A DNA stretch of 64,000 nucleotides from a virus. The position numbers and the translations under genes were made by a program. The notes beneath the pieces are model-generated. The model saw nothing but the letters and a program-made list of their open reading frames with translations, was not told the DNA's origin and did not search any database. Where the stretch lies: the IMG/VR virus record IMGVR_UViG_3300045988_156465; one strand, given 5' to 3'. This document shows positions 1 to 64,000 of the stretch, piece by piece; position 1 is the first letter of the stretch; each line of letters opens with the position of its first letter.

Positions 1-49
1 GACCGTCCGGTTATGAGCCGGATGCTCTAACCAACTGAGCTAAGAATCC
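1..49 (-). tRNA. tRNA with CAT anticodon (elongator Met or lysidine-type Ile); 3' part cut off by window edge
   Basis: Reverse complement reads GGATTCT TA GCTC AGTTGGTTA GAGC A TCCGG CTCATAA CCGGA CGGTC: acceptor strand, D arm and a perfect 5-bp anticodon stem with CAT centred in a 7-nt loop. The T arm lies outside the window. Confidence 0.85.
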
Positions 50-231
50 AGAGTGGGGCGTGATGCCGTTAAAACGCCCCAAATATGAAGTTGGTGTTTG
101 GTCTTGCTGCCAGCTCCATCAGCATACAAGCCAAAAACCCACCGAGCCGTGCGATGGCTCTTAACAGGATTCCCCTAGTGGGTGAAAGGTCGTGTTATTC
201 ATCTGGAAAAATGTCCAAAAACCAGATGAAA

Positions 232-302
232 AGCACCAGATGGGAATCGAACCCACGCCGTTAGATTGGAAGGCTGATGTTCTGCCATTAAACTACTGGT
301 GC
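232..302 (-). tRNA. tRNA-like gene, formal anticodon TCC (Gly); imperfect anticodon stem
   Basis: Reverse complement has a 7-bp acceptor stem GCACCAG/CTGGTGC, D stem GTTT/GAAC, T arm GTGGG TTCGATT CCCAT, discriminator T and no encoded CCA. The anticodon arm TCAGC CTTCCAA TCTAA pairs at only 3 of 5 positions. Confidence 0.6.
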
Positions 303-425
303 ATATATAAGACCCTGCGTCCGAAAATCAGCGTCTATAGCCGCCTTGTTTCTTTCCATAATCACCGTACAGTCATGAACTAAACCGCTCAAAGGCAAGC
401 GCAACAAACAGGGTACATATCGGTG

Positions 426-650
426 TTATTCCTTTGGCATGCGGAAAATATTGTTTCCAGAGAATGGCAATTCTTCGTATGCCGCATGAAGTTCGTCAAA
501 GACTTCTTTTGCGCGTTCTATAGTTTTGTATGAGCCAAGCAAGGCGGCTGTTTTTCCCATGTCTCCAATAATTTCGTTCCGCTCGTTGATATAGATATAG
601 CATCCATATTCATCAACAGAACCCTTTCCTCTCTGGCTAATAATTCTCAT
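426..650 (-). CDS. small hypothetical phage protein (paralog of 17344..17619)
   Basis: ORF with GAAGGAG 8 nt upstream of the ATG at 650. The N-terminus MRIISQRGKG matches MRIISQGGKI of the 17344 product. Confidence 0.6.
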   Translation of the reverse strand: MRIISQRGKGSVDEYGCYIYINERNEIIGDMGKTAALLGSYKTIERAKEVFDELHAAYEELPFSGNNIFRMPKE

Positions 651-655
651 GTCAT

Positions 656-805
656 TCACTCCTTCGGCTCAAAATAATCACAGCCATAATCATATTCCGT
701 GTAATCAGTGTAATATTCACTATCCTCGTTATTGCAGGTAAAAAGCAACTCATGGTCTACACTGGCATATCTGCACTTACCGCAACATTCTTTTTCATCG
801 TACAT
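656..805 (-). CDS. 49-aa Cys-rich hypothetical protein
   Basis: ORF read by eye (below the track cut-off): MYDEKECCGKCRYASVDHELLFTCNNEDSEYYTDYTEYDYGCDYFEPKE. Its stop overlaps the RBS of the downstream gene. Confidence 0.45.
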   Translation of the reverse strand: MYDEKECCGKCRYASVDHELLFTCNNEDSEYYTDYTEYDYGCDYFEPKE

Positions 806-821
806 TTGTGACACCGCCTAC

Positions 822-1076
822 TTACTCTTTCAAAGTGTAATCTTCGCAGTTATTATTGAGTCTGCAATAATAGCCTACATAACCTATCCTTCCGTAATTT
901 TCCCGTTCCTCAACAATGCAATATTCGCAGTCAATACAGGTTGTATTTGGATGATACTTTGGTCTTGTAGGAGATTTTAATTCCTCAATCTCCTTTTTCA
1001 GATTTTCGATTGTACGGTCTCGCACATCGACATCGAATTCTAAATCCTTAATTCTTCTAAATGGGTTCCAAAACAT
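822..1076 (-). CDS. Cys-rich hypothetical protein
   Basis: ORF in track. AAAGGAG lies 8 nt upstream of the ATG at 1076. Cys cluster CIDCEYC...YYCRLNNNC. Confidence 0.55.
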   Translation of the reverse strand: MFWNPFRRIKDLEFDVDVRDRTIENLKKEIEELKSPTRPKYHPNTTCIDCEYCIVEERENYGRIGYVGYYCRLNNNCEDYTLKE

Positions 1077-1329
1077 TTTTATCACTCCTTTGTGCAGATG
1101 GGGGCTTTTTGTTTTTGAGGATATTTATGGGACTAAGTAGGGGCTTTTTCTACTCCTATCCAGACCCCCACCCCCGTCCATTTTCAACGGCGGAATCATC
1201 CAAGCCGCAACAACCGCTGTTCATCCGCATTGACTATAATTTTCTGTATTTATTCGCAAAATGATAGTTATGCGAATAGTTTTGAATCAATATCTTGTGT
1301 CAAGCATTTATTTTAAACTAGATATTGAT

Positions 1330-1953
1330 TTATTCGTTTCCGCTGTCCGTCAATCTGTCTGCATCTTGTGCAATTTCAACAGTTTTAACCTCGTTTAGTC
1401 TTGGAAGTTCGGCAGCTGATAGGGCGGTGCGATGTCTGTTAGCATCTGGCGCATATGGGCTGTTCCAACCGTAAAAGTGATTTAGGATTGCGATAACGCC
1501 TACAGGGTTCTGCTTTCCTGTGGCTAGTTTGCCCGATAAACTCTCAAGCCTTACATCTACTAGCTTTTTGTAAATTTTGAAAGCTTTATCACTTAGTTTT
1601 TTATTACCATTTCCCCATTCTTTTATTGCATCTCTACTTATCCCTGTTAAAAAACTAAAGCCATTGATAGATACTTCTTTATCGTTCATCAGGGATAAAT
1701 AAATATATATATCGCAGATATGGTCTACAAGCTCATAGTCATAGGCATTACAATTGCTCATTGCTCCTATACCATTCTTGAATAAAATACTAGATTTTAA
1801 CTGTTTAACATCTGGGAATACAATTTTTTTAATATACATCAAGGCGGCATTCCAGACGCTCTGGGATTCCTTGGACATGTCTGTAATTCCCTTTTCGGCA
1901 CAGAATGAATCTAGACACGCCTCGATTTCTGAATCATAAATTTTATTTTCCAT
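1330..1953 (-). CDS. terminase small subunit-like DNA-binding protein (solitary)
   Basis: 207-aa ORF. An HTH-like segment INGFSFLTGISRDAIKEW is followed by KQNPVGVIAILNHFYGWNS, which resembles the AIF-LKN-FGW motif of phage TerS proteins (from memory, not searched). No large terminase gene follows. Confidence 0.5.
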   Translation of the reverse strand: MENKIYDSEIEACLDSFCAEKGITDMSKESQSVWNAALMYIKKIVFPDVKQLKSSILFKNGIGAMSNCNAYDYELVDHICDIYIYLSLMNDKEVSINGFSFLTGISRDAIKEWGNGNKKLSDKAFKIYKKLVDVRLESLSGKLATGKQNPVGVIAILNHFYGWNSPYAPDANRHRTALSAAELPRLNEVKTVEIAQDADRLTDSGNE

Positions 1954-1990
1954 GCTCCGCGCCTCCTTCCTCGTTCCTGCTGCGGTAAAT

Positions 1991-2031
1991 TAAAAAAGCC
2001 GCAGAAAAAGATTTTACTCTCATTCTGCGGC
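1991..2031 (-). terminator. intrinsic terminator immediately upstream of the TerS-like gene
   Basis: Minus strand reads GCCGCAGAA-16 nt loop-TTCTGCGGC followed by TTTTTTA. Confidence 0.6.
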
Positions 2032-2388
2032 GTGTTGGTATCTTAATCAATAATTGGGGTGCCGTCCTTGCCGTTCAGGTCATCCAGGGCAACGGCGTTA
2101 GCTAGATGCCTTTTAAATTCAATTTTCTTTCTTGTGGGATATGATACAAAAATTTAATCATTCTGTCAATAGGGAATTTTATTTTTTATGATTTAATCGG
2201 TTTCTGTATTTGTTTTAAGATTTAATATATTACTACGTACTTAAATTCTTTTTTAGATTTCATTCTTGAATATATTAGATTTCATTGGTTTTACTGTATG
2301 AAGTAAGATACTAGATTACATTCTTTTTAACCCCTTACAGATACAGATGCTTGTATGGGGTATCGTGCATCTTTCAAAAGCTATCTTC

Positions 2389-2640
2389 TTAACCTAGTTT
2401 TTTGAGCCTTTCTATTATGTCAGAATCTTCTTTTTCATCCAGCTTGTATGTGATTAAATGTTCTGGCTTCATGTTCAGAATGATGCAAATTTTGTTAAGA
2501 GATTTCATGCTTATATTTGCATCGTTTTTCTTGATTTTCCGCCATGTGTCGACAGATAACAATCCATTTTTTACAGCCGTGTAAGAAGTAACCCCGGCGG
2601 ATTCTAATGCAGCTGCAACGTCAAATTTAAATACAATCAT
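2389..2640 (-). CDS. XRE-family helix-turn-helix regulator
   Basis: AAGGAGG RBS before the ATG at 2640. Product MIVFKFDVAAALESAGVTSYTAVKNGLLSVDTWRKIKKND has a typical Cro/C1 HTH layout. Confidence 0.75.
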   Translation of the reverse strand: MIVFKFDVAAALESAGVTSYTAVKNGLLSVDTWRKIKKNDANISMKSLNKICIILNMKPEHLITYKLDEKEDSDIIERLKKLG

Positions 2641-2672
2641 TTTAATAACCTCCTTCGTTTTTCCTATTCTCA

Positions 2673-2760
2673 ATTATACGAATTCCACCGCAAAAAATCA
2701 AGATAAGATATCTTTAAAAAGATATCTTCCTAAAATATTAAATCTTTTCAAAGATATCTT
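2673..2760 (-). promoter_or_regulatory. promoter TTGATT-17-TATAAT with three upstream AAGATATCTT palindromes
   Basis: Minus-strand -10 at 2673-2678 and -35 at 2696-2701. The perfect 10-bp palindrome AAGATATCTT occurs at 2705-2714, 2719-2728 and 2751-2760. Confidence 0.6.
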
Positions 2761-2787
2761 TACAAAGATAAATAAATGGTAAAATAT

Positions 2788-2814
2788 GGAAAAATAACCG
2801 CCATTTCTGGCGGT
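2788..2814 (-). terminator. intrinsic terminator after the RHH-like gene
   Basis: Minus strand reads ACCGCCAGAAATGGCGGT followed by TATTTTT, 6 nt after the stop at 2820. Confidence 0.65.
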
Positions 2815-2819
2815 CGGAT

Positions 2820-3359
2820 TTACAATGTTTCTAATCTCGCTCTGGTGAGCATTTCGGCGCGTTTCTTTTCCTTTTCTGCGGTCTCCATTGCCATAAGCTG
2901 GGCATAGGTGGCGGCATATTCGGGATTAGCTAGCAGCTTGCGCCGCTCCTGCTCCTCCTGTTCTTTCCGCTCCTGTCTTTCTTCCTCCTGTCTGATTTCG
3001 TCTGTTTTCCTGTTATCAAACATGGCTTGGATATCCTCGATTGTTAGCGGTTTTAAGCCGTTTTCGGGCGTTCTGACGGGCGTTTCCGCATCGGGTATGG
3101 GATTGGTCGGTTCTGACGTTTCCGGCTCTACAGGGGCAATCTCCGCTGCTTCTGTATCTGGTGTAGTGTCTGCTACTTTTGTAGATTCTTCACCGTTCAG
3201 ATTGTCTAATACGCATTTAACAATAAATCCGTTCAGACTGTCCCCTGCGGCGTTCCTGATTCGTTCTTCGTCCTCCTTTTTGAATCTGACAAGGGTTTTA
3301 AAATAGTTGTTCTTTTCATATTTTGCGGTTGCCCTTATGTGGGCTTTACTTGTAGCCAT
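2820..3359 (-). CDS. DNA-binding protein, N-terminal ribbon-helix-helix-like, charged C-terminal tail
   Basis: 179-aa ORF with AAGGAGG RBS. The N-terminus MATSKAHIRATAKYEKNNYFKTLVRFKKEDEERIRNAAG is followed by a Pro/Glu-rich linker and a charged coiled-coil-like tail. It is divergent from the iteron array. Confidence 0.6.
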   Translation of the reverse strand: MATSKAHIRATAKYEKNNYFKTLVRFKKEDEERIRNAAGDSLNGFIVKCVLDNLNGEESTKVADTTPDTEAAEIAPVEPETSEPTNPIPDAETPVRTPENGLKPLTIEDIQAMFDNRKTDEIRQEEERQERKEQEEQERRKLLANPEYAATYAQLMAMETAEKEKKRAEMLTRARLETL

Positions 3360-3376
3360 CTCGTAACCTCCTTTAT

Positions 3377-3568
3377 TGTTATCGTGTTATTTATTATAAC
3401 GATATCATAATGATGCTATCGTGTCAATATATTCATGTTATCGTGTTAATGCTATCGTTATAAATATATAGTGTTATCGGTATATAATTTGCACAATGAA
3501 TATATAGCGTTATCGTGTTATTTTGGCTACTATTCCGTATTGAAATTATAACACGTTAGCGTTATAAT
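3377..3568. repeat. array of about 8 TTATCG-core iterons in a divergent promoter region
   Basis: Copies include TGTTATCGTGTTA (3377), its inverted copy in ATAACGATATCA (3396), GCTATCGTG (3414), TGTTATCGTGTTA (3436), GCTATCGTTA (3451), TGTTATCGG (3472), CGTTATCGTGTTA (3509) and AGCGTTATAA (3558). A plus-strand promoter TTGAAA-17-TATAAT lies at 3541-3569. Confidence 0.75.
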
Positions 3569-3616
3569 ATACTCAAGAAGTTAAGAAAACAGCAAAACAA
3601 AAGGAGGAAATCAAAA

Positions 3617-3994
3617 ATGAAAGAATTTGAAATCATCGGCAACACAGTTATTAGTAGAGCATTTAAAGAGGATGTTTTTCAAATTGTTGAAAGAATCCCG
3701 GAAATGTTTTTTGTCTGGAACATCGGGGAAAACATGAAATCTGCGGAATGGATTCCGCTGTGTGAGGCTCTCCATCCGGGAGATAAAGACGATTACAGTA
3801 TCAATCCGGACACGTTAAAAGCCATTAATCTTCCAGAAAATGAAGTAAAGCTTTTAAGGGATGCGGCGGATTTCGGTATTAACAGTCTTGCAACCGCAGA
3901 AAAAGCACTCAAGAGCCGCAGACGTGGTTACATGAGCGACAGAAAAAGAGAACAAGCGAAAAAAGTAATTGATATTTTTCGTAGAATCTCATAA
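3617..3994 (+). CDS. hypothetical protein
   Basis: 125-aa ORF with AAGGAGG RBS. No motif recognised. Confidence 0.6.
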   Translation: MKEFEIIGNTVISRAFKEDVFQIVERIPEMFFVWNIGENMKSAEWIPLCEALHPGDKDDYSINPDTLKAINLPENEVKLLRDAADFGINSLATAEKALKSRRRGYMSDRKREQAKKVIDIFRRIS

Positions 3995-4075
3995 GCCGAA
4001 ACGGTCAGAAATGACCGTCAGCCGTGGGATAGTCTCCCGGCTCTGATGATGGCAGACGAAAAAGGAGAAATGAAA

Positions 4076-4351
4076 ATGACAAAGAAAGATTTAATGAAAG
4101 AATTTAACGAATTACAGGAAGAAAAGAAATGCAGAATCGAAGGTATTTACTGGAATAGTAATAAAAGCAGCATCCAAAATGCGATTAACTGCTTAAAATG
4201 TTCTGATGAAATGCTTGAAAAATATTTAATCGTTGTCAGTCTTAAATATGAAAATATCGGGGAAAGGATAAAAAGCAATGGAGATTTTAAGCACCATCCG
4301 CACAACAGGCTTTATGTTTTTAACACCGCAAGGGCAATTTTAGCCGATTAA
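4076..4351 (+). CDS. hypothetical protein
   Basis: ORF in track. AGGAG lies 8 nt before the ATG at 4076. Confidence 0.55.
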   Translation: MTKKDLMKEFNELQEEKKCRIEGIYWNSNKSSIQNAINCLKCSDEMLEKYLIVVSLKYENIGERIKSNGDFKHHPHNRLYVFNTARAILAD

Positions 4352-4454
4352 GTCGAAACCGCCTTCTGGCGGTCTTGGGTAGGGCGGCAACCTTCCAACT
4401 GATGAGACAAGCCAAAGAAAAAAGGAACATGAGAAAAAGAAAGGAAAGATAAGA

Positions 4455-4820
4455 ATGAAAAAATTTGAATTGTTTATGTGCTGTTTGGGAAATGGAATCA
4501 CTGTTTGCGATAAGGCAGTAGAAGAAAACGGAGATTATAAAAGTGTTGCCCATATTGCAAATTGTGGAAAAATCACATGGTATGTCAATCCTGAAAGATA
4601 CATACCATCCGATGCGCTATTAAAAATTGAGCATACGGCTAATGTGCAGCATGAAAAATGGGAACAGTGGTTAAACTCTATGCCGGAGATAAAACAGTAT
4701 GAAAAACTGTTAAATGCTGTTCCGTTGAATGTAATGCTTTATGCAATGGACTTAGGCGGCGGATTGGAAAGAAAAATTCATTACCTAAAGAAAGTGTGTT
4801 ATGAAAAGGCGTACTTTTAA
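4455..4820 (+). CDS. hypothetical protein
   Basis: 121-aa ORF with an AAAGGAAAG purine-rich RBS. No motif recognised. Confidence 0.55.
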   Translation: MKKFELFMCCLGNGITVCDKAVEENGDYKSVAHIANCGKITWYVNPERYIPSDALLKIEHTANVQHEKWEQWLNSMPEIKQYEKLLNAVPLNVMLYAMDLGGGLERKIHYLKKVCYEKAYF

Positions 4821-4885
4821 CAAAAAGGAATCCGCAGGGCTTGACGTTCTGCGGATTGGCTGTGTAGAAAAGGAGAGATAACCGA

Positions 4886-5176
4886 ATGAAAAAAGAAAAG
4901 TTTTTCGCAGTCCGTCAGCTTGCAGGGCAAAAAAAGGAGCGTGTGCTTGCGGAAGGGTACAGGGTGGAGCGCGGAGAATTTGTTTTTTATATCTGCGGCT
5001 CTGGTGGCTCTTGGAGCGTGACAGAAGCAAAAAGCGGTATGTTAATAGGTGTTTACGGAAAAACCCGAAAAGAATGTATAGAAAAATTACAGGCGTTCGA
5101 CCTGTCAAGGCTTGAAAAATTCGACCTTGAGAAGCTGAATAAGGAAATGCTTTCTCTGCCCCTCTGCGGCTTGTGA
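4886..5176 (+). CDS. hypothetical protein
   Basis: 96-aa ORF with AAGGAGAG RBS. Confidence 0.55.
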   Translation: MKKEKFFAVRQLAGQKKERVLAEGYRVERGEFVFYICGSGGSWSVTEAKSGMLIGVYGKTRKECIEKLQAFDLSRLEKFDLEKLNKEMLSLPLCGL

Positions 5177-5507
5177 GAGGGCGCTTTCTTTTTTTTGGCG
5201 GTTAATCGGTCAAGTGAAATAAAAAGGCGGCTTATAGGGGCGAATATAGGGCGAAAATGCATATTGAAAATGTTTTCTGTTTTTGGTATTATAAAAATGA
5301 TTAAGATTTCCCAGTGGATAAAAGTGAGAAATGGCACTGCTTTATGCGGTGCTTTTTTCTTTGCCAAAAATAGGGCGAAAAATTTTTTGAAAGCAGAACC
5401 CCAAAAACCCACCAAAAAGGCAAAATATTCACAAAAAGACAAAAAATATTGCAAAAAAATTGTTAGTGTTATATGATGGAAGGACAAAACAAAAAGGAGG
5501 GTTTTAT

Positions 5508-6353
5508 ATGAAATTTCAAAGATTAAAAGACATGGTTTGCGGTGCTGTGATTGCATCAATGGTCTTGTGTTCTGGTACGGTGGCATTTGCTAAGGTGGCA
5601 AACACAAGTATCCCTGTGTCATTTAGCAATATCAAGATTATTGTCGATGGGAAACAGCTTTCCACAAACAAAGAGCCTTTCACCTACAACGGAACAACCT
5701 ATCTACCTGTTAGGGCGGTAGCCGAAGCGGTTGGTAAAGATGTTACATGGGATGGCGCAACAAAAACGGTTTATCTTGGCGAAAAGCCGCAGAATGCCGC
5801 GCAAACAACAAACAATCAGACGAAAGAATTAAGCGCAAAAGAATACTATTATGAGAAGTACGGTTCTTTTTATTATGACCTTCTTGTAACAAATAATTCT
5901 CCCGATGCGCTGAGGATTGAAAGCAATGTAGTTGCAAAGGATGCGGCAGGAAATTCTATCGGGGCAAAGTCTGATTCTGCTCCTGTTGTCGGCAGTGGAG
6001 AAACAGCTATCTTGACACATATTTTTGATAGTGTTCCTGCAAAAACAACATATACATTAAAAACAGAAAAAGAAACATATTTCAAATCTGCAACCGCAGA
6101 TTTGAAAACAACTTCCTCCAAAGCAGGGGATAAGGTTCTTGTTGCTGCTACAAACTTAGGAAACTATGATATGGAATTTGTAAAGGCAACTGTATTTTTC
6201 TTCAAAAATGGGAAAGTAGTTGGTTCTGATTACAAATATTTAGACGATAATAGCTACAAACTGAGCGCAGGCGGAACAGTTACGGAAGAATTTGAGCTAT
6301 TCCCAGAAAATGAATTTGATAAGTATGAGGTATACGTTGAAGCGAGAAAATAA
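5508..6353 (+). CDS. secreted protein with copper-amine-oxidase N-terminal-like (stalk) domain
   Basis: AAAAGGAGGG RBS. Signal peptide MKFQRLKDMVCGAVIASMVLCSGTVAFA. IKIIVDGKQL..PFTYNGTTYLPVRAVAEAVG matches the stalk-domain pattern common in clostridial secreted proteins. Confidence 0.7.
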   Translation: MKFQRLKDMVCGAVIASMVLCSGTVAFAKVANTSIPVSFSNIKIIVDGKQLSTNKEPFTYNGTTYLPVRAVAEAVGKDVTWDGATKTVYLGEKPQNAAQTTNNQTKELSAKEYYYEKYGSFYYDLLVTNNSPDALRIESNVVAKDAAGNSIGAKSDSAPVVGSGETAILTHIFDSVPAKTTYTLKTEKETYFKSATADLKTTSSKAGDKVLVAATNLGNYDMEFVKATVFFFKNGKVVGSDYKYLDDNSYKLSAGGTVTEEFELFPENEFDKYEVYVEARK

Positions 6354-6373
6354 TATTGAAAAGGAGTTTAACC

Positions 6374-6934
6374 ATGGAAAACAAAGAAAATGAAGTAAAA
6401 AAGTGCAAACATTGCCAGTCAGATATTCCGAAAAAAGCTAAGATTTGCCCGAATTGTCGGAAAAAGCAAGGCGGTAAGTTGAAATTTATTATTGCATGGA
6501 TTTTTTTAATTATTATTGCGATTGCTTCGATTGGCGGCGGAGATGGTTCAGGGAAAAAAGACGATTCAGAAAATATTTCGCCTGAGCAGTACAAGTCTGA
6601 GTGCATAGATGTTTCCTATGATGATTTGGCAAGGAAACCAGACGAATACGAAGGGCAGAAAGTGAAGTTCCGCGGACAAATTAGGCAGGTCGTGAAAGAT
6701 TCTGACAGTAGCACTTCCGAATATTTGATTCCTGTTACGGAAGGTGATTACGGTTTATGGGATGATAATGTGTTTGTAAAGCTCAGCCCAGACAACAAGG
6801 ATGGAAAATTCCTTGAAGATGATATTGTAACATTCTACGGCGAATCAGCAGGGGAGTATAAATATACAAGTATTTTGGGGCAGTCTATAACAATCCCTTG
6901 TGTGAAAGCTGTTTACATGGAAATTACGGAATAA
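6374..6934 (+). CDS. zinc-ribbon membrane protein with extracytoplasmic domain
   Basis: AAGGAG RBS. CKHCQSD..CPNCRKK zinc ribbon, one TM helix FIIAWIFLIIIAIASIGGG, then a soluble C-terminal domain. Confidence 0.7.
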   Translation: MENKENEVKKCKHCQSDIPKKAKICPNCRKKQGGKLKFIIAWIFLIIIAIASIGGGDGSGKKDDSENISPEQYKSECIDVSYDDLARKPDEYEGQKVKFRGQIRQVVKDSDSSTSEYLIPVTEGDYGLWDDNVFVKLSPDNKDGKFLEDDIVTFYGESAGEYKYTSILGQSITIPCVKAVYMEITE

Positions 6935-7029
6935 GGATAGAATCAAAAAAGAAAAAGAATAAAAAGCAATAGAGAATGAGCATCGCAGAAAAGCGGTGCT
7001 TTTTCTTTTGGAAAATTTTAAGAAAACAC

Positions 7030-7073
7030 TTGACAAAATGTAATTACAAAGTTAAAATGAAAATGTAATTACA
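7030..7073 (+). promoter_or_regulatory. promoter TTGACA-17-TAAAAT with two copies of the operator AAATGTAATTACAAA
   Basis: -35 at 7030-7035 and -10 at 7053-7058. The palindrome TGTAATTACA lies at 7039-7048 (in the spacer) and 7064-7073 (just after the -10). Confidence 0.7.
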
Positions 7074-7095
7074 AATTGAAGGGTGGTGATGGAAA

Positions 7096-7272
7096 ATGTC
7101 GCCTAAGATGGGACAAAAGATAACGGATAATCCAAAAAACAAGTTAATTCAAGTTAGAATGGATAAGGAGACGGTAGAAAAATTAGATTATTTAGCTGCT
7201 GAACAAAATTCTGACAGGTCTAAAATAATTAGGCAGGGGATTGAAATTCAGTACAACCAAAGAAACAAATAA
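7096..7272 (+). CDS. Arc/Mnt/CopG-type ribbon-helix-helix repressor (58 aa)
   Basis: ORF read by eye: MSPKMGQKITDNPKNKLIQVRMDKETVEKLDYLAAEQNSDRSKIIRQGIEIQYNQRNK. It has a strand-helix-helix pattern and lies directly downstream of the operator pair. Confidence 0.65.
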   Translation: MSPKMGQKITDNPKNKLIQVRMDKETVEKLDYLAAEQNSDRSKIIRQGIEIQYNQRNK

Positions 7273-7398
7273 AAAAAGGCGGTAACTGCCACAGACTACC
7301 AATCAATAACAGTTGCCACCGCACGCCATAAGGAGTGTATATAAAGTATAGCACTGTATACCTCCTTTTGGCAATAATAAATAAAGGAGGTTATCGAA

Positions 7399-8070
7399 AT
7401 GAATGACGTTATTACAATCGAAAACACCGAAATGCAAATCAGAGAGTACAACGGCGAAAGGGTTGTGACATTCAAAGACATTGATACGGTACATCAGAAT
7501 AAAAGTGGAACAGCATATAGAAATTTCAATCGAAACAAAAAATATTTCGTAGAGGGCAAACATTTCTATGTTTTGAAAAAGCAAAATTCTAATGTGACAA
7601 ATTGTCTTAATAGAAATATTGTTGTTCCGAATAAAGGGATAACGGTATTGACTGAAAGAGGGTGCTTATTGGTTGCAAAATCGTTTAATGACGCTCTATC
7701 TTGGAAAGTACAGGATATGCTTGTAGATGTATATTTCAAGGTCAGAGCGGTGCAGAAAGAGCCATATTACAAAGAACCGCTCGCAGAGGATTTCACGCCC
7801 AGAGTGCCGATTGTATCTGACTGGTACGAGAGGAACAAGGGCAGGATGTACCGACTTTGCAGAGACAGCGGAAACAGCCGCAGTTATCTGTATCATTGTA
7901 TCTTGAATCGACTTTCCGAACGATACGATTTGAACGCAGCAAGGGAGATTTACAAGAACGAGGTCGGGAATTATCCGGAATACCCGATTGATATTGTAAA
8001 ATATTTCCCAGAGTTAGAACAGGATGCGGACAAAATCCTTGACCGTATCGAGCGAATGACCTACAGGTAA
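7399..8070 (+). CDS. phage antirepressor-like protein (ORF6N-type N-terminal domain)
   Basis: AAGGAGG RBS. EMQIREYNGERVVTFKDIDTVHQNKSGTAYRNFNRNKKYFVEGKHFY...LTERGCLLVAKSF matches the ORF6N/Ant pattern. Paralog of 10209..11018. Confidence 0.7.
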   Translation: MNDVITIENTEMQIREYNGERVVTFKDIDTVHQNKSGTAYRNFNRNKKYFVEGKHFYVLKKQNSNVTNCLNRNIVVPNKGITVLTERGCLLVAKSFNDALSWKVQDMLVDVYFKVRAVQKEPYYKEPLAEDFTPRVPIVSDWYERNKGRMYRLCRDSGNSRSYLYHCILNRLSERYDLNAAREIYKNEVGNYPEYPIDIVKYFPELEQDADKILDRIERMTYR

Positions 8071-8104
8071 AAAAGGAAAGGGGGCTAATAAAAGCCCCTC
8101 AATC

Positions 8105-8419
8105 CTAAAATATTCGTTTCAATATGTAACGATTGCCGCCACAAGTGATGAGAGCCTTGGACAGCCCATCGTCAATAATTTCCGAATTGGAAATTTCCAG
8201 AACCTTTACCAGAGATATACCGACATTGTCGCAGATTCTAACGAACGTGGAAAGCCGCATATCTTCCGGTTCCTCATTGATGATATTATACATAGCCTTG
8301 TATGATAAATCGCACTGGATGGAAAGCTGCGCAACGCTCCACCCCTTTAGAAGCATCTCGCGGCATAACTCGGATTTAAGATTCGATATACATTGCCCCG
8401 GTTTTACCCCATAATTCAC
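8105..8419 (-). CDS. XRE-family HTH regulator
   Basis: 104-aa ORF. LLKGWSVAQLSIQCDLSYKAMYNIINEE is a typical HTH. Confidence 0.65.
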   Translation of the reverse strand: MNYGVKPGQCISNLKSELCREMLLKGWSVAQLSIQCDLSYKAMYNIINEEPEDMRLSTFVRICDNVGISLVKVLEISNSEIIDDGLSKALITCGGNRYILKRIF

Positions 8420-8657
8420 ACACCTTTCTATTTTGTAGTCGAATGGAAAGTTTTGCTGAATGTTTGGTAGTCAACTGCAATGGAATCCTTCTCCCTTCTG
8501 GTATAATTAGCTTGTACCTAAAAAACAGGTACACCGCAGTTCTGGTTATTGGGCGGCGTTTGGATTGGCGTTCTCGCCGCCTAATATCTATTGTAAACCT
8601 TGAAAATAAAAAGTCTATAGCTAAAAATGTCGAAAATGTAGAAAGGGCGTATAAATT

Positions 8658-8789
8658 ATGTTAAGAAATGAAGAATGTACGGATAAAATGAGCCAATTTC
8701 GTGAAGAAATTATCGATTTAATATCTAAATTTGATGATGTGCGCCGCCTGAGGGCGATTCGTGCATATCTCAGAGCACTGTTAGGATGA
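8658..8789 (+). CDS. possible 43-aa ORF
   Basis: Read by eye: MLRNEECTDKMSQFREEIIDLISKFDDVRRLRAIRAYLRALLG. Weak RBS. Confidence 0.3.
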   Translation: MLRNEECTDKMSQFREEIIDLISKFDDVRRLRAIRAYLRALLG

Positions 8790-8837
8790 TAAAAAAGAGA
8801 AAGTCAATGGATTGCGCATTTCCATTGACTTTTTTTA

Positions 8838-9218
8838 TTACTCTTTTCCGATAGAATCAACAAGTTTTTCCAAAACTTCCCAATCTGATTCATTCAGCTT
8901 AGCCAGTGCAGACACGAGCCTGCGCTTGAAACTATCTTTTCCGTTTCTTTGGATTTCGCCAAGCATTTCAGAAATCTGCTCATCTTTAGATTTAACAAAC
9001 ATTTCGTCAATCCCATCTCTGAGCCAATCCTCGTTTACAAACTTTCCGTTCCAAGATTCCAAACAAATTATTTTGAAAATCTTATCCGTTACCGGTCTAT
9101 CCCCTTTTTCGATTTGGGATAAATAGGTCTGCGCTACTCCTATCTTCTTCCCAAAATCGCTTTGATTCATTTCAAGGAATAGCCTTAATTTTTTCACGCG
9201 CTCATTTACACCATTCAA
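8838..9218 (-). CDS. cI-like XRE-family repressor
   Basis: GGAGG lies 8 nt before the TTG at 9218. The HTH is MNQSDFGKKIGVAQTYLSQIEKGDRPV. It is divergent from the operator-bearing promoter at 9258-9320. Confidence 0.7.
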   Translation of the reverse strand: MNGVNERVKKLRLFLEMNQSDFGKKIGVAQTYLSQIEKGDRPVTDKIFKIICLESWNGKFVNEDWLRDGIDEMFVKSKDEQISEMLGEIQRNGKDSFKRRLVSALAKLNESDWEVLEKLVDSIGKE

Positions 9219-9257
9219 TGTAGACACCTCCTTTCTTGTAATATAATAACACAAGAA

Positions 9258-9320
9258 TATTGCAAATGCAATAAATTTTTCTTGACTTTATAACGCATTT
9301 GCGCTACTATGATATTGCAA
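9258..9320 (+). promoter_or_regulatory. promoter TTGACT-17-TACTAT overlapped by TGCA-NN-TGCA operators
   Basis: TATTGCAAATGCAATA at 9258-9273. -35 at 9282-9287. CGCATTTGCG lies inside the spacer. -10 at 9305-9310. A half-site TATTGCAAA lies at 9312-9320. Confidence 0.6.
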
Positions 9321-9341
9321 ACGAAATAAGGAGGTGAGGAG

Positions 9342-9425
9342 ATGAAAAAAGTATTTTACTTTTCTTTGGTTGCATTAGCAGTTTCTATTGTAGCCTTCAT
9401 TATTTCAATATCAAGGGTAATATGA
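9342..9425 (+). CDS. 27-aa hydrophobic peptide
   Basis: AAGGAGGTGAGGAG RBS. Product MKKVFYFSLVALAVSIVAFIISISRVI. Its 3' end overlaps the convergent gene by 26 nt. Confidence 0.45.
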   Translation: MKKVFYFSLVALAVSIVAFIISISRVI

Positions 9426-9723
9426 TGGCTGCGATACTAATTGTGATGGAAACAATGGATGTTATGACAGAAATGTTGGAATATTTTCTGGACGATTCCG
9501 CCGTTTCCTTCGCTAATTTGGATTGTTCGATGGCTGCATCAGCTTGAATTTTTGAACTGTCCGCGACTGCTTTGGCAGATTCAGCTTGAGATTTTGCAGA
9601 ATCAGCAAGATTGCGGAGTTCATGAGATGTTTTCTCAAGAAAAGCCGTCTGGTGTTCCATCATTTCAAGAGGGCTTTTACCTTCTTCATAATCTGGGGAC
9701 ATGGCATCTAAGTTGCTATGCAT
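9400..9723 (-). CDS. coiled-coil protein with C-terminal TM anchor
   Basis: 107-aa ORF. Ser/Ala/Lys-rich coil followed by ISVITSIVSITISIAAIILPLILK. Confidence 0.55.
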   Translation of the reverse strand: MHSNLDAMSPDYEEGKSPLEMMEHQTAFLEKTSHELRNLADSAKSQAESAKAVADSSKIQADAAIEQSKLAKETAESSRKYSNISVITSIVSITISIAAIILPLILK

Positions 9724-9812
9724 ATTTTATTGATTCTATCGTAATCATGAAACATTTTGAAAATCTCCTTTTTAAAGGGATTATACCACAAAACAGGGAA
9801 GGAGGTGAAACG

Positions 9813-10007
9813 ATGGAAGAAAGAAAATTCGGGAAAACCATAGTGGATTTTACTTCTAAAGGCTCTATTCAGTGTATTGCTATAGCGCATACAGAAAAAG
9901 ATAGAAACGACTTACTGAAAAGAGCCTACAGGGTAATATTCACGCCAAATACGGAAGGAATCAACTGTTGGGTTCTGTTTCGGGAAAAATCGGAGGTCGG
10001 TCTTTAG
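9813..10007 (+). CDS. hypothetical protein
   Basis: GGAAGGAGGTG RBS before the ATG at 9813. 64 aa. Confidence 0.5.
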   Translation: MEERKFGKTIVDFTSKGSIQCIAIAHTEKDRNDLLKRAYRVIFTPNTEGINCWVLFREKSEVGL

Positions 10008-10152
10008 ACCACTCTAAATGAATCCATCGATAGTCCGGCGGAAATCCTTCTGAAATACCGATAAATCGCCAACCGCATTTTTCATAATCTGAAATGATTT
10101 GGTTTATCTGGGATTCCGAAAGGTTATCACATTTGATGATTCGTTTTTCCAT
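9961..10152 (-). CDS. hypothetical protein
   Basis: 63-aa ORF with AAGGAGGTG RBS. It overlaps the convergent 9813 ORF by 47 nt. Confidence 0.5.
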   Translation of the reverse strand: MEKRIIKCDNLSESQINQIISDYEKCGWRFIGISEGFPPDYRWIHLEWSKDRPPIFPETEPNS

Positions 10153-10208
10153 AAATTCACCTCCTTATTATTTGATAAGGAAATTATAACACAGAAAGGA
10201 ATGGTGCA

Positions 10209-11018
10209 ATGCACGATTTGGTTCATATCCAAAATACTGATATTTCGGTAAAGGAATATCGAGGGCAAAGAGTTGTAACATTGAAAGATGTTGATATGGT
10301 CCATGAAAGACCTGAGGGAACGGCGAGAAGAAATTTTAATTCTAACAGAAATAGATTTATTGATGGAGAAGATTATTTCGTTGTTAGTGCGGACGAAATT
10401 CGTACAAGCCGCATGTTTCCTATATCTGACAATGATTTTACAAACAAAATTCTTCTAACAGAACAGGGATATTTGATGTTAGTCAAGTCATTTACGGACG
10501 ATTTGGCATGGACGGTTCAGAGACAGCTTGTGAACGGATATTTTAAGACAAGGCGGCTTGTCAATGAGGAATTATCGCCGGAAACACAGCTTATCTTAAA
10601 ACTGGCTCAAAGCATCGCCAATAAAGAGTTGGAAGATAAAGAGCGAGACAGGCAGATTGCACTTGCGAATGAAACAGCGAAAAAGGCGGTTGAAACTACA
10701 GAAACAATTAAGGAAGCTGTTAAACCTGTACTGGATAATTGGCGGATTGAGATTAACAGAAAAATTAAACGTGTTCAGTTTAGTTCCAAAATTGATTTTC
10801 AAACATTGAATACCCAACTGTATTCAGAATTGGAACAAAGAGCCGGATGCGACTTAGGCACAAGGCTTAGAAACATGAAGCAGAGGATGGGAAATTCTGG
10901 TGCGACCAAAACCGCAATCAATAGTATCAGAAAAATTGATGTGATTGAGGGAGACAAGAAACTTCGGGAGATTTTTTCAAAAATTGTCTCCGAGTACGAA
11001 ATTAAATATTGCGCATAG
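10209..11018 (+). CDS. phage antirepressor-like protein (ORF6N-type N-terminal domain)
   Basis: DISVKEYRGQRVVTLKDVDMVHERPEGTARRNFNSNRNRFIDGEDYF...LTEQGYLMLVKSF. Paralog of 7399..8070 with a longer coiled C-terminus. Confidence 0.7.
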   Translation: MHDLVHIQNTDISVKEYRGQRVVTLKDVDMVHERPEGTARRNFNSNRNRFIDGEDYFVVSADEIRTSRMFPISDNDFTNKILLTEQGYLMLVKSFTDDLAWTVQRQLVNGYFKTRRLVNEELSPETQLILKLAQSIANKELEDKERDRQIALANETAKKAVETTETIKEAVKPVLDNWRIEINRKIKRVQFSSKIDFQTLNTQLYSELEQRAGCDLGTRLRNMKQRMGNSGATKTAINSIRKIDVIEGDKKLREIFSKIVSEYEIKYCA

Positions 11019-11033
11019 AAGGGAGAAAGAAAG

Positions 11034-11252
11034 ATGAACATTGATAAATTAAATGAATTTGATGTTTCAATAGGATTTCGGTTTGCAGAAGCTCATGAGC
11101 AAACAGCGGAATGTAGCGATGGTGGAACCGCAAGTGTTATCACGCTGCACTTTGGAAACGATTTTCATGTTGCTGCGGTTGTAGATTTTATTGACGGAGA
11201 ACCTCATATTATCGAGCTTTATGCGGTTGACGATAATGGGAAGAAAATTTAA
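11034..11252 (+). CDS. hypothetical protein
   Basis: 72-aa ORF with GGGAGAAAG RBS. Confidence 0.5.
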   Translation: MNIDKLNEFDVSIGFRFAEAHEQTAECSDGGTASVITLHFGNDFHVAAVVDFIDGEPHIIELYAVDDNGKKI

Positions 11253-11269
11253 GGAAGGAGGTGCAGGAA

Positions 11270-11410
11270 ATGAGCGAAAAGGAAAAACAGGTAGTAGAAA
11301 AGCTGAAAGAAGCAATTCCGCAGATGTCCGATTTTGACAAGGGTTATATCCTCGGAAAAGTTGAGAGCATGGCAGAGCGGAAAAAAGAAGATGCGGAGGA
11401 AAAGGAATGA
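11270..11410 (+). CDS. 46-aa hypothetical protein
   Basis: Read by eye: MSEKEKQVVEKLKEAIPQMSDFDKGYILGKVESMAERKKEDAEEKE. GGAAGGAGGTG RBS. Confidence 0.45.
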   Translation: MSEKEKQVVEKLKEAIPQMSDFDKGYILGKVESMAERKKEDAEEKE

Positions 11411-11556
11411 TTGTAATAAAAATCATTTTAATTGTATTGCAATTTTCGCTTTTTGCAATGTGTATATTAAGTTGCATTGAAAACGAAAGCAAAGAATTGG
11501 GATTTTGGACTGTTTTATGGCTTATTTGCACAATTCTGAAATATGCAGTCTGTTAG
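11407..11556 (+). CDS. 49-aa membrane peptide
   Basis: ATGA overlap with the upstream ORF. Product MIVIKIILIVLQFSLFAMCILSCIENESKELGFWTVLWLICTILKYAVC. Confidence 0.4.
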   Translation: MIVIKIILIVLQFSLFAMCILSCIENESKELGFWTVLWLICTILKYAVC

Positions 11557-11569
11557 CGAGGTGTTGAAG

Positions 11570-11665
11570 ATGTATGTAAATCCATTTGTAGCAGGCGTTT
11601 TCGTGACAATCGCATCGGAGATGGTTCTGATTTTCCTGTATGCCATTTTTAACCAGAAGAAATAA
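11570..11665 (+). CDS. 31-aa membrane peptide
   Basis: GAGGTG RBS. Product MYVNPFVAGVFVTIASEMVLIFLYAIFNQKK. Confidence 0.4.
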   Translation: MYVNPFVAGVFVTIASEMVLIFLYAIFNQKK

Positions 11666-11683
11666 GAAGGGCAGGGATAGGAA

Positions 11684-11893
11684 ATGTCAATCGGGTTGCC
11701 GCGCAGAACGCCAACAAATAAAAGAGTAGTAGCCTGCAATATCTGCGGTAAGGTTTGGAACATTGCCGCAACGCAGGATACCCAAAAGGGCTATTATTGC
11801 CCGGAGTGTAGCAAAGGTAGGGGTGCAAAACATGAAAATAGAACAAATCAGAGAAACAGCGCAAAAGAAACTGTTTGTAGGCAAGAAGGTTAA
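11684..11893 (+). CDS. zinc-ribbon protein
   Basis: CNICGKV...YYCPECSK four-Cys motif. Its 3' end overlaps the next ORF by about 60 nt, so the end is uncertain. Confidence 0.45.
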   Translation: MSIGLPRRTPTNKRVVACNICGKVWNIAATQDTQKGYYCPECSKGRGAKHENRTNQRNSAKETVCRQEG

Positions 11894-12068
11894 GGTGCTT
11901 GAGTTCGGCAAGGATAGGCATGGAGCGAACGTCCTGCGAAAAAGAAGAACAGGAACGGTAACAGGTCTTTATCCACATATTTTTACTGCGATTTTTAATG
12001 GAGGATACACAGAGAGTTTCCGCTACAGTCAGTTCTTTGAAAGTGATGGGGAAGTGGTGAGGCTATGA
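11832..12068 (+). CDS. hypothetical protein
   Basis: 78 aa. ATGA-type overlap with the downstream membrane-protein gene. Confidence 0.5.
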   Translation: MKIEQIRETAQKKLFVGKKVKVLEFGKDRHGANVLRKRRTGTVTGLYPHIFTAIFNGGYTESFRYSQFFESDGEVVRL

Positions 12069-12268
12069 GAAATTGGAAACGGACTGCGTTTTACATCCGC
12101 CGTGGTCTGCTGCGGTGGGCAGCTATGTTTCTGGGAACGCTTCTTTCTCTTTGTGTCATGGTGTTTGTTCTGGAAAATGCTGACGGGCGAATGATGTTTT
12201 ATCTCGCGAGCAGCGTCATGATTGCAATCGCAATCGGCAGTTTGTTCTACGGAGGGCAGGAAAAATGA
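12065..12268 (+). CDS. small two-TM membrane protein (paralog of 37054..37263 in E2)
   Basis: MRNWKRTAFYIRRGLLRWAAMFLGTLL compares with E2 MRNWKRTFFYIRRGLLRWAVVFFGTLL. Confidence 0.65.
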   Translation: MRNWKRTAFYIRRGLLRWAAMFLGTLLSLCVMVFVLENADGRMMFYLASSVMIAIAIGSLFYGGQEK

Positions 12269-12687
12269 AAAATCCTGTATGCAATTTTAACTGTTTTGAA
12301 TGTCCGCACCCAGATTGCATCTGTGATGATTTTTCGCGAAAGGAGTATGTGACGGACGCTGAAATCAACAGAATTGCAGGTATGACGAGAAGCAAAACAG
12401 GCTTGAGAAAAAAAGAATACCTCAGAAAGTATTATTCAGAACGCAAAGAATATGCCAAAGCATACCAGAAAAGCTATTACGAGAAAAACAAAGAGAGGAT
12501 TCGCGAAAAGGCTAGGGAGCGTTACCGAAAGAACAGAGACAGATACATAGCAAGCGTGCGAGCCTATCGGGAGAGCAATAAGGAGAAGGTCGATGCCTAC
12601 AAGAAAGAATACTCAAAAAAATATAAAAGACGAAAAAGGGAGGAAAGAGAGAATGAAAAACGGCAGAGAATTGACACCAGAGAATGA
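12265..12687 (+). CDS. Cys-rich N-terminus, highly basic Lys/Arg/Tyr-rich protein
   Basis: 140-aa ORF with translational coupling (ATGA). CNFNCFECPHPDCIC followed by KEY/RKxY repeats. Confidence 0.55.
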   Translation: MKNPVCNFNCFECPHPDCICDDFSRKEYVTDAEINRIAGMTRSKTGLRKKEYLRKYYSERKEYAKAYQKSYYEKNKERIREKARERYRKNRDRYIASVRAYRESNKEKVDAYKKEYSKKYKRRKREERENEKRQRIDTRE

Positions 12688-12838
12688 GTTGCAGGAGCTT
12701 TGGGAACTGAACGGCAGGGTTAAGGCGGTCATTTCGTATCTGAAAACAGATAAATTTGTGGATGCCGAACAAATCTTGGCTATGCTTGCTGGAGGTGATG
12801 ATGATGGCTTACCCATGCAGGACAGGGATAAAGACTGA
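12653..12838 (+). CDS. hypothetical protein
   Basis: GGGAGGAAAG RBS before the ATG at 12653. 61 aa. Confidence 0.45.
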   Translation: MKNGRELTPENELQELWELNGRVKAVISYLKTDKFVDAEQILAMLAGGDDDGLPMQDRDKD

Positions 12839-12980
12839 ATGTGACAGCTGCGGATACTGCGAAAAAGAGCAGGAAGAATGTCCGCACTGCCAAGAGACGC
12901 AATACGAATACTTTTATAGAAGGGATGACGGAGAAATCGTTGGCTGTAGCGAATGTATAGAAAGGATGTGGAGTGATTGA
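12804..12980 (+). CDS. small Cys-rich zinc-ribbon protein (motif shared with 37498..37776)
   Basis: CDSCGYC..CPHCQETQYEYFYRRDDGEIVGCSECIERM. GGAGG lies 8 nt upstream. Confidence 0.55.
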   Translation: MAYPCRTGIKTECDSCGYCEKEQEECPHCQETQYEYFYRRDDGEIVGCSECIERMWSD

Positions 12981-14911
12981 CGGAAGTGTTATTGAAAAAA
13001 ATCAGTCTTAAAAACTACATGGGGGCTGAAAATGTAGAGGTTGACTTTTCCGAGAAAACGGAAATCAGAGGTAAAAACCGTTGCGGCAAGTCTACACTAA
13101 TGAACGCCTACTTTGATGTTATGACAGGGAAATTTGCGAATGGTGCCGCACCGAACAATATTTGCCCTGTGGATGAGAACGGAGAAGAAAAGCCTGTCAA
13201 GGAAATAGAAAGAGCGGTTACTTTGGAAATCAACGGAATTGAACACGAAATCAGAAAAGTGACTAAAAGAAAGTATCGTAAGGGCGTTTTTATCGGAAAT
13301 GAAACTGTTTATATTCTTGATGGCGTATCTGCGAAAGCAGCGGAAGTCAATGATTTCTTGTCTGGTATCGCACCGCCAGAAACGATTGCAATGTGTTCCA
13401 ATGCGTCTGTATTTTTGTCGACCTTGAAAAAATCGGCTGCGGATGCCAGAAAAGCCATTGAGAGCCTTTCTGGGTTCGATGTGGAGCGTTTTTGCAAGGA
13501 AAATGCAGAATACCAGAGCATTTACGAAATGACCGCAGGAAAGAAAACGGAGGACGTATTGAAGCAACTGAAAAAACGCCTTTCTGTCGAAAACGGAGAA
13601 CTGGACAGGCTGAATGTTGAATTGGACTACGAGCAGCGCAGACTTGACAGGTCGGATGATTCTGATTTGCAGAAATTGGAATCCGAGAAAGCGGTTATTA
13701 TCGGAAACATTGATAGTATGGAGAACCTGAAAGAAACACTGAATATTTCAATCGACAGATACACTTTCCTGCTTTCACATATCGAAAAACTCAAAGGCGA
13801 GTTATCCAAAATCGAAAAGGAGCAGACAAAAACGCAAAGGGAAAGAATCGGTGCTATCAATGAAGAATTGGCTGTTCTGGATAAGGAAATTTCAGAAAAA
13901 TCAGCGGAGTTGACCAAAAGAAATACAAAATTGCAGGATAACAAAATCTTTCTTGCCTTAAAAGATAAGGAGTTGATGGATTTGGTAAAAGAACGCCTGC
14001 GGCTGAAAAATGCTGATTTTATCGCAAGTGGCGTGTGTCATGTTTGTGGGCAGCCTTTGCCAGAGGATAAAACAGAGGAAGATAGAGAGCAATTTGAGAA
14101 AGAAAGCGAAGAAAATATCCGGCTTACAGAAAGTGCTATTTCCTCTGCGGAATCCGAGATTGAGGAAGTTGGAGAAAAACTCAGCCTTAATTCCAAGAAA
14201 ATCGAAAAATTAACGGCGTTTATTTCCGATAAGAAGAAACGAGTAGAGGAAATTCCCTCTGAAAAAGAAAAAATATTTTCCGATATGAAATTTTCTGGAA
14301 CGGAGGAATACAAAAGGACTTCGGAAGAATTGGAAAAATCAGAAGCAGAAGCAGCAAGGCTTTTTGAATCGACCGATTTATGGCGGCAGGTAACGGAACG
14401 AATCAGCAGCTACAAGGCTGACCTTTCACAGAAAGAATCTGAAATCAAAGCTATTATCAGAGATACCGAAAATACAGAAAAACGAATTGATTCGTTGAAG
14501 GAATCCGTTAAGGAACAGGCGCAGAAAATAGCGGACGTTGAACGCCAGATTGATATGTTGCAGGATTTCAGCATTGCTAAAAATGTAGCTCTGGAGGATA
14601 TGGTAAACAGGAAATTTGAGTTTATCAAAATAAAAATGAGCGAAGAAACATTGAGCGGAGATATTAAGGAAACTTTGAGAATCAATGTAAATGGCGTTGA
14701 TTACTTTAATGGATTGAATCACGGAGACAGAATTCTTGCGGAAATTTTCTTGTTAAAAGGATTGCAGGACATGAACGGAATCAAGCTGCCGATTTGGATT
14801 GACGATACAGAATCATTGGACGAAAACAGGATTCCAGATGTAAGCCGCCAGTTGATTGTTATTCGCAGGACAGATGATGAAACTTTGAAAGTATGCAATG
14901 GGGAGGAATAA
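12977..14911 (+). CDS. Rad50/SbcC-like AAA ATPase with long coiled coil and CxxC hook
   Basis: Walker A GKNRCGKST. About 400 aa of heptad-rich coil interrupted by CHVCGQPLP (14036-14047). C-terminal LPIWIDDTESLD is Walker B/D-loop-like. TTG start. Confidence 0.75.
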   Translation: MTEVLLKKISLKNYMGAENVEVDFSEKTEIRGKNRCGKSTLMNAYFDVMTGKFANGAAPNNICPVDENGEEKPVKEIERAVTLEINGIEHEIRKVTKRKYRKGVFIGNETVYILDGVSAKAAEVNDFLSGIAPPETIAMCSNASVFLSTLKKSAADARKAIESLSGFDVERFCKENAEYQSIYEMTAGKKTEDVLKQLKKRLSVENGELDRLNVELDYEQRRLDRSDDSDLQKLESEKAVIIGNIDSMENLKETLNISIDRYTFLLSHIEKLKGELSKIEKEQTKTQRERIGAINEELAVLDKEISEKSAELTKRNTKLQDNKIFLALKDKELMDLVKERLRLKNADFIASGVCHVCGQPLPEDKTEEDREQFEKESEENIRLTESAISSAESEIEEVGEKLSLNSKKIEKLTAFISDKKKRVEEIPSEKEKIFSDMKFSGTEEYKRTSEELEKSEAEAARLFESTDLWRQVTERISSYKADLSQKESEIKAIIRDTENTEKRIDSLKESVKEQAQKIADVERQIDMLQDFSIAKNVALEDMVNRKFEFIKIKMSEETLSGDIKETLRINVNGVDYFNGLNHGDRILAEIFLLKGLQDMNGIKLPIWIDDTESLDENRIPDVSRQLIVIRRTDDETLKVCNGEE

Positions 14912-14913
14912 AA

Positions 14914-15663
14914 ATGGGAATGAAAGGATATAAAGGTTTTCGTAAAGGGCTTATTTGCAAAGGCAAGCAGTACGCAGAGAACACGATTTTTGAAGAAAGC
15001 GAAGCTAATATTTGCGTGAATGGTATGCACTTCTGCAAAAATCCTATGGACGTACTTGACCATTATCCGCTGATTGATGATAACGGCGAAATGTGCGAAT
15101 TTGCGGAAGTAGAGGCATTGGACGAAACTCTTACAAATGACGAGAAGAAATATTGCACGAAGAAACTAAAAATCGGTGCAAGGCTGTCTTTAGCAGAATT
15201 TATTAAGGCAAGTTTTGACGTAACCTATCAGCAGATTAAAGAAGAAGTTGATAATGTTTCAGAAAAAGAAAATGTCGTAGATAACGCCACACTGGCAGGC
15301 GGAAACAGGGCCACACTTGCAGGCGGAGACGGGGCCACACTTGCAGGCGGAGACGGGGCTAAACTGGCAGGCGGAAACAGGGCCACACTTGCAGGCGGAG
15401 ACTGGTCTAAACTGGCAGGCGGAGACTGGTCTAAACTGGCAGGCGGAGACGGGTCTAAACTGGCAGGCGGAAAACACACCATTATGATTTCCGAAAACGA
15501 TAGCAAAGCTAAAGGCGGTATCGGAAGTTTGATTGTTATGGTGGAGCGAAACAATGAAGGAGAAATCGTCAATTACAAAGCAATCCAGATTGATGGGGAT
15601 ACATATAAAGAGGACACATGGTATCAGTTGGAAGATGGAGAAATTAAGGAAGCGGAGGAATGA
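14914..15663 (+). CDS. phage protein with N-terminal Cys-containing domain and 8 tandem octapeptide repeats
   Basis: GGGGAGG RBS. MGMKGYKGFRKGLICKGKQYAENTIFEE...GMHFCKNPMDVLDHYP, then (A/S)(T/K)LAGG(D/N)(G/R/W) x8. Confidence 0.7.
   Translation: MGMKGYKGFRKGLICKGKQYAENTIFEESEANICVNGMHFCKNPMDVLDHYPLIDDNGEMCEFAEVEALDETLTNDEKKYCTKKLKIGARLSLAEFIKASFDVTYQQIKEEVDNVSEKENVVDNATLAGGNRATLAGGDGATLAGGDGAKLAGGNRATLAGGDWSKLAGGDWSKLAGGDGSKLAGGKHTIMISENDSKAKGGIGSLIVMVERNNEGEIVNYKAIQIDGDTYKEDTWYQLEDGEIKEAEE
15286..15477 (+). repeat. 24-bp tandem repeat x8 (coding, octapeptide xxLAGGxx)
   Basis: Units read GCCACACTGGCAGGCGGAAACAGG, GCCACACTTGCAGGCGGAGACGGG ... TCTAAACTGGCAGGCGGAAAACAC, in frame with the 14914 ORF. 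Confidence 0.9.
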
Positions 15664-15665
15664 GC

Positions 15666-16337
15666 ATGAAATACAGAAAGAAACCCGTGGTAATTGAAGC
15701 GTTTAAATATGATGGAGATTTAAAAGGTGCAGATGGTAAATATTATGTCCCTGATTGGGCTGTAAATGCCTTTGAAAATGGCATCATGCACTACGATAGT
15801 GAGGATGGAGAAAAACCGCCTATTGAACTCTATATTGATACATTAGAGGGGACACACCATGTGAGTGTTGGGGACTATGTGATTCGCGGCGTGAAGGGAG
15901 AACTTTATCCCTGTAAACCAGATATTTTCGAGAAGACATATGAAGCATGTGAGGAGCGATGCAGAATGGCAGAAATGAAGGCGTTAGAGTTTTTGAGAGA
16001 ATGGCATAGAATGTGTCAAAAGTATCCGTTTTGTAGTGATTGCCCAATGGAAGATTCTTCATCTCGCAGTTGTATGCCTTGTAAGTGGGTTTTTAATGAT
16101 ATAGAAAAAGTGGTCGCCATCGTGAAGAAGTGGTCTGAGGAACATCCAAGAAAAACACTTTTGCAGGATTTCTTGGAGAAGTATCCGAAAGCCGAACTGG
16201 CATATAACAAATTTCCGGAAATTTGCCCTCATTCGTTGGGATATGCGACAAATAAAGAGTGCTTTTTAGATACGGACGAACAATTTGTTTCAGAAGAATG
16301 CGAAGAATGTTGGAACAGACCGTTGGAGGAGGAATGA
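15666..16337 (+). CDS. two-domain phage protein; Cys-rich C-terminal domain is a paralog of 23593..23933
   Basis: N-terminus MKYRKKPVVIEAFKYDG. The C-terminus FCSDCP...VKKWSEEHPRKTLLQDFLEKYP...CEECWNRPLEEE is shared with the downstream interrupted gene. Confidence 0.65.
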   Translation: MKYRKKPVVIEAFKYDGDLKGADGKYYVPDWAVNAFENGIMHYDSEDGEKPPIELYIDTLEGTHHVSVGDYVIRGVKGELYPCKPDIFEKTYEACEERCRMAEMKALEFLREWHRMCQKYPFCSDCPMEDSSSRSCMPCKWVFNDIEKVVAIVKKWSEEHPRKTLLQDFLEKYPKAELAYNKFPEICPHSLGYATNKECFLDTDEQFVSEECEECWNRPLEEE

Positions 16338-16341
16338 AATA

Positions 16342-17340
16342 ATGGCTGAAAATACACAGGTGGCAGAAAAGAAGGAATTTACAACGGCATTAAGTCGGTG
16401 GAGCAACGAAATTACAGGATTGATTGCAAAAGACTATGAGGCTTGCGGCGTTATTTTTGATGAATATTCCAGAAAATGTGCTATGGAGGCGGTCGGCAGC
16501 ATTTACAACCTCGTGAAGAACGATGGAAAAGCGAGCATGAACTCTCTCGATACAAGCAACTTGAGGGGCATCGTTGAAAACTGTGCAGGGCTGAAATTGA
16601 ACCCTGCGGCATATCCGAGAGAATGTTATTTCCAACTTAGAAATGTAAAGCGTGGGAACGAGTGGGTAAAGGTTGTTGAAATGGGTATCGAGGGTGCAGG
16701 ATATGATTCCCTTCTCTCTCATTACGGCAAGGATGTCGAACAAGTTTATCCATATTGGGTAGTCAAAGAAGGGGATACCTATATCCCACCCAAACATAAG
16801 GGATTGGAGCTGACACCGCCAGAATGGGAAGAAAACGGATTATCCGATAAAGCGGTTCGGGTGGTATATCCAGTCAAATTGACGGACGGCACAGTAACTT
16901 ATCTGACAGCTGATAGGGCAAGCGTAAAGGTCAACCTTTTGGCTCATGTTAAGCAAAATATGATGAACGCTACATTCGGCATTTGTGCCGATAGATACAA
17001 GGCAACGGATAAACAGAAAGAGGAAATCAAAGCCAAGAAGGATGAAATTCTGAACGCATTGAGAGCGTGCGCTACGGTTGATGATATGTTGGAGTGCGAG
17101 GTCGCAAAGCCATTTATCAGCGGCGCATGGTTGGATACACCAGAAAGCATGATTCAGCGAAAAATGTGCAACAATGCAACAAGAAAGTATCCAAAAAATT
17201 ATGACCAGATGGCAAGACAGGCACAAATCGAACTGGATGATGCATACCGCCAGACACAGGATGATGTTGTGGAAAGTGCAAATGCCGTTGATTTTGACGA
17301 GGAAACCATCATTGATGGGGAAATTTTGCAGGAGGGATGA
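16342..17340 (+). CDS. RecT/Red-beta-type single-strand annealing protein (probable)
   Basis: 332 aa. CAGLKLNPAAYPRECYFQLRN...VEMGIEGAGYDSLL resembles the RecT core. Its context is an ATPase, MBL-fold protein and SSB. Confidence 0.6.
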   Translation: MAENTQVAEKKEFTTALSRWSNEITGLIAKDYEACGVIFDEYSRKCAMEAVGSIYNLVKNDGKASMNSLDTSNLRGIVENCAGLKLNPAAYPRECYFQLRNVKRGNEWVKVVEMGIEGAGYDSLLSHYGKDVEQVYPYWVVKEGDTYIPPKHKGLELTPPEWEENGLSDKAVRVVYPVKLTDGTVTYLTADRASVKVNLLAHVKQNMMNATFGICADRYKATDKQKEEIKAKKDEILNALRACATVDDMLECEVAKPFISGAWLDTPESMIQRKMCNNATRKYPKNYDQMARQAQIELDDAYRQTQDDVVESANAVDFDEETIIDGEILQEG

Positions 17341-17343
17341 TTT

Positions 17344-17619
17344 ATGAGAATTATTAGTCAGGGTGGAAAAATTGATTTGCCGTATGAACAGATTTCAATT
17401 TCAATCGACTGCGATGATGAAAGGACGATTATTGCTTATGCAGTAAGTTCTGGTACTATTTGGGAATTAGCTGAATACTCGAAAAAAGAAAAAGCCGAAA
17501 AGGCTATGGAAATGTTGAGGACGGAATACGGGAATTACAAACAGGCAAAAAGCAGTGAATATTATTTCGCTTTCAATTATCCAAAAGTCTTTCGGTTTCC
17601 GCAGGATAGCGAGGTGTGA
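17344..17619 (+). CDS. small hypothetical phage protein (paralog of 426..650)
   Basis: MRIISQGGKIDLPYEQ...KEKAEKAMEMLRTEY parallels the 426 product (..ERAKEVFDELHAAY). Confidence 0.6.
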   Translation: MRIISQGGKIDLPYEQISISIDCDDERTIIAYAVSSGTIWELAEYSKKEKAEKAMEMLRTEYGNYKQAKSSEYYFAFNYPKVFRFPQDSEV

Positions 17620-18059
17620 TGATGAGCGAAAATGTAAAATGGAAGGTTAATGGTATTTTTAAAGCTGATGCAAACGAATGTTACAGAGAGATTTCTTCTC
17701 TGGAACAGATTACTCCGAAAGCAATCCTTGATTTTGCAAGAGATGAAAATTCAGAATTACATAAATGCTTTGAGTGGGACAATGATTCAGCAGCGGAGAA
17801 GTACAGAACAATACAAGCCGGCAATGTCATTAGGATGTTGTATATAGTTCCTAAAAACGCAGATGCACCGCCAGTAAGGGTATTGAGTAGGACATCTGAT
17901 ACGGTTTATCAGCCAACAAGGACATTTGTAAAGAACCAGAATGAATATGAGGATTTGCTTAAAAGAGCATTATCGGAATTGGAAAGTTTCAGATTGAAAT
18001 ATAAGACACTTTCCGAGTTGGAACAGGTATTTGAGCAGATTGATTTAATCACTGTTTGA
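17619..18059 (+). CDS. hypothetical protein
   Basis: GAGGTG RBS and overlapping stop/start. No family confidently recognised. Confidence 0.55.
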   Translation: MMSENVKWKVNGIFKADANECYREISSLEQITPKAILDFARDENSELHKCFEWDNDSAAEKYRTIQAGNVIRMLYIVPKNADAPPVRVLSRTSDTVYQPTRTFVKNQNEYEDLLKRALSELESFRLKYKTLSELEQVFEQIDLITV

Positions 18060-18413
18060 TATATAGCATAAAACAGAACATAACAGGAAAATTTCAGACA
18101 GCATATTAAAAAACAACCTATTTTCAAGTGTTTAACAGGTGAGATAACACCTATTATATAACAGCTTTTTATAAAACATCGAAAAACAGGTCAAAATAAA
18201 ACAGGAAAATAAAGCGCAACATAGGACACTTTATCTCACTTGCTAAGCGCTTGATTATAGGAACACGCTGATAGAGCATTTTATAGGCGGTATGATACCG
18301 CCAGCATATTAAAGAAAAGAACAGTAAAGCAAAAGAAAATACAAGACAATGCAGAATATTATATCGCCTACAAAGTGTTCTATCAGTAACAAAAATGAAA
18401 GGAGAAAACAAAA

Positions 18414-19040
18414 ATGGCTAAAACAGAGGTAATCGAAATCAAGCCCTTAAACATCAAAACCGCAACAATCAAAATCGCAGGAGATGGAGACTTGATTCTT
18501 AATAAAATGAACGATGTAAGCGCAAAGGATTTGATTGACAAGCGTAAGGATAAGGCGAAAGACACAGCAAAGCCTAATCAATGGGAAGCAATCATCACTT
18601 CTATGCACTGGTACAACGGCAAGCCAAAAGATTATTCGGAAGAAGGACTATTACAGGCATTAAAAGAAAACGCACCATGTATTACCGGATTCGGTCTGAA
18701 AAAATCTTTCGGACAGGCTGTTGTACAGAACAAAATTGATACATACGCAACGAAGTTTAATGCAGGAGTAAACATTATCGCAAAGGGAGATTTGATACCA
18801 ATTCAGTTTGCAGAACATCATATTGACGAAAAACTGATGTCTCCCAAAAAAGGCTCTCCAGTATTAGTACACCTTAACAGATTTAGCGGTTGGAAAGCTG
18901 CATTTACAATCCAGTACACCGAAAACGCTTTCTCTTTGGAACAGATTGTAAACATTGTCAATCTTGCAGGATTTGGCAACGGTATCGGAAGTGGTAGAAG
19001 TAGTGGATACGGAAGATACCATGTTGATGGTATTGAATAA
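18414..19040 (+). CDS. hypothetical protein with C-terminal glycine-rich loop
   Basis: 208 aa with AAAGGAGAAAAC RBS. C-terminus GFGNGIGSGRSSGYGRYHV. It is preceded by 354 nt of non-coding DNA. Confidence 0.6.
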   Translation: MAKTEVIEIKPLNIKTATIKIAGDGDLILNKMNDVSAKDLIDKRKDKAKDTAKPNQWEAIITSMHWYNGKPKDYSEEGLLQALKENAPCITGFGLKKSFGQAVVQNKIDTYATKFNAGVNIIAKGDLIPIQFAEHHIDEKLMSPKKGSPVLVHLNRFSGWKAAFTIQYTENAFSLEQIVNIVNLAGFGNGIGSGRSSGYGRYHVDGIE

Positions 19041-19058
19041 TCGTTAGGAGGTGCGAAA

Positions 19059-19781
19059 GTGCTGCTAAAAACGATAGCAACGGGTTCAAGCGGAAATTGC
19101 CACGCACTTATTGCAGACACAGGAGAGATTCTTCTTTTGGACTTGGGGGAGAACGAAAAGAAAATTAAGAAAGGAATCGGTTGGAAAATTTCTGATGTTG
19201 TCGGTGCGATTGTTACCCATAAACACGCTGACCACTCAAAATCGGTCAATGAATTTGAAAGAATGGGTGTTCCTGTTTTAAAGCCGTATGAAAACGAAAG
19301 CGACATCGGCTTGAAAAATATTTCTGGTTTTAGAGTGCAGGCGTTTGACCTTACAACGATTGGCGGCAGATGGACACACACAGATGCAGACGGAACGGAT
19401 TGCCCGATATTCGGTTTTCTGATTATGCACAAAGAAATGGGAAGAATGCTTTATATCACTGATACGGCTATTGTCAAATGGCGGTTCAAAAATATAAACC
19501 ATATTCTTCTCGGCGTGAATTATGACAGGAATATGATTTATCCAGATAACGAGGGGAAAAAGAATCATATTTTCGGCGGTCACTTGGAGATTGGAACAGC
19601 TTGTGACTTTGTAAGGGCGAATAATTCTGATTCCTTGCAGAACGTCATAATGTGCCATCTGTCAGCAGATAATGCCGATTCTGATAAATTCATCGAGCGT
19701 ATGAAAAAAGCGTGTCCTGCGGCGAATGTGTACGTTGCAGGGCGTAATGACGGGTGGTGGTTGAGCGATGGGAAGGTATGA
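19059..19781 (+). CDS. MBL-fold metallo-hydrolase
   Basis: TAGGAGGTG RBS with GTG start. GSSGNCHALI and the THKHADH (HxHxDH) motif. Confidence 0.8.
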   Translation: MLLKTIATGSSGNCHALIADTGEILLLDLGENEKKIKKGIGWKISDVVGAIVTHKHADHSKSVNEFERMGVPVLKPYENESDIGLKNISGFRVQAFDLTTIGGRWTHTDADGTDCPIFGFLIMHKEMGRMLYITDTAIVKWRFKNINHILLGVNYDRNMIYPDNEGKKNHIFGGHLEIGTACDFVRANNSDSLQNVIMCHLSADNADSDKFIERMKKACPAANVYVAGRNDGWWLSDGKV

Positions 19782-20004
19782 GTTTTCCTTAAATGCAAAT
19801 ATCAAGGCAAAGGACGGCATTTGCCCCTGCTATGGATGCGAAGGAAGGAACGCTGGATGTCATTCAAAATGCGAGATATTCACGATTTGGAATCAGAAGC
19901 ATTTGAAAAATAAAAAAGAAATGCAAAAGAAGGCGTTCATCGAAAATCAGGCGGATTACCGGAAGAACGAATACTTTAGAAGAAAGAGGGACAAGCAGAA
20001 ATGA
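19768..20004 (+). CDS. small Cys-rich protein
   Basis: CPCYGCEGRNAGCHSKCE. Coupled to its neighbours by overlaps. Confidence 0.5.
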   Translation: MGRYEFSLNANIKAKDGICPCYGCEGRNAGCHSKCEIFTIWNQKHLKNKKEMQKKAFIENQADYRKNEYFRRKRDKQK

Positions 20005-20423
20005 ATAAATGTATTTTTGTCGGTAGAACGACAAGAGATGTTGAACTCAGATACACGCAGTCCGCAAATCCTCTTGCGGTCGGAAGAACCTCCATTGCGG
20101 TTGAGAGTGGATATGGGGATAAGAAGAAAACGAGCTTTTTCAATATCTCTGCTTTCGGCAAAACGGCGGAAACAATGGATAAATTTGTTAAGAAGGGTAC
20201 GAAAATCATCCTTGAGTGCGAAGCTGCGCAGAATGAATACACTGACAGGGAAGGGAAGAAACAGAACACGGTATCCTTTATCGTGAAATCTTTCGAGTTT
20301 GCCGAGAGTAAAGCGGCAAGCAGCAGTGCAGGGCAGACAAGTGATGCGCCGAAATCGCAGAGTAACACGGATGGTTTTTATCCCATTGACAATACCATTG
20401 AAGATGACGATTTGCCGTTTTAA
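20001..20423 (+). CDS. single-stranded DNA-binding protein
   Basis: The OB-fold pattern NKCIFVGRTTRDVELRYT..., a Ser/Ala-rich linker and the canonical acidic tail EDDDLPF identify this gene as ssb. Confidence 0.9.
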   Translation: MNKCIFVGRTTRDVELRYTQSANPLAVGRTSIAVESGYGDKKKTSFFNISAFGKTAETMDKFVKKGTKIILECEAAQNEYTDREGKKQNTVSFIVKSFEFAESKAASSSAGQTSDAPKSQSNTDGFYPIDNTIEDDDLPF

Positions 20424-20448
20424 AAAATAAGAAGGGTGGAGACTGATT

Positions 20449-20670
20449 TTGAGAATAGAAAATTTAATCGTTTTTTTGAAAGAGAATTTTGAAAAAGGGA
20501 TACAAATGTTTGATACTCCGAATATTGTGGGCGATTTCATGGTGCCTATTTATAAGAAGGACAATATATTGGTGTTGTACGCGCCGGAATATGACTATAT
20601 TGAGATATTCGGAATATCTGATGAAGAATTTGAAAGAGTTGAGAAAGAGGTTAATCGGAAAAGGCGGTAA
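20449..20670 (+). CDS. hypothetical protein
   Basis: TTG start 8 nt after GGTGGAG. 73 aa. Confidence 0.45.
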   Translation: MRIENLIVFLKENFEKGIQMFDTPNIVGDFMVPIYKKDNILVLYAPEYDYIEIFGISDEEFERVEKEVNRKRR

Positions 20671-20674
20671 GATT

Positions 20675-21505
20675 ATGGATTTGAAAGACATCAAAACAGA
20701 ATTGTTCAATGACAATTTCCAAAATTATAAGCGGTACGGCATCCCGAAAGCACAACTTGTTATTGCCGATATCCCCTACAACGTGGGTACGAATTTCTAC
20801 GGTAGTAATCCCATGTGGTATAAAGGTGGGGACAATAAAAACGGCGAAAGCAAACTTGCCGGAAAAGCAGCTTTTAATACAGATTTTAATTTCAATCTGT
20901 ACGAGTATTTTCATTTTTGCAGCAAACTGTTGAAGAAAGAAGATACGAAAACCGTATCACGTGGCAGAAGCAGCAACAGCCCGTGCATGATTGTTTTTTG
21001 CAGTTTTGAGCAGATGCCGACACTGATAAACGCTGCTAAAAAGCATGGATTTGTAAACTACATACCTTTGGTTTTCTGCAAAAATTACAGTCCGCAGGTT
21101 TTAAAGGCGAATATGCGTATTGTAGGTGCGACAGAATACGACCTTGTATTTTATCGTGGAAGGTTACCAAAGTTTAGAAACGGCTGTCAGCAGGACGAGA
21201 ACGGGAAGAATATTCGCGGCACAGGACGGATGATTTTTAATTGGTTCGCATGGGAGAAGGACGGAAAAGAGATTCCTAAAATTCATCCAGCGCAGAAACC
21301 CGTAGCGGTGATTAAGAAACTGATTGAAATTTTTACGGACGAAGGGGACATCGTGATTGACCCTTGCGCTGGTAGTGGTTCGACACTGAGAGCGGCTATG
21401 GAGTGCGGAAGAAACTCGTACGGATTTGAAATTTCAAAGGAATTTTACAGACGAGCAAAAGATGAAATGCTTGTTGTGAAAGAAGAAATGCAGTTGCATT
21501 TGTAA
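20675..21505 (+). CDS. DNA methyltransferase, beta-class N6-adenine/N4-cytosine type
   Basis: Motif IV ADIPYNV is near the N-terminus and motif I IDPCAGSGST near the C-terminus. HPAQKP precedes motif I. Confidence 0.85.
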   Translation: MDLKDIKTELFNDNFQNYKRYGIPKAQLVIADIPYNVGTNFYGSNPMWYKGGDNKNGESKLAGKAAFNTDFNFNLYEYFHFCSKLLKKEDTKTVSRGRSSNSPCMIVFCSFEQMPTLINAAKKHGFVNYIPLVFCKNYSPQVLKANMRIVGATEYDLVFYRGRLPKFRNGCQQDENGKNIRGTGRMIFNWFAWEKDGKEIPKIHPAQKPVAVIKKLIEIFTDEGDIVIDPCAGSGSTLRAAMECGRNSYGFEISKEFYRRAKDEMLVVKEEMQLHL

Positions 21506-21517
21506 GGCGGTGGAAAG

Positions 21518-22108
21518 ATGGACTATCAGAAATTCAAGAAAGCGAAGGCTATTGAGAAGAAGAACAAGGAACGCTTGCTGAAAGTAAATCCAAAATTGAA
21601 TGAGGATAGCGGAATTTATTTCCTAACAAGAATTGATGAAAACGGATTCAAATACGCATATATCGGGCAAGCGGTACATATTCTGACGAGACTTGCACAA
21701 CATCTTGTCGGCTATCAGCATATCGACCTTTCACTGAAAAAACATGGCTTGTATGATGCGGAAACAAACCAGTACGGATGGAAAATCGGTTTCATGCTTT
21801 ACAAAGACACCGAGTTGGATAGTGCGGAACAGCACTGGATAAAGAAATATGCTGATGGTGGTTATCAGTTGCGGAACAAGACAAGTGGCTCACAGGGAGA
21901 GGGCAAATCGCAGATTGCGGAATATAAAGCCGCCAAGGGATATCGTGATGGCTTGGAACAGGGCAGAAAGAATCTTGCGAAGGAATTATCGAATATTGCC
22001 GAAAAGCACCTCACAATCGAAATTAGAGAGGATAAGAGGGGAAACAAGATTTCAGAACGGCAGTATGAGAAGTTTATGGAGTTGATGAAAGGAGAGGTGG
22101 ATTCGTGA
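21518..22108 (+). CDS. GIY-YIG nuclease domain protein
   Basis: SGIYFLTRIDENGFKYAYIGQAVHILTRLAQH...EQHWIKKY...YQLRNKTSG carries the GIY, YIG, Arg, Glu and Asn hallmarks. Confidence 0.75.
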   Translation: MDYQKFKKAKAIEKKNKERLLKVNPKLNEDSGIYFLTRIDENGFKYAYIGQAVHILTRLAQHLVGYQHIDLSLKKHGLYDAETNQYGWKIGFMLYKDTELDSAEQHWIKKYADGGYQLRNKTSGSQGEGKSQIAEYKAAKGYRDGLEQGRKNLAKELSNIAEKHLTIEIREDKRGNKISERQYEKFMELMKGEVDS

Positions 22109-23370
22109 AATTCATTGACTTCTTCTCTGGTGTCGGTGGTTTCCGCAGAGGGATGGAGCTGGCGGGACATGAGTGTGTGGGATTCTGTGAATTTGATAAA
22201 TTTGCAGTAGCCAGCTACACAGCCATGCACCTTATGACGGAAAAGGATCGAGAGTACATAAGCACGTTGCCGAAAAACAAAAGAGTGGCAGAAGCAGGAA
22301 AGGAGGAGTACAGGCATGGAGAATGGTATGCAAATGACATTAGACGGATTTTCGCCGAGGACATACCGAAAACAGACTGCTGGTGTTTCGGATTCCCCTG
22401 TCAGGACATCAGCGTTGCCGGAAAGCAGCTTGGCTTTAACGGAGCAAGAAGCAGCCTATTTTTCAGAGTTATGCGCCTTGTGCAAGACCTCGAAGAAAAA
22501 GATAGACCCACATACCTATTCATTGAGAACGTTAAAAACCTACTTAGCGTTAATGGGGGAACGGACTTCCTTAAACTTCTCATTGCGCTGGACGAAAGTG
22601 GGTACGATGCAGAGTGGCAAGTTATCAACTCTGCCGATTACGTCCCACAAAACAGGGAAAGAGTTTTCGTTATCGGACATCTTAGAGGGAGAAGTACCAC
22701 AAAAGTATTTCCTATCGAAAGAGCAGACAGAGAAAATAGTGTTCAAATAATCGCACATAGAGAGGGATTCCGCAGGAATATGCAAGTGTTTTCTCCGGAA
22801 GGGATAACAGAATCGCTAGACACAGGGCAAGGTGGCGGAAGAGGTCATTATACCGCCATGCCCGTATTTTGCGATATGTCAAAAAGTGCAGGAATACAAA
22901 CTTATGATAAGGCGTTTTGCTTGCAAGCGAGATACCATAAAGGCGTTTGCAACAGGCGAAAGGAAATAAGTGGCATTTGCGTTCCTGTACTTACTCCGGA
23001 CAGAGCAGAAAAAAGACAGAACGGCAGAAGAATGAAGGGAAATGGAGAGCCAATGTTTACTCTGACCGGACAGGACCGGCACGGAGTTATGATTTCAACG
23101 CCTGACGGAATGGCGTTTTATGCCATTTGGTACGAAAAATATCAGTGCTATATTGCTATCCGCAAACTGACACCGAGAGAATGTTTCCGGCTGCAAGGAT
23201 GGTCGGATGAATATTTCAATAGGGCTGAATTGGTAAACAGTGACAGCCAGTTATATAAACAGGCAGGGAACGGCGTGACCGTACCAGTAATATACGAGAT
23301 TGCAAAAAGAATGAGGGCGAATGGGAACATTTCTGCCCGAATTGTATGGAGTGATAGAAATGGAAAATAA
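22105..23370 (+). CDS. DNA (cytosine-5) methyltransferase
   Basis: FSGVGG (motif I), GFPCQDIS (IV), ENVKNL (VI), QNRERVF (VIII), GNGVTVPV (X). GTGA overlap with the GIY-YIG gene. Confidence 0.95.
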   Translation: MKFIDFFSGVGGFRRGMELAGHECVGFCEFDKFAVASYTAMHLMTEKDREYISTLPKNKRVAEAGKEEYRHGEWYANDIRRIFAEDIPKTDCWCFGFPCQDISVAGKQLGFNGARSSLFFRVMRLVQDLEEKDRPTYLFIENVKNLLSVNGGTDFLKLLIALDESGYDAEWQVINSADYVPQNRERVFVIGHLRGRSTTKVFPIERADRENSVQIIAHREGFRRNMQVFSPEGITESLDTGQGGGRGHYTAMPVFCDMSKSAGIQTYDKAFCLQARYHKGVCNRRKEISGICVPVLTPDRAEKRQNGRRMKGNGEPMFTLTGQDRHGVMISTPDGMAFYAIWYEKYQCYIAIRKLTPRECFRLQGWSDEYFNRAELVNSDSQLYKQAGNGVTVPVIYEIAKRMRANGNISARIVWSDRNGK

Positions 23371-23590
23371 AACAGTAGACCACACGAATATTTTTGAAAG
23401 TTATCTGGCGCAAGATATCTTTATCATGGGTATTATCGAAAAGGTTGTTAATGACTGGAAACGAACCAAGTGGAAAGAAGGTACTTTTAACAGAGAAAAT
23501 TTAGAAGATTTCTTTTTGGACGATTTCCAACAGTGGCTTGAATTGGGCGTTGATGAATGGTGTAACGAAGAATGGGGACAGGAGGGATAA
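23360..23590 (+). CDS. hypothetical protein
   Basis: 76-aa ORF beginning MENKTVDHT. Confidence 0.5.
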   Translation: MENKTVDHTNIFESYLAQDIFIMGIIEKVVNDWKRTKWKEGTFNRENLEDFFLDDFQQWLELGVDEWCNEEWGQEG

Positions 23591-23592
23591 AC

Positions 23593-23933
23593 ATGGACGC
23601 AATAAAATTCTTGAAAGAAAAAAATAGAATGACGAAAAAGTGCAGTATTGATTGCTCTGATTGTCCGCTTAGCAGTGAAAAAACCCAACTGGTTTCGCGT
23701 GTGGCGATTTGCAGAGAGTGTATTCAGAGATTGCAGTTTCTATTGTAGAAAAATGGTCGGAGGAACATCCGCCGGAAACAAGACTGACAGAGTTTTTGAA
23801 ACACTACCCAAATGCACTAATGGAGGATGATGGAACTCCGGAAGTGTGTGTAAACGAATTGGGACTCAAAAGAGATGACGGATGTATCTCGAACTGTATA
23901 AAATGTTGGAACACACCGATTGAGGAGGAATGA
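23593..23933 (+). pseudogene. frame-interrupted paralog of the C-terminal domain of 15666..16337
   Basis: Frame 1 gives MDAIKFLKEKNRMTKKCSIDCSDCPLSSEK. Homology continues in the -1 frame as NPTGFACGDLQRVYSEIAVSIVEKWSEEHP...CWNTPIEEE. The switch is at the A6 run 23678-23683. Confidence 0.7.
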
Positions 23934-23937
23934 CAAA

Positions 23938-24558
23938 ATGGCAATTAAACCGATTTTATTTAATACAGAAATGGTACAAGCGATTCTGGATGGACGAAAG
24001 ACATGCGCTCGGCGGATTGTGAAAGGTGCTATCCCTGATGATGCGATGTGGGGGTATACCATGTTTACACCAAAAGGCTGTATATCTTGCAGGGGGGTGT
24101 ATGCCGATGGATACGGCGAAGGATTTTACAAATTGCCGTACCAGCCGGGCGATATTCTGTATGTCCTGGAAACTTGGGGGTATCCAATTGCTTTAAATTC
24201 AGATAAACAGTATGTTTTTAGAGCGGACGAAGTAGCAGAAAGTGGCTTTAAAAATGATAGCCATATATGGCATCCATCAATTCACATGCCGAAAGAAGCT
24301 GCTCGTATCTGGCTGAAGGTGACGGATGTTAGGGTGGAACGCTTGCAGGATATGACAGATGATGATGCAGAAGCAGAGGGATGTTTCGATTATACATCAA
24401 CAGCACTTGGTTTTCCCGATGTATGGGATTCCACCATCAAAAAATCCGACATTGGCCGTTGCGGATGGGCGGCTAACCCTTGGGTTTGGGTGGTTGAATT
24501 TGAACGGTGCGAGAAGCCGAGGGAGGGATGGAACAGGAGTACAAAGTATGAATCTTAA
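23938..24558 (+). CDS. ASCH domain protein
   Basis: KPILFNTEMVQAILDGRKTCARR ... WHPSIHMPKEAARIWLKVTDVRVERLQDM is the typical phage ASCH pattern. Confidence 0.75.
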   Translation: MAIKPILFNTEMVQAILDGRKTCARRIVKGAIPDDAMWGYTMFTPKGCISCRGVYADGYGEGFYKLPYQPGDILYVLETWGYPIALNSDKQYVFRADEVAESGFKNDSHIWHPSIHMPKEAARIWLKVTDVRVERLQDMTDDDAEAEGCFDYTSTALGFPDVWDSTIKKSDIGRCGWAANPWVWVVEFERCEKPREGWNRSTKYES

Positions 24559-24596
24559 CGAGAAAATCAACAATAAATAAGAGTGTGGTGTTGTTT

Positions 24597-25334
24597 ATGG
24601 CAATATACAGGAATTTGCATATATCGTTCTGGACGGACAGCAAGGTCGAGGATGATTTCACGCCAGAGGATAAGTATTTCTATGCTTATCTTCTGACAAA
24701 CCCACAGACGAACATCTGCGGCTGCTATGAGGTCAGTTTTAATCAAATATCGCACCATACAGGATATACGAAGGACACAATTTCAAGGCTGATAAGGCGT
24801 TTTGAAAATGTGCATGGCGTGATTCGGTACTGTGCGGAAACAAAGGAAGTCTTGATTCTCAAATGGTACAAATACAACTGGAGCAAGTCAGAGAAAACGC
24901 TTGCAGGAGTTGAGAATGTTGCAAAGCATATTAAGTCCGATGATTTTAGGCGGTACGTTATGGATACGGTAAATAAGGTTAGAGGCAGTGCGGACGATTG
25001 CCAGACGGAAGAAGAACCGAAAAGTATTCCTTCCGTTTCTGTAAAGAAAGTATCTTCTGCGGATATGCTGAATGACATGGTTTCCGAGTTTGCTATTTCC
25101 GATTATCTTCTGGAATCGGTGCAGGACTGGATAGCCTACAAGGGAGAGAGAAATTTCAAGTACAAAGAAAGAGGTTTGCGGACACTTTTAAAAACAATAT
25201 CCGAAAAATCAACACAGTACGGAGATACGGCGGTATCAACGGCAATAAATGAAAGCATTTCAAGCGGATATCAAGGTATTGTTTGGGAGAAAATCGGGAA
25301 GGCTTCCAGTAGCGATATAAACTGGAATTTTTAG
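24597..25334 (+). CDS. phage replisome organizer / DnaD-like replication protein
   Basis: MAIYRNLHISFWTDSKVEDDFTPEDKYFYAYLLTNPQTNICGCYEVS matches the replisome-organizer N-terminal pattern. Confidence 0.7.
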   Translation: MAIYRNLHISFWTDSKVEDDFTPEDKYFYAYLLTNPQTNICGCYEVSFNQISHHTGYTKDTISRLIRRFENVHGVIRYCAETKEVLILKWYKYNWSKSEKTLAGVENVAKHIKSDDFRRYVMDTVNKVRGSADDCQTEEEPKSIPSVSVKKVSSADMLNDMVSEFAISDYLLESVQDWIAYKGERNFKYKERGLRTLLKTISEKSTQYGDTAVSTAINESISSGYQGIVWEKIGKASSSDINWNF

Positions 25335-25337
25335 GGG

Positions 25338-26024
25338 GTGTGTTTTGTGCTGACAAAAGAGGAAACGAAGAAAATCCTGCGTATCATGTATAACTGTTTT
25401 CAGAATTTCAGACCAAAGAATATCGAAGAAACAACGGAGGTTTGGGGAATGATGCTTTCAGATTATACATATCAGCAGATTTCGGTTGCGTTGAAATCCT
25501 ATATCCTGTCCGATACAAGCGGATTTGCACCGACAATCGGGCAGTTGGTTGATATGGTTCATTCCGTTAGCAAACCGCAGGAATTGAACGAAATGGAGGC
25601 GTGGTCGTTAGTCAGTATGGCGATTAGAAACAGCGGATACCGATATACCGAGGAATTTTTGAAACTTCCTGCAATTATTCAACGTGCAATCGGAACGCCA
25701 GAACAGCTACACATTTGGGCTACGGATGAAGATTATAACGAGACAGTAGTTATGAGTAATTTTCAGCGGTCATACCGGCTTGTGCTGATGCAGAAAGACG
25801 AAAGCGCAAAGCTGCCAACAGAAGTGCGGAATTTGCTTTCTAATAATGAAAATCCTGCCAGAATAGAAATGCAGGATAGGATTAAGCAGCTTTCTAATGC
25901 GTTTGACGAAAAGAGCAAACTGCTGATTGAAGGCAAGGAGAAGAAGGAAAGAGTAGTGGATGATTCTGTTATGGACACCGTTCATGCAGAATTAGAGAAA
26001 ATAAAGGCAATGAGTATCAGATAA
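25338..26024 (+). CDS. replicative helicase loader/inhibitor-like protein (G40P-loader type)
   Basis: The call rests on its position after the organizer and on W..ML.DYTYQQISVALKSYILSDTSGFAPTIGQL. GTG start; the exact start is uncertain. Confidence 0.55.
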   Translation: MCFVLTKEETKKILRIMYNCFQNFRPKNIEETTEVWGMMLSDYTYQQISVALKSYILSDTSGFAPTIGQLVDMVHSVSKPQELNEMEAWSLVSMAIRNSGYRYTEEFLKLPAIIQRAIGTPEQLHIWATDEDYNETVVMSNFQRSYRLVLMQKDESAKLPTEVRNLLSNNENPARIEMQDRIKQLSNAFDEKSKLLIEGKEKKERVVDDSVMDTVHAELEKIKAMSIR

Positions 26025-26046
26025 AAACCAGAACGGAGGAAGATTT

Positions 26047-26484
26047 ATGAAAACGCCAATCGTAAAATCTGATGAAGGAAAACCGCAACTTAACCTTGTG
26101 CCGTTGGAACTTTTAGAACCATTGGCAAGGGTTCGTGAATTTGCTGTTGAGAAATACGGTCTTGAAGGTATCGAATCATGGCGCAATATTTCCGATGATA
26201 GATTGTTAGCTGCTCTGCTGCGGCATACGATTACTTACCAAAAAGACCATGACGCGCGTGACGAGGAAAGCGGATTGCCTGCTGCGTATCATGTAGCTAT
26301 CAACGGTGCATTTCTTGCCATCAAGGCTATGGAGAGAATGAAAGAAAGATGTGGATACCAAGTCAAAGAAGTCAAAGAAATTAGCTTTTACGAAAATCTG
26401 CCGCCGGAAGCGCAGAAAAGGGTGGACAAATTTCTTTCTGTGGCTTGCGAAGGTGGCGTAAAAGATGAATCTGAATCAGATTGA
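26047..26484 (+). CDS. dATP/dGTP diphosphohydrolase-like (DUF5664-like) protein
   Basis: SDEGKPQLNLVPLELLEPLARVREFAVEKYG...WRN...LLAALLRH...DEESGLPAAYHVAINGAFL. The pattern was recalled from that family, not searched. Confidence 0.55.
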   Translation: MKTPIVKSDEGKPQLNLVPLELLEPLARVREFAVEKYGLEGIESWRNISDDRLLAALLRHTITYQKDHDARDEESGLPAAYHVAINGAFLAIKAMERMKERCGYQVKEVKEISFYENLPPEAQKRVDKFLSVACEGGVKDESESD

Positions 26485-26827
26485 AAAGAAAAAACGGTAT
26501 CAGAAGCAAAAAAGAATCATTGAAGAAGCAAAGACAGAGGCTATCGAGAATATGCAGAAAGTCATAAATAATGGCTTAGACTCTCAAATGGAACTGGTTA
26601 TGCTGTTGGTTCTGCATGATAAATTTGGTTTCGGTCCGGAGCGGTGCGCAAAGGCATTGGTTGCTTTTGAACAGTTATGGGCTGATGTTGGGGATAAGCA
26701 CCTTTGTCTTGATGATATTGAGGAAGTGGTAAAGGCTGAAATTGGAATCGAAATGACTGAGGATACTATTTTTCAGACCGACAAGAAAGGGAATAAGAAA
26801 TTGCTTTGGTCTAACGAGAATACATAA
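26465..26827 (+). CDS. hypothetical protein
   Basis: 120-aa ORF overlapping the upstream stop. Confidence 0.5.
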   Translation: MNLNQIEKKKRYQKQKRIIEEAKTEAIENMQKVINNGLDSQMELVMLLVLHDKFGFGPERCAKALVAFEQLWADVGDKHLCLDDIEEVVKAEIGIEMTEDTIFQTDKKGNKKLLWSNENT

Positions 26828-26842
26828 AGGGGGTACTCTTAA

Positions 26843-27244
26843 TTGGCTTTGCGAGATTTGACAAAGCCAGAATTGCGAAAAATTATAGAGAACGCCAATT
26901 TTACCGAGGATGAGATGATGGTATTTCAACTGTCCAGTAACGGTTCCCCTATTGATTATATAGCGGACACGATGAAAATATCATCATCTACGGTGAATCG
27001 CATTTTGAGGAAGATTTATAAGAAAATAGAAAGGATTGAGGATATGTCGAAACCAGAAGTGCCGATTTGGCAGAAAGTTACAATGACGATTGATGAAGCG
27101 TCCGCCTATAGCAATATCGGAACGGCAACGCTCAGAAAACTTGCGAATAACCCAAGATGCACTTTTGCTCTTACAAACGGGAACAGAAAGCTCATTAAGC
27201 GAAAGGAATTCGACAAGTTTATTGAAAATACTGTTGAGATATAG
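26843..27244 (+). CDS. sigma-70 region-4-like HTH (Tn916 orf7-like) read in frame with an excisionase domain
   Basis: TTG start. N-terminal half FTEDEMMVFQLSSNGSPIDYIADTMKISSSTVNRILRKIYKKI. The C-terminal half is the Xis-like domain (next feature), with no stop between them. Confidence 0.6.
   Translation: MALRDLTKPELRKIIENANFTEDEMMVFQLSSNGSPIDYIADTMKISSSTVNRILRKIYKKIERIEDMSKPEVPIWQKVTMTIDEASAYSNIGTATLRKLANNPRCTFALTNGNRKLIKRKEFDKFIENTVEI
27044..27244 (+). CDS. Tn916-type excisionase (possible internal start)
   Basis: This is the xis candidate. MSKPEVPIWQKVTMTIDEASAYSNIGTATLRKLANNP..NGNRKLIKRKEFDKFIE parallels Tn916 Xis (..IPIWERYTLTIEEASKYF..NGNRIQIKRKQFEKII, from memory). 66 aa, against 67 aa in Tn916. 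Confidence 0.65.
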   Translation: MSKPEVPIWQKVTMTIDEASAYSNIGTATLRKLANNPRCTFALTNGNRKLIKRKEFDKFIENTVEI

Positions 27245-27314
27245 ACAGAAATTAGCCCCGTATGGTAGTATGAAGCTGTATGGGGCTTTTCTCAAAATGA
27301 AAGGGTGTGTAACG

Positions 27315-28442
27315 ATGGGAAAAGACCTTAGAGGTAAAGAATTAGGCGTTGGTATCAGCCAACGGAAAGACGGAATGTATACAGGACGTTTTACAACAAA
27401 ATCTGGAAAACGAAAACAGAAATACTTTCATAAGTTGCAGGAGTGCAGGGCATGGATGGCAGATGCGCAGTTTGAGGATGAACATGGTGATGTGTTCTTT
27501 TCTGACTCTCCAACAGTCGATGCGTGGTTTGACTACTGGATAAATGAAGTAAAGGGAGATAGCATAAGAATTATAACAGAAAGAAACTACAGAAGTATGT
27601 GGAGCTTTTCTATTTCTCCAATTATTGGGAATATGGAATTAAAAGACGTAAAGCCGATTCATTGTCAGAAAGTACTAAATATGATGAATGAAGGGCATAA
27701 GACATCTACCATTAAGGTGCATAGAGATTTAATGTGGAGTGTTTTTGAATGTGCTGTCGAAAATTATTTAATAGAAAGAAATCCTGTAAGAAGGAATGTG
27801 AAAGCAACTGGTGGTAAAAAAACAGAAGCGCGAGAAGCACTAACTGTTGATGAGCAAAAAACTTTCTTAAAAGAATCAGAAAAATCATCATTTTATAATG
27901 GATATGCGTTTGTGCTGCAAACCGGGATTCGGGTTGGAGAATTGATTGCGTTAAAGTGGTCTGATGTAGATTTTAAAAATCGAAAAATAAAAATACAGAG
28001 AAGTGCATCGGAGGTCGCGAAACAAGGGTTTGTAATCGGAGAACCAAAGACAAAAAGCGGGCATCGGGAGATACCGCTTACAAAAGAAGCTGTCAATATT
28101 TTATATAGTCAAAAAGAGAAGAATTCTCAAAACAAAATTATTCCAATCCAGTATGCAGATTATATTTTTCTGAACAAAAACGGAAATCTAATTCAAAAGT
28201 CAGCGTATAATCAAGGAATATATGCTATTTGCAATAGATTGGGAATGAGAAAGTTCTCAATTCACTTGCTAAGGCACACATTCGCTACGAGATGTATAGA
28301 AAGTGGTATGCGCCCTAAAACGCTGCAAGCAATCCTAGGTCATAGCAAAATTGAAATGACGATGAATTTGTATGTTCATGTAACGGATGAATCCAAACTG
28401 GAGGAAATCGAAGCAATAGAAAAAAACTTAAAATTGGTGTAG
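27315..28442 (+). CDS. tyrosine recombinase, Tn916 Int family
   Basis: This is the E1 int gene. The N-terminal arm-binding motif GISQRKDGMYTGRF matches Tn916 GESQRKDGRYLYKY. The catalytic region reads HLLRHTFATRCIESG...LGHSKIEMTMNLYVH. Confidence 0.9.
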   Translation: MGKDLRGKELGVGISQRKDGMYTGRFTTKSGKRKQKYFHKLQECRAWMADAQFEDEHGDVFFSDSPTVDAWFDYWINEVKGDSIRIITERNYRSMWSFSISPIIGNMELKDVKPIHCQKVLNMMNEGHKTSTIKVHRDLMWSVFECAVENYLIERNPVRRNVKATGGKKTEAREALTVDEQKTFLKESEKSSFYNGYAFVLQTGIRVGELIALKWSDVDFKNRKIKIQRSASEVAKQGFVIGEPKTKSGHREIPLTKEAVNILYSQKEKNSQNKIIPIQYADYIFLNKNGNLIQKSAYNQGIYAICNRLGMRKFSIHLLRHTFATRCIESGMRPKTLQAILGHSKIEMTMNLYVHVTDESKLEEIEAIEKNLKLV

Positions 28443-28454
28443 AAATTGGTGTAG
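28431..28454 (+). repeat. 12-bp tandem duplication AAATTGGTGTAG x2 spanning the integrase stop codon
   Basis: Copy 1 (28431-28442) encodes K-L-V-stop. Copy 2 (28443-28454) is identical. Confidence 0.9.
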
Positions 28455-28592
28455 AAATAAAAAATACATATAGAACACCTTGTTTTATCAATGTTTTTAA
28501 TAAGTATATACATTTTGGGAATAAAGTGATATGATAGCTTGATGGATTGAAGAATGTCAGAAAATTTCCTTAAAGGATAAGGAGGATACAGC

Positions 28593-29951
28593 ATGAAGGT
28601 TGTAATCGTAGGGGACGGTAAGGTCGGCGGCACTATCGCCAGACAGCTCTCCGGTGAAGGACATGACATCATTGTAATTGATAATAATACAAGTGTTCTG
28701 AATAATGCTTCCAATACGATGGATATTATGAGTGTGGAGGGGAACGGTGCAAGCATGCTTGTCCAGAAAAGAGCAGGTGTGCCTGAGGCAGATTTGCTGA
28801 TTGCGGCAACCTCCGCGGATGAGGTAAATATGCTTGCCTGCCTGCTGGGGAAAAAGCTAGGCGTGCCGCATACGATTGCCCGTGTGCGTAACCCCGAATA
28901 TTATGAGCAGATTAACGAATTGAAGGAAGAGCTTGGGCTGAGCATGACGGTAAACCCCGAATTTGCGGCGGCAACGGAAATCCTGCGTCTTTTGCGCTTC
29001 CCCTCTGCTTTGAAAATCGAGGTGTTTGCGAGAGGGCGTGTGGAACTGGTAGAGGTCAAGATTCCGCCCCACAGTGTGCTGGATGGGATGCCTCTATGGG
29101 CGATTTATAAGGAGTTTCAGGTAAAGGTTCTGATCTGCGCGGTGCAGAGAGCAGGAGAGGTGCATATCCCCAACGGTAACTTTGTATTGCAGGCAGGGGA
29201 TAAAATCAACCTGACCGCATCACATAGTGAGATTGAAAAATTCTTCCGTACCATCGGTCTGTTCCGTACGGGGGTAAAATCGGTCATGATTCTGGGCGGC
29301 GGCAGAATGGCGTATTATCTGGCAAAGGCACTGATTCTTTCTCATGTGCGCGTAAAGATTATCGAACTGGATTATAAGCGTTGTGAATATCTATGTGAGG
29401 CGCTGCCGGAAGCGGTTGTGATTCACGGAGATGGGACGGATAAGGAAACTCTGCAGGAGGAGGGTCTGGAAAAGACGGATGCTCTGGTCTGCCTGACGGG
29501 GATGGATGAGGAAAATATCGTAGTTGCGCTTTATGCCAAGGCGAAAAAGGTTTCCAAGGTGATTGCGAAAATCAACCGTATTTCCTTTGATGAAATTCTG
29601 GATGCGCTGGATATTGATGGCTTTATTTCGCCGAAGATGATTGCGGCAAATAATATTGTCCGTTATGTGCGCGCGATGCAGAATTCCGCAGGGAGCAGTA
29701 ACGTAGAAACGCTGCATAAGCTGGTAAATGAGCAAATTGAAGCATTGGAGTTCAAGGTAAGAGAAAAATCCAGCGTAGTGGGTGTGCCGCTCAAGGATTT
29801 GAAGACGAAAAGCGAGGTTCTGGTGGCAACGATTATCCGCAACGGCAGAGTTATTATTCCGGGCGGTAATGACATGATTGAGGTGGATGACAGCGTGATT
29901 ATTATTACCAGAAATAAGCATTTGACGGACTTGAAGGATATTTTGAAATAA
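28593..29951 (+). CDS. Trk-type K+ uptake regulatory subunit TrkA (two RCK/NAD-binding units)
   Basis: This is trkA. MKVVIVGDGKVGGTIARQL and a second MILGGGRMAYYLAKAL Rossmann motif. 452 aa with AAGGAGG RBS. Confidence 0.9.
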   Translation: MKVVIVGDGKVGGTIARQLSGEGHDIIVIDNNTSVLNNASNTMDIMSVEGNGASMLVQKRAGVPEADLLIAATSADEVNMLACLLGKKLGVPHTIARVRNPEYYEQINELKEELGLSMTVNPEFAAATEILRLLRFPSALKIEVFARGRVELVEVKIPPHSVLDGMPLWAIYKEFQVKVLICAVQRAGEVHIPNGNFVLQAGDKINLTASHSEIEKFFRTIGLFRTGVKSVMILGGGRMAYYLAKALILSHVRVKIIELDYKRCEYLCEALPEAVVIHGDGTDKETLQEEGLEKTDALVCLTGMDEENIVVALYAKAKKVSKVIAKINRISFDEILDALDIDGFISPKMIAANNIVRYVRAMQNSAGSSNVETLHKLVNEQIEALEFKVREKSSVVGVPLKDLKTKSEVLVATIIRNGRVIIPGGNDMIEVDDSVIIITRNKHLTDLKDILK

Positions 29952-29975
29952 TAAATTGAAATTTGGTGAAGGGTT

Positions 29976-31427
29976 ATGAATTTTAATATGATTGCCTATA
30001 TTCTGGGCAATATCATACGAATAGAGGCTGCCCTGCTTGCAGTGCCTGCCTTTGTTTCTATATGGTATCAGGAGGTAAAGGCGGCATCGGCATTTGTCGC
30101 AACCATTATCGCCTGCCTGATGGTAGGGACGGTTCTGGTCAGCCGTGAGCCGGAAAATAAGCGGATTTATGGGCGAGAGGGCTTCGTTGTGGTTGCACTT
30201 TCGTGGATTGTGATGTCCGTTCTGGGGGCACTGCCGTTTTATCTGAGCGGCTCTATTTCGGGCTATGTAAATTGCTTTTTTGAAACGGTATCCGGCTTTA
30301 CCACAACGGGCGCAAGCATTTTGCAGGAGATTGAAACTCTGCCGAAAAGTATTCAGTTCTGGCGTTGCTTTACGCATTGGATTGGCGGTATGGGGATTCT
30401 GGTATTTATGCTTGCAATTATGCCCCTTGGGGACGAGCGCACGATGTATCTGATGAAGGCGGAGGCACCCGGACCTCTGGTTTCCAAGCTGGTGCCAAAG
30501 GTAAAATCGACAGCAAAAATCCTGTATACGATTTATATTGTACTGACACTGGTGGAGATGATTTTGCTGTTTGCAGGTGGAATGCCCTTTTTTGACAGCG
30601 TGGTGCATGCCCTTTCGACAGCGGGGACAGGCGGCTTTTCTGTAAAAAATAGCAGCATTGCGGAATACAATAGTGCGTATTTTGAATATGTCATTACGGC
30701 ATTTATGCTGCTGTTCGGGGTGAACTTCAACCTGTTCTATTTGATGCTGATGAAGGATTTTAAGAATGTGTGGAAAAATGAGGAGCTGCGCTGCTATATC
30801 GCCATTGTCTGCATTGCGACAGCGTTGATTACCATAGATATTTCTCGGTATTATTCGACAGTGGAGGGTGCCTTCCGCCATGCGATTTTTCAGGTGGCGG
30901 CAATTATGAGTACAACGGGTTTCGTAACGGCAAACTTCGACCTCTGGCCTGAGTTTTCCAAGACGCTTCTGTATTGCCTGCTAATTCTTGGGGCATGCGG
31001 CGGTTCAACTGCGGGCGGTATTAAGGTTTCGCGTTTTGTAATCCTTCTGAAAATGATTAGGCGGGAGATCAGCCATATTGTGCACCCGCGCTCTGTTAAC
31101 CTGATTAAACTGGACGGCTATAAGGTGGATGAGGATTCTATTCGCAGCGTGACAGGGTTTATTATTCTGTATGTGCTCATTTTGCTGGGGTCGTTCATGC
31201 TGGTTTCGCTGGATAATTTCGACTTTATTACGAATGTGACTGCGGTTACAACATGCCTGAGTAATGTCGGACCGGGACTTGCTATGGCAGGGCCTGTTGA
31301 AAACCTTTCCTTCTTCTCCGGCTTCGTAAAGATTGTGCTTTGCTTGGATATGCTGCTGGGGAGACTGGAAATTTTCCCGATTATTATGCTTTTCGCTCCA
31401 TCCATCTGGAGAAAGAGCTACATGTAA
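29976..31427 (+). CDS. TrkH/KtrB-family K+ transporter membrane subunit
   Basis: This is trkH. 483 aa and polytopic. Pore-loop-like motifs ETVSGFTTTGAS, STAGTGGFS, MSTTGFVT and CGGSTAGGIKVSR. Confidence 0.9.
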   Translation: MNFNMIAYILGNIIRIEAALLAVPAFVSIWYQEVKAASAFVATIIACLMVGTVLVSREPENKRIYGREGFVVVALSWIVMSVLGALPFYLSGSISGYVNCFFETVSGFTTTGASILQEIETLPKSIQFWRCFTHWIGGMGILVFMLAIMPLGDERTMYLMKAEAPGPLVSKLVPKVKSTAKILYTIYIVLTLVEMILLFAGGMPFFDSVVHALSTAGTGGFSVKNSSIAEYNSAYFEYVITAFMLLFGVNFNLFYLMLMKDFKNVWKNEELRCYIAIVCIATALITIDISRYYSTVEGAFRHAIFQVAAIMSTTGFVTANFDLWPEFSKTLLYCLLILGACGGSTAGGIKVSRFVILLKMIRREISHIVHPRSVNLIKLDGYKVDEDSIRSVTGFIILYVLILLGSFMLVSLDNFDFITNVTAVTTCLSNVGPGLAMAGPVENLSFFSGFVKIVLCLDMLLGRLEIFPIIMLFAPSIWRKSYM

Positions 31428-31569
31428 CAACGCAGAGCCAAGCATCTGCAAAAAAAGAACAGCTTACATGCTTGCATGATAGGCTGTTCTTTTTATTGCA
31501 GATATTTGGCGAGCGCCACAACGAAAAAATACGAAGTATTTTTGAGATGGGCTCTGCGTTGTTGCATGT
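31420..31569. repeat. inverted duplication of the trkH 3' end flanking its terminator
   Basis: ACATGTAACAACGCAGAGCC (31420-31439, containing the trkH stop) pairs with GGCTCTGCGTTGTTGCATGT (31550-31569). 19 of 20 positions are complementary, and similarity extends about 12 nt further with an indel. Confidence 0.85.
31456..31497 (+). terminator. trkH intrinsic terminator
   Basis: AGAACAGC-19 nt loop-GCTGTTCT followed by TTTTATT. Confidence 0.75.
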
Positions 31570-31594
31570 GGGTGCCCTGATTTCGATTTTACAG

Positions 31595-31623
31595 AAAAAG
31601 CAGCCTGTTTGGGCTGCTTTTTC
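31595..31623. terminator. bidirectional intrinsic terminator
   Basis: AAAAAGCAGCC TGTTTG GGCTGCTTTTT, with an A5 run on one side and a T5 run on the other. Confidence 0.75.
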
Positions 31624-31933
31624 TGTAAAGGGGAGGGTATATTACTATGATAAACCAAATATAGGTAGTTGTCTGTTTTTTTCTTTCAATATTTTTCTTC
31701 CAATAGGGGAAGGGGTGCCTGCAGCCTTTCGGGGAAGGGGACTGCAGGCGGAAGTAAAAGGGGGCGTCCTTTCGACTTCTTTTGTAGTATACTGTAAAAA
31801 TATGGACAAAGTGTGAATAGAAACTTAAGGCTTTGTTAAAATATGCGAATGTTTTCTTTATTGTGTTATCAGCGTTTCTGCGGTGTTGGGTTGATGTTTT
31901 TGGAGATTTGCCACCCATTTGCCACCGTAAATT

Positions 31934-33175
31934 TCATTTGGGTGGCAAGCCATTTACAACGCTTTCAAATAAATCCGCTGCGGTCTGTGCCATTTCGTCT
32001 GTGTGGTGAACGTAGGTATTCATTGTGGTTACAATGTTTTTGTGCCCGAGCCGCTGTTGAACTGCCTTCACGTTGGCACCTGCCTCAATCAGCTTTGTGG
32101 CATGGGTATGACGCAGGCTGTGATAATCAAAATTGATTCCAAGCTCCTGCCGGATGACTCTCTGGCAATAGGCAAAGCTGTTTTTGGTTGTCAGCTCTCC
32201 GTTTTCATCAACGCAGATAAAATTGATTCGCCGCGCGTCTGTGGAAAGGATTTTTTGTGTGCCGACAATTCGCTGTCGAGGCGCTCCTTTTTCGTCCGTA
32301 AAATCGACAAGCTGATATACTGTGTAGAATTCGCCATATTTCAGTTCGTTTTTAAGCTGTCGGTTTTTCTCTGCCTTGAGGATTCGGTAAAGGGATTCCC
32401 CGAATTTTATTTTCCGCTTGGAGTTGTACTTTGGTTCTTTGAGGGAGAACCCCAGATTGCCGTTGATGTTCCTGCGGATAAGCTGACGCTCTACAGACAA
32501 CGTGCAGTTTTCAAAATCAACATCGTCCCATGTGAGGGCAAAGCACTCATTGATACGCAGCCCACAGTTCCAGCCAATCATAAGCGGAATATAGTAGCGA
32601 GAACCAACGGGAAAGCGTTTCCGGATGCGGTCAAATTCTGCATCCGTCAGCACGATGCGCTCTCTGACCGGCTTTGCGACAGTACCTATCTTTACAAACC
32701 GACAGGGATTCTCTCGGATATACTGCAAGGGCTGAACAGCATAATCTATCGCAGTAGAAAGGACAACAAAGATAGAGCGTATGGTCGCTTTGGAATAGCC
32801 CTGCGCCTTTAGCTGGTTTATGTATTCCTGAATGGCTGCCGCCTGTAGGCTTTTTAAATAATACGCACCGAACTGCGGTTTCAGGTGCCTGTGGATCAGC
32901 GTTGCGTAGGTCTGCTGCGTATTTTCTGTGAGATTCATTTTGCAATATTGCTCATACCAGAAATCCAGATAATCACTGACGCTGATGGTGGAAGGCTGAA
33001 AGACTTGTCCGGAGTTTTCATATTCCGCGATAGCCTTTGCCAGAGCCGTTTCCGCTTCCTTTTTGGTACGGAATCCGCCCTTTTCGATTTTCTTTCTTTT
33101 GCCGCCGACCTGAGCGGTATCAAAATAATATGACCATGTTTTACCACGTTTTCGTGTTCCGCCTTTCATAAGCAT
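31934..33175 (-). CDS. tyrosine integrase (phage type, AP2-like N-terminal arm-binding domain)
   Basis: This is the E2 int gene. KRGKTWSYYFDTAQVGGKRKKIEKGGFRTKKEAETALAK, then HSLRHTHATKLIEAGANVKAVQQRLGHKNIVTTMNTYVH. Confidence 0.9.
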   Translation of the reverse strand: MLMKGGTRKRGKTWSYYFDTAQVGGKRKKIEKGGFRTKKEAETALAKAIAEYENSGQVFQPSTISVSDYLDFWYEQYCKMNLTENTQQTYATLIHRHLKPQFGAYYLKSLQAAAIQEYINQLKAQGYSKATIRSIFVVLSTAIDYAVQPLQYIRENPCRFVKIGTVAKPVRERIVLTDAEFDRIRKRFPVGSRYYIPLMIGWNCGLRINECFALTWDDVDFENCTLSVERQLIRRNINGNLGFSLKEPKYNSKRKIKFGESLYRILKAEKNRQLKNELKYGEFYTVYQLVDFTDEKGAPRQRIVGTQKILSTDARRINFICVDENGELTTKNSFAYCQRVIRQELGINFDYHSLRHTHATKLIEAGANVKAVQQRLGHKNIVTTMNTYVHHTDEMAQTAADLFESVVNGLPPK

Positions 33176-33318
33176 TCCTCCTTAATTGAAAAATAGGTAT
33201 AGAAAATAAGGCGGTATCGTGGTATAATCCTATTGCGAGTAGGTGGTTATACAAATACCGCCTGAAATCCTCTTTCTCTGCGCCAACAGGGAAGGGGGAT
33301 TTTTTTATTTAGTGGGGC

Positions 33319-34428
33319 TTACCCAACACATTTTTTACAAGGGGTCAGTCCCATTTTAATAGCATTATCTAAAGTAGTGGGGGAGTAGCTGCCGCCATTG
33401 CAGGAGCTGTTATAGTGATATTTCTTGCCGGTCGGGGTGACGTAAACCGTAACGGAGTTCTGGGACTGTGCCTGACTCTGCTGCTGTGCGGCAATACGTT
33501 CCTGCTCCGCTTTCTCCGCCGCCAGACGTTCTTCCTCTGCCTTCTTTTCGGCTGCGATACGTTCTTCTTCGGCTTTCTTCTCAGCGGCAATGCGTTCCTG
33601 CTCTGCTTTTTCCTTATCAATGACTTGGAAGGTCAGTTCGTTGCTCTTCGCAGAGCCTTTTTTGGCAACCAGTGTAAAGGTGCCTTCCTTTGCCTGCGTA
33701 TGCAGGACAATGCCGTCCTCTGTCTGCTCCACCTTTGCAAGCGTGCCATCGGACAGCTCAAGCGAGAGGTTGGAGGCATCCGCGTCCTTGGGTGTGTATG
33801 TAAAGGAAATCAACTGTTCTTCGTTGATGTCCATGGTGTCCTCATCTGCGGTTAGCTTGATGGTCTCCACATTGGGCGTGGGTATCGTCACGAGGCATCC
33901 GAGTACCGTAAACACCAGAAAGCAGCAGGTGCGAATCATAGATTTTTTCTTCTTCTGTTCATCGGCGAGTGTCTTTCTGGCTTGGAACAGATGGAACAGC
34001 CCAACAAGGAACATAGAAGGGTAGCACAGCTTTTTGCTGATCTGGGTCGCGATGCAGATAACTGCGATATAGATTACCCAACGCAGGATGCTTTTCGGGT
34101 TCATCTTTCCGCCGGGGGTGGGGGAAGAATTATCGGAAACAGGCGGCGTGGGGGTGGTATCTGCGGAAGGATTCTCTGCGGCAAATGCAGTGGATGCCTT
34201 GGCAGAGGTTTTCTTGGCGGTTGCCTTCTTTTTGGATGCGCCCAACTTACTGCTGCTTACATAAGAAATACCCGTCCCCGGGATGCCAACGGATTTTGTG
34301 ACACGCCCTTTGGAATTGAGCGAGACACGCGCCCCCTTTACGCCGGCACTGACACCGATTCCTCTTTTGCTGAGGTTCAGCTTTACGCCGGGGGCGATTT
34401 TAAAACTTTTGCGGAATCTCATTCCCAT
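33319..34428 (-). CDS. membrane protein: DUF4236-like N-terminus, TM helices, Ig-like region, 11-aa charged repeats, Cys-containing C-terminal module
   Basis: MRFRKSFKIAPGVKLNLSKRGIGVSAGVKGARVSL.. (DUF4236 pattern). TM stretch WVIYIAVICIATQI.. and CCFLVFTVLGCLV. C-terminus VYVTPTGKKYHYNSSCNGG..TPCKKC. Confidence 0.75.
   Translation of the reverse strand: MGMRFRKSFKIAPGVKLNLSKRGIGVSAGVKGARVSLNSKGRVTKSVGIPGTGISYVSSSKLGASKKKATAKKTSAKASTAFAAENPSADTTPTPPVSDNSSPTPGGKMNPKSILRWVIYIAVICIATQISKKLCYPSMFLVGLFHLFQARKTLADEQKKKKSMIRTCCFLVFTVLGCLVTIPTPNVETIKLTADEDTMDINEEQLISFTYTPKDADASNLSLELSDGTLAKVEQTEDGIVLHTQAKEGTFTLVAKKGSAKSNELTFQVIDKEKAEQERIAAEKKAEEERIAAEKKAEEERLAAEKAEQERIAAQQQSQAQSQNSVTVYVTPTGKKYHYNSSCNGGSYSPTTLDNAIKMGLTPCKKCVG
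33478..33612 (-). repeat. coding 33-nt repeats (AAEKKAEEERI x about 4)
   Basis: Protein segment EKAEQERIAAEKKAEEERIAAEKKAEEERLAAEKAEQERIAAQQQ. The DNA units GCNGCGATACGTTCTTC..GCYTTCTT are visible. Confidence 0.8.
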
Positions 34429-34554
34429 AAATATGCCCTCCTTTTACATCATTTGACAATGTTTGCATATTGTGATATTTTTGATGTGGAAGGCTGCTTG
34501 GTAAGCGACTTTCTTTTCCCTCTATGGTATTAGCGGTACGGTAGGGGGAGTTTT

Positions 34555-35010
34555 TTATTTTATACAAAATCCGTAATCACAGAAAATAATTGTTTTTCCC
34601 TTATATGTATAGCTGTGACCGTATCTTTTCTTAAAAATTTCTAAGGCTTCCAGCAAAAATTCTTCGGTTACTTCCAAGTACTCTGCAATTTCAAAAAGAT
34701 TGCTGCAGGGATGTTCAGTTGCCTCAAAGACATCCTCAATGGTAAGTATTTTATCAACGGCCCACTTGCGAGCTTTTATCTCCTGTTTTCTGTTTTCTGT
34801 ATTTTTCTGATTCAGAATATTGCCTACAGTTGTATAATAGTGTCCGATTTCTTCTGCCAGAACGCAGGCTTTTTCTGCATCTGACAGGTCTTTGCGGATG
34901 CCTATCTTTTGCCCCTTGCAAAGTCCTTTTGCGTCAGATTCAAACTGAATTTCTTTTACTTCAAGACCTATCATACTTGCATCATGCAGAAGTTTTTCAT
35001 AATTGCACAT
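34555..35010 (-). CDS. ImmA/IrrE-family metallopeptidase
   Basis: The HExxH motif lies in LAEEIGHYYTT. 151 aa, directly downstream of the XRE repressor as in ImmR/ImmA pairs. Confidence 0.8.
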   Translation of the reverse strand: MCNYEKLLHDASMIGLEVKEIQFESDAKGLCKGQKIGIRKDLSDAEKACVLAEEIGHYYTTVGNILNQKNTENRKQEIKARKWAVDKILTIEDVFEATEHPCSNLFEIAEYLEVTEEFLLEALEIFKKRYGHSYTYKGKTIIFCDYGFCIK

Positions 35011-35028
35011 ATAACAGATCCCTCCCTA

Positions 35029-35817
35029 TTAAAATTTATCCAAATCTCGCTCCATTTTCTCTAACTGGTCGCTGCTCTGGTTGTCATTATGCGCGGCAAC
35101 AGGCATAAGGTAATCCGGTTCCGAGGAAACCCCGAGAATTTTATCAACAGCGGGTTGCATATCAGGTTGATTTCGATATGCCCTAATTACTTTTTGTTCA
35201 TGCTTCGTGTAATCCAAAATGAGAGCTGATGGAGCAAGAGGGATTACATTAGTGTTTGCTGCATCAAGAAGATAATAAGTCTGACCTTCGGGAATCCCGG
35301 TAGATTTTCCGTATTCAGAGACAAGAAGGTCGTAAATATCAGAAGGAAGCTTGTTTTTCCAGAACTTCTGATTTAGCAACATGGAAACAAAGGTAGAGTA
35401 AGAAACATGTCGAATATCAAATTTGCAATTTTCTATGCTTCTGGAATAATACGCTTTAAAAATTTGTTCTGCTGCATTAAGTTTTTGTGGAACGTTGGAC
35501 AGGGAGGAGGAAAGAACTTCATTAGCTGAAGCTTTCATTTCTTCTCTCTCTATGTAATCGTAATAGAATTCAAATTTATCTTCTGTACTGGGCAGACTAA
35601 GAGCGGATAAAATTTCAAAACTAATATCCAAAGCTTTTGCAATTTTTTCTACAGTTTCAGTTGTAACACGAACTTGCTTTCCAGTACGAAAATCCATACC
35701 TTTTTCAATGCTATCAATATGCGTATGACTCAACTCACATTTTTCAGCAAATTTTCTAAGGGAAAGACCTAAAGCATCTCTTTTTCGGTGGATATAATTT
35801 CCCAGAATGTTGTGCAT
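35029..35817 (-). CDS. cI/ImmR-like XRE repressor with long C-terminal domain
   Basis: GGAGGTG lies 7 nt before the ATG at 35817. The HTH is LGLSLRKFAEKCELSHTHIDSIEKG. The longer ORF-track N-terminal extension lacks an RBS. Confidence 0.75.
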   Translation of the reverse strand: MHNILGNYIHRKRDALGLSLRKFAEKCELSHTHIDSIEKGMDFRTGKQVRVTTETVEKIAKALDISFEILSALSLPSTEDKFEFYYDYIEREEMKASANEVLSSSLSNVPQKLNAAEQIFKAYYSRSIENCKFDIRHVSYSTFVSMLLNQKFWKNKLPSDIYDLLVSEYGKSTGIPEGQTYYLLDAANTNVIPLAPSALILDYTKHEQKVIRAYRNQPDMQPAVDKILGVSSEPDYLMPVAAHNDNQSSDQLEKMERDLDKF

Positions 35818-35954
35818 AAAAAACACCTCCGTACACAGATTGTAAATCACGAACAACAAAAAGTAAATAGAAATATACAGGAATTCCTGTTGTTTATGAT
35901 TGACAAAATGAAAAATGTATTGTAATATGAAAACAACAGGAAGGAGGACGATGA

Positions 35955-36167
35955 ATGAATAACAGGCTAAAAGTTTTACGCGCAGAAAAAAATATAACAC
36001 AGGATGAACTGGCAAATTTGTGCGGTATTTCAAGGACTACAGTAAACAGTATTGAAACGGGCAAGGTGATCCCAAACGGAGATACAATGTTGAAATTATC
36101 AAAAGCACTAGGGGAGCCAATTGAAAAAATTTTTTTAGATTTTGCGTTGTGTAAAAACAACAAATAA
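35955..36167 (+). CDS. Cro-like XRE regulator
   Basis: NNRLKVLRAEKNITQDELANLCGISRTTVNSIETGK. Divergent from the repressor. Confidence 0.8.
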   Translation: MNNRLKVLRAEKNITQDELANLCGISRTTVNSIETGKVIPNGDTMLKLSKALGEPIEKIFLDFALCKNNK

Positions 36168-36195
36168 AGGTGCAAGCGAAAGGGAGGTGAGGTAA

Positions 36196-36441
36196 GTGGA
36201 AACAAAATTGCGTCATCTGCTTAGGCAAAGAAATATCACTGTCAAACAGGCAGCCAAGGAATTGGGGATAAAAAGAGAAACTTTACAGAGAAAACTTTCG
36301 GGACAATATCCATTTTATCTGCGAGAGGCAGTCGCTTTACATAGACTGTATTTTTCGGATTTAGATTTCCTTGAGATTTTCTATGAATATGGAAAAGAGC
36401 AAGGCGTTAGGGTACCTTGCTCAGCTGGTGAGGTTATTTAG
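36196..36441 (+). CDS. HTH DNA-binding protein
   Basis: GTG start after AGGGAGGTGAGG. RNITVKQAAKELGIKRETLQRKLSG. Confidence 0.6.
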   Translation: METKLRHLLRQRNITVKQAAKELGIKRETLQRKLSGQYPFYLREAVALHRLYFSDLDFLEIFYEYGKEQGVRVPCSAGEVI

Positions 36442-36565
36442 TTTTTTTAGTTTGTGCCAAGGCACTGCCTGCAACGCTTTTAGAAGCCTTGCTGTATCTG
36501 CCGTCTTTCAGAATTTTAGATGCTGTGGAAGCGACAGATTTACTTGTCTGCTTGGTATTTGCCAT
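36434..36565 (-). CDS. 43-aa basic Ser/Lys/Ala-rich protein on the opposite strand
   Basis: Read by eye: MANTKQTSKSVASTASKILKDGRYSKASKSVAGSALAQTKKTK. G8-TGAG RBS. Its own promoter TTGTAT-17-TATAAT lies on the minus strand (-10 at 36606-36611). Confidence 0.5.
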   Translation of the reverse strand: MANTKQTSKSVASTASKILKDGRYSKASKSVAGSALAQTKKTK

Positions 36566-36829
36566 GAATCTCACCCCCCCCTTTTTTTATGATATGTGAC
36601 GATTATATCACATTTTATGGAAAGATACAACATATTGATTGAAAGTATTTTTGTTAACAATATATTGTATGTGTTTTAATGAAAAGACAAAATTTTCAGC
36701 AGATGGTTGCTATAGAATACACATGGGTGTGATTTTTCATGTGTTGCTGTTTTTTAATTAACAAAGAAAGTGAATAGACTGAAAATGTCAAGCAAAGTGA
36801 AAAAGAGGTCGCTAAAAGGAGGTGTTCTT

Positions 36830-37057
36830 ATGGAGCCGATGCTTTATACAGTAAAGGAAGTTGCACAAATTTTGAAATGCAACCCTACCAGAGTGTACGG
36901 ATTGAAGGATGCGGGGCTGCTGCCGTTTCTGAAGCTGGGGCAGTTGAAATGTCGCAGAGAAGCGGTGGAGGAATTCCTGCGGAAGTATGAGGGCTACGAT
37001 GTGTCCGACCCGAACAACATCATCCCTCTGGAACAGGGAGAGGAGGTGAAACCATGA
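36830..37057 (+). CDS. excisionase-family/MerR-like HTH protein
   Basis: AAAGGAGGTG RBS. MLYTVKEVAQILKCNPTRVYGLKDAGLLPFLKLG. Confidence 0.6.
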   Translation: MEPMLYTVKEVAQILKCNPTRVYGLKDAGLLPFLKLGQLKCRREAVEEFLRKYEGYDVSDPNNIIPLEQGEEVKP

Positions 37058-37263
37058 GAAACTGGAAACGGACGTTTTTCTACATTCGCCGGGGGCTGCT
37101 GCGTTGGGCGGTGGTATTCTTCGGGACGCTACTGGCGCAGTGCGGCTTAGTATGGGTTCTGGAGAACCCCGACAGCAGGATGATGCTTTATCTGATTTCC
37201 GGCACGGTGATTGCCTTTGCAATCGGTAATGTGTTTTACGGCAGGGAATTGCCTAAGAAATAA
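37054..37263 (+). CDS. small two-TM membrane protein (paralog of 12065..12268 in E1)
   Basis: MRNWKRTFFYIRRGLLRWAVVFFGTLL. ATGA overlap with the upstream gene, as in E1. Confidence 0.65.
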   Translation: MRNWKRTFFYIRRGLLRWAVVFFGTLLAQCGLVWVLENPDSRMMLYLISGTVIAFAIGNVFYGRELPKK

Positions 37264-37348
37264 AAACGTCCCCAGAGGTGTTGGCGCACCGTTTCGGGGA
37301 CTGGATAATTATTCAATTACAGAATAACAGAAACAGGAGGGAAATGCA

Positions 37349-37498
37349 ATGGAAAACTGGACAGGCACGATGCAGATCAACCGTGTGGACGGCGAGCCTT
37401 TGCTGAAAAGCGGAGAATGGCAGTATGACCCTTGGTGGAACTGCTGGTACTTAAACGGGGAGAGCTTCCCTGCGGAGATTTGCAGGAAGGTGTTGTGA
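37349..37498 (+). CDS. 49-aa Trp-rich hypothetical protein
   Basis: AGGAGGG RBS. Product MENWTGTMQINRVDGEPLLKSGEWQYDPWWNCWYLNGESFPAEICRKVL. Confidence 0.45.
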   Translation: MENWTGTMQINRVDGEPLLKSGEWQYDPWWNCWYLNGESFPAEICRKVL

Positions 37499-37776
37499 TG
37501 GCATTTACATACACGGAAGACCCCAGAAAAGAGGAGGAAGCGGAGGAAATCATCCCTGAATGTATCATTTGCGGGAGCAGGAAATGCGAGTATTTCTATT
37601 TTGATAAATGGAGTGAACCGCTTGGCTGCGATGGCTGCATCCAAAGTGTGGAGGTTTACGAAACCGAAGAACGGGTTTGTCCTGTATGCGGTAGTGTGAA
37701 ATGCGACTATTTCTACAAAAAGCATGGTGAAATCATCGGTTGTGACGGTTGCATCAGAAGGGAGGAAGTCTGGTGA
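37498..37776 (+). CDS. double zinc-ribbon protein (motif shared with 12804..12980)
   Basis: CIICGSRKCEYFYFDKWSEPLGCDGCI and CPVCGSVKCDYFYKKHGEIIGCDGCI. Confidence 0.55.
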   Translation: MAFTYTEDPRKEEEAEEIIPECIICGSRKCEYFYFDKWSEPLGCDGCIQSVEVYETEERVCPVCGSVKCDYFYKKHGEIIGCDGCIRREEVW

Positions 37777-37949
37777 ACAGACAGGATTATTTGCAGAAAA
37801 ATTTTGAACTGAGCATGGATCTGCGAGAAACGGAGCGGCAGATTGCAGGGCTGTATAACCGCAAAAAGCAGATTCTTGCGGAAATGGATGCTATCCAAGA
37901 GCAGATGGTTGAGGAAGCAAGAAACGGCACATTGCATAAGGAGGAGTGA
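37773..37949 (+). CDS. coiled-coil hypothetical protein
   Basis: GTGA overlap with AGGGAGGAAG RBS. 58 aa. Confidence 0.45.
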   Translation: MNRQDYLQKNFELSMDLRETERQIAGLYNRKKQILAEMDAIQEQMVEEARNGTLHKEE

Positions 37950-37952
37950 GAA

Positions 37953-38174
37953 ATGCGTGAAACTTTGAAAAAAGCCCGCCAAGCGGCGGGCATGACACAA
38001 CAGCAGGTAGCGGATAAATTAGACATTGGTTTGCGATATTATAAATCTCTGGAAAGCGGCGAAAGGCTCGGAGGAATTGAATTGTGGGATGCCTTAGAAG
38101 ATTTATTCAAAATTCATCAAAGAAAACTCCGTGAGATTTCAGCCACTCATCTCGACCGAGAAGATAATCAATAG
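37953..38174 (+). CDS. XRE-family HTH regulator
   Basis: LKKARQAAGMTQQQVADKLDIGLRYYKSLESGER. Confidence 0.7.
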   Translation: MRETLKKARQAAGMTQQQVADKLDIGLRYYKSLESGERLGGIELWDALEDLFKIHQRKLREISATHLDREDNQ

Positions 38175-38340
38175 AAACATCTAACTTGTCGGCAATTTTG
38201 ATGAGGGCATCAGCGGACGGAAAGCGGTCACCACTTTCATAATTTCTGTAAGCCCTTAATCCCATAGAAAGATAATCTGCCATTTGTTGTGCTGTATATC
38301 CTCTGAATTTGCGAGCAAGATTGAGTCTTTTTGAAAACAA
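38107..38340 (-). CDS. XRE-family HTH regulator (convergent, 68-nt overlap with 37953..38174)
   Basis: RLNLARKFRGYTAQQMADYLSMGLRAYRNYESGDRFPS. Confidence 0.7.
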   Translation of the reverse strand: MFSKRLNLARKFRGYTAQQMADYLSMGLRAYRNYESGDRFPSADALIKIADKLDVSIDYLLGRDEWLKSHGVFFDEF

Positions 38341-38366
38341 AGAAATTCCCCCTTTGAAAAAAATAC

Positions 38367-38417
38367 TTGACAGTGCTCAAATTGTACACTAATATGATTA
38401 TATAGTACAGTGCTCAA
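38367..38417 (+). promoter_or_regulatory. promoter TTGACA-17-TAATAT with duplicated ACAGTGCTCAA operator
   Basis: -35 at 38367-38372 and -10 at 38390-38395. ACAGTGCTCAA at 38370-38380 and 38407-38417. Confidence 0.6.
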
Positions 38418-38444
38418 TATGAACACCACGAAGGAGGAATATAC

Positions 38445-38687
38445 ATGAAAAATGAAATTTTAAAAGTAAGGAATGAGTTTGAAGACCTTATTATGGATGC
38501 AGAAAAACTTTATAGTATTGTGTTCATAAATTGGGATTCATTAGCGAGTGGCACATTTTCTGCAAATAACGAGGTTTATACAAATGCTGCATATGCAATA
38601 GAAGGGCTTATGGCAGATGTCTTAAGAAAGATGAATAATATTCTAAATGAATTGTATGAATCAGGAAAAAACAAAGGAGAAATGTAA
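38445..38687 (+). CDS. hypothetical protein
   Basis: AAGGAGG RBS. 80 aa. Confidence 0.55.
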   Translation: MKNEILKVRNEFEDLIMDAEKLYSIVFINWDSLASGTFSANNEVYTNAAYAIEGLMADVLRKMNNILNELYESGKNKGEM

Positions 38688-39215
38688 ATGGAAGAAATCT
38701 GGAAGCCTGTGGTTGGTTACGAAAAATTTTACGAAGTATCAAATAAGGGAAGAATTAAAAGCCTCCCAAGGATGGTTCACGCAGGACATGGCGTTTATTA
38801 CGAAAAGAAGGGAAGAATTAGAAAACCTGTTTTAAATAAAGGTAATGGATATTATATGCTTTTTCTTGCAGGAAAATTCAATAAAAAATGTGTTTATGTT
38901 CATAGGGTTGTGGCACAAGCTTTTTGCGAGAATCCGAAAAATCTTGAGATAGTTAATCATATCAACGAAGTAAAAACAGATAATAGAGCAGAAAATTTAG
39001 AATGGTGTTCAAAAGAGTACAATAACTCCTTTAACGGAAAAGACCAACGTTCTTGTAAACCAATAATTCAACTTTCTATGGGAGAAGAATACATTGCTAC
39101 ATGGAATGGAGCGAGAGAAGCGGCAAAAAAACTTGGTATTGAATATAAAAATATTTCCGCCGTATGCAGAGGTAAAAGAGATTCTGCTGGCGGTTACAAA
39201 TGGAGGTTTAAATAA
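38688..39215 (+). CDS. HNH homing-type endonuclease (NUMOD4-like N-terminus)
   Basis: EIWKPVVGYEKFYEVSNKGRIKS, VHRVVAQAF...VNHINEVKTDNRAENLEW, and a C-terminal GGYKWRF DNA-binding-like module. Confidence 0.8.
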   Translation: MEEIWKPVVGYEKFYEVSNKGRIKSLPRMVHAGHGVYYEKKGRIRKPVLNKGNGYYMLFLAGKFNKKCVYVHRVVAQAFCENPKNLEIVNHINEVKTDNRAENLEWCSKEYNNSFNGKDQRSCKPIIQLSMGEEYIATWNGAREAAKKLGIEYKNISAVCRGKRDSAGGYKWRFK

Positions 39216-39859
39216 TGGCAAAGCTGATTTGCATTATGGGGGAATCGGGCAGCGGCAAGAGTACGTCCATGCGGAACTTAGACCCTGTGACAACCTATTA
39301 TATCGACTGTGACGGGAAGGGGCTGCCATGGAAGGGGTGGAAGGCGCAGTATAACGAAAAAAACAATAATTACTGCGTGACAAGGGACATTCCGAAAATA
39401 GAGAAATATCTTTTGAGTGTCAATGCAAATGGTACACATATCCAGACGGTAGTGATTGATACGCTGAACACCTGCATGGCGGACAAAGAAGTGAAGGGCA
39501 TGAAGGAAAACGGATATGGCAAATGGATTGACCTGACGCAGTTTGTATGGAATCTGGTCGAAACGGCGAGCAGACTGCGGGAGAATCTGACGGTTATTTT
39601 CGTGATGCACAGTGAAACGGTGCGTGATGATTTCGGTTATGCGTTTACACGGATTCGCACAAACGGCAGGAAGATGGAAAAGCTTGTGTTGGAATCCTTG
39701 TTTAATGTTGTGCTGCTTGCCAAGCGCACCGATGAGGGCAGATATATTTTTGAAACGCAGACCAAAAATAGCACAGCAAAAAGCCCTATGGGGGCATTTG
39801 AAACTTTTGAGATTGAGAATGACATTCAGCAGGTACTGGATGCACTGAAGGATTTTTAA
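39215..39859 (+). CDS. Sak4-like RecA-fold ATPase (AAA_24 type)
   Basis: KLICIMGESGSGKSTS is Walker A and VVIDTL is Walker B. About 210 aa, followed by a DUF669-like gene. Confidence 0.7.
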   Translation: MAKLICIMGESGSGKSTSMRNLDPVTTYYIDCDGKGLPWKGWKAQYNEKNNNYCVTRDIPKIEKYLLSVNANGTHIQTVVIDTLNTCMADKEVKGMKENGYGKWIDLTQFVWNLVETASRLRENLTVIFVMHSETVRDDFGYAFTRIRTNGRKMEKLVLESLFNVVLLAKRTDEGRYIFETQTKNSTAKSPMGAFETFEIENDIQQVLDALKDF

Positions 39860-39871
39860 GGAGGACAAGAA

Positions 39872-40402
39872 ATGAAAAATATCAACTGGAACAGCGTACC
39901 CGACCCTGTGGAGCTGCCGAGACTAACCCCGGGCGGATACGTCTGCAAGATTACGGTAGCGGTGGACGTACCTGAGAAGGAATATCTGAAGCTGGAGTAT
40001 GACATCGCGGAAGGGGAGCACAAGGGACACTGGGATGCGCTCTACAAGGCGAAAGCCTTCTGGGGTGGTACGTTTTACCGTTCCTACAAGGAGAAGGCAC
40101 AGTCCATGTTTAAGGGCTTTCTGACGGCGGTGAAGGAGAGCAACCCCGGCTTTGTATTTGAAAACGAGGAAAAGCGTCTGGAAGGCAAGCTGATCGGGCT
40201 GGTACTGGCGGAGGAGGAATACCGCAAAAATAACGGCAGTGACGGCACAAGACTGTATGTTGCCAACATCCGCAGTGTGGAAAAAATCCGCAAGGGAGAT
40301 TTCATTGTACCGCCCAAAAAGCTTTTGCAGGAAAGCGGCAGTGCAGGCGAGAACGGATTCTATCCCACAAAGGATGTGGAAGATGACGATGTTCCGTTTT
40401 AA
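39872..40402 (+). CDS. DUF669-like protein with SSB-type acidic C-terminal tail
   Basis: 176 aa ending ..YPTKDVEDDDVPF. It holds the position typical of the SSB-like partner of Sak4. Confidence 0.6.
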   Translation: MKNINWNSVPDPVELPRLTPGGYVCKITVAVDVPEKEYLKLEYDIAEGEHKGHWDALYKAKAFWGGTFYRSYKEKAQSMFKGFLTAVKESNPGFVFENEEKRLEGKLIGLVLAEEEYRKNNGSDGTRLYVANIRSVEKIRKGDFIVPPKKLLQESGSAGENGFYPTKDVEDDDVPF

Positions 40403-40414
40403 GGCGGTGATGGG

Positions 40415-40897
40415 ATGATACTTTTGTGCGATACAAGGCAAAAGAAGGGAAAACATGAGGAAAAAGAAAAGTGGTTTGCGGCGCATGACGTAGAGGTGGT
40501 ACGCACAAAGCTGGTGGTAGGGGATTATTCCCTTCCCACCGACCAGAGCGTCTGCATTGATACGAAGGCAGGACTTCTGGAGATCTGCGGCAACGTGACG
40601 CAGCAGCATCGGCGTTTTGTGGAGGAATTAGACCTTGCGAAACGGCTTGGGATTCAGTTGATTATCCTTTGTGAGGAGGACGGGATTGCCGCACTGGAGG
40701 ATGTCAAGCATTGGAGCAATCCACGCCTGTGGCACTCCCCGAAGGCGTTGACGGGGGAAAAGCTGTATAAGATTCTGAAATCCATCGAGGAACGCCATGG
40801 CTGCCATTTTCTGTTCTGCCGGAAGAAGGACGCAGGACAGATGATTGTCAAGCTGCTTGCGGCAGGGAAGGCAATGGACGGTGAGCGTCATGGCTGA
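40415..40897 (+). CDS. ERCC4-type nuclease-like protein
   Basis: ILLCDTRQKKGKH...KLVVGDYSL...VCIDTKAGLLE follows the ERCC4 layout of GDY plus an ERK-like DTK. Confidence 0.55.
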   Translation: MILLCDTRQKKGKHEEKEKWFAAHDVEVVRTKLVVGDYSLPTDQSVCIDTKAGLLEICGNVTQQHRRFVEELDLAKRLGIQLIILCEEDGIAALEDVKHWSNPRLWHSPKALTGEKLYKILKSIEERHGCHFLFCRKKDAGQMIVKLLAAGKAMDGERHG

Positions 40898-42737
40898 GTT
40901 TCGGGAATATCAGAAACAGGACTTTCTGGAAGGTACAGAGCCATATGAGGTGCTTTATAAATACATAGACAACCAATTCCTGCTGTCGCAGATGACGGAG
41001 CAAATGGCGGATGTGGCGAAAAAAGCAGGGGTGAAGGGCTTTAAGACCCTGTTCAGAAAATTCTGTCAGGCGAAGAAAAAGGATGCTACGGGGAATTTCA
41101 TTCAGAATGCAACGAATTTTGACGGACAGCCGTTAGAACTGGATTGCGGAAACTGGGTTGCGGATGACAGCGGCATCAGCATTTCCACGCCCCTTGGGGA
41201 CATGCTTGCCTGCATCCACCCGATACTGCCGACCATGCGGCTGATCAATATTGATACGAATACGGAAAAGCTGCAATTATCCTATCGCAAGGGCGGCATC
41301 TGGCGCAAGACCATTGCCGATAAGCGGACACTGGCGGCGGCTTCCTCCATCATCGCCTTGGCGGATGTGGGCGTGGCGGTCAACAGTGAAAATGCAAAAT
41401 GGCTCGTACGGTTCCTGCATGATGCGGAGAATCTCAATTATGAGCGCATCGAGGAGAAGAACAGCGTCGGGCGGCTCGGATGGGTGGAGGGACACGGCTT
41501 TTCGCCCTATGTGGAAAATCTTATTTTTGATGGGGATGCCGCCTGTAAGGGGCTGTTTGAAAGCGTGAAAAGCGGCGGCAGTTATGAAACATGGCTTGCA
41601 CTTGCCGGAGAAGTGCGGCAGGAGAGCCTGTACGGGCGGATTCTGATGGCGGCGGCGTTTGCGAGCGTGCTGGTTAAGCCGCTGAATTGTCTGCCCTTCT
41701 TCCTGCACCTCTGGGGCGGTACGGAGGCAGGCAAGACTGTCGGCGAAATGCTTGCGGCATCTGTCTGGGCGGACCCCAGAGTGGGGCGGTATATCCAGAC
41801 CTTCAACAGCACTGTGGTCGGCAAGGAGCGTGCGGCGGCGTTTGTGGGGAATCTGCCGCTGATTCTGGATGAACTGCAGATTGCAGGCAGTCAGTCCGGC
41901 TTTGATAAGGACATCTATATGCTTTCCGAGGGCGTAGGGCGCACCAGAGGGAATAAGCAGGGCGGCGTTGACCTGACACCCACATGGTCGAACTGCATTA
42001 TCACAAACGGGGAAATGCCTCTGGCATCTGCGGCATCTGGCGGCGGCGCGGTCAATCGTATCATCGAAATCGAGTGCGAGGAGGCGTTGTTCAAAAACCC
42101 GAAACATGTGGCGGATACCCTTCTGGAAAACTACGGCTTTGCCGGGAAGAAATGTCTGGATTGGCTTGCGGGATATGACCCGGACTTTGCGACCGTCAGA
42201 CAGCTTTACCGTATCTATATGCAGGAATTTGATAAGAAGGACACCACAGGCAAGCAGTCCATGGCAATGAGCATGATTCTGGTGGGGGATTATGTGCTGT
42301 CGCAGGCAATCTTCGGGGATGATAAATTTCTGCGCCCTGCGGATGTACAGCACTTTCTGAAAACAAAGCAGGAGGTCTCCGTGCATGAGCGTGCGTATGA
42401 ATATGTTTATGAAACACTGGTTGCCAATAAAAGCCACTTCGGCGAGGCGGAGGACGATCGCAGCGAGGTCTGGGGGGCGAATGATAAATATTATTTTTAT
42501 GTGATTCGCAGCCGCTTTGAACAGATTTGTCGGGATGGCGGATTTAACGCAAAGGCATTGCTTTCATGGATGAAACGGACAGGGAAGATTGAAGTCCCGA
42601 AAAAGGGATATACCAAAATGAAAAGAGTAAACGGCGAACCGATTCATTGCATCTGGCTGATTAAAATGCAGGAGGAAAAGGACGGTTTTGACCAGGTAGG
42701 TCTGGAGGATAAGGATGGAAATGCGTGCCCGTTTTGA
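40890..42737 (+). CDS. DUF927-type replicative helicase/primase-associated protein
   Basis: 615 aa. RLGWVEGHGFSPY and the Walker A WGGTEAGKT. Followed by an iteron array. Confidence 0.65.
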   Translation: MAEFREYQKQDFLEGTEPYEVLYKYIDNQFLLSQMTEQMADVAKKAGVKGFKTLFRKFCQAKKKDATGNFIQNATNFDGQPLELDCGNWVADDSGISISTPLGDMLACIHPILPTMRLINIDTNTEKLQLSYRKGGIWRKTIADKRTLAAASSIIALADVGVAVNSENAKWLVRFLHDAENLNYERIEEKNSVGRLGWVEGHGFSPYVENLIFDGDAACKGLFESVKSGGSYETWLALAGEVRQESLYGRILMAAAFASVLVKPLNCLPFFLHLWGGTEAGKTVGEMLAASVWADPRVGRYIQTFNSTVVGKERAAAFVGNLPLILDELQIAGSQSGFDKDIYMLSEGVGRTRGNKQGGVDLTPTWSNCIITNGEMPLASAASGGGAVNRIIEIECEEALFKNPKHVADTLLENYGFAGKKCLDWLAGYDPDFATVRQLYRIYMQEFDKKDTTGKQSMAMSMILVGDYVLSQAIFGDDKFLRPADVQHFLKTKQEVSVHERAYEYVYETLVANKSHFGEAEDDRSEVWGANDKYYFYVIRSRFEQICRDGGFNAKALLSWMKRTGKIEVPKKGYTKMKRVNGEPIHCIWLIKMQEEKDGFDQVGLEDKDGNACPF

Positions 42738-42743
42738 TGAAGA

Positions 42744-42969
42744 TGTACGAATGTACGACTTGTACGACCGTTTTTTGATATACCTTCTTCTATAAAAAGA
42801 GTGATTGAAAGAATAAAAACAGAAACACACTTTTTTATATATAGGGATGAATTTTGGTTGTACAAGTCGTACAAATCAGAATGACACGCAGGAAACCCAG
42901 TAAAATCAAGGCTTTTAGATGTACGACTTTTAAAAAAATAAATTCGTACAAGGTTGTACAGGTCGCACA
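42744..42969. repeat. TGTACGA/TCGTACA iteron cluster (candidate origin)
   Basis: Three direct copies with 9-bp spacing at 42744, 42752 and 42761. Further copies in both orientations lie at 42859, 42867, 42920, 42944, 42955 and 42962, around an AT-rich core. Confidence 0.7.
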
Positions 42970-43095
42970 TTTTCTATAAGGAATAGTTATTTGAAAAAGA
43001 GTATTGATAAAAAATACAACAATAAAAGCCATGGATAGGCTCTGATGCAAAAATACCATATCCCTTGAAAAAAGCAAGACGAAAGGAGGGATTTC

Positions 43096-43431
43096 ATGCA
43101 CCCGATGACAAAGGATGAATTTCAACAATACCGCCTGTTGGTACAGCGTAAGGGAAAGGCAATGACGATTCCGGCGGAATTGCGCCTGGGAAAATACGGC
43201 GCAGAATATCAGAAAATTGTAACAGCCCTCCGCACGCAGTTTCGACCCTATCTTGCCTATTATATCACAGAAGGGAAGAATAATCTGCGCCATGATGCCG
43301 AAACGGCGGAACGGGTGAGACAACAGAAGGCTATCTTTGCAGGTATTCAGACCGCCCTATATGATGGGGATTTGAAGAAAATGGATAGATATTGCGATAG
43401 GCTGAAAGAGGTGTATCAGCATGAAGGATAA
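43096..43431 (+). CDS. hypothetical protein
   Basis: AAAGGAGGG RBS. 111 aa. Confidence 0.55.
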   Translation: MHPMTKDEFQQYRLLVQRKGKAMTIPAELRLGKYGAEYQKIVTALRTQFRPYLAYYITEGKNNLRHDAETAERVRQQKAIFAGIQTALYDGDLKKMDRYCDRLKEVYQHEG

Positions 43432-43633
43432 ATCAACAGGAAAAGAACGGCTTTATATGGCAGTGACGAGGGATAGGCTCTCCCTTCCGCTTGCGGTGGC
43501 GGACAGTGCTGCGGAGCTGGCAAGGCTAAGAGGTGTAAAGAAGAGGACTGTGTTTAGCGGGATTTGCATAAGCAGGAGGCTGAAGTATCCACGGTATATT
43601 GTGGTGGATGTGGATGACGATTTGCCGTTTTAA
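43421..43633 (+). CDS. 70-aa protein ending in an SSB-type tail DDDLPF
   Basis: MKDKSTGKERLYMAVTRDRLSLPLAVADSAAELARLRGVKKRTVFSGICISRRLKYPRYIVVDVDDDLPF. Confidence 0.6.
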   Translation: MKDKSTGKERLYMAVTRDRLSLPLAVADSAAELARLRGVKKRTVFSGICISRRLKYPRYIVVDVDDDLPF

Positions 43634-43734
43634 GGAATCGCCAGAAAGGGTGCTTGACGTTCAATCATTGCATTGAGCATATAACCGCCAACATAAGAGG
43701 GATAGTATGACAGGAAAATGAAAAGATTAACCGG

Positions 43735-44109
43735 TTGAGAGAAGCAGTAAACCGATTGAGAGGATATACTCCGGCAGAAGATTTCGGGGCGGAAGCAAGG
43801 GCGTGTAAACGTACTGCGGAGGGATTTGGACAGGAAGCAGATTGGCTGGAGGAACTGAAACGCTACAGGGACTTGGAAGAACAGGGGCGGCTGTTAGTGC
43901 TGCCTTGCAAGGTCGGAGATACGGTGTATGAAATCCTCGAAGAAACAGTACCAAACCGATATTTCTATATCGGAGAATATAAGGTGCAGGATGTATCGGT
44001 GAAGGCTGTCAAGTACGCTGGCGAATGGGAACCGTATGATTACGAGAACCTGTATTTCACAAGAGAAGAAGCGGAAGCGGCATTGGAAAGAAGGAGGAGG
44101 GAAAAGTGA
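43735..44109 (+). CDS. hypothetical protein
   Basis: ORF with TTG start and no clear RBS, so the start is uncertain. Confidence 0.45.
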   Translation: MREAVNRLRGYTPAEDFGAEARACKRTAEGFGQEADWLEELKRYRDLEEQGRLLVLPCKVGDTVYEILEETVPNRYFYIGEYKVQDVSVKAVKYAGEWEPYDYENLYFTREEAEAALERRRREK

Positions 44110-44306
44110 TGGGAATGGTTATTTTGGCAATTTTGATAATCGCATACATAATGATAGGGTACGGTCTTTTTCTGAGCATAATCATTGAAGATTATACACA
44201 AAACGTATGGAAACCGATTATTTGTTTTTTATGGATTGTTTCCCTTTGGTTTCCCTATGGTGTTTATAGCTATTTGAAAGAAAGAAGGACAAAGGATGAA
44301 TCTTGA
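44106..44306 (+). CDS. small two-TM membrane protein
   Basis: MMGMVILAILIIAYIMIGYGLFLSIII...ICFLWIVSLWFPYGVY. Confidence 0.5.
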   Translation: MMGMVILAILIIAYIMIGYGLFLSIIIEDYTQNVWKPIICFLWIVSLWFPYGVYSYLKERRTKDES

Positions 44307-44583
44307 TGAGAAAATCAAACAGCACATTCCGCAGGACGAGCTGTTAGCGCAGTTAGCAGAGGAATGTGCGGAGTTATCGCAGGCGGCATTAAAGTTGCGG
44401 CGAGCGTTGACGGGTATCAACCCAACGTCTGTGACGGTGGACGAGGCAAGAAAGAGTCTGGTGGAGGAGGCAGCGGATGTCTACAACGTAATGGGGCTGC
44501 TGTTGGATGCGGAGGACAACGCCGAGATATACAGCATCATTCGGCGGAAAAAGAAAAGATGGCTGAATAGATTGGAGGGGTGA
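44296..44583 (+). CDS. MazG-like nucleotide pyrophosphohydrolase
   Basis: LAQLAEECAELSQAALKL and LVEEAADVYNVMG match the EExxE..ExxD helical motifs. 95 aa. Confidence 0.65.
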   Translation: MNLDEKIKQHIPQDELLAQLAEECAELSQAALKLRRALTGINPTSVTVDEARKSLVEEAADVYNVMGLLLDAEDNAEIYSIIRRKKKRWLNRLEG

Positions 44584-44587
44584 TAGC

Positions 44588-45019
44588 TTGGCGATTGTGA
44601 GGGAGAATGAGGAGAAGAAGCGATACCTAAACGGGTATCGGGATTGCACACGGCGAGAACGGCAGCTACAGGAGCAGATTGAGGAGTTACGCAGTCAGCA
44701 GATGTTTCCGAGTGTGAACCATGACGGGATGCCGCAGGGGAATGCACACAGCGACCTGTCGGGTTATGTGGCGAGGTTGGATGCACTCATCAGCCAACTG
44801 GAGCATGAGCAGGCTATGGCGGTACGGCAGTACAAGGAAATCCATGACAGGATACATAAAATGCAGGACGGGGCGGAGAAGGAAGTGCTGATTCGGCGGT
44901 ATCTGATGGGAAGGACATGGGAGCAGATTGCGGTGGAGATGGATTACAACTACCGTTGGGTATTAAGACTTCACGGGAGGGCTTTAAAAAATTTTGAAAT
45001 TTCTGAAATAAGCCACTAA
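44588..45019 (+). CDS. sigma-70 region-4-like late-gene regulator (candidate)
   Basis: TTG start after GGAGGGG. C-terminal RRYLMGRTWEQIAVEMDYNYRWVLRLHGRALKNF. It lies immediately upstream of terS. Confidence 0.55.
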   Translation: MAIVRENEEKKRYLNGYRDCTRRERQLQEQIEELRSQQMFPSVNHDGMPQGNAHSDLSGYVARLDALISQLEHEQAMAVRQYKEIHDRIHKMQDGAEKEVLIRRYLMGRTWEQIAVEMDYNYRWVLRLHGRALKNFEISEISH

Positions 45020-45087
45020 AAGCCACATCGAAATATGGTATTATGGCATTGTGAAAATATAGATGTTTCATGTTACCTCCTATTTTG

Positions 45088-45113
45088 GGCACTCGGAAAC
45101 GGGTGCCTTTTTC
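45088..45113 (+). terminator. intrinsic terminator directly upstream of terS
   Basis: GGCACTCG GAAA CGGGTGCC (8-bp stem, GAAA loop) followed by TTTTT. Confidence 0.7.
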
Positions 45114-45145
45114 ATTACAAAAAAATTTGAGAAAGGGGCGATAGT

Positions 45146-45610
45146 ATGCCAAAGGAAAAGGCGGAATATCGCCTGACAGAAAAACAGAAACGATTTGCGG
45201 ATGAATACTTGATAGACTGCAACGGAACGAGGGCCTATAAGGCTGCGTATCCAAGCTGCAAAAAGGACAGCTCGGCAGATGCAAATGCAAGAAAGCTACT
45301 CGGAAATGCTCGGATTCGGGAATACATTGATGAAAAGCTGGACGAAATGCACTCTGCGAAAACGGCGGATGCGCAGGAGGTTATCGAGTATCTGACGGCG
45401 GTAATGCGCGGCGAACAGAAGGAGCAGACCCTGCGTCTGATTGGGGATGGGATACAGACGATTAGCGATATTGATGTTTCCGCAAAGGAGCGATTGAAGG
45501 CGGCGGAGCTGTTGGGAAAACGCTTTGGACTGTTTACCGAAAAGGTGCAGATGGATATAAGCCCTGTTACCATCATAGATGATATTCCGAAGGGGGATGC
45601 AAATGTCTGA
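45146..45610 (+). CDS. terminase small subunit
   Basis: This is the E2 terS gene. LTEKQKRFADEYLIDCNGTRAYKAAY...NARKLLGNARIREYI...ERLKAAELLGKRFGLF matches the Terminase_2/P27 pattern. Confidence 0.85.
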   Translation: MPKEKAEYRLTEKQKRFADEYLIDCNGTRAYKAAYPSCKKDSSADANARKLLGNARIREYIDEKLDEMHSAKTADAQEVIEYLTAVMRGEQKEQTLRLIGDGIQTISDIDVSAKERLKAAELLGKRFGLFTEKVQMDISPVTIIDDIPKGDANV

Positions 45611-46835
45611 TTTAACAAAGCTGATTGCGCCCTCCTTTTACGGGGTGCATCATGACATCAAGGCGGGGCGGCACACGCACTACTGGCTGAAGGGCGGGCG
45701 GGGATCTACGAAATCCTCTTTTATCTCTGTGGAGATTATCTTGGGGATGATGCAGGACACCGCCGCCAATGCGCTTGTTCTGCGGAAGGTGGCGGCCAAC
45801 CTAAAGGACAGCGTGTATGAGCAGCTGCTCTGGGCGATTGAGGCATTGGGTGTAGAGCATTTGTGGAAAGCAAAGCTAAGTCCGTTACAGCTTTCGTACA
45901 TCCCGACAGGACAGAGAATACTCTTTCGTGGGGCGGACGAGCCGAAGAAAATCAAATCTACGAAATTCCGAAAGGGTTATTGCAAATACATCTGGTACGA
46001 GGAGGCGGACGAGTTTGCAGGGATGCAGGAAATCCGCACCATCAATCAATCCCTGATGCGTGGCGGCAGCAGTTTTTTTGTATTTTACAGCTACAACCCA
46101 CCGAAAAGCCAGAGCAACTGGGTAAACCGGGAGTGCTTACAGCCGAAGGCAAACCGCTTGGTGCATACCTCTGATTATCGGCGTGTGCCGCCTGCGTGGT
46201 TGGGGGATGCGTTTTTGCAGGAGGCGGAATATCTAAAGGAGCTGAACGAAAAGGCATATCGACATGAATATCTGGGCGAGGTGGTCGGCAGCGGCGGTGC
46301 GGTATTCGACAACGTAACGGTGGAGGAAATCACCGATGCAGAGATTGCAGCCTTCGACCGTATTTACAACGGCGTGGACTGGGGCTTTTATCCCGACCCT
46401 TGGGCGTTCAATCGGATGCACTACGATTCTGCCAGACGGACGCTCTACATCTTCGGCGAGCTGACAAGGCACAGAACGGGCAATGCGGAAACAGCAAGGC
46501 TCCTGCGGCAATATGGTGTGCAGGATACGGATTTGATTACGGCGGACAGTGCCGAGCCGAAAAGCGTTGCGGACTATCGGAGCTATGGGCTGTTCTGCCG
46601 TGGAGCAGTGAAGGGACCGGGGAGCGTGGACTACAGCATGAAATGGTTACAGGCTTTGGTGCGGATTGTGATTGACCCGGTGCGCTGTCCCGATACGGCG
46701 AAGGAATTTTCCGCCTACGAATATGACAGGAACAAGGCAGGGGAGGTCATCAGCGGCTACCCCGACAGAGACAATCACCATATCGATGCAGTGCGCTATG
46801 GAACAGAACCCATCTGGAAAAGGAGGGGGCAGTAA
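45603..46835 (+). CDS. terminase large subunit (PBSX type)
   Basis: This is the E2 terL gene. YWLKGGRGSTKSSF is Walker A. 410 aa, between terS and the portal gene. Confidence 0.9.
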   Translation: MSDLTKLIAPSFYGVHHDIKAGRHTHYWLKGGRGSTKSSFISVEIILGMMQDTAANALVLRKVAANLKDSVYEQLLWAIEALGVEHLWKAKLSPLQLSYIPTGQRILFRGADEPKKIKSTKFRKGYCKYIWYEEADEFAGMQEIRTINQSLMRGGSSFFVFYSYNPPKSQSNWVNRECLQPKANRLVHTSDYRRVPPAWLGDAFLQEAEYLKELNEKAYRHEYLGEVVGSGGAVFDNVTVEEITDAEIAAFDRIYNGVDWGFYPDPWAFNRMHYDSARRTLYIFGELTRHRTGNAETARLLRQYGVQDTDLITADSAEPKSVADYRSYGLFCRGAVKGPGSVDYSMKWLQALVRIVIDPVRCPDTAKEFSAYEYDRNKAGEVISGYPDRDNHHIDAVRYGTEPIWKRRGQ

Positions 46836-48229
46836 TGCGAAATTTTATCACTTGGGTAAAGGGGGTGTTGCAGATGTTTTTTCAGAGAGAAACGATAAAA
46901 AGGGCAGTCGGTGCAGAGGTGGCAATCAGCGCAGGAATGCAGGATGCCATCACGCTCTGGCAGAAGATGTTCTGCAATGAGCCGCCTTGGTTAGATAAGA
47001 ACACAGAAACGCTTGGGTTAGCCGCTGCGGTTGCGTCGGAGATTGCAAGACTGGTTACTGTGGAATTTCACAGCGAAATCAGCGGCAGTGGCAGACGGGC
47101 GGCATTTTTGCAGGAAGGCTATGCTTTTGTGCTTTCCAGACTGAGAGAGCAGACAGAATTTGCGGCGGCAATGGGCGGCTTGGTATTCAAGCCCTACATG
47201 GACGGCGGCAAAATTGCGATTGATTTTGTTCATGCGGACAGATTTATTCCGACTGCTTACAACAGCCGCGGAGAGGTGACGGGTGCGGTGTTTGTGGAGC
47301 GTGTGAAAAAGGGTTGTGCATGGTACACCAGACTGGAAAGCCATCAGCTGACGGATGCGGGCTATACGGTGCAGAATAAAGCCTTTATCTCCTACCAAGA
47401 AGGAGAATTGGGTGTGCCTGCGGCTCTGACAAGCGTGGATGAATGGGCGGATCTGGAAGAAAGCTTTGTCATGGGTTACCGGAACGGGGACACCTTGGAG
47501 CGTCCGCTTTTTGTATATTTCAAGATGCCCTTTGCGAACCACATTGATGCGGAATCCCCTCTGGGCGTATCGGTCTGCGCAAGAGCGGCAGGGCTGATGG
47601 AGCAGGCGGACAGGCAATACAGCCGTATTCTATGGGAGTTTGAAGGCGCGGAGCTGGCAGTGGATGCATCTGTTGGAGCGTTGCAGGCGGATGGGAAAAG
47701 GCTGCCTGTCGGCAAGCAGAGATTGTTCCGCTCTCTGAATCTGGAAAAGGGGACAACCGGGGATTTATACGAGGTATTCAGCCCTGCAATTCGGGACACT
47801 TCCCTGTTTAACGGCTTGAATCAGCTTTTGCGGCGGATTGAGTTTAACTGCAATCTGTCCTACGGCACCTTATCCGACCCACAGAATCAGGAAAAGACAG
47901 CGGAGGAAATCCGCATGAGCAAGCAGCGCAGCTATGCGGCGGTCTGCAATATCCAGAAGTCCTTACAGGCGGCGTTGGAGCATCTGGTCTGGGTGCTGGA
48001 CTACTACACAAGCCTATATCAGCTTGCGCCCGATGGGAAATACGAGGTTACCTTCAACTGGGGGGACGGCGTGCTGACGGACACAGGCGCAGAATATGCA
48101 CAGATGAAGGCTATGGTGGATGCGAACATCCTCAAGCCCGAAAAGCTGTTGGCGTGGTATTTCGGCATTTCCGAGGAGGAGGCAAAGGACTACATTCCTG
48201 CACAGGATACGCTTGAGTTTGGGGAGTGA
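46835..48229 (+). CDS. portal protein (SPP1 gp6-like)
   Basis: 464 aa. ATGA-type coupling to terL. Called on position and size. Confidence 0.8.
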   Translation: MRNFITWVKGVLQMFFQRETIKRAVGAEVAISAGMQDAITLWQKMFCNEPPWLDKNTETLGLAAAVASEIARLVTVEFHSEISGSGRRAAFLQEGYAFVLSRLREQTEFAAAMGGLVFKPYMDGGKIAIDFVHADRFIPTAYNSRGEVTGAVFVERVKKGCAWYTRLESHQLTDAGYTVQNKAFISYQEGELGVPAALTSVDEWADLEESFVMGYRNGDTLERPLFVYFKMPFANHIDAESPLGVSVCARAAGLMEQADRQYSRILWEFEGAELAVDASVGALQADGKRLPVGKQRLFRSLNLEKGTTGDLYEVFSPAIRDTSLFNGLNQLLRRIEFNCNLSYGTLSDPQNQEKTAEEIRMSKQRSYAAVCNIQKSLQAALEHLVWVLDYYTSLYQLAPDGKYEVTFNWGDGVLTDTGAEYAQMKAMVDANILKPEKLLAWYFGISEEEAKDYIPAQDTLEFGE

Positions 48230-48235
48230 TGAGGG

Positions 48236-49999
48236 ATGCTGAAACCCGAATATTTACAGCGTGTGCCGGATGGCATGATAAAGCTGTACGCACAGGCGGA
48301 GGCGGACATACTGGCGGATATGGCAAGGCGTATCAGCACATACGATTACTGGATTCCTGCGGTGGAGCATCAGGCGAAAATGCTTGAGGAGGCAGGGATG
48401 GTGCGAGAGGAGATTCTGGCAAGGCTGAAAACGCTGACGGGCAGAGCCGACAGGGAGCTGCGGCGGCTCATGCAGGAGGCAGGAGGGGTGGCACTGAAAT
48501 CCGATGATGCGGTTTATCGCAGGCAGGGGCTGCATCCGCCGCCTGTTTCGGCATCTGAGGACTTGCGGAAGATATTGCAGGCAGGATATGAGAAAACAGC
48601 GGGTGCATTTCGCAATCTGACGCTGACAACGGCACGCACCGCCGCGCATCAGTTTGCACAGGCACTTGACCGTGCCTATATGCAGATTACGCTGGGCGGC
48701 ATGGATTACAACACAGCCATCCGAAGTACTATCAAGCAGCTTTCCGCCGAGGGCGTGGGGGCGATCCGATACCCGACAGGGCGGACGGATACCATAGAGG
48801 TGGCAGTCAGACGGGCGGTGGTAACGGGCGTGAACCAAACGGCACTGAAATTGCAGGATGCCAGAGCGGACGAAATGGGAGCTGACCTTGTGGAGGTTTC
48901 CGCTCACGCAGGGGCAAGACCATCCCATGCACAATGGCAGGGCGGCATCTATAGCAGGAGCGGGAAAAGCAGGAAATATCCCGATTTTGTGAAAACCACA
49001 GGCTATGGGACGGGCGCAGGCTTGGGCGGATGGAACTGCTCGCATAGCTTTCGCCCGTGGTTCGAGGGCATGAGCCGCACCTACGATAAGGCGCTGCTGA
49101 AGGAATATCAGGCAAAGGACTATGAGTATAACGGCGTAAAAATGACCGAATACGAGGCGTTGCAGGAGCAGCGGAGGATTGAGCGCAGTATCCGCAGATG
49201 GAAACGGGAAAGGAACGCCATGCAGGCCGCAGGACTGGACAGCAGTGAGGCATCCGCCAAGATAACGGAATGGAACAGAAGGCAGAAGGATTTTCTGGAA
49301 CAGACGGGATTGAAGGCGGATGGGATGAGGGTTGCTGTGGGGAAAGGCAGTGTGTTGGATGCGTTTGCGGAAGAAATCCAAGAAACAAGAATTTACAAAG
49401 AGCTAACTCTGGAAGATTTTAAGGGGTTAAAACATTCCATTACAAAAGAAGAACGTAGAATCATCTATGGGCGCAGCCACTTTAGTGGATATATCAATTC
49501 CAGTAATGCCAGAAAAATAAATATGGCAATCAGAGAAGGGAAGGAATTGGATTCCGAATATCAGAATATCGCAGAAACATTACAGAGTGTAATTAACAAA
49601 AACAAAGTGGATTGTGATATAATGGTCTACAGATACGTTGATGATGATGCTCTGGAATCTATCACAGGCATAAAAGCACCTGTTGCAACATTGAAGATGA
49701 GCAGTGAGGAGTTCTTCGGCAAGGTAAGAGATACTGCGAGGATGATAACGCTCGGGCACGAATATACAGAAAAAGGGTTTTTATCCACAAGCGGTGTTTT
49801 GGATAAAAATGTGATGTCCCGAAAGAACGTCTTTTTGCGAATAAAAGTCAAAAGTGGAACGAATGCGTATATATCAACAAACAATAAAGAAAGCGAAATA
49901 ATATTTGGACGGAATACAAAGTTGAAAATTACAAAAGCAAGCTTAGAAAATGAGGGTGCATATAATTTTAAATATGTACTGGATTGCGAAATGGAGTGA
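48236..49999 (+). CDS. minor head protein (SPP1 gp7/Mu F-like) fused to a C-terminal ADP-ribosyltransferase domain
   Basis: The N-terminal two-thirds include GGWNCSHSF, as in gp7/MuF proteins. The C-terminal approx 200 aa carry VYRYV (R466), FLSTSG (S517-T-S519) and ESE (E552-x-E554), the R-STS-ExE triad. Confidence 0.8.
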   Translation: MLKPEYLQRVPDGMIKLYAQAEADILADMARRISTYDYWIPAVEHQAKMLEEAGMVREEILARLKTLTGRADRELRRLMQEAGGVALKSDDAVYRRQGLHPPPVSASEDLRKILQAGYEKTAGAFRNLTLTTARTAAHQFAQALDRAYMQITLGGMDYNTAIRSTIKQLSAEGVGAIRYPTGRTDTIEVAVRRAVVTGVNQTALKLQDARADEMGADLVEVSAHAGARPSHAQWQGGIYSRSGKSRKYPDFVKTTGYGTGAGLGGWNCSHSFRPWFEGMSRTYDKALLKEYQAKDYEYNGVKMTEYEALQEQRRIERSIRRWKRERNAMQAAGLDSSEASAKITEWNRRQKDFLEQTGLKADGMRVAVGKGSVLDAFAEEIQETRIYKELTLEDFKGLKHSITKEERRIIYGRSHFSGYINSSNARKINMAIREGKELDSEYQNIAETLQSVINKNKVDCDIMVYRYVDDDALESITGIKAPVATLKMSSEEFFGKVRDTARMITLGHEYTEKGFLSTSGVLDKNVMSRKNVFLRIKVKSGTNAYISTNNKESEIIFGRNTKLKITKASLENEGAYNFKYVLDCEME

Positions 50000-50003
50000 T
50001 TCT

Positions 50004-50330
50004 GTGAACAAAGAAAAAAAGGTATTTATCGATAATCTGTGGATGGAATCTGACTTAGGAAAATGGTGTTTGCTGATGTCTGAAGGAAAAACGGAGGACG
50101 CAGACGGTATTGTGCGTGATATTGTAGCATTCACGGGTGCAAAGACCTATATGGGTGCCGTCCGGATGAAGGAAAAAGAGGTTTCCGAAAAAATGATTGC
50201 TGCATTTAAAGATTTGAATGAGTATAAAGAATATATGCTAAGCATAGAGGCAGAAAATGCTGACCTTGTAGGCGTTTTGATAGCGTATGACATTTTTGCG
50301 GATTTAGAAGATACTTTAACTCAAAAATAA
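50004..50330 (+). CDS. hypothetical protein (candidate ART partner/immunity)
   Basis: GTG start 8 nt after GGAG. 108 aa. It lies in an AT-rich cassette. Confidence 0.5.
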   Translation: MNKEKKVFIDNLWMESDLGKWCLLMSEGKTEDADGIVRDIVAFTGAKTYMGAVRMKEKEVSEKMIAAFKDLNEYKEYMLSIEAENADLVGVLIAYDIFADLEDTLTQK

Positions 50331-50379
50331 GGAATGCCGCAGGACGAGGCTCACATCAAAGCATCCGGAAAGTATAATT

Positions 50380-50643
50380 ATGCAAAAGAGGCAGGCGAAT
50401 ACTATGCTAAAATTAAAAAATATAAAAATAAATAATGGAATCATTTCTGCAGAGTATGACCCCGAAAATAGCGGTGTTTTAGGCTCGGTTTCTGTTGATA
50501 TTAAGAGTGGAGAGATAGTAGACAGCAGACTTTCTGAGTATGACAAGGATTTTCCTGTTTACCTCGGTCATGCGGTTGCCTGTTTGGAAAAATTAGCGTT
50601 GCAGGATAGTGTGCCGGAGGAAAAGACGGTCATGTGGTACTGA
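50380..50643 (+). CDS. hypothetical protein
   Basis: ORF in track, with an alternative ATG at 50404 (MLKLKNIKINNGIISAEYDPE...). Confidence 0.5.
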   Translation: MQKRQANTMLKLKNIKINNGIISAEYDPENSGVLGSVSVDIKSGEIVDSRLSEYDKDFPVYLGHAVACLEKLALQDSVPEEKTVMWY

Positions 50644-50773
50644 GTGTTGGACTGGAGGGATGAGTATGTATCATTATACAATATGCAATGTTCCCGATGA
50701 AGAACTGTTTTATAAACAATGCGTGGCATTGGAAAAGAATGTAAGGACTTTATTTTTGAAAGGGTGAAATAAG

Positions 50774-50962
50774 ATGTCCTACGAAGAAGAAAAAAATGCT
50801 TTGAAAGAAGAATTCGATGTGAAATTTGCGGCTCTTGCAAAGGAAGAAGATGCAGCAATGATAAGAGGGCTTGATTCAGAATATGACGTGAAAAGAAAAA
50901 TGATGATGCGAGAAGAAAACAAACGATTGAAAGCATTGAAAGAAAAGTACGGTATCAAGTAA
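50774..50962 (+). CDS. charged coiled-coil hypothetical protein
   Basis: 62-aa ORF with GGGTGA RBS. Confidence 0.45.
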   Translation: MSYEEEKNALKEEFDVKFAALAKEEDAAMIRGLDSEYDVKRKMMMREENKRLKALKEKYGIK

Positions 50963-51073
50963 GCACTTGCCATTTTTGGTAGGTGCTTTTTGATTGCCCG
51001 GAATGGCGAAAAACTATCAAGGCGTGCGGAAAGAACCGTGAGAACAAACTGAAAGCTGAAAGGAGAACGAAGA

Positions 51074-51652
51074 ATGAAAAGAGAGGACATTAAGAAATTT
51101 TTCCCCGATGCCACAGAGGAACAGCTGAAGGGCTTACTGGACATCAACACAGCCGACATCGGCAAGGCAAAGGGAGAGTTTGAAGCAGTGAAGACGGACT
51201 TGGAGAAAGCCAACGGCACCCTCAATGAATACGAAACCACCATTGCAGACCTGAAAAAATCCGCAGAAGGCAACGAGGATTTCAAGAAGAAATTCGAGGA
51301 TTTGGAACAGCGGATTGCGGACGAGAAAGCCGAGGCGGAGAAGAAAGCAAAGGAAGAAGCGGAAGAAGCCGAATATTCCAACCGCTTCAAGACGGTGGTC
51401 GGGGAGCAGAAATGGCGGGACGAGCTGACGGAAAAGGCAGTCTACGCCGAATTTAAAACCGCTTTGCAGGATGAAGCAAACAAGGGCAAGGGGGACAAGG
51501 ATATTCTGGCGGCTCTGACGCAGGACAAGGAATATTTCGCAAAAGACCCTGCAAGAGTGCCTGCCTTCTCCAGAGGGACAGGCTTTGCAGGCGGCGAGGT
51601 GGACGATGCGGCAGTCAGAGCGGCAATGGGCTTATCCCCGAAGAAGGACTAA
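51074..51652 (+). CDS. scaffolding protein
   Basis: 192 aa, Glu/Lys-rich helical protein immediately upstream of the capsid gene. AAAGGAG RBS. Confidence 0.7.
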   Translation: MKREDIKKFFPDATEEQLKGLLDINTADIGKAKGEFEAVKTDLEKANGTLNEYETTIADLKKSAEGNEDFKKKFEDLEQRIADEKAEAEKKAKEEAEEAEYSNRFKTVVGEQKWRDELTEKAVYAEFKTALQDEANKGKGDKDILAALTQDKEYFAKDPARVPAFSRGTGFAGGEVDDAAVRAAMGLSPKKD

Positions 51653-51677
51653 GGAAAATCGAAAGGAGAAATAAAAC

Positions 51678-52571
51678 ATGGCGAACAGCATTACACTTTT
51701 CAAAAAATACATTGACCTGCTGGACGAGGTCTATCAGAATGCGTCCGTTACCTCTGCGCTGGACGGCGATATGACACTGGTGCAGATGGGCGCGAACACA
51801 AACGAAATCGTGATTCCCAAAATCAGCATGGATGGTCTGGCGGATTATGACCGCAACGGCGGCTATGTGCATGGGGATGTGACACTGACGAATGAAACCG
51901 TCAAATTCAATTATGACCGTGGCAGAAAATTTACGGTCGATGCCATGGACAACGAGGAAACCGCAGGGCTTGCCTTCGGGAAGCTGGCGGCGGAATTCAT
52001 CCGCACAAAAGTGGTACCTGAAATGGATGCCTTCCGCTTTGCGACCTACGCAGGCACAACAGGCATTTCCAAGGCAACCGCAGACACACTGGCGGACGGT
52101 GCGGCAGTTCTGGCGGCTCTGGTGGCGGCGCAGAACAAAATGGACGAGGACGAGGTACCGCAGGAAAACAGACATTTGTTTATTACACCTACCCTCTACA
52201 ACATGATTTACGCGGTCGATACCACGAAATCCAAAGAGGTGCTGAATTCCTTTGCATCCATTCAGAAGGTGCCCCAGACCCGTTTCTATACCGCCATTGA
52301 CCTGTATGACGGCAAGACGGACAACAGCGGCGCAAGCGGTGCGAATGAGAAGGTCGGCGGCTTTGTGAAGGCAAGCACAGGCAAGGAAATTAACTTCATG
52401 GTCATTCATAAGCCTGCACTGCTGCAGTATCCCAAGCATACGGTCAACAAGGTTATCTCTCCCGATGCAAATCAGGATAGTGACGGCTGGCTGTTCTTCT
52501 ATAGAGCATACGGTCTGGCGGATGTATACGAAAACAAGGTTGCAGGGATTTATCTGCACCATAAAGCGTAA
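51678..52571 (+). CDS. major capsid protein
   Basis: 297 aa with AAAGGAG RBS, after the scaffold gene. N-terminus MANSITLFKKYIDLLDEVYQ. Confidence 0.75.
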   Translation: MANSITLFKKYIDLLDEVYQNASVTSALDGDMTLVQMGANTNEIVIPKISMDGLADYDRNGGYVHGDVTLTNETVKFNYDRGRKFTVDAMDNEETAGLAFGKLAAEFIRTKVVPEMDAFRFATYAGTTGISKATADTLADGAAVLAALVAAQNKMDEDEVPQENRHLFITPTLYNMIYAVDTTKSKEVLNSFASIQKVPQTRFYTAIDLYDGKTDNSGASGANEKVGGFVKASTGKEINFMVIHKPALLQYPKHTVNKVISPDANQDSDGWLFFYRAYGLADVYENKVAGIYLHHKA

Positions 52572-52584
52572 GGAGGGAAGGCGT

Positions 52585-52719
52585 ATGGCGAAAACAGTAG
52601 GCATGGGCGCAAAACAGCCCGAAACGGCGGAAAACAAGGAAATCGCAAAGCTGAAAAAGGAAAATGCCGCACTGAAAAAGGAGCTTGCGGCTCTGAAGAA
52701 GGAGCAGGAAAAGCAGTAA
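52585..52719 (+). CDS. 44-aa coiled-coil protein
   Basis: AAGGAGGGAAGG RBS. Product MAKTVGMGAKQPETAENKEIAKLKKENAALKKELAALKKEQEKQ. Confidence 0.5.
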   Translation: MAKTVGMGAKQPETAENKEIAKLKKENAALKKELAALKKEQEKQ

Positions 52720-52732
52720 AGGGGGAAAACGC

Positions 52733-53434
52733 ATGATTTATGCGGATTTTTCGTATTACAAAGACACCTATTGCGGCGAAATGGCGGAGGGAGACTTTAA
52801 GCGTCTCTCCCGTTCCGCCTCTGCGTATCTGGACAGCATAACTTTTGACCGTATTCCATCCGTTACAGATGAGAAAATCAAGGAGAGGGTCAAAGAGGCG
52901 TGCTGTGCGGTGGCGGATGTGCTTTTGCAGAAGGAGCAGAGGGACGGCATTGCATCGGAAACGAATGACGGCATTTCTGTTACCTACACAACCGAAGGCA
53001 GTACGGACGAACAACGGCTTTACCGCGCGGCGGTGCTGTATCTTAGCAATACAGGGCTGTTGTATCGGGGGGGTGGAGTGATGCTTGCATGTACGGAAAC
53101 GATTACGCATATCCGGCTGCGGTATGACAGGAAAACGGATACGGATGCATATATCTGCACTGCGATTCATGGTGTGAGTTGGTTCGGCAAGCTGATTGCT
53201 ACGCCGGAAAACAAAGGCTTGACGGGTGCGGCGAAGATTACCGTCCGTATTCCGGAGGATGCCATGCCCGATATTACCATCCGAAACGGAGATTTTATCG
53301 TGCGTGGTGCGGTGGATGCCATCGAAAAACAGGCAGACTTGAAGGGACTGGAATACTTTACGGTACTTTCTGTCGGGGATAACCGCAGGAGCAGGCGGAA
53401 GGACTTACGGCATTGGGTGGTGAGCGGCGCATGA
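52733..53434 (+). CDS. head-tail connector ORF that runs in frame into the next head-closure-like gene (233 aa)
   Basis: The first approx 115 aa end ..TGLLYRGGGV, a typical connector C-terminus. ATG 53081 opens MLACTETITHIRL.. in the same frame. A G7 run at 53067-53073 sits at the junction. Confidence 0.65.
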   Translation: MIYADFSYYKDTYCGEMAEGDFKRLSRSASAYLDSITFDRIPSVTDEKIKERVKEACCAVADVLLQKEQRDGIASETNDGISVTYTTEGSTDEQRLYRAAVLYLSNTGLLYRGGGVMLACTETITHIRLRYDRKTDTDAYICTAIHGVSWFGKLIATPENKGLTGAAKITVRIPEDAMPDITIRNGDFIVRGAVDAIEKQADLKGLEYFTVLSVGDNRRSRRKDLRHWVVSGA

Positions 53435-53820
53435 AATTAGACTATGAGGTTAATATCAGCACAGCGAAAATCCTGCGGAGGTATGGTCTGGGCGAGGATA
53501 AGGCGGCACAACGCTTTCTGGCGGAGGATGTGGAGCGGAAATGTCAGCCCTATGTGCCGATGTCGGCAGGCAGTGCCGCCCACATGGTAAACGCCGCAAG
53601 AGTGACGGCGGACAGCATCATCTATCCCGGGCCGTATGCGCATTATCAGTATGTCGGCGAGGTGATGGCAGGGCGTGCCCCTAAGCATTACACCGGACAG
53701 CCGCTGACCTATCATGGCGGTGCATTGCGTGGCAAGCAGTGGGATAAGCGGATGATGGCAGACCATGGCAAGGAAGTCGAGAAGGATTTGGAAGGGTATC
53801 TGAAAGGACGGGGCAAATGA
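53431..53820 (+). CDS. head-tail joining / minor capsid-type protein
   Basis: 129 aa. ATGA overlap. Called on position. Confidence 0.6.
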   Translation: MKLDYEVNISTAKILRRYGLGEDKAAQRFLAEDVERKCQPYVPMSAGSAAHMVNAARVTADSIIYPGPYAHYQYVGEVMAGRAPKHYTGQPLTYHGGALRGKQWDKRMMADHGKEVEKDLEGYLKGRGK

Positions 53821-54239
53821 AGAACATCATGGAAGAAGTACGGAAGTTTCTGCGTACCTATCCGCCGCTTGCGGAAGGAAAGCTGCACGTGGATTTTCTG
53901 CCGGAGGAGGCACAGAGCTATTCGGTTGAGGCTGTGCCTGCAAAGGAGATTGTGCGTTCCTATGTGGACGGCTCAACGGTGCGGCAGTTTTTATTTGTGG
54001 TGGCAAGCAGAGAATTTTTCGGGGATAAAATCAGACAGCAGCTGGATAACCTCAGCTTTTACGGTGATTTCTCCGAATGGCTGCGGGAACAGACCATGGC
54101 AGGCAAGCTCCCCAATCTGGGCGAGGGCAGGAAGGTCATGCTGATGGAGGCAACCACAAGCGGCTATGCCATGTCGGCAGAGGCAAGCATGGCGAGATAC
54201 CAGATTCAGTGCAGAATGGAATTTTTTCAGACAAGATAA
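53817..54239 (+). CDS. tail completion/head-tail joining protein
   Basis: 140 aa. ATGA overlap. It lies upstream of the major tail gene. Confidence 0.55.
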   Translation: MKNIMEEVRKFLRTYPPLAEGKLHVDFLPEEAQSYSVEAVPAKEIVRSYVDGSTVRQFLFVVASREFFGDKIRQQLDNLSFYGDFSEWLREQTMAGKLPNLGEGRKVMLMEATTSGYAMSAEASMARYQIQCRMEFFQTR

Positions 54240-54253
54240 GGAGTGAAAACAAT

Positions 54254-54742
54254 ATGGATGCAGTAATGAGATATCAGGTGGCGGATTATCTGAACACGGC
54301 AAAAAGCGGAACGGAAAGCTTTGCGCTGATGGGGGTTGGGTTTAATACCTTGGACGAATCCCCCAACGCACAGAAGGATTCCAAAACATACATCAATCAG
54401 AAATCCCAGACCTCTACGATTAAAAGCTATCAGCCTGCGTTTGCGTTTGATTCGGACTTGATTGCGGACGAGGCGGCAGTGATGGCACTGTATGAAATCG
54501 GCAGAAATCAGCTGACGGGCGCGGATGCCGAAAGGGACTATGTGAGAGTGGAGCTGTTCAAGCCTGTGGCGGAAACACCGAATACCTTTGAAGCGAGAAA
54601 ATTTAAGGTTGCGGTTGAGGTTTCCTCTATCTCCGGCGAGGGCGGCGGCGTGATGAAGGTAACGGGCAATCTGAACGGTGTAGGGGATTTCGTGGACGGC
54701 ACGTTTAACACAGAAACCAAAAAATTTACACCGGCAGAATAA
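54254..54742 (+). CDS. major tail protein
   Basis: 162 aa with AAGGAGTG RBS. It lies between the connectors and the chaperones. Confidence 0.7.
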   Translation: MDAVMRYQVADYLNTAKSGTESFALMGVGFNTLDESPNAQKDSKTYINQKSQTSTIKSYQPAFAFDSDLIADEAAVMALYEIGRNQLTGADAERDYVRVELFKPVAETPNTFEARKFKVAVEVSSISGEGGGVMKVTGNLNGVGDFVDGTFNTETKKFTPAE

Positions 54743-54763
54743 GGAAAGAAGGAGGAAAAAGAG

Positions 54764-55198
54764 ATGGGAAAATTTGAATTTCGCAAGCATGGGATTTTGC
54801 TTGATATCGAAGGGGTGCAGGTGACGGTACCCGCTACGGTAGAATATGCAAAAAGGCTGGAGGACGCAGGCGAGAAAATGAGAGCCTTCGGCGCACAGTT
54901 GAAGGAAGAAAAGGATGTCGAAAAGGGGATTGATTTCATGCTTGACATTCTGGATGACCTGCTGGGCGAGGATACGATGGATGCCATTACGGCGGAGAGG
55001 GATGTGGATATTTATGATTGTCTGGATCTGGTGATGTATATTTCCCAAGAGGTGCAGACCTACCACGCAGAACGGGCAAACAGCTACAAGAAGCCTGTCC
55101 CCCGAAGCACACAGCCCTCTGCCCCCATGGCACAGGCGGCGGTTGAAAACAGAGCCGCACGCAGAGCCAGAGAACGCGCGGAAAGAAGAAAGAAATGA
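54764..55198 (+). CDS. tail assembly chaperone
   Basis: 144 aa with AAGGAGG RBS. Called on position. Confidence 0.6.
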   Translation: MGKFEFRKHGILLDIEGVQVTVPATVEYAKRLEDAGEKMRAFGAQLKEEKDVEKGIDFMLDILDDLLGEDTMDAITAERDVDIYDCLDLVMYISQEVQTYHAERANSYKKPVPRSTQPSAPMAQAAVENRAARRARERAERRKK

Positions 55199-55815
55199 AA
55201 GAACTGCTGACAGGAAATTTGCCTGACTCTTTTTTGATTGGCGGCAGGGAATATCACATCTCCTCTGATTTTCGGGCAATGCTGAGATTGGAGGAGATTT
55301 TTTCCGCCGAGGAGCTGACGGATGAGGAAAAGGCGGAACGGGCGTTGAAGCTGTTTTATGGCTGCATCCCCGAACCGCTGGAGGAGGCGGTAGATCGGCT
55401 GTGCTATTTCTGGGGCTGCGGCAGGCAGGAGAAAAAGAGACACGAGAAAGCCGCAGGAGCGGATTTTTACCAACCGCCGATTTATTCCTTTACCCATGAC
55501 GCAGGGCTGATTTATGGGGCGTTTCTGACGCAGTACGGCATTGATTTAAGCCGAAAAAGCCTGCATTGGTGGCAGTTTATGGCACTGTTTGAGGCTTTGG
55601 AGGAGGACAGGGTGCTGAAAGAGGTCATGCGGTGCAGAGCGGTGGAAATCAAGGGGGATATGCCGCAGGCGCAGAAGGATTACTATAACGCCATGAAACG
55701 CAGATATGCCCTGCCTCTGCCTGAGCAGGAGAAAAGACAGCAGTCTGCCCTTGTCGCGGCACTGATGGGGGATGGCAAGGTGGATGAGGTGATGGCGTGC
55801 ATGAAGAAAAAGTAA
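55195..55815 (+). CDS. Gp15-like tail assembly protein
   Basis: GGREYHISSDFRAMLRLEEIF...THDAGLIYGAFLTQYGIDL...WWQFMALF resembles the phage Gp15 family. Confidence 0.65.
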   Translation: MKELLTGNLPDSFLIGGREYHISSDFRAMLRLEEIFSAEELTDEEKAERALKLFYGCIPEPLEEAVDRLCYFWGCGRQEKKRHEKAAGADFYQPPIYSFTHDAGLIYGAFLTQYGIDLSRKSLHWWQFMALFEALEEDRVLKEVMRCRAVEIKGDMPQAQKDYYNAMKRRYALPLPEQEKRQQSALVAALMGDGKVDEVMACMKKK

Positions 55816-55952
55816 AATGCCCCTACTGCGGCTATGAAATGCCTGTTACATACAGTAAGGATGCTGTGTGCAAGGGGCTTTTTTTACGCTGTAAGGGGCG
55901 AAGGTGCAAAAGAATATTTGAAATTGAGATAAACGTGAAAAACATCAAGTAG
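55797..55952 (+). CDS. 51-aa four-Cys zinc-ribbon ORF
   Basis: GTG start. Product VHEEKVKCPYCGYEMPVTYSKDAVCKGLFLRCKGRRCKRIFEIEINVKNIK, read by eye. Confidence 0.4.
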   Translation: MHEEKVKCPYCGYEMPVTYSKDAVCKGLFLRCKGRRCKRIFEIEINVKNIK

Positions 55953-55966
55953 AGCCTGAGCTGCCG

Positions 55967-58891
55967 ATGATGTTCCCTACGGAGGTGGGACTATTGGCAG
56001 AAGACGGCTCTGTTGTAATTAAAATCAAGGGCGATGACAGCCCATTTCAAAAGGTACTGGGAAAAATCGGCAGTGCGGTAAATACGGCTGTAAAGGCGAG
56101 TGCTGCGGCAGTCGGTGCGGCATCTGCAGGCGTTGCGGCTCTGGGGACTGCGTGCATCAATGCCTATGCGGACTATGAACAGCTGGTCGGCGGCGTGGAA
56201 ACGCTGTTCAAGGACAGCGCGGACACGATTCAGACCTATGCGGATAATGCGTATAAAACCGCGGGTCTGTCCGCAAATGAATATATGGAAACCGTTACGA
56301 GCTTTTCGGCAAGCCTGCTGCAAAGTCTGGATGGTGATACGGAAAAGGCGGCTGCGGCGGCAGACCTTGCCATTACGGATATGGCGGATAACGCCAATAA
56401 GATGGGTACTGCAATGGAATCCATCCAGAACGCCTATCAGGGCTTTGCCAAGCAGAACTATACCATGCTCGATAACCTCAAGCTCGGCTATGGCGGCACG
56501 AAAGAGGAAATGCAGCGCTTGCTTGCGGATGCGGAAAAGCTCAGCGGTGTGAAATATGACCTTTCTTCCTATGCCGACATTGTAGAGGCAATCCATGTGA
56601 TTCAGACGGAAATGGGCATCACAGGCACAACGGCGAAGGAGGCAAGCACCACCATTCAAGGCAGTGTTGCCAGCATGAAAGCCGCATGGGCGAACCTGAT
56701 GGTCGGCATGGCGGATGATACGCAGGATTTCGATTTGCTGTTAAGCAATTTCATTGAAAGCATCGGCACGGTGGCGGATAACCTTCTGCCCCGTATCGGC
56801 ATTGTGATTGAAGGCATGGGAAAACTCGTTGCAGGCTTAGCACCGGAGATTGCATCTGCATTGCCGACATTGACGAATGAACTGCTGCCGAATCTGGTGG
56901 AATTGGGGGTGCAGTCCATCAGCGCACTGGTGCAGGGCATACAGGAGAACGGAGACAGCCTTGCGGCAGGGGCATTATCCATTGTGGGTACACTTGCGGA
57001 GGGCATTGCGGAGCTGCTTCCGATGGTTGCGGATACGACGGCAAGCCTTGTGGTTTCTCTGGCAGATGGGCTGACGGAAAGCCTGCCCGATATCATCCCT
57101 ATTGCAATTGAAACGATTTCGACACTGGTAGAAAATCTGACGGAAAACGCCAATACCATCATCGATGCAGGAATTCAGATTATCCTTGCATTGGGCGAGG
57201 GGCTGATTGCTGCCCTTCCGCAGCTGATTGAAACCGTACCGCAGATTGTCATCAATATTGCGAATGTTATCAATGACAATGCGCCCAAGCTGGTGGATAC
57301 AGCACTGTATCTCATCACAAGGCTTGCGGTGGGTCTGGTGCAGGCAATTCCTACACTGGTTGCCAATATCCCGAAAATCATTGAAGCAATCGTGGCTGCG
57401 TTCATGGCGTTCCAGTGGCTGAATCTGGGGAAACAGCTGATTGACGGGGTTGCAAACGGCGTGAAAAAAGCCGGAGAATCCATGGCAACGGCGGCGAAGA
57501 ACGCCTTCTCCAAGTTTAAATCCAAGATTACGGGCAGTGAGGTCGCAACCGAGCTGAAGAACATCGGGAAGTACATCATTGACGGCATTGTCGGCGGCAT
57601 CAAAAACAGCCTGTCAAAGATTGCAAATATTGCCGGAAAGATAAAGGACACTCTGCTTTCCAAGCTGAAGGGACTGTTTCGGATTGCATCCCCTTCCAAG
57701 CTGATGAAGGAGGAGGTCGGCGCATATATCGGCGAGGGTATCGCTGTCGGTATCGAGGAAAGCGGACAGATGGCGGTGGATGCCGCGGAGGATGTGGCGG
57801 ATAAGATTGCAGATACGCTGACACAGAAACGTGACAGCCTGCAAAGCAAGCTTGCCGATTACGGAGAGTTATTCGAGCGTGTGAAAACGGAGGACGGCAA
57901 GGAGCTGTTCCAGTTGGGCAACCTCAAGGATGACATCAAGCAGTTGGAAAAATACGGGGATGCCATCGACAAGCTGAAAGAAAAAGGCATTTCTGACAGC
58001 CTGATGAGCGAGATTGCCGGCATGGGTGTCGGGGATGCACTTGATTACATGAACAAGCTGCTTTCCATGTCTGACACGAAACTGGATGAGTATGTTTCTC
58101 TGTTTGAGCAGAAGCAACAGATGGCGCAGGGCGTTGCGGAAAAATTCTACAAGGGCGAATTTGATGCCATGGAGAAAGCCTACACCGGACAGCTGCCGGA
58201 GTTTCTGGCAGGCGTGAAAACTGAGCTTTCCAACGTAGGCACAGCGGTATCCGAAAGTATGCAGGCAGTCAGCGCGGAGGGTGTTTCCGAAGGGATTGCG
58301 GAGCAGCAGCCCCTTGTTGCAGAGCAGGCAAAGCAGCTGACTGAAACAGCGAAGGAAGAAATCGCAGGCTACCAGACGGATTTTAAAGCCGTTGGGGAAA
58401 GCCTGATGGAAGGCGTTGCAAAGGGCGTGCGTGATGGGCAAAGCGGCGTTGTTAATGCAGTTGCAAAGGCATTACAGGCGGCGGTGCGTGCGGCGAAAAA
58501 GGAAATGGACATCAACAGTCCTTCTCGTGTGATGGCGAAAATCGGCGATTACATGGCGCAGGGTGTCGGCGTAGGTTGGTCTGACCGCATGGACAGTGTT
58601 TCGGATACCATCAGCGGCAGCCTGTCCGATGGGTTCAGCCGCAGAATGTCCGATGCGTATGAGAAAATGCGTGCCGCTATGAACCAGAACATGGTGCGCC
58701 TGCGTGGGGATATTGCCGTTCAGCGCGGTGGAGATACGTCCTATATCACAAAGACGGTCAATCATACAGAAGGAAATACGGTGCTGCAGATTGAGCATTT
58801 CCATAATGACAGCAAGGAGGCAGTGCCGAGTCTGATGCAGGAGATGGAATTTTCCCGCAGACGCAGAGCCATGGCAAAGGGAGGTGCATAA
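55967..58891 (+). CDS. tail tape measure protein
   Basis: 974 aa, Ala/Gly/Leu-rich helical repeats, downstream of the chaperones. The start may be the TTG near 55994. Confidence 0.85.
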   Translation: MMFPTEVGLLAEDGSVVIKIKGDDSPFQKVLGKIGSAVNTAVKASAAAVGAASAGVAALGTACINAYADYEQLVGGVETLFKDSADTIQTYADNAYKTAGLSANEYMETVTSFSASLLQSLDGDTEKAAAAADLAITDMADNANKMGTAMESIQNAYQGFAKQNYTMLDNLKLGYGGTKEEMQRLLADAEKLSGVKYDLSSYADIVEAIHVIQTEMGITGTTAKEASTTIQGSVASMKAAWANLMVGMADDTQDFDLLLSNFIESIGTVADNLLPRIGIVIEGMGKLVAGLAPEIASALPTLTNELLPNLVELGVQSISALVQGIQENGDSLAAGALSIVGTLAEGIAELLPMVADTTASLVVSLADGLTESLPDIIPIAIETISTLVENLTENANTIIDAGIQIILALGEGLIAALPQLIETVPQIVINIANVINDNAPKLVDTALYLITRLAVGLVQAIPTLVANIPKIIEAIVAAFMAFQWLNLGKQLIDGVANGVKKAGESMATAAKNAFSKFKSKITGSEVATELKNIGKYIIDGIVGGIKNSLSKIANIAGKIKDTLLSKLKGLFRIASPSKLMKEEVGAYIGEGIAVGIEESGQMAVDAAEDVADKIADTLTQKRDSLQSKLADYGELFERVKTEDGKELFQLGNLKDDIKQLEKYGDAIDKLKEKGISDSLMSEIAGMGVGDALDYMNKLLSMSDTKLDEYVSLFEQKQQMAQGVAEKFYKGEFDAMEKAYTGQLPEFLAGVKTELSNVGTAVSESMQAVSAEGVSEGIAEQQPLVAEQAKQLTETAKEEIAGYQTDFKAVGESLMEGVAKGVRDGQSGVVNAVAKALQAAVRAAKKEMDINSPSRVMAKIGDYMAQGVGVGWSDRMDSVSDTISGSLSDGFSRRMSDAYEKMRAAMNQNMVRLRGDIAVQRGGDTSYITKTVNHTEGNTVLQIEHFHNDSKEAVPSLMQEMEFSRRRRAMAKGGA

Positions 58892-59581
58892 ATGGGTTGG
58901 TTTCATTTTAAAGGAAAGGATAGCCGAGACTTCGGGATTCTGATTTCCGCCGCGCCCGAAAAGGTGAGAGCAGAACGGCGTGTGGAGCAGGTTACCATCC
59001 CCGGCAGAAGCGGGGAGCTGACAATGGACGAAGGGACGTATGCGCCGTATGTGCTTTCGGTGGAGTGCAGCACCAGAGGAAGTGAAAATCTGGATGAAAT
59101 ACTGGCGTGGTTGGACGGTGCAGGGGAGCTGATTCTCTGCACCGAGCCGGATAAGGTCTTTCGGGCATCCATCTATAACAAGATTTCTGTTGCGGATATG
59201 ATTTATCTCTATAACAGCTTTCTGCTGCAGTTTCGGGTGCAGCCCTTCAAGTACAGCGTCAATGCCGCAGGGGATGCTTTGGAGCTGACCGCTCCGACCA
59301 CCATCCGCAACAGTGGTACGGCATACAGCGAGCCTTTGATTACGGTTTACGGCAGTGGGAATATTACGCTGAGCATCAACGGCAATTCCTACCCTTTGCG
59401 GAATGTGCAGGAAAGCATTACCATTGACAGTGAAATGATGGAGGTATTTAAGGGGAACACCAACCAAAACGGCAAATACGGCGGTGTGGAGTTTCCGAGA
59501 TTTGAGGTCGGGAAAAACGAAATCAGTTGGACGGGGAATGTCAGCAAAATAAAAATACAGCCCCGTTGGAGATGGCTGTAG
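58892..59581 (+). CDS. distal tail protein (Dit)
   Basis: 229 aa directly after the tape measure gene. MGWFHFKGKDSRDFGILI...VTIPGRSGE. Confidence 0.75.
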   Translation: MGWFHFKGKDSRDFGILISAAPEKVRAERRVEQVTIPGRSGELTMDEGTYAPYVLSVECSTRGSENLDEILAWLDGAGELILCTEPDKVFRASIYNKISVADMIYLYNSFLLQFRVQPFKYSVNAAGDALELTAPTTIRNSGTAYSEPLITVYGSGNITLSINGNSYPLRNVQESITIDSEMMEVFKGNTNQNGKYGGVEFPRFEVGKNEISWTGNVSKIKIQPRWRWL

Positions 59582-59666
59582 TTGTCGAAAAATGAAATGT
59601 ATGGTATGCTGTAAGCGAGGATTATCGCTTGGCGGTTCAGTCACTCTCTGAAAAGGGGGTGATGCT

Positions 59667-59750
59667 ATGAATTGTGTTACATATTCGGATTTATTTCAAT
59701 TCGGTATGCTCATCGTAGCTATTATCGCCCTGTGTAAAAACAGGGGATAA
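59667..59750 (+). CDS. 27-aa hydrophobic holin-like toxin candidate
   Basis: GGGGGTG RBS. Product MNCVTYSDLFQFGMLIVAIIALCKNRG. It has its own promoter-like TTGTCG-17-TATGCT at 59582-59610. Confidence 0.55.
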   Translation: MNCVTYSDLFQFGMLIVAIIALCKNRG

Positions 59751-59751
59751 A

Positions 59752-59838
59752 TAAAAATTGACCGCCTAACAGAAGTTAGACGGTCTTTCCAAAACCATTC
59801 GGACTGACCGCCCTTCCAAAAGCGGTAATCCTTTTCTT
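59752..59838 (-). ncRNA. predicted antisense small RNA (type I antitoxin candidate)
   Basis: Minus-strand promoter TTGACA (59873-59868)-17 nt-TATCAT (59850-45). Minus-strand terminator GACCGTCTAAC TTCT GTTAGGCGGTC plus AATTTTTATTT ends near 59750. Confidence 0.5.
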
Positions 59839-59878
59839 ATATTTATGATAACAAAAGAAAGATATTCTGTCAAGAAAG

Positions 59879-59912
59879 GCGCATCTGAAAATAAAACGGA
59901 TGTGCTTTTTTA
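59879..59912 (+). terminator. intrinsic terminator upstream of the fibre gene
   Basis: GCGCATC-12 nt loop-GATGTGC (one G-T pair) followed by TTTTTT. Confidence 0.6.
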
Positions 59913-59939
59913 ATGCGATTTTTGGAAAGGAGTGGGAAA

Positions 59940-61187
59940 ATGGCAAAAACGTATAATCGTCTGGAAATTGATGTGAACAAAAAGCCGAACAGCATCGGGA
60001 TTCGCCCTGTGCAGAACGATACAAAATCCAGATATTTGGACGTGTGCCTGTATGAAAACGGTGTGGCAATCAATCTGACAGGCGAGCAGGTGCGTATCAC
60101 ATTCAGAAAAGCGGACGGCGGCACATTTTTTAATCAGGGGGAAGTGACAGATGCGACTGCGGGCAGATGCCAATTTGCCCTGACGAATGAAATTCTTTCG
60201 GAGGCAAAGGCAGTCGAGGCACAGATTTCCGTTTGGAATGCAGGCGGTCAGATTTTGTCTACGCAGGTGTTTGAAATCTATGTGACGGCGGCAATTCCTT
60301 GGACGGATGCGGTAGAAAGCGAAAACGAATACGGCGTTTTGGTGGTGCTGTTTCAGGAAATTCAAAACGCACTGGATACCATGCACAAGATTGCCGCAGC
60401 ATTCGGCGAGCCTGGGGACAAGGCGGCAGAGTACGGCGTGGATACATTCTGGGGGATTTTGGAAATGCTTGCACAGCGTGGGGATGTGGAGAGTGCGCTG
60501 GAGAAAAAGATTAAAGCCTATTTGAATAGTACGATTGGGACAAGTGGGTTTCAGTCGTTGGATAAAATGCTCCCCGCAAAGAGTGGTACGCAGACCTTTA
60601 CCGAAAATGGCACGTTTACCGTTCCCGATGGCGTAACGAAAATTTGGATTACTGCCTGTGCAGGTGGGCAGGGAGGCACCAGATATAGTGATAGTGGTTC
60701 TTATTATTACGGCGGAAAAGGAGGCGATGGTGGCGAGTGCATCATAAGGGAGCCGTATTCTGTTTCAGCAGGACAAACAATAAGCATTACTGTTGGCAAC
60801 GGTGGTAGTGCAGGTTCAAATGGCACACCTACAATTATCGGAAACCTCGTTACACTCCGAGGTGGAGGTACTACAACAGGGCTTGTTGGTGCTGGTGTTG
60901 GTGGTATAGGAGGATTCTATTACAGAGAATCCTCCAGTAATCGTGGGGCTGAATATGGACTAGATGGAGTTAGAGGTAATGGAGGTACAGTAGCGGATAG
61001 ATCGGTAAGAAGTTCCCCAAATGGTGGCGGCGGCGGCGGTTCTTATGGCTGCGGAGGAAATGGTGCTGATTCTTCAAAGGGGGCATCTCAATTTCCGCCA
61101 GGTTATGGTGGTGGCGGTGGCGGCGGTAGTTATAATTATACTGGTGCATCTGCTGGCGGCGATGGCATTGTCATCATCGAATGGTAA
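59940..61187 (+). CDS. tail fibre/receptor-binding protein: BppU-like N-terminal domain plus glycine-rich C-terminal domain
   Basis: NRLEIDVNKKPNSIGIRPVQNDTKSRYLDVCLYENG matches the BppU_N pattern. GTFTVPDGVTKIWITACAGGQGG is followed by long GG-rich tracts. Confidence 0.7.
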   Translation: MAKTYNRLEIDVNKKPNSIGIRPVQNDTKSRYLDVCLYENGVAINLTGEQVRITFRKADGGTFFNQGEVTDATAGRCQFALTNEILSEAKAVEAQISVWNAGGQILSTQVFEIYVTAAIPWTDAVESENEYGVLVVLFQEIQNALDTMHKIAAAFGEPGDKAAEYGVDTFWGILEMLAQRGDVESALEKKIKAYLNSTIGTSGFQSLDKMLPAKSGTQTFTENGTFTVPDGVTKIWITACAGGQGGTRYSDSGSYYYGGKGGDGGECIIREPYSVSAGQTISITVGNGGSAGSNGTPTIIGNLVTLRGGGTTTGLVGAGVGGIGGFYYRESSSNRGAEYGLDGVRGNGGTVADRSVRSSPNGGGGGGSYGCGGNGADSSKGASQFPPGYGGGGGGGSYNYTGASAGGDGIVIIEW

Positions 61188-61199
61188 GGAGGTGAAAAA

Positions 61200-61493
61200 A
61201 TGAAAAACTATGCAATGATTTTACAAAACAGAGTGATTGACGTTCTGAAAGACAGGGAAACAGAACCCTACTATCCACCTGACCCATCGGGCAATCCTGT
61301 GACTGCTATTCCTTGTGACGATACCGTTACGCTTGGCATGATTTATGATTCTGAAATAGGTACGTTTTCGGAATACACACCACCCGAACCCGAGCCCACA
61401 CCAGAACCGCCCCTATCCGAAACCGAACAGGCAATTTTAGAAACTGCAATCAATGTAGACTATTTGGTCTGCATGAAGGAATTAGAGATTTGA
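61200..61493 (+). CDS. hypothetical protein (XkdW-position)
   Basis: AAGGAGGTG RBS. 97 aa with a PEPEPTPEPP linker. Confidence 0.5.
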   Translation: MKNYAMILQNRVIDVLKDRETEPYYPPDPSGNPVTAIPCDDTVTLGMIYDSEIGTFSEYTPPEPEPTPEPPLSETEQAILETAINVDYLVCMKELEI

Positions 61494-61507
61494 AAGGAGT
61501 AGATATT

Positions 61508-61648
61508 ATGACATACGCAAGACTGAAAAAGCTGATTGAAAGAGGGGCTTACAACAAGGAGGACATGTTGAATAAAATGGACGTATTCCTCATGGCGAAC
61601 AGAATCACAGAGGAGCAGTATCAGGAATTGGTCGGCATGATGGGGTGA
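61508..61648 (+). CDS. XkdX-like small phage protein
   Basis: Read by eye: MTYARLKKLIERGAYNKEDMLNKMDVFLMANRITEEQYQELVGMMG. Confidence 0.5.
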   Translation: MTYARLKKLIERGAYNKEDMLNKMDVFLMANRITEEQYQELVGMMG

Positions 61649-61652
61649 TGTT

Positions 61653-62789
61653 ATGATTACCATTCACGAAAAAACGGCAAAGACATTTGACACAATCGGG
61701 CTGGGGACATTGGTTCCCGGCTCTTGTATTGTGACGGAGGAATTAAACGGGGCGTATGAGCTGGAGATGAAACACCCATACGATGAGGGCGGCAAGTGGA
61801 AACGCATTGAGCGTGGGCGAATTCTCTACGCATCCACGCCCAGAGGAAAACAGCCGTTCCGCATTTATTACGTCAAGCCGAGCATGAAGGAAATTTCGGT
61901 CAACGCAAGGCATATTTTTTATGATTTACTGGACAACCAGTGCGAACCAATCAGCCACAGCGGTACGGCAGGAGCGGCACTGGCGGCATTACAGGCGGCG
62001 TTTGCCTATCCCATGCCCTTTTCCTTTGATACGGATATTTCGCTGACAGGGACGCTCACAACAGGGCGTATGAATCCCGTACAGGCGTTGTTATCGGATG
62101 ATGACGAAGCAACCTCGTTTGTCAAGGGCTACGGCGGCGAGCTGCTGCGGGATGGCTTTCGGGTGTCCGTCAAGGCAGCTCTGGGGCAGGACAGGGGCGT
62201 TTCCATCCGCTACGGGAAAAACCTTGTCGGGCTTGAGGTCACAGAGGATGAATCCAACGTAAAAACACGCATTGTCTGCTACGGCAAGAACGGCAGTGTA
62301 ACGCTTGACAGTCCCCATATGGGCGATTATATCTACCCGAAGATTTACACCCTAGAGGATGAAAATAAGACGCTCTCCGAGGTGCAGGAGGAGGCACAGG
62401 CGTTGCTTGATGGCGGCTGTGATATTCCAAGCATCAATATCAAGGTGGATTTTGTGGCACTGGAAAAGACGGTGGAGTATCGGGAGTATGCCGTTCTGGA
62501 GGAAGTCTTTTTGGGGGATATGGTAACGGTTATCAATACGAGGATGGACTTTCGGAAGCAGGCGAAGGTTATTTCCTACGAATGGGATTGCCTTCTGGAG
62601 CAGTACGACGAGGTGGAGCTGGGGGATTTCATCCCCACGCTTGCGGCATCCGTTACCAGTGGCGTGAAAAGCGGTTCGCTTGCGTCCTCTGCGTACATCA
62701 ATGCCGCCTCAGTTATGACACTGCTCCAACAGCACTTGAATGATTTTAACAATCCGCACCATGTCACAGCGGCACAGGTGCAGAGTTGA
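61653..62789 (+). CDS. tail-associated protein (Tal / prophage tail endopeptidase N-terminal type)
   Basis: ITIHEKTAKTFDTIGLGTLV..CIVTEELNGAYELEMKHPY matches the siphovirus Tal N-terminus. It ends ..NNPHHVTAAQVQS. Confidence 0.7.
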   Translation: MITIHEKTAKTFDTIGLGTLVPGSCIVTEELNGAYELEMKHPYDEGGKWKRIERGRILYASTPRGKQPFRIYYVKPSMKEISVNARHIFYDLLDNQCEPISHSGTAGAALAALQAAFAYPMPFSFDTDISLTGTLTTGRMNPVQALLSDDDEATSFVKGYGGELLRDGFRVSVKAALGQDRGVSIRYGKNLVGLEVTEDESNVKTRIVCYGKNGSVTLDSPHMGDYIYPKIYTLEDENKTLSEVQEEAQALLDGGCDIPSINIKVDFVALEKTVEYREYAVLEEVFLGDMVTVINTRMDFRKQAKVISYEWDCLLEQYDEVELGDFIPTLAASVTSGVKSGSLASSAYINAASVMTLLQQHLNDFNNPHHVTAAQVQS

Positions 62790-62805
62790 GAAAGGGGATG
62801 GCAGC

Positions 62806-63096
62806 ATGGAAGCAATAGAAAAAATGGTGCAGGAGGCACTGGATAGCACGAAATCCGCACACAAGCGCATTGACCGCATGGAGAAGCGGCAGGACAACCT
62901 TGACGGATTGACAAAGGCGTTTTCAGTCCTGCAAAACGAGCAGGAGCATATCAAAACGGATGTAGGGGAAATCAAGGATGATGTGAAGCAGTTGGTTTCT
63001 AAGTCGGCAAAGCGTTGGGATGGGCTGATTGATAAGGTGATTGCGGTGGTTGTCGGTGCGGTGCTTGGGTTCCTGCTGAACGGTGGCGGTTTTTAA
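62806..63096 (+). CDS. XhlA-like coiled-coil membrane protein
   Basis: An N-terminal coil with a C-terminal TM VIAVVVGAVLGFLL, at the start of the lysis module. Confidence 0.6.
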   Translation: MEAIEKMVQEALDSTKSAHKRIDRMEKRQDNLDGLTKAFSVLQNEQEHIKTDVGEIKDDVKQLVSKSAKRWDGLIDKVIAVVVGAVLGFLLNGGGF

Positions 63097-63368
63097 TGAA
63101 AAAACGCAGACGGATTCGTTTTCCACCAAAGATAAACGATGATACCATGTCCAGCATTGTGATTTATTCGTTGGTATTCTGCGCAGGAATCACGATTGCA
63201 GGCATGGTATTAGGTGCATTTGGCCATGATGTGAGTGCTGTGGTTGACAGTACGCATCGCGTATTTGGGACAGAATTAGGCATCTGTGGGCTGATGAAGC
63301 TGTACGATAAGGGTGTGGAGCAGGCAGAACGCAGGAAGCGGCGAGCAGAAGGGAAGGAGATTGAATAA
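63096..63368 (+). CDS. holin (two-TM)
   Basis: TAATG overlap. TM segments SSIVIYSLVFCAGITIAGMVLGAF and a second hydrophobic stretch, with a charged tail RRKRRAEGKE. Confidence 0.6.
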   Translation: MKKRRRIRFPPKINDDTMSSIVIYSLVFCAGITIAGMVLGAFGHDVSAVVDSTHRVFGTELGICGLMKLYDKGVEQAERRKRRAEGKEIE

Positions 63369-63709
63369 TGTTTTTAATGGAAAATTGGTATCTGGTTGTT
63401 GCGTTGATGGCAGTCACTGGGATGGTCGGTGTATTCATCGGGCGGTTTCTGAAAATGCCAACATCCGAGCAGAGGGAAAGAGTCAAGGAATGGCTGCTGT
63501 GGGCGGTCACGCAGGCAGAGGCGGAGCTGGGCAGCGGCACAGGCAAGCTGAAGCTGCGGCAGACCTACGATTTATTCATCCAGCGATTTCCTGCATTGGC
63601 TATGGCGGTATCCTTCGATACCTTCTCCCTGTGGGTGGATGAGGCACTGGAGGAAATGCGAAAGCTGCTGAAGGAAAATAAAACAGTCAGAGAGCTTGTA
63701 AAGGGGTGA
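63368..63709 (+). CDS. LL-H-type holin-like protein
   Basis: N-terminal TM WYLVVALMAVTGMVGVFIG, then LLWAVTQAEAELGSGTGKLK. Precedes the endolysin. Confidence 0.55.
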   Translation: MFLMENWYLVVALMAVTGMVGVFIGRFLKMPTSEQRERVKEWLLWAVTQAEAELGSGTGKLKLRQTYDLFIQRFPALAMAVSFDTFSLWVDEALEEMRKLLKENKTVRELVKG

Positions 63710-63713
63710 TTAT

Positions 63714-64000
63714 ATGGCGAAAAAAATGACAGGCAAGGAGCTGGTAGCCTTCTGCCGCTCCAAAATCGGCATGCCCTATGTTTACGGCATGAAGGGCAAG
63801 GTTATGACGGAGCAGAACTATAAATTTCTGAAAAACACCTATGGGAAAATGGTCTGGCTGAGTGACAGGGAGAAAATCGGCAAGGTCTGCGTGGATTGCA
63901 GCGGACTGATTTCGTGGGCGTGTGGCGTGACGCTCGGTTCGGGCCAGTGGAAGGCAAGGGCAACCAAAATCAACCCCATTTCCACCATTGAAAAAGCACC
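63714..64000 (+). CDS. endolysin, NlpC/P60 (C40)-type, truncated by window end
   Basis: GKELVAFCRSKIGMPYVYG...VCVDCSGLISWA carries the catalytic Cys motif. Confidence 0.7.
   Translation, partial: MAKKMTGKELVAFCRSKIGMPYVYGMKGKVMTEQNYKFLKNTYGKMVWLSDREKIGKVCVDCSGLISWACGVTLGSGQWKARATKINPISTIEKA

What the first reader, a model, noticed from the sequence alone, without database searches (positions are those of the whole stretch)
59582..59912. Type I toxin-antitoxin-like cassette (27-aa hydrophobic peptide plus convergent antisense RNA) inside the tail gene cluster
A 358-bp spacer separates the Dit stop (59581) from the next tail gene (ATG 59940). Its elements are:
- (i) A promoter-like TTGTCG-17-TATGCT (59582-59610).
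- (ii) A leader hairpin AAGCGA/TCGCTT (59613-59630).
- (iii) GGGGGTG plus ATG 59667, opening MNCVTYSDLFQFGMLIVAIIALCKNRG: one hydrophobic helix followed by a basic end.
- (iv) On the opposite strand, a near-consensus promoter TTGACA-17-TATCAT (59873-59845) pointing back at the ORF.
- (v) A minus-strand terminator (GACCGTCTAAC TTCT GTTAGGCGGTC then AATTTTTATTT) ending at the ORF stop codon.
- (vi) A plus-strand terminator at 59879-59912.

The peptide mRNA 3' UTR would therefore be fully complementary to an RNA of roughly 85-90 nt. That is the geometry of 3'-overlapping type I TA pairs known from B. subtilis prophages (txpA/RatA, bsrG/SR4). Finding such a cassette between Dit and the fibre/Tal genes of a siphovirus is unusual. 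It may act as an addiction, abortive-infection or exclusion module.
Basis: partly seen in the sequence, partly recalled or inferred. Interest (0 to 1): 0.75.

Follow-up and report, generated by a model that had tools for sequence, protein, structure and literature searches.

The report
BsrG-type toxin–antisense cassette in phage tail
The 358-base gap between two tail genes of this gut-bacterium prophage is an inserted toxin–antisense-RNA module of the same kind as Bacillus subtilis bsrG/SR4, and it belongs to a large, so far undescribed branch of that family in gut Clostridia.

Summary
The spacer 59582-59939 holds a 27-codon ORF whose peptide passes the curated threshold of Pfam Hol_Tox (PF16935). 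BsrG scores in the same family, and so does TxpA (sequence recalled, not verified). A near-consensus convergent promoter and a minus-strand terminator define an antisense RNA of about 87 nt, complementary to the mRNA 3' UTR.

Comparative data make this solid:
- The cassette sits at the same site in 49 related viral contigs, as four toxin/antisense alleles inside nearly invariant flanks.
- It is absent from more distant relatives, where the two tail genes abut. It is therefore a moron-like insertion.
- Across 65 independent cassettes from Clostridia, the ORF is always open (pN/pS 0.14). The antisense promoter lies at a fixed distance from the stop codon (median 92 nt). An antisense terminator abuts the ORF in 64 of 65.

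New here: the mRNA 5' end pairs with its own 3' UTR, exactly where the antisense binds (97% paired, 11 of 22 pairs with compensatory changes). This matches the experimentally mapped helix P1 of bsrG mRNA.

Verdict: a new member of a known kind. Expression and toxicity are untested.

The parts
58892..59581 (+). Upstream flank: distal tail protein (Dit) gene
   Evidence: PHROG phrog_33 Dit, E=6.5e-45. TIGR01633 Dit scores just below its cut-off.
59582..59610 (+). Toxin promoter: -35 TTGTCG, 17 nt, TGg-extended -10 TATGCT
   Evidence: Read directly from the sequence. Invariant in 22 of 22 related spacers. Scores 8/12, so the consensus scan did not list it. Function is inferred.
59618..59912 (+). 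Predicted toxin mRNA, about 295 nt (TSS inferred about 7 nt after the -10; 3' end at the plus-strand terminator)
   Evidence: MFE -106.3 kcal/mol, z = -8.6 against 200 shuffles. Both ends are inferred, not mapped.
59618..59642 (+). 5' strand of the long-range helix, the counterpart of bsrG helix P1
   Evidence: Pairs with 59802-59832. 97.3% of cells are paired and 11 of 22 pairs have both-sided changes, against 36-47% paired for slid controls. G.U to A.C ratio is 34:6 on the plus strand. The helix is present in the MFE structure.
59641..59662 (+). SD-sequestering hairpin (SD GGGGGTG at 59655-59661)
   Evidence: 98-100% paired, with a compensatory C-G to U-A change. G.U to A.C ratio is 33:1. 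SD nucleotides have an unpaired probability of about 0.
59667..59750 (+). Toxin ORF, 27 aa: MNCVTYSDLFQFGMLIVAIIALCKNRG (one hydrophobic helix with a basic C-terminus)
   Evidence: Pfam PF16935 Hol_Tox, 27.5 bits against a cut-off of 23.3. Open in 36 of 36 related spacers and in 65 of 65 independent cassettes. Codon-position diversity 0.34/0.10/0.56, pN/pS 0.14.
59750..59838 (-). Predicted antisense (antitoxin) RNA, about 87-89 nt, fully complementary to the proximal 3' UTR of the toxin mRNA
   Evidence: Bounded by the promoter and the terminator. MFE -36.1 kcal/mol, z = -5.5. The same geometry is conserved family-wide. No transcript data.
59750..59785 (-). Antisense RNA terminator: hairpin 59785-59760 plus a U-run over 59759-59750, abutting the toxin stop codon
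   Evidence: Terminator scan. G.U appears on the minus strand where the plus strand has C.A (4:19; 95% paired on minus against 88% on plus). An equivalent terminator is present in 64 of 65 cassettes.
59802..59832 (+). 3' strand of the long-range helix; also the target of the 5' stem-loop of the antisense RNA
59845..59873 (-). Antisense promoter: TTGACA, 17 nt, TG-extended TATCAT
   Evidence: 11/12 with TG, the best site in 44.5-64 kb. Both hexamers are invariant in 22 of 22 spacers. Family-wide, an antisense-oriented promoter scores >=9 in 88% of cassettes, against 17% for the control orientation, at a median of 92 nt from the stop codon.
59879..59912 (+). Toxin mRNA terminator (GCGCATCTG...CGGATGTGC plus T6)
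   Evidence: 100% paired on the plus strand. It includes a G.U that would be C.A on the minus strand. alifold gives -16.6 on the plus strand and -4.6 on the minus strand.
59940..61187 (+). Downstream flank: BppU_N plus glycine-rich tail/baseplate protein gene
   Evidence: Pfam BppU_N 2.3e-19 and Gly_rich_2 2.5e-13.

Best explanation
The spacer is a self-contained type I toxin-antitoxin module of the BsrG/TxpA (Pfam Hol_Tox) kind. It was inserted as a moron between the Dit gene and the BppU-like tail gene of a temperate siphovirus, probably of Anaerotignum.

Proposed mechanism:
1. An extended -10 promoter makes an mRNA of about 295 nt for a 27-aa membrane peptide.
2. In the free mRNA, the first ~23 nt pair with the 3' UTR (a P1-type helix). 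The SD sits in a 9-bp hairpin and the AUG is also paired. The message is therefore compact, probably stable and poorly translated.
3. A strong convergent promoter inside the 3' UTR makes an antisense RNA of about 87 nt that ends at the toxin stop codon.
4. This RNA is fully complementary to the 3' strand of P1. Binding should displace the mRNA 5' end and create a long perfect duplex, a substrate for RNase III. The message is then destroyed, as with RatA, SR5 and SR4.

Shown here by computation: family membership of the peptide, coding selection, conserved position of the antisense promoter and terminator, strand-specific structures, the covarying 5'-3' helix, and the insertion status.

Inferred only: that both RNAs are made, that the peptide is toxic, that the antisense neutralises it through decay, and the biological role. 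The most likely role, by analogy, is stabilisation of the prophage or locus.
For: - Peptide family. Hol_Tox 27.5 bits, above the 23.3 cut-off. BsrG scores 34.5 and TxpA 31.3 in the same family. 10 of 14 variants hit at E<0.01.
- Position. The cassette lies directly after the Dit stop in 49 of 61 related viral contigs, at 73-99.7% identity. There are four alleles, all with intact ORFs of 25-27 codons and an SD.
- Insertion. In relatives lacking the cassette, the Dit stop abuts the BppU-like start.
- Coding selection. pN/pS 0.14, codon-position diversity 0.34/0.10/0.56, ORF open in 65 of 65.
- Antisense RNA. Promoter score >=9 in 88% of cassettes against 17% for the control orientation; stop-to-(-10) distance has a median of 92 nt (IQR 87-99.5); an antisense terminator abuts the ORF in 64 of 65.
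- Strand signatures. G.U to A.C ratios are 34:6 (long-range helix) and 33:1 (SD hairpin) on the plus strand, and 4:19 (terminator) and 5:19 (antisense stem) read from the plus strand, which favours the minus strand.
- Long-range helix. 97.3% paired, 11 of 22 pairs with both-sided changes (shuffle mean 5.0, reached in 0 of 500), slid controls 36-47%. Family-wide anchored test: median dG -44.6 against -27.6 for shuffles, median z -5.3, 79% below -3 (n=53).
- Folding. The MFE contains P1, the SD hairpin and the terminator (z = -8.6).
- Published bsrG structure. nt 1-35 pair with nt 232-262 (P1). SR4 binding frees nt 1-33. RNase III cleaves the duplex (PMC3834814; PMC6562991).
- Positive control. 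The SPbeta bsrG locus reproduces P1 with the same method.
- Copy number. Several copies per genome and tandem copies, as is usual for type I TA systems.
Against: - There are no transcript, toxicity or RNase data for this locus or for any member of this Clostridial clade.
- The peptide has no detectable pairwise similarity to BsrG.
- Alleles A', B and C fall below the Pfam cut-off on their own.
- The RNA does not reach the Rfam BsrG model (20 bits against a gathering score of 55), and other clade members give no hit at all.
- Blocking the antisense target adds only 1 bp to the SD helix in silico. The bsrG-type translational switch is therefore not predicted, and it is unclear how the toxin is ever translated.
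- The predicted MFE of the antisense RNA is a single long hairpin that would compete with its own terminator.
- The plus-strand promoter is weak by consensus (8/12).
Confidence: 0.82

Rival explanations
1. Same parts, different role: a lysis accessory of the phage. The peptide would be a small holin-like membrane protein used during lytic growth. The antisense RNA merely silences it in the lysogen. Late-operon read-through from the Dit gene, which also runs against the antisense promoter, would switch it on late in infection.
For: - The Pfam family is named 'putative holin-like toxin'.
- The cassette lies in the late operon, on the same strand, 3-4 kb upstream of the XhlA-like and holin genes.
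- There is no promoter between the cassette terminator and the next tail gene. Late transcription must therefore read through the cassette.
- BsrG and TxpA cause lysis when derepressed (PMC6562991).
Against: - Most of the 65 independent cassettes sit next to ordinary chromosomal genes, not in phages.
- Closely related phages function without the cassette.
- The prophage already has its own holin and XhlA-like genes.
- The SD and AUG stay sequestered whatever the 5' end of the transcript.
Confidence: 0.1
2. Same parts, defensive role: an abortive-infection or superinfection-exclusion module. Infection by another phage shuts off host transcription, the labile antisense RNA decays, and the toxin kills or arrests the cell. 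The four alleles would reflect selection for orthogonality or for escape.
For: - Four toxin/antisense alleles reassort freely among Dit and BppU backbones, while the flanks stay invariant.
- Morons commonly carry defence functions, and TA systems are known Abi effectors (general knowledge; cited within PMC11318856).
Against: - No type I TA system of the BsrG/TxpA family has been shown to act in phage defence.
- Allelic diversity is equally expected from the need to avoid cross-talk among the several paralogous cassettes in one genome.
Confidence: 0.1
3. There is no TA system. The spacer is only transcriptional punctuation of the late operon (terminator, promoter), and the small ORF is fortuitous.
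For: - On the single sequence, the promoter and terminator counts do not exceed shuffled expectation.
- The flanking promoter and terminator blocks are more conserved than the ORF.
Against: - The ORF is open in 65 of 65 cassettes, against 6 and 19 for the other two frames. pN/pS is 0.14 and third codon positions are the most variable.
- The Pfam hit is above its threshold.
- The same ORF-plus-antisense architecture occurs at unrelated chromosomal sites in many genera.
- Relatives lack the spacer altogether.
Confidence: 0.03

Closest known systems
bsrG/SR4 of Bacillus subtilis prophage SPbeta (type I TA; Jahn & Brantl 2013, PMC3834814)
   Same: - The toxin belongs to the same Pfam family, Hol_Tox.
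- It is prophage-borne.
- A convergent antisense RNA pairs with the 3' part of the toxin mRNA.
- The mRNA 5' end pairs with the 3' UTR in a long helix (P1) that is part of the antisense target.
- The SD lies in a G-rich hairpin directly after P1 (UCAUCCCC..GGGGUG in bsrG, UCACUCUC..GGGGGUGA here).
- The mRNA is about 295 nt in both.
   Different: - The peptide is 27 aa rather than 38, with no pairwise BLASTP similarity.
- The antisense RNA is about 87 nt rather than 180 nt. It starts inside the mRNA, upstream of the mRNA terminator, instead of covering it.
- The SD helix is already 9 bp in the free mRNA and gains only 1 bp when the target is blocked. The 4-to-8-bp translational switch of bsrG is not predicted.
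- The Rfam BsrG model is not reached.
- The host is in Clostridia, not Bacilli.
txpA/RatA (skin element) and bsrE/SR5 (P6 prophage) of B. subtilis
   Same: - 3'-overlapping antisense RNA, SD in a stable hairpin, and an antitoxin that acts through RNase III-dependent decay without remodelling the SD (PMC6562991). This is the behaviour predicted here.
- BsrE and BsrH (30 and 29 aa) are similar in size to this peptide.
   Different: - Their antisense RNAs are longer (163-222 nt).
- TxpA is 59 aa.
- Similarity to BsrE/BsrH could not be tested, because I had no verified sequence for either.
hok/Sok fold-back inhibition (fbi) element
   Same: The 5' and 3' ends of the toxin mRNA pair to give a compact, poorly translated full-length message (mentioned in PMC3834814).
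   Different: - Sok binds the 5' leader, not the 3' UTR.
- Activation is by 3' exonucleolytic trimming.
- The peptide family is unrelated, and the system is from Gram-negative plasmids.
par (fst RNA I/RNA II) of Enterococcus faecalis pAD1
   Same: Convergent transcription with a shared terminator region, and a small hydrophobic toxin.
   Different: In par, the antitoxin 5' repeats are complementary to the toxin 5' region. Here the antisense 5' part has the same sense as the mRNA 5' UTR. It mimics the 5' UTR rather than pairing with it.
Clostridioides difficile prophage type I TA modules (CD0956.2/RCd10 and others; PMC6563280)
   Same: Clostridia, prophage-borne, a small membrane toxin with a basic C-terminus, and a proposed prophage-stabilising role.
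   Different: No sequence relationship is reported between those toxins and the B. subtilis families. Their toxins are 34-59 aa, and their antitoxin arrangements differ.
Phage morons (for example the lambda and HK97 type)
   Same: An autonomous unit with its own promoter and terminator, inserted between two late genes that abut in relatives, and expressed from the prophage.
   Different: The cargo here is a toxin/antisense pair rather than a single protein gene.

Membership tests
Pfam PF16935 Hol_Tox (family containing BsrG and TxpA) | Peptide scores at or above the curated gathering threshold of the family HMM | tested here: met
   The window peptide scores 27.5 bits against a cut-off of 23.3. 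BsrG scores 34.5 and TxpA 31.3. Alleles A', B and C score only 14-17 bits or give no hit. 10 of 14 variants hit at E<0.01.
Type I toxin-antitoxin system (general) | Small (<60 aa) hydrophobic peptide with one predicted membrane helix and a charged C-terminus, under protein-level selection | tested here: met
   The sequence has a hydrophobic core LFQFGMLIVAIIALC followed by KNRG. pN/pS is 0.14 and the ORF is open in 65 of 65 cassettes.
Type I toxin-antitoxin system (general) | An antisense RNA gene whose product pairs with the toxin mRNA | tested here: met
   Sequence evidence only. Convergent promoter at 11/12 with TG, plus a terminator. Both are conserved in position across 65 cassettes. Minus-strand-specific G.U pairs are present. 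Whether the RNA is expressed is unknown.
Type I toxin-antitoxin system (general) | The peptide is toxic when overexpressed, and the toxicity is neutralised by the RNA | not testable with these tools
   Requires experiments.
bsrG/SR4-type architecture | Long helix P1 between the mRNA 5' end and the 3' UTR, lying within the antisense target | tested here: met
   97.3% paired with 11 compensatory pairs. Family-wide median z is -5.3. The helix is present in the MFE structure.
bsrG/SR4-type architecture | SD sequestered in a hairpin directly 3' of P1 | tested here: met
   9-bp hairpin, 98-100% paired, with compensatory change.
bsrG/SR4-type architecture | Antitoxin binding extends the SD helix (4 to 8 bp), inhibiting translation | tested here: not met
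   In silico, blocking 59752-59838 adds only G59640-U59663. This resembles txpA/RatA and bsrE/SR5 instead.
bsrG/SR4-type architecture | RNase III cleavage of the toxin mRNA/antitoxin duplex | not testable with these tools
   A perfect duplex of about 87 bp is predicted. Cleavage needs experiment.
Rfam RF01412 BsrG RNA | Covariance-model score at or above the gathering threshold (55 bits) | tested here: not met
   20 bits over the SD hairpin plus ORF only. The SPbeta positive control scores 210 bits, and other Clostridial cassettes give no hit.
TxpA/BsrG toxin subfamily in the narrow sense | Pairwise sequence similarity to BsrG | tested here: not met
   BLASTP finds no alignment at E<=100.
BsrE/BsrH toxin subfamily | Sequence similarity to BsrE or BsrH (29-30 aa) | not tested
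   No verified BsrE or BsrH sequence was at hand. The only hint is a weak sub-threshold NCBIfam hit to ComI (21.4 bits against 55).
Phage moron | Own promoter and terminator; inserted between genes that are adjacent in related phages | tested here: met
   Promoters and terminators. In L053-55 and L061, Dit and the BppU-like gene abut with a 0-nt gap.
par/Fst-type type I TA | Antitoxin 5' repeats complementary to the toxin 5' translation-initiation region | tested here: not met
   The antisense 5' part has the same sense as the mRNA 5' UTR, because both are complementary to 59802-59832.

The most novel reading that the evidence does not exclude
The cassette may not be a mere addiction module. 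It could be a recombining 'specificity' locus of the tail operon. Four mutually orthogonal toxin/antisense alleles would be kept at one site by balancing selection. Late-operon read-through, which must cross the cassette and runs head-on into the antisense promoter, would switch the toxin on during lytic growth or on superinfection. That would couple a type I TA system to lysis timing or to exclusion of related phages.
Probability: 0.12. Interest if true: 0.7.

Novelty: new member of a known kind. Interest (0 to 1): 0.45.

Why it matters
Reviews state that txpA/bsrG-like systems are confined to a few Bacillus and Paenibacillus species, and that homology searches found almost nothing in Clostridia (PMC6562991, PMC6563280). 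This locus shows that a Hol_Tox-type toxin with the full bsrG-like RNA architecture is widespread in gut Clostridia and their phages. At least 253 loci were found among species-representative genomes. That architecture comprises the P1 helix, an occluded SD and a short convergent antisense RNA.

It offers three things:
- About 65 independent natural variants for studying how a 5'-3' helix and an antisense RNA co-evolve.
- A set of naturally orthogonal RNA pairs, of the kind now being engineered from bsrG/SR4 (PMC12721322).
- A marker for annotation: peptides of 25-31 aa that gene callers miss, inside abundant human-gut prophages.

It does not reveal a new principle.

Tried and rejected
- DNA searches. 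blastn of the spacer and of 58800-61300 against 50,697 GenBank phages found nothing. tblastn of the peptide against the same set found nothing even at E<=10.
- Large protein searches. The search for homologous proteins refuses queries shorter than 40 aa. The representative-library search and structure prediction need at least 30 aa, so neither could be used for the peptide.
- Genome scan. The first attempt, with a 14-peptide alignment, failed because no stretch was conserved enough. A tighter alignment worked.
- Fixed-window duplex test. Taking -75..-8 against the first 170 nt after the stop gave only a median z of -2.7, because leaders in the second clade are longer and G+C-rich sequences pair well by chance. 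I replaced it with a test anchored on each cassette's own antisense promoter.
- Alignment of the antisense terminator. MAFFT misaligned the loop between alleles, so alifold lost that hairpin. I judged it from arm sequences and strand asymmetry instead.
- Other rejected ideas: the par/Fst direct-repeat model, a bsrG-type SD switch, and coding potential of the minus-strand ORFs 59766-59873 and 59776-60069. Those two overlap the conserved promoter and the RNA, and I found no support for them.
- PADLOC was not searched.
Full report
**1. What is in the window**

The window from about 32 kb onward is a temperate siphovirus-type prophage. Its recognisable genes, in order, are:
- integrase, 31934-33175 (minus strand);
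- primase/helicase;
- a late-regulator-like gene, 44588-45019;
- TerS, TerL and portal;
- major head protein;
- tape measure, 55967-58891;
- Dit, 58892-59581;
- a BppU_N/glycine-rich protein, 59940-61187;
- a Tal-like tail protein;
- XhlA-like and holin-like genes.

Anaerotignum MAG contigs are 90-94% identical to the window around the finding. Two of them encode the identical peptide, so the host is probably Anaerotignum.

On this one sequence the counts of promoter-like and terminator-like sites are no higher than in shuffles. The case therefore rests on comparative evidence.

**2. The peptide**

MNCVTYSDLFQFGMLIVAIIALCKNRG passes the curated threshold of Pfam PF16935 Hol_Tox (27.5 bits against 23.3). 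I recalled the BsrG sequence from memory and verified it as a 100% tblastn match in phage SPbeta. It scores 34.5 bits in the same family, and TxpA (recalled, not verified) scores 31.3. PF16935 is therefore the family that holds at least one experimentally validated B. subtilis toxin.

Pairwise BLASTP against BsrG finds nothing. Membership is thus at the family-profile level only. NCBIfam gives only weak sub-threshold hits, to ComI and PepG1.

**3. Relatives of the locus**

The Dit protein retrieved 61 related viral contigs. In 49 of them the 358-bp spacer follows the Dit stop codon directly, at 73-99.7% identity. Seven further contigs end exactly at that stop codon.

The alignment (A1) shows two kinds of segment:
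- Nearly invariant: both promoters, the plus-strand terminator and the ends of the flanking genes.
- Variable: the segment from the 5' UTR to the antisense -10 box, which falls into four alleles (A, A', B, C).

Each allele keeps an SD, an ATG and an open frame of 25-27 codons. This holds in 36 of 36 unique sequences. Alleles A and B occur next to all three Dit types and next to both BppU-like types, so the core reassorts independently of its flanks.

In the more distant relatives L053-55 and L061, the Dit stop codon is immediately followed by the start of the BppU-like gene. The cassette is therefore an insertion, a moron in the usual sense.

**4. The wider family**

Searching by peptide pattern found further variants in viral contigs. 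It also found 253 loci in species-representative genomes, with the best 80 retained.
- Nearly all retained loci are from Clostridia-type Firmicutes. Named genera include Anaerotignum, Agathobaculum, Anaerovorax, Flintibacter, Oribacterium, Butyricicoccus, many Lachnospiraceae, Blautia and Bulleidia.
- Several copies per genome are common, and some copies are in tandem.

After clustering, 65 independent cassettes remain. Their neighbours are mostly ordinary chromosomal genes, plus some integrases, a portal and a terminase. The family is therefore broad, and the Dit-BppU site is peculiar to this phage group.

Across the 65 cassettes:

| Feature | Result |
|---|---|
| ORF open | 65/65 (other two frames: 6 and 19) |
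| Diversity by codon position | 0.34 / 0.10 / 0.56 |
| pN/pS | 0.14 |
| Antisense-oriented sigma-70 promoter scoring >=9 | 88%, against 17% for the same DNA read the other way |
| Distance from stop codon to antisense -10 | median 92 nt, IQR 87-99.5 |
| Minus-strand hairpin plus U-run abutting the ORF 3' end | 64/65 |
| Plus-strand terminator beyond the antisense promoter | 47/65 |

**5.

The mRNA 5' end (59618-59642) is complementary to its own 3' UTR (59802-59832). That is exactly the segment bound by the 5' part of the antisense RNA.

- On the phage-group alignment, the helix is 97% paired, against 23-55% for slid controls. However, only about two lineages are represented there.
- On 20 independent cassettes from different genera (A5), it is 97.3% paired. 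11 of 22 pairs show changes on both sides (shuffle mean 5.0, reached in 0 of 500). Slid controls give 36-47% paired and at most 3 such pairs.
- Mismatch asymmetry rules out a mere DNA inverted repeat. Non-Watson-Crick cells are G.U 34 times and A.C 6 times on the plus strand.
- The SD hairpin gives 33:1, also favouring the plus strand.
- The ORF-proximal terminator (4:19) and the outer stem of the local 3' UTR hairpin (5:19) show the reverse. They are better paired in the minus-strand RNA. Each predicted transcript thus leaves its own structural signature.
- In a test anchored on each cassette's own antisense promoter, I took the 44 nt just inside the antisense TSS and paired them with the leader. 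Median dG was -44.6 against -27.6 kcal/mol for shuffles. Median z was -5.3, and 79% were below -3 (n=53). This includes clades whose sequences are unrelated to the window's.

Its 3' arm is part of this long-range helix.

**6. Comparison with what is known**

Structure probing of bsrG mRNA showed the following (Jahn & Brantl 2013, PMC3834814):
- nt 1-35 pair with nt 232-262 in a long helix called P1;
- the SD lies in a helix directly after P1;
- the terminator follows P1;
- SR4 binding makes nt 1-33 single-stranded and extends the SD helix from 4 to 8 bp;
- RNase III cleaves the duplex.

The long-range helix found here is the counterpart of P1. As a positive control, the SPbeta locus scores 210 bits on Rfam BsrG, and its MFE reproduces P1 with my procedure.

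The window's mRNA (59618-59912) folds with z = -8.6 into four elements:
- P1;
- a 9-bp SD hairpin;
- a paired AUG;
- the terminator.

Differences from bsrG:
- Blocking the antisense target frees the 5' end but adds only one base pair to the SD helix. The predicted mode is therefore decay only, as reported for RatA and SR5 (PMC6562991).
- The antisense RNA is about 87 nt, not 180 nt, and it starts upstream of the mRNA terminator.
- The Rfam BsrG model is not reached (20 bits against 55).

The antisense RNA folds with z = -5.5. Its MFE is a single long hairpin rather than a 5' stem-loop plus terminator, so alternative conformers are possible. This remains unexplained.

**7. Mechanism**

The inferred steps are marked as such in the Best explanation section. 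In brief:
- The toxin mRNA is held compact and poorly translatable by P1, the SD hairpin and AUG pairing.
- The abundant antisense RNA invades the 3' strand of P1 and forms a perfect duplex of about 87 bp. This exposes the mRNA 5' end and triggers RNase III-dependent decay.

Loss of the prophage, or a shut-off of transcription, would let the toxin mRNA outlast the antisense RNA, if the usual stability difference holds. Type I toxin mRNAs are usually the more stable partner.

The cassette terminator at 59879-59912 sits inside the late operon, and no promoter lies before the next tail gene. Late transcription must therefore read through it. This leaves room for a lytic-cycle role.

**8. Novelty and score**

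Reviews place txpA/bsrG-like systems only in a few Bacillus and Paenibacillus species. They report almost no homologues of known type I toxins in Clostridia, the exception being a TxpA-like hit in C. bolteae. I found no paper in the searchable library that describes this family in gut Clostridia or their phages.

The locus is a new member, and the doorway to a large undescribed clade, of a known kind of system. The principle and most of the architecture are already established. Interest 0.45.

Noticed in passing
window 3994-4061 (+): A type II hammerhead ribozyme (Rfam RF02276, 58.5 bits against a gathering score of 37). It fills the 51-nt gap between ORF 3617-3994 and ORF 4046-4351, starting at the stop codon of the first. 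Neither ORF has a PHROG hit.
   Followed up: partly
window 1-31000 compared with 32000-64000: Composition shifts from 37-43% G+C (1-30 kb) to 45-54% (40-64 kb). A tyrosine integrase lies at 31934-33175 (minus). The prophage carrying the cassette probably begins near 32 kb. The left part is a different, lower-G+C element with an SbcC-like gene (12977-14911) and two tRNA genes at 1-49 and 232-302.
   Followed up: partly
L070 2871-3344 (IMGVR_UViG_3300029561_000244): A window-type cassette with an insertion of about 60 nt between the SD and the ORF. The ATG is replaced by GTA, so the toxin frame has no SD-linked start. The antisense side is intact. This is probably a naturally toxin-null copy.
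   Followed up: partly
L003, L006, L008, L033, L037, L040, L057 (contig ends): Seven viral contigs end exactly at the Dit stop codon. This looks like assembly breaks at the polymorphic cassette, which would mean several alleles coexist in one sample.
   Followed up: no
L074 (2472 and 3007), L142 (2998 and 3540), L159 (2998 and 3545), L175 (2587 and 3007), L136 (2198 and 3350): Tandem copies of the cassette, 420-1150 nt apart, with diverged peptides and RNAs.
   Followed up: no
window 59750-59838 (-); repeats at 59760-59766 and 59806-59812: The predicted MFE of the antisense RNA is one long hairpin. In it, the 5' part pairs with the 3' arm of its own terminator, because GACCGCC occurs twice. 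The repeat changes in step in allele B (GCCGCC at both positions). It could be an alternative conformer with regulatory meaning.
   Followed up: partly
L173 and L181 (JAMPFK010000021.1 and JAMPFK010000006.1): Two contigs of a MAG labelled Bacteroides fragilis carry Clostridia-type cassettes. They are most likely mis-binned contigs.
   Followed up: no
window 59879-59912 and 59913-59939: A strong intrinsic terminator lies inside the late operon, and no promoter is detectable before the next tail gene. Expression of the downstream tail and lysis genes therefore implies terminator read-through or antitermination. The only candidate regulator I saw is the activator-like gene at 44588-45019.
   Followed up: partly
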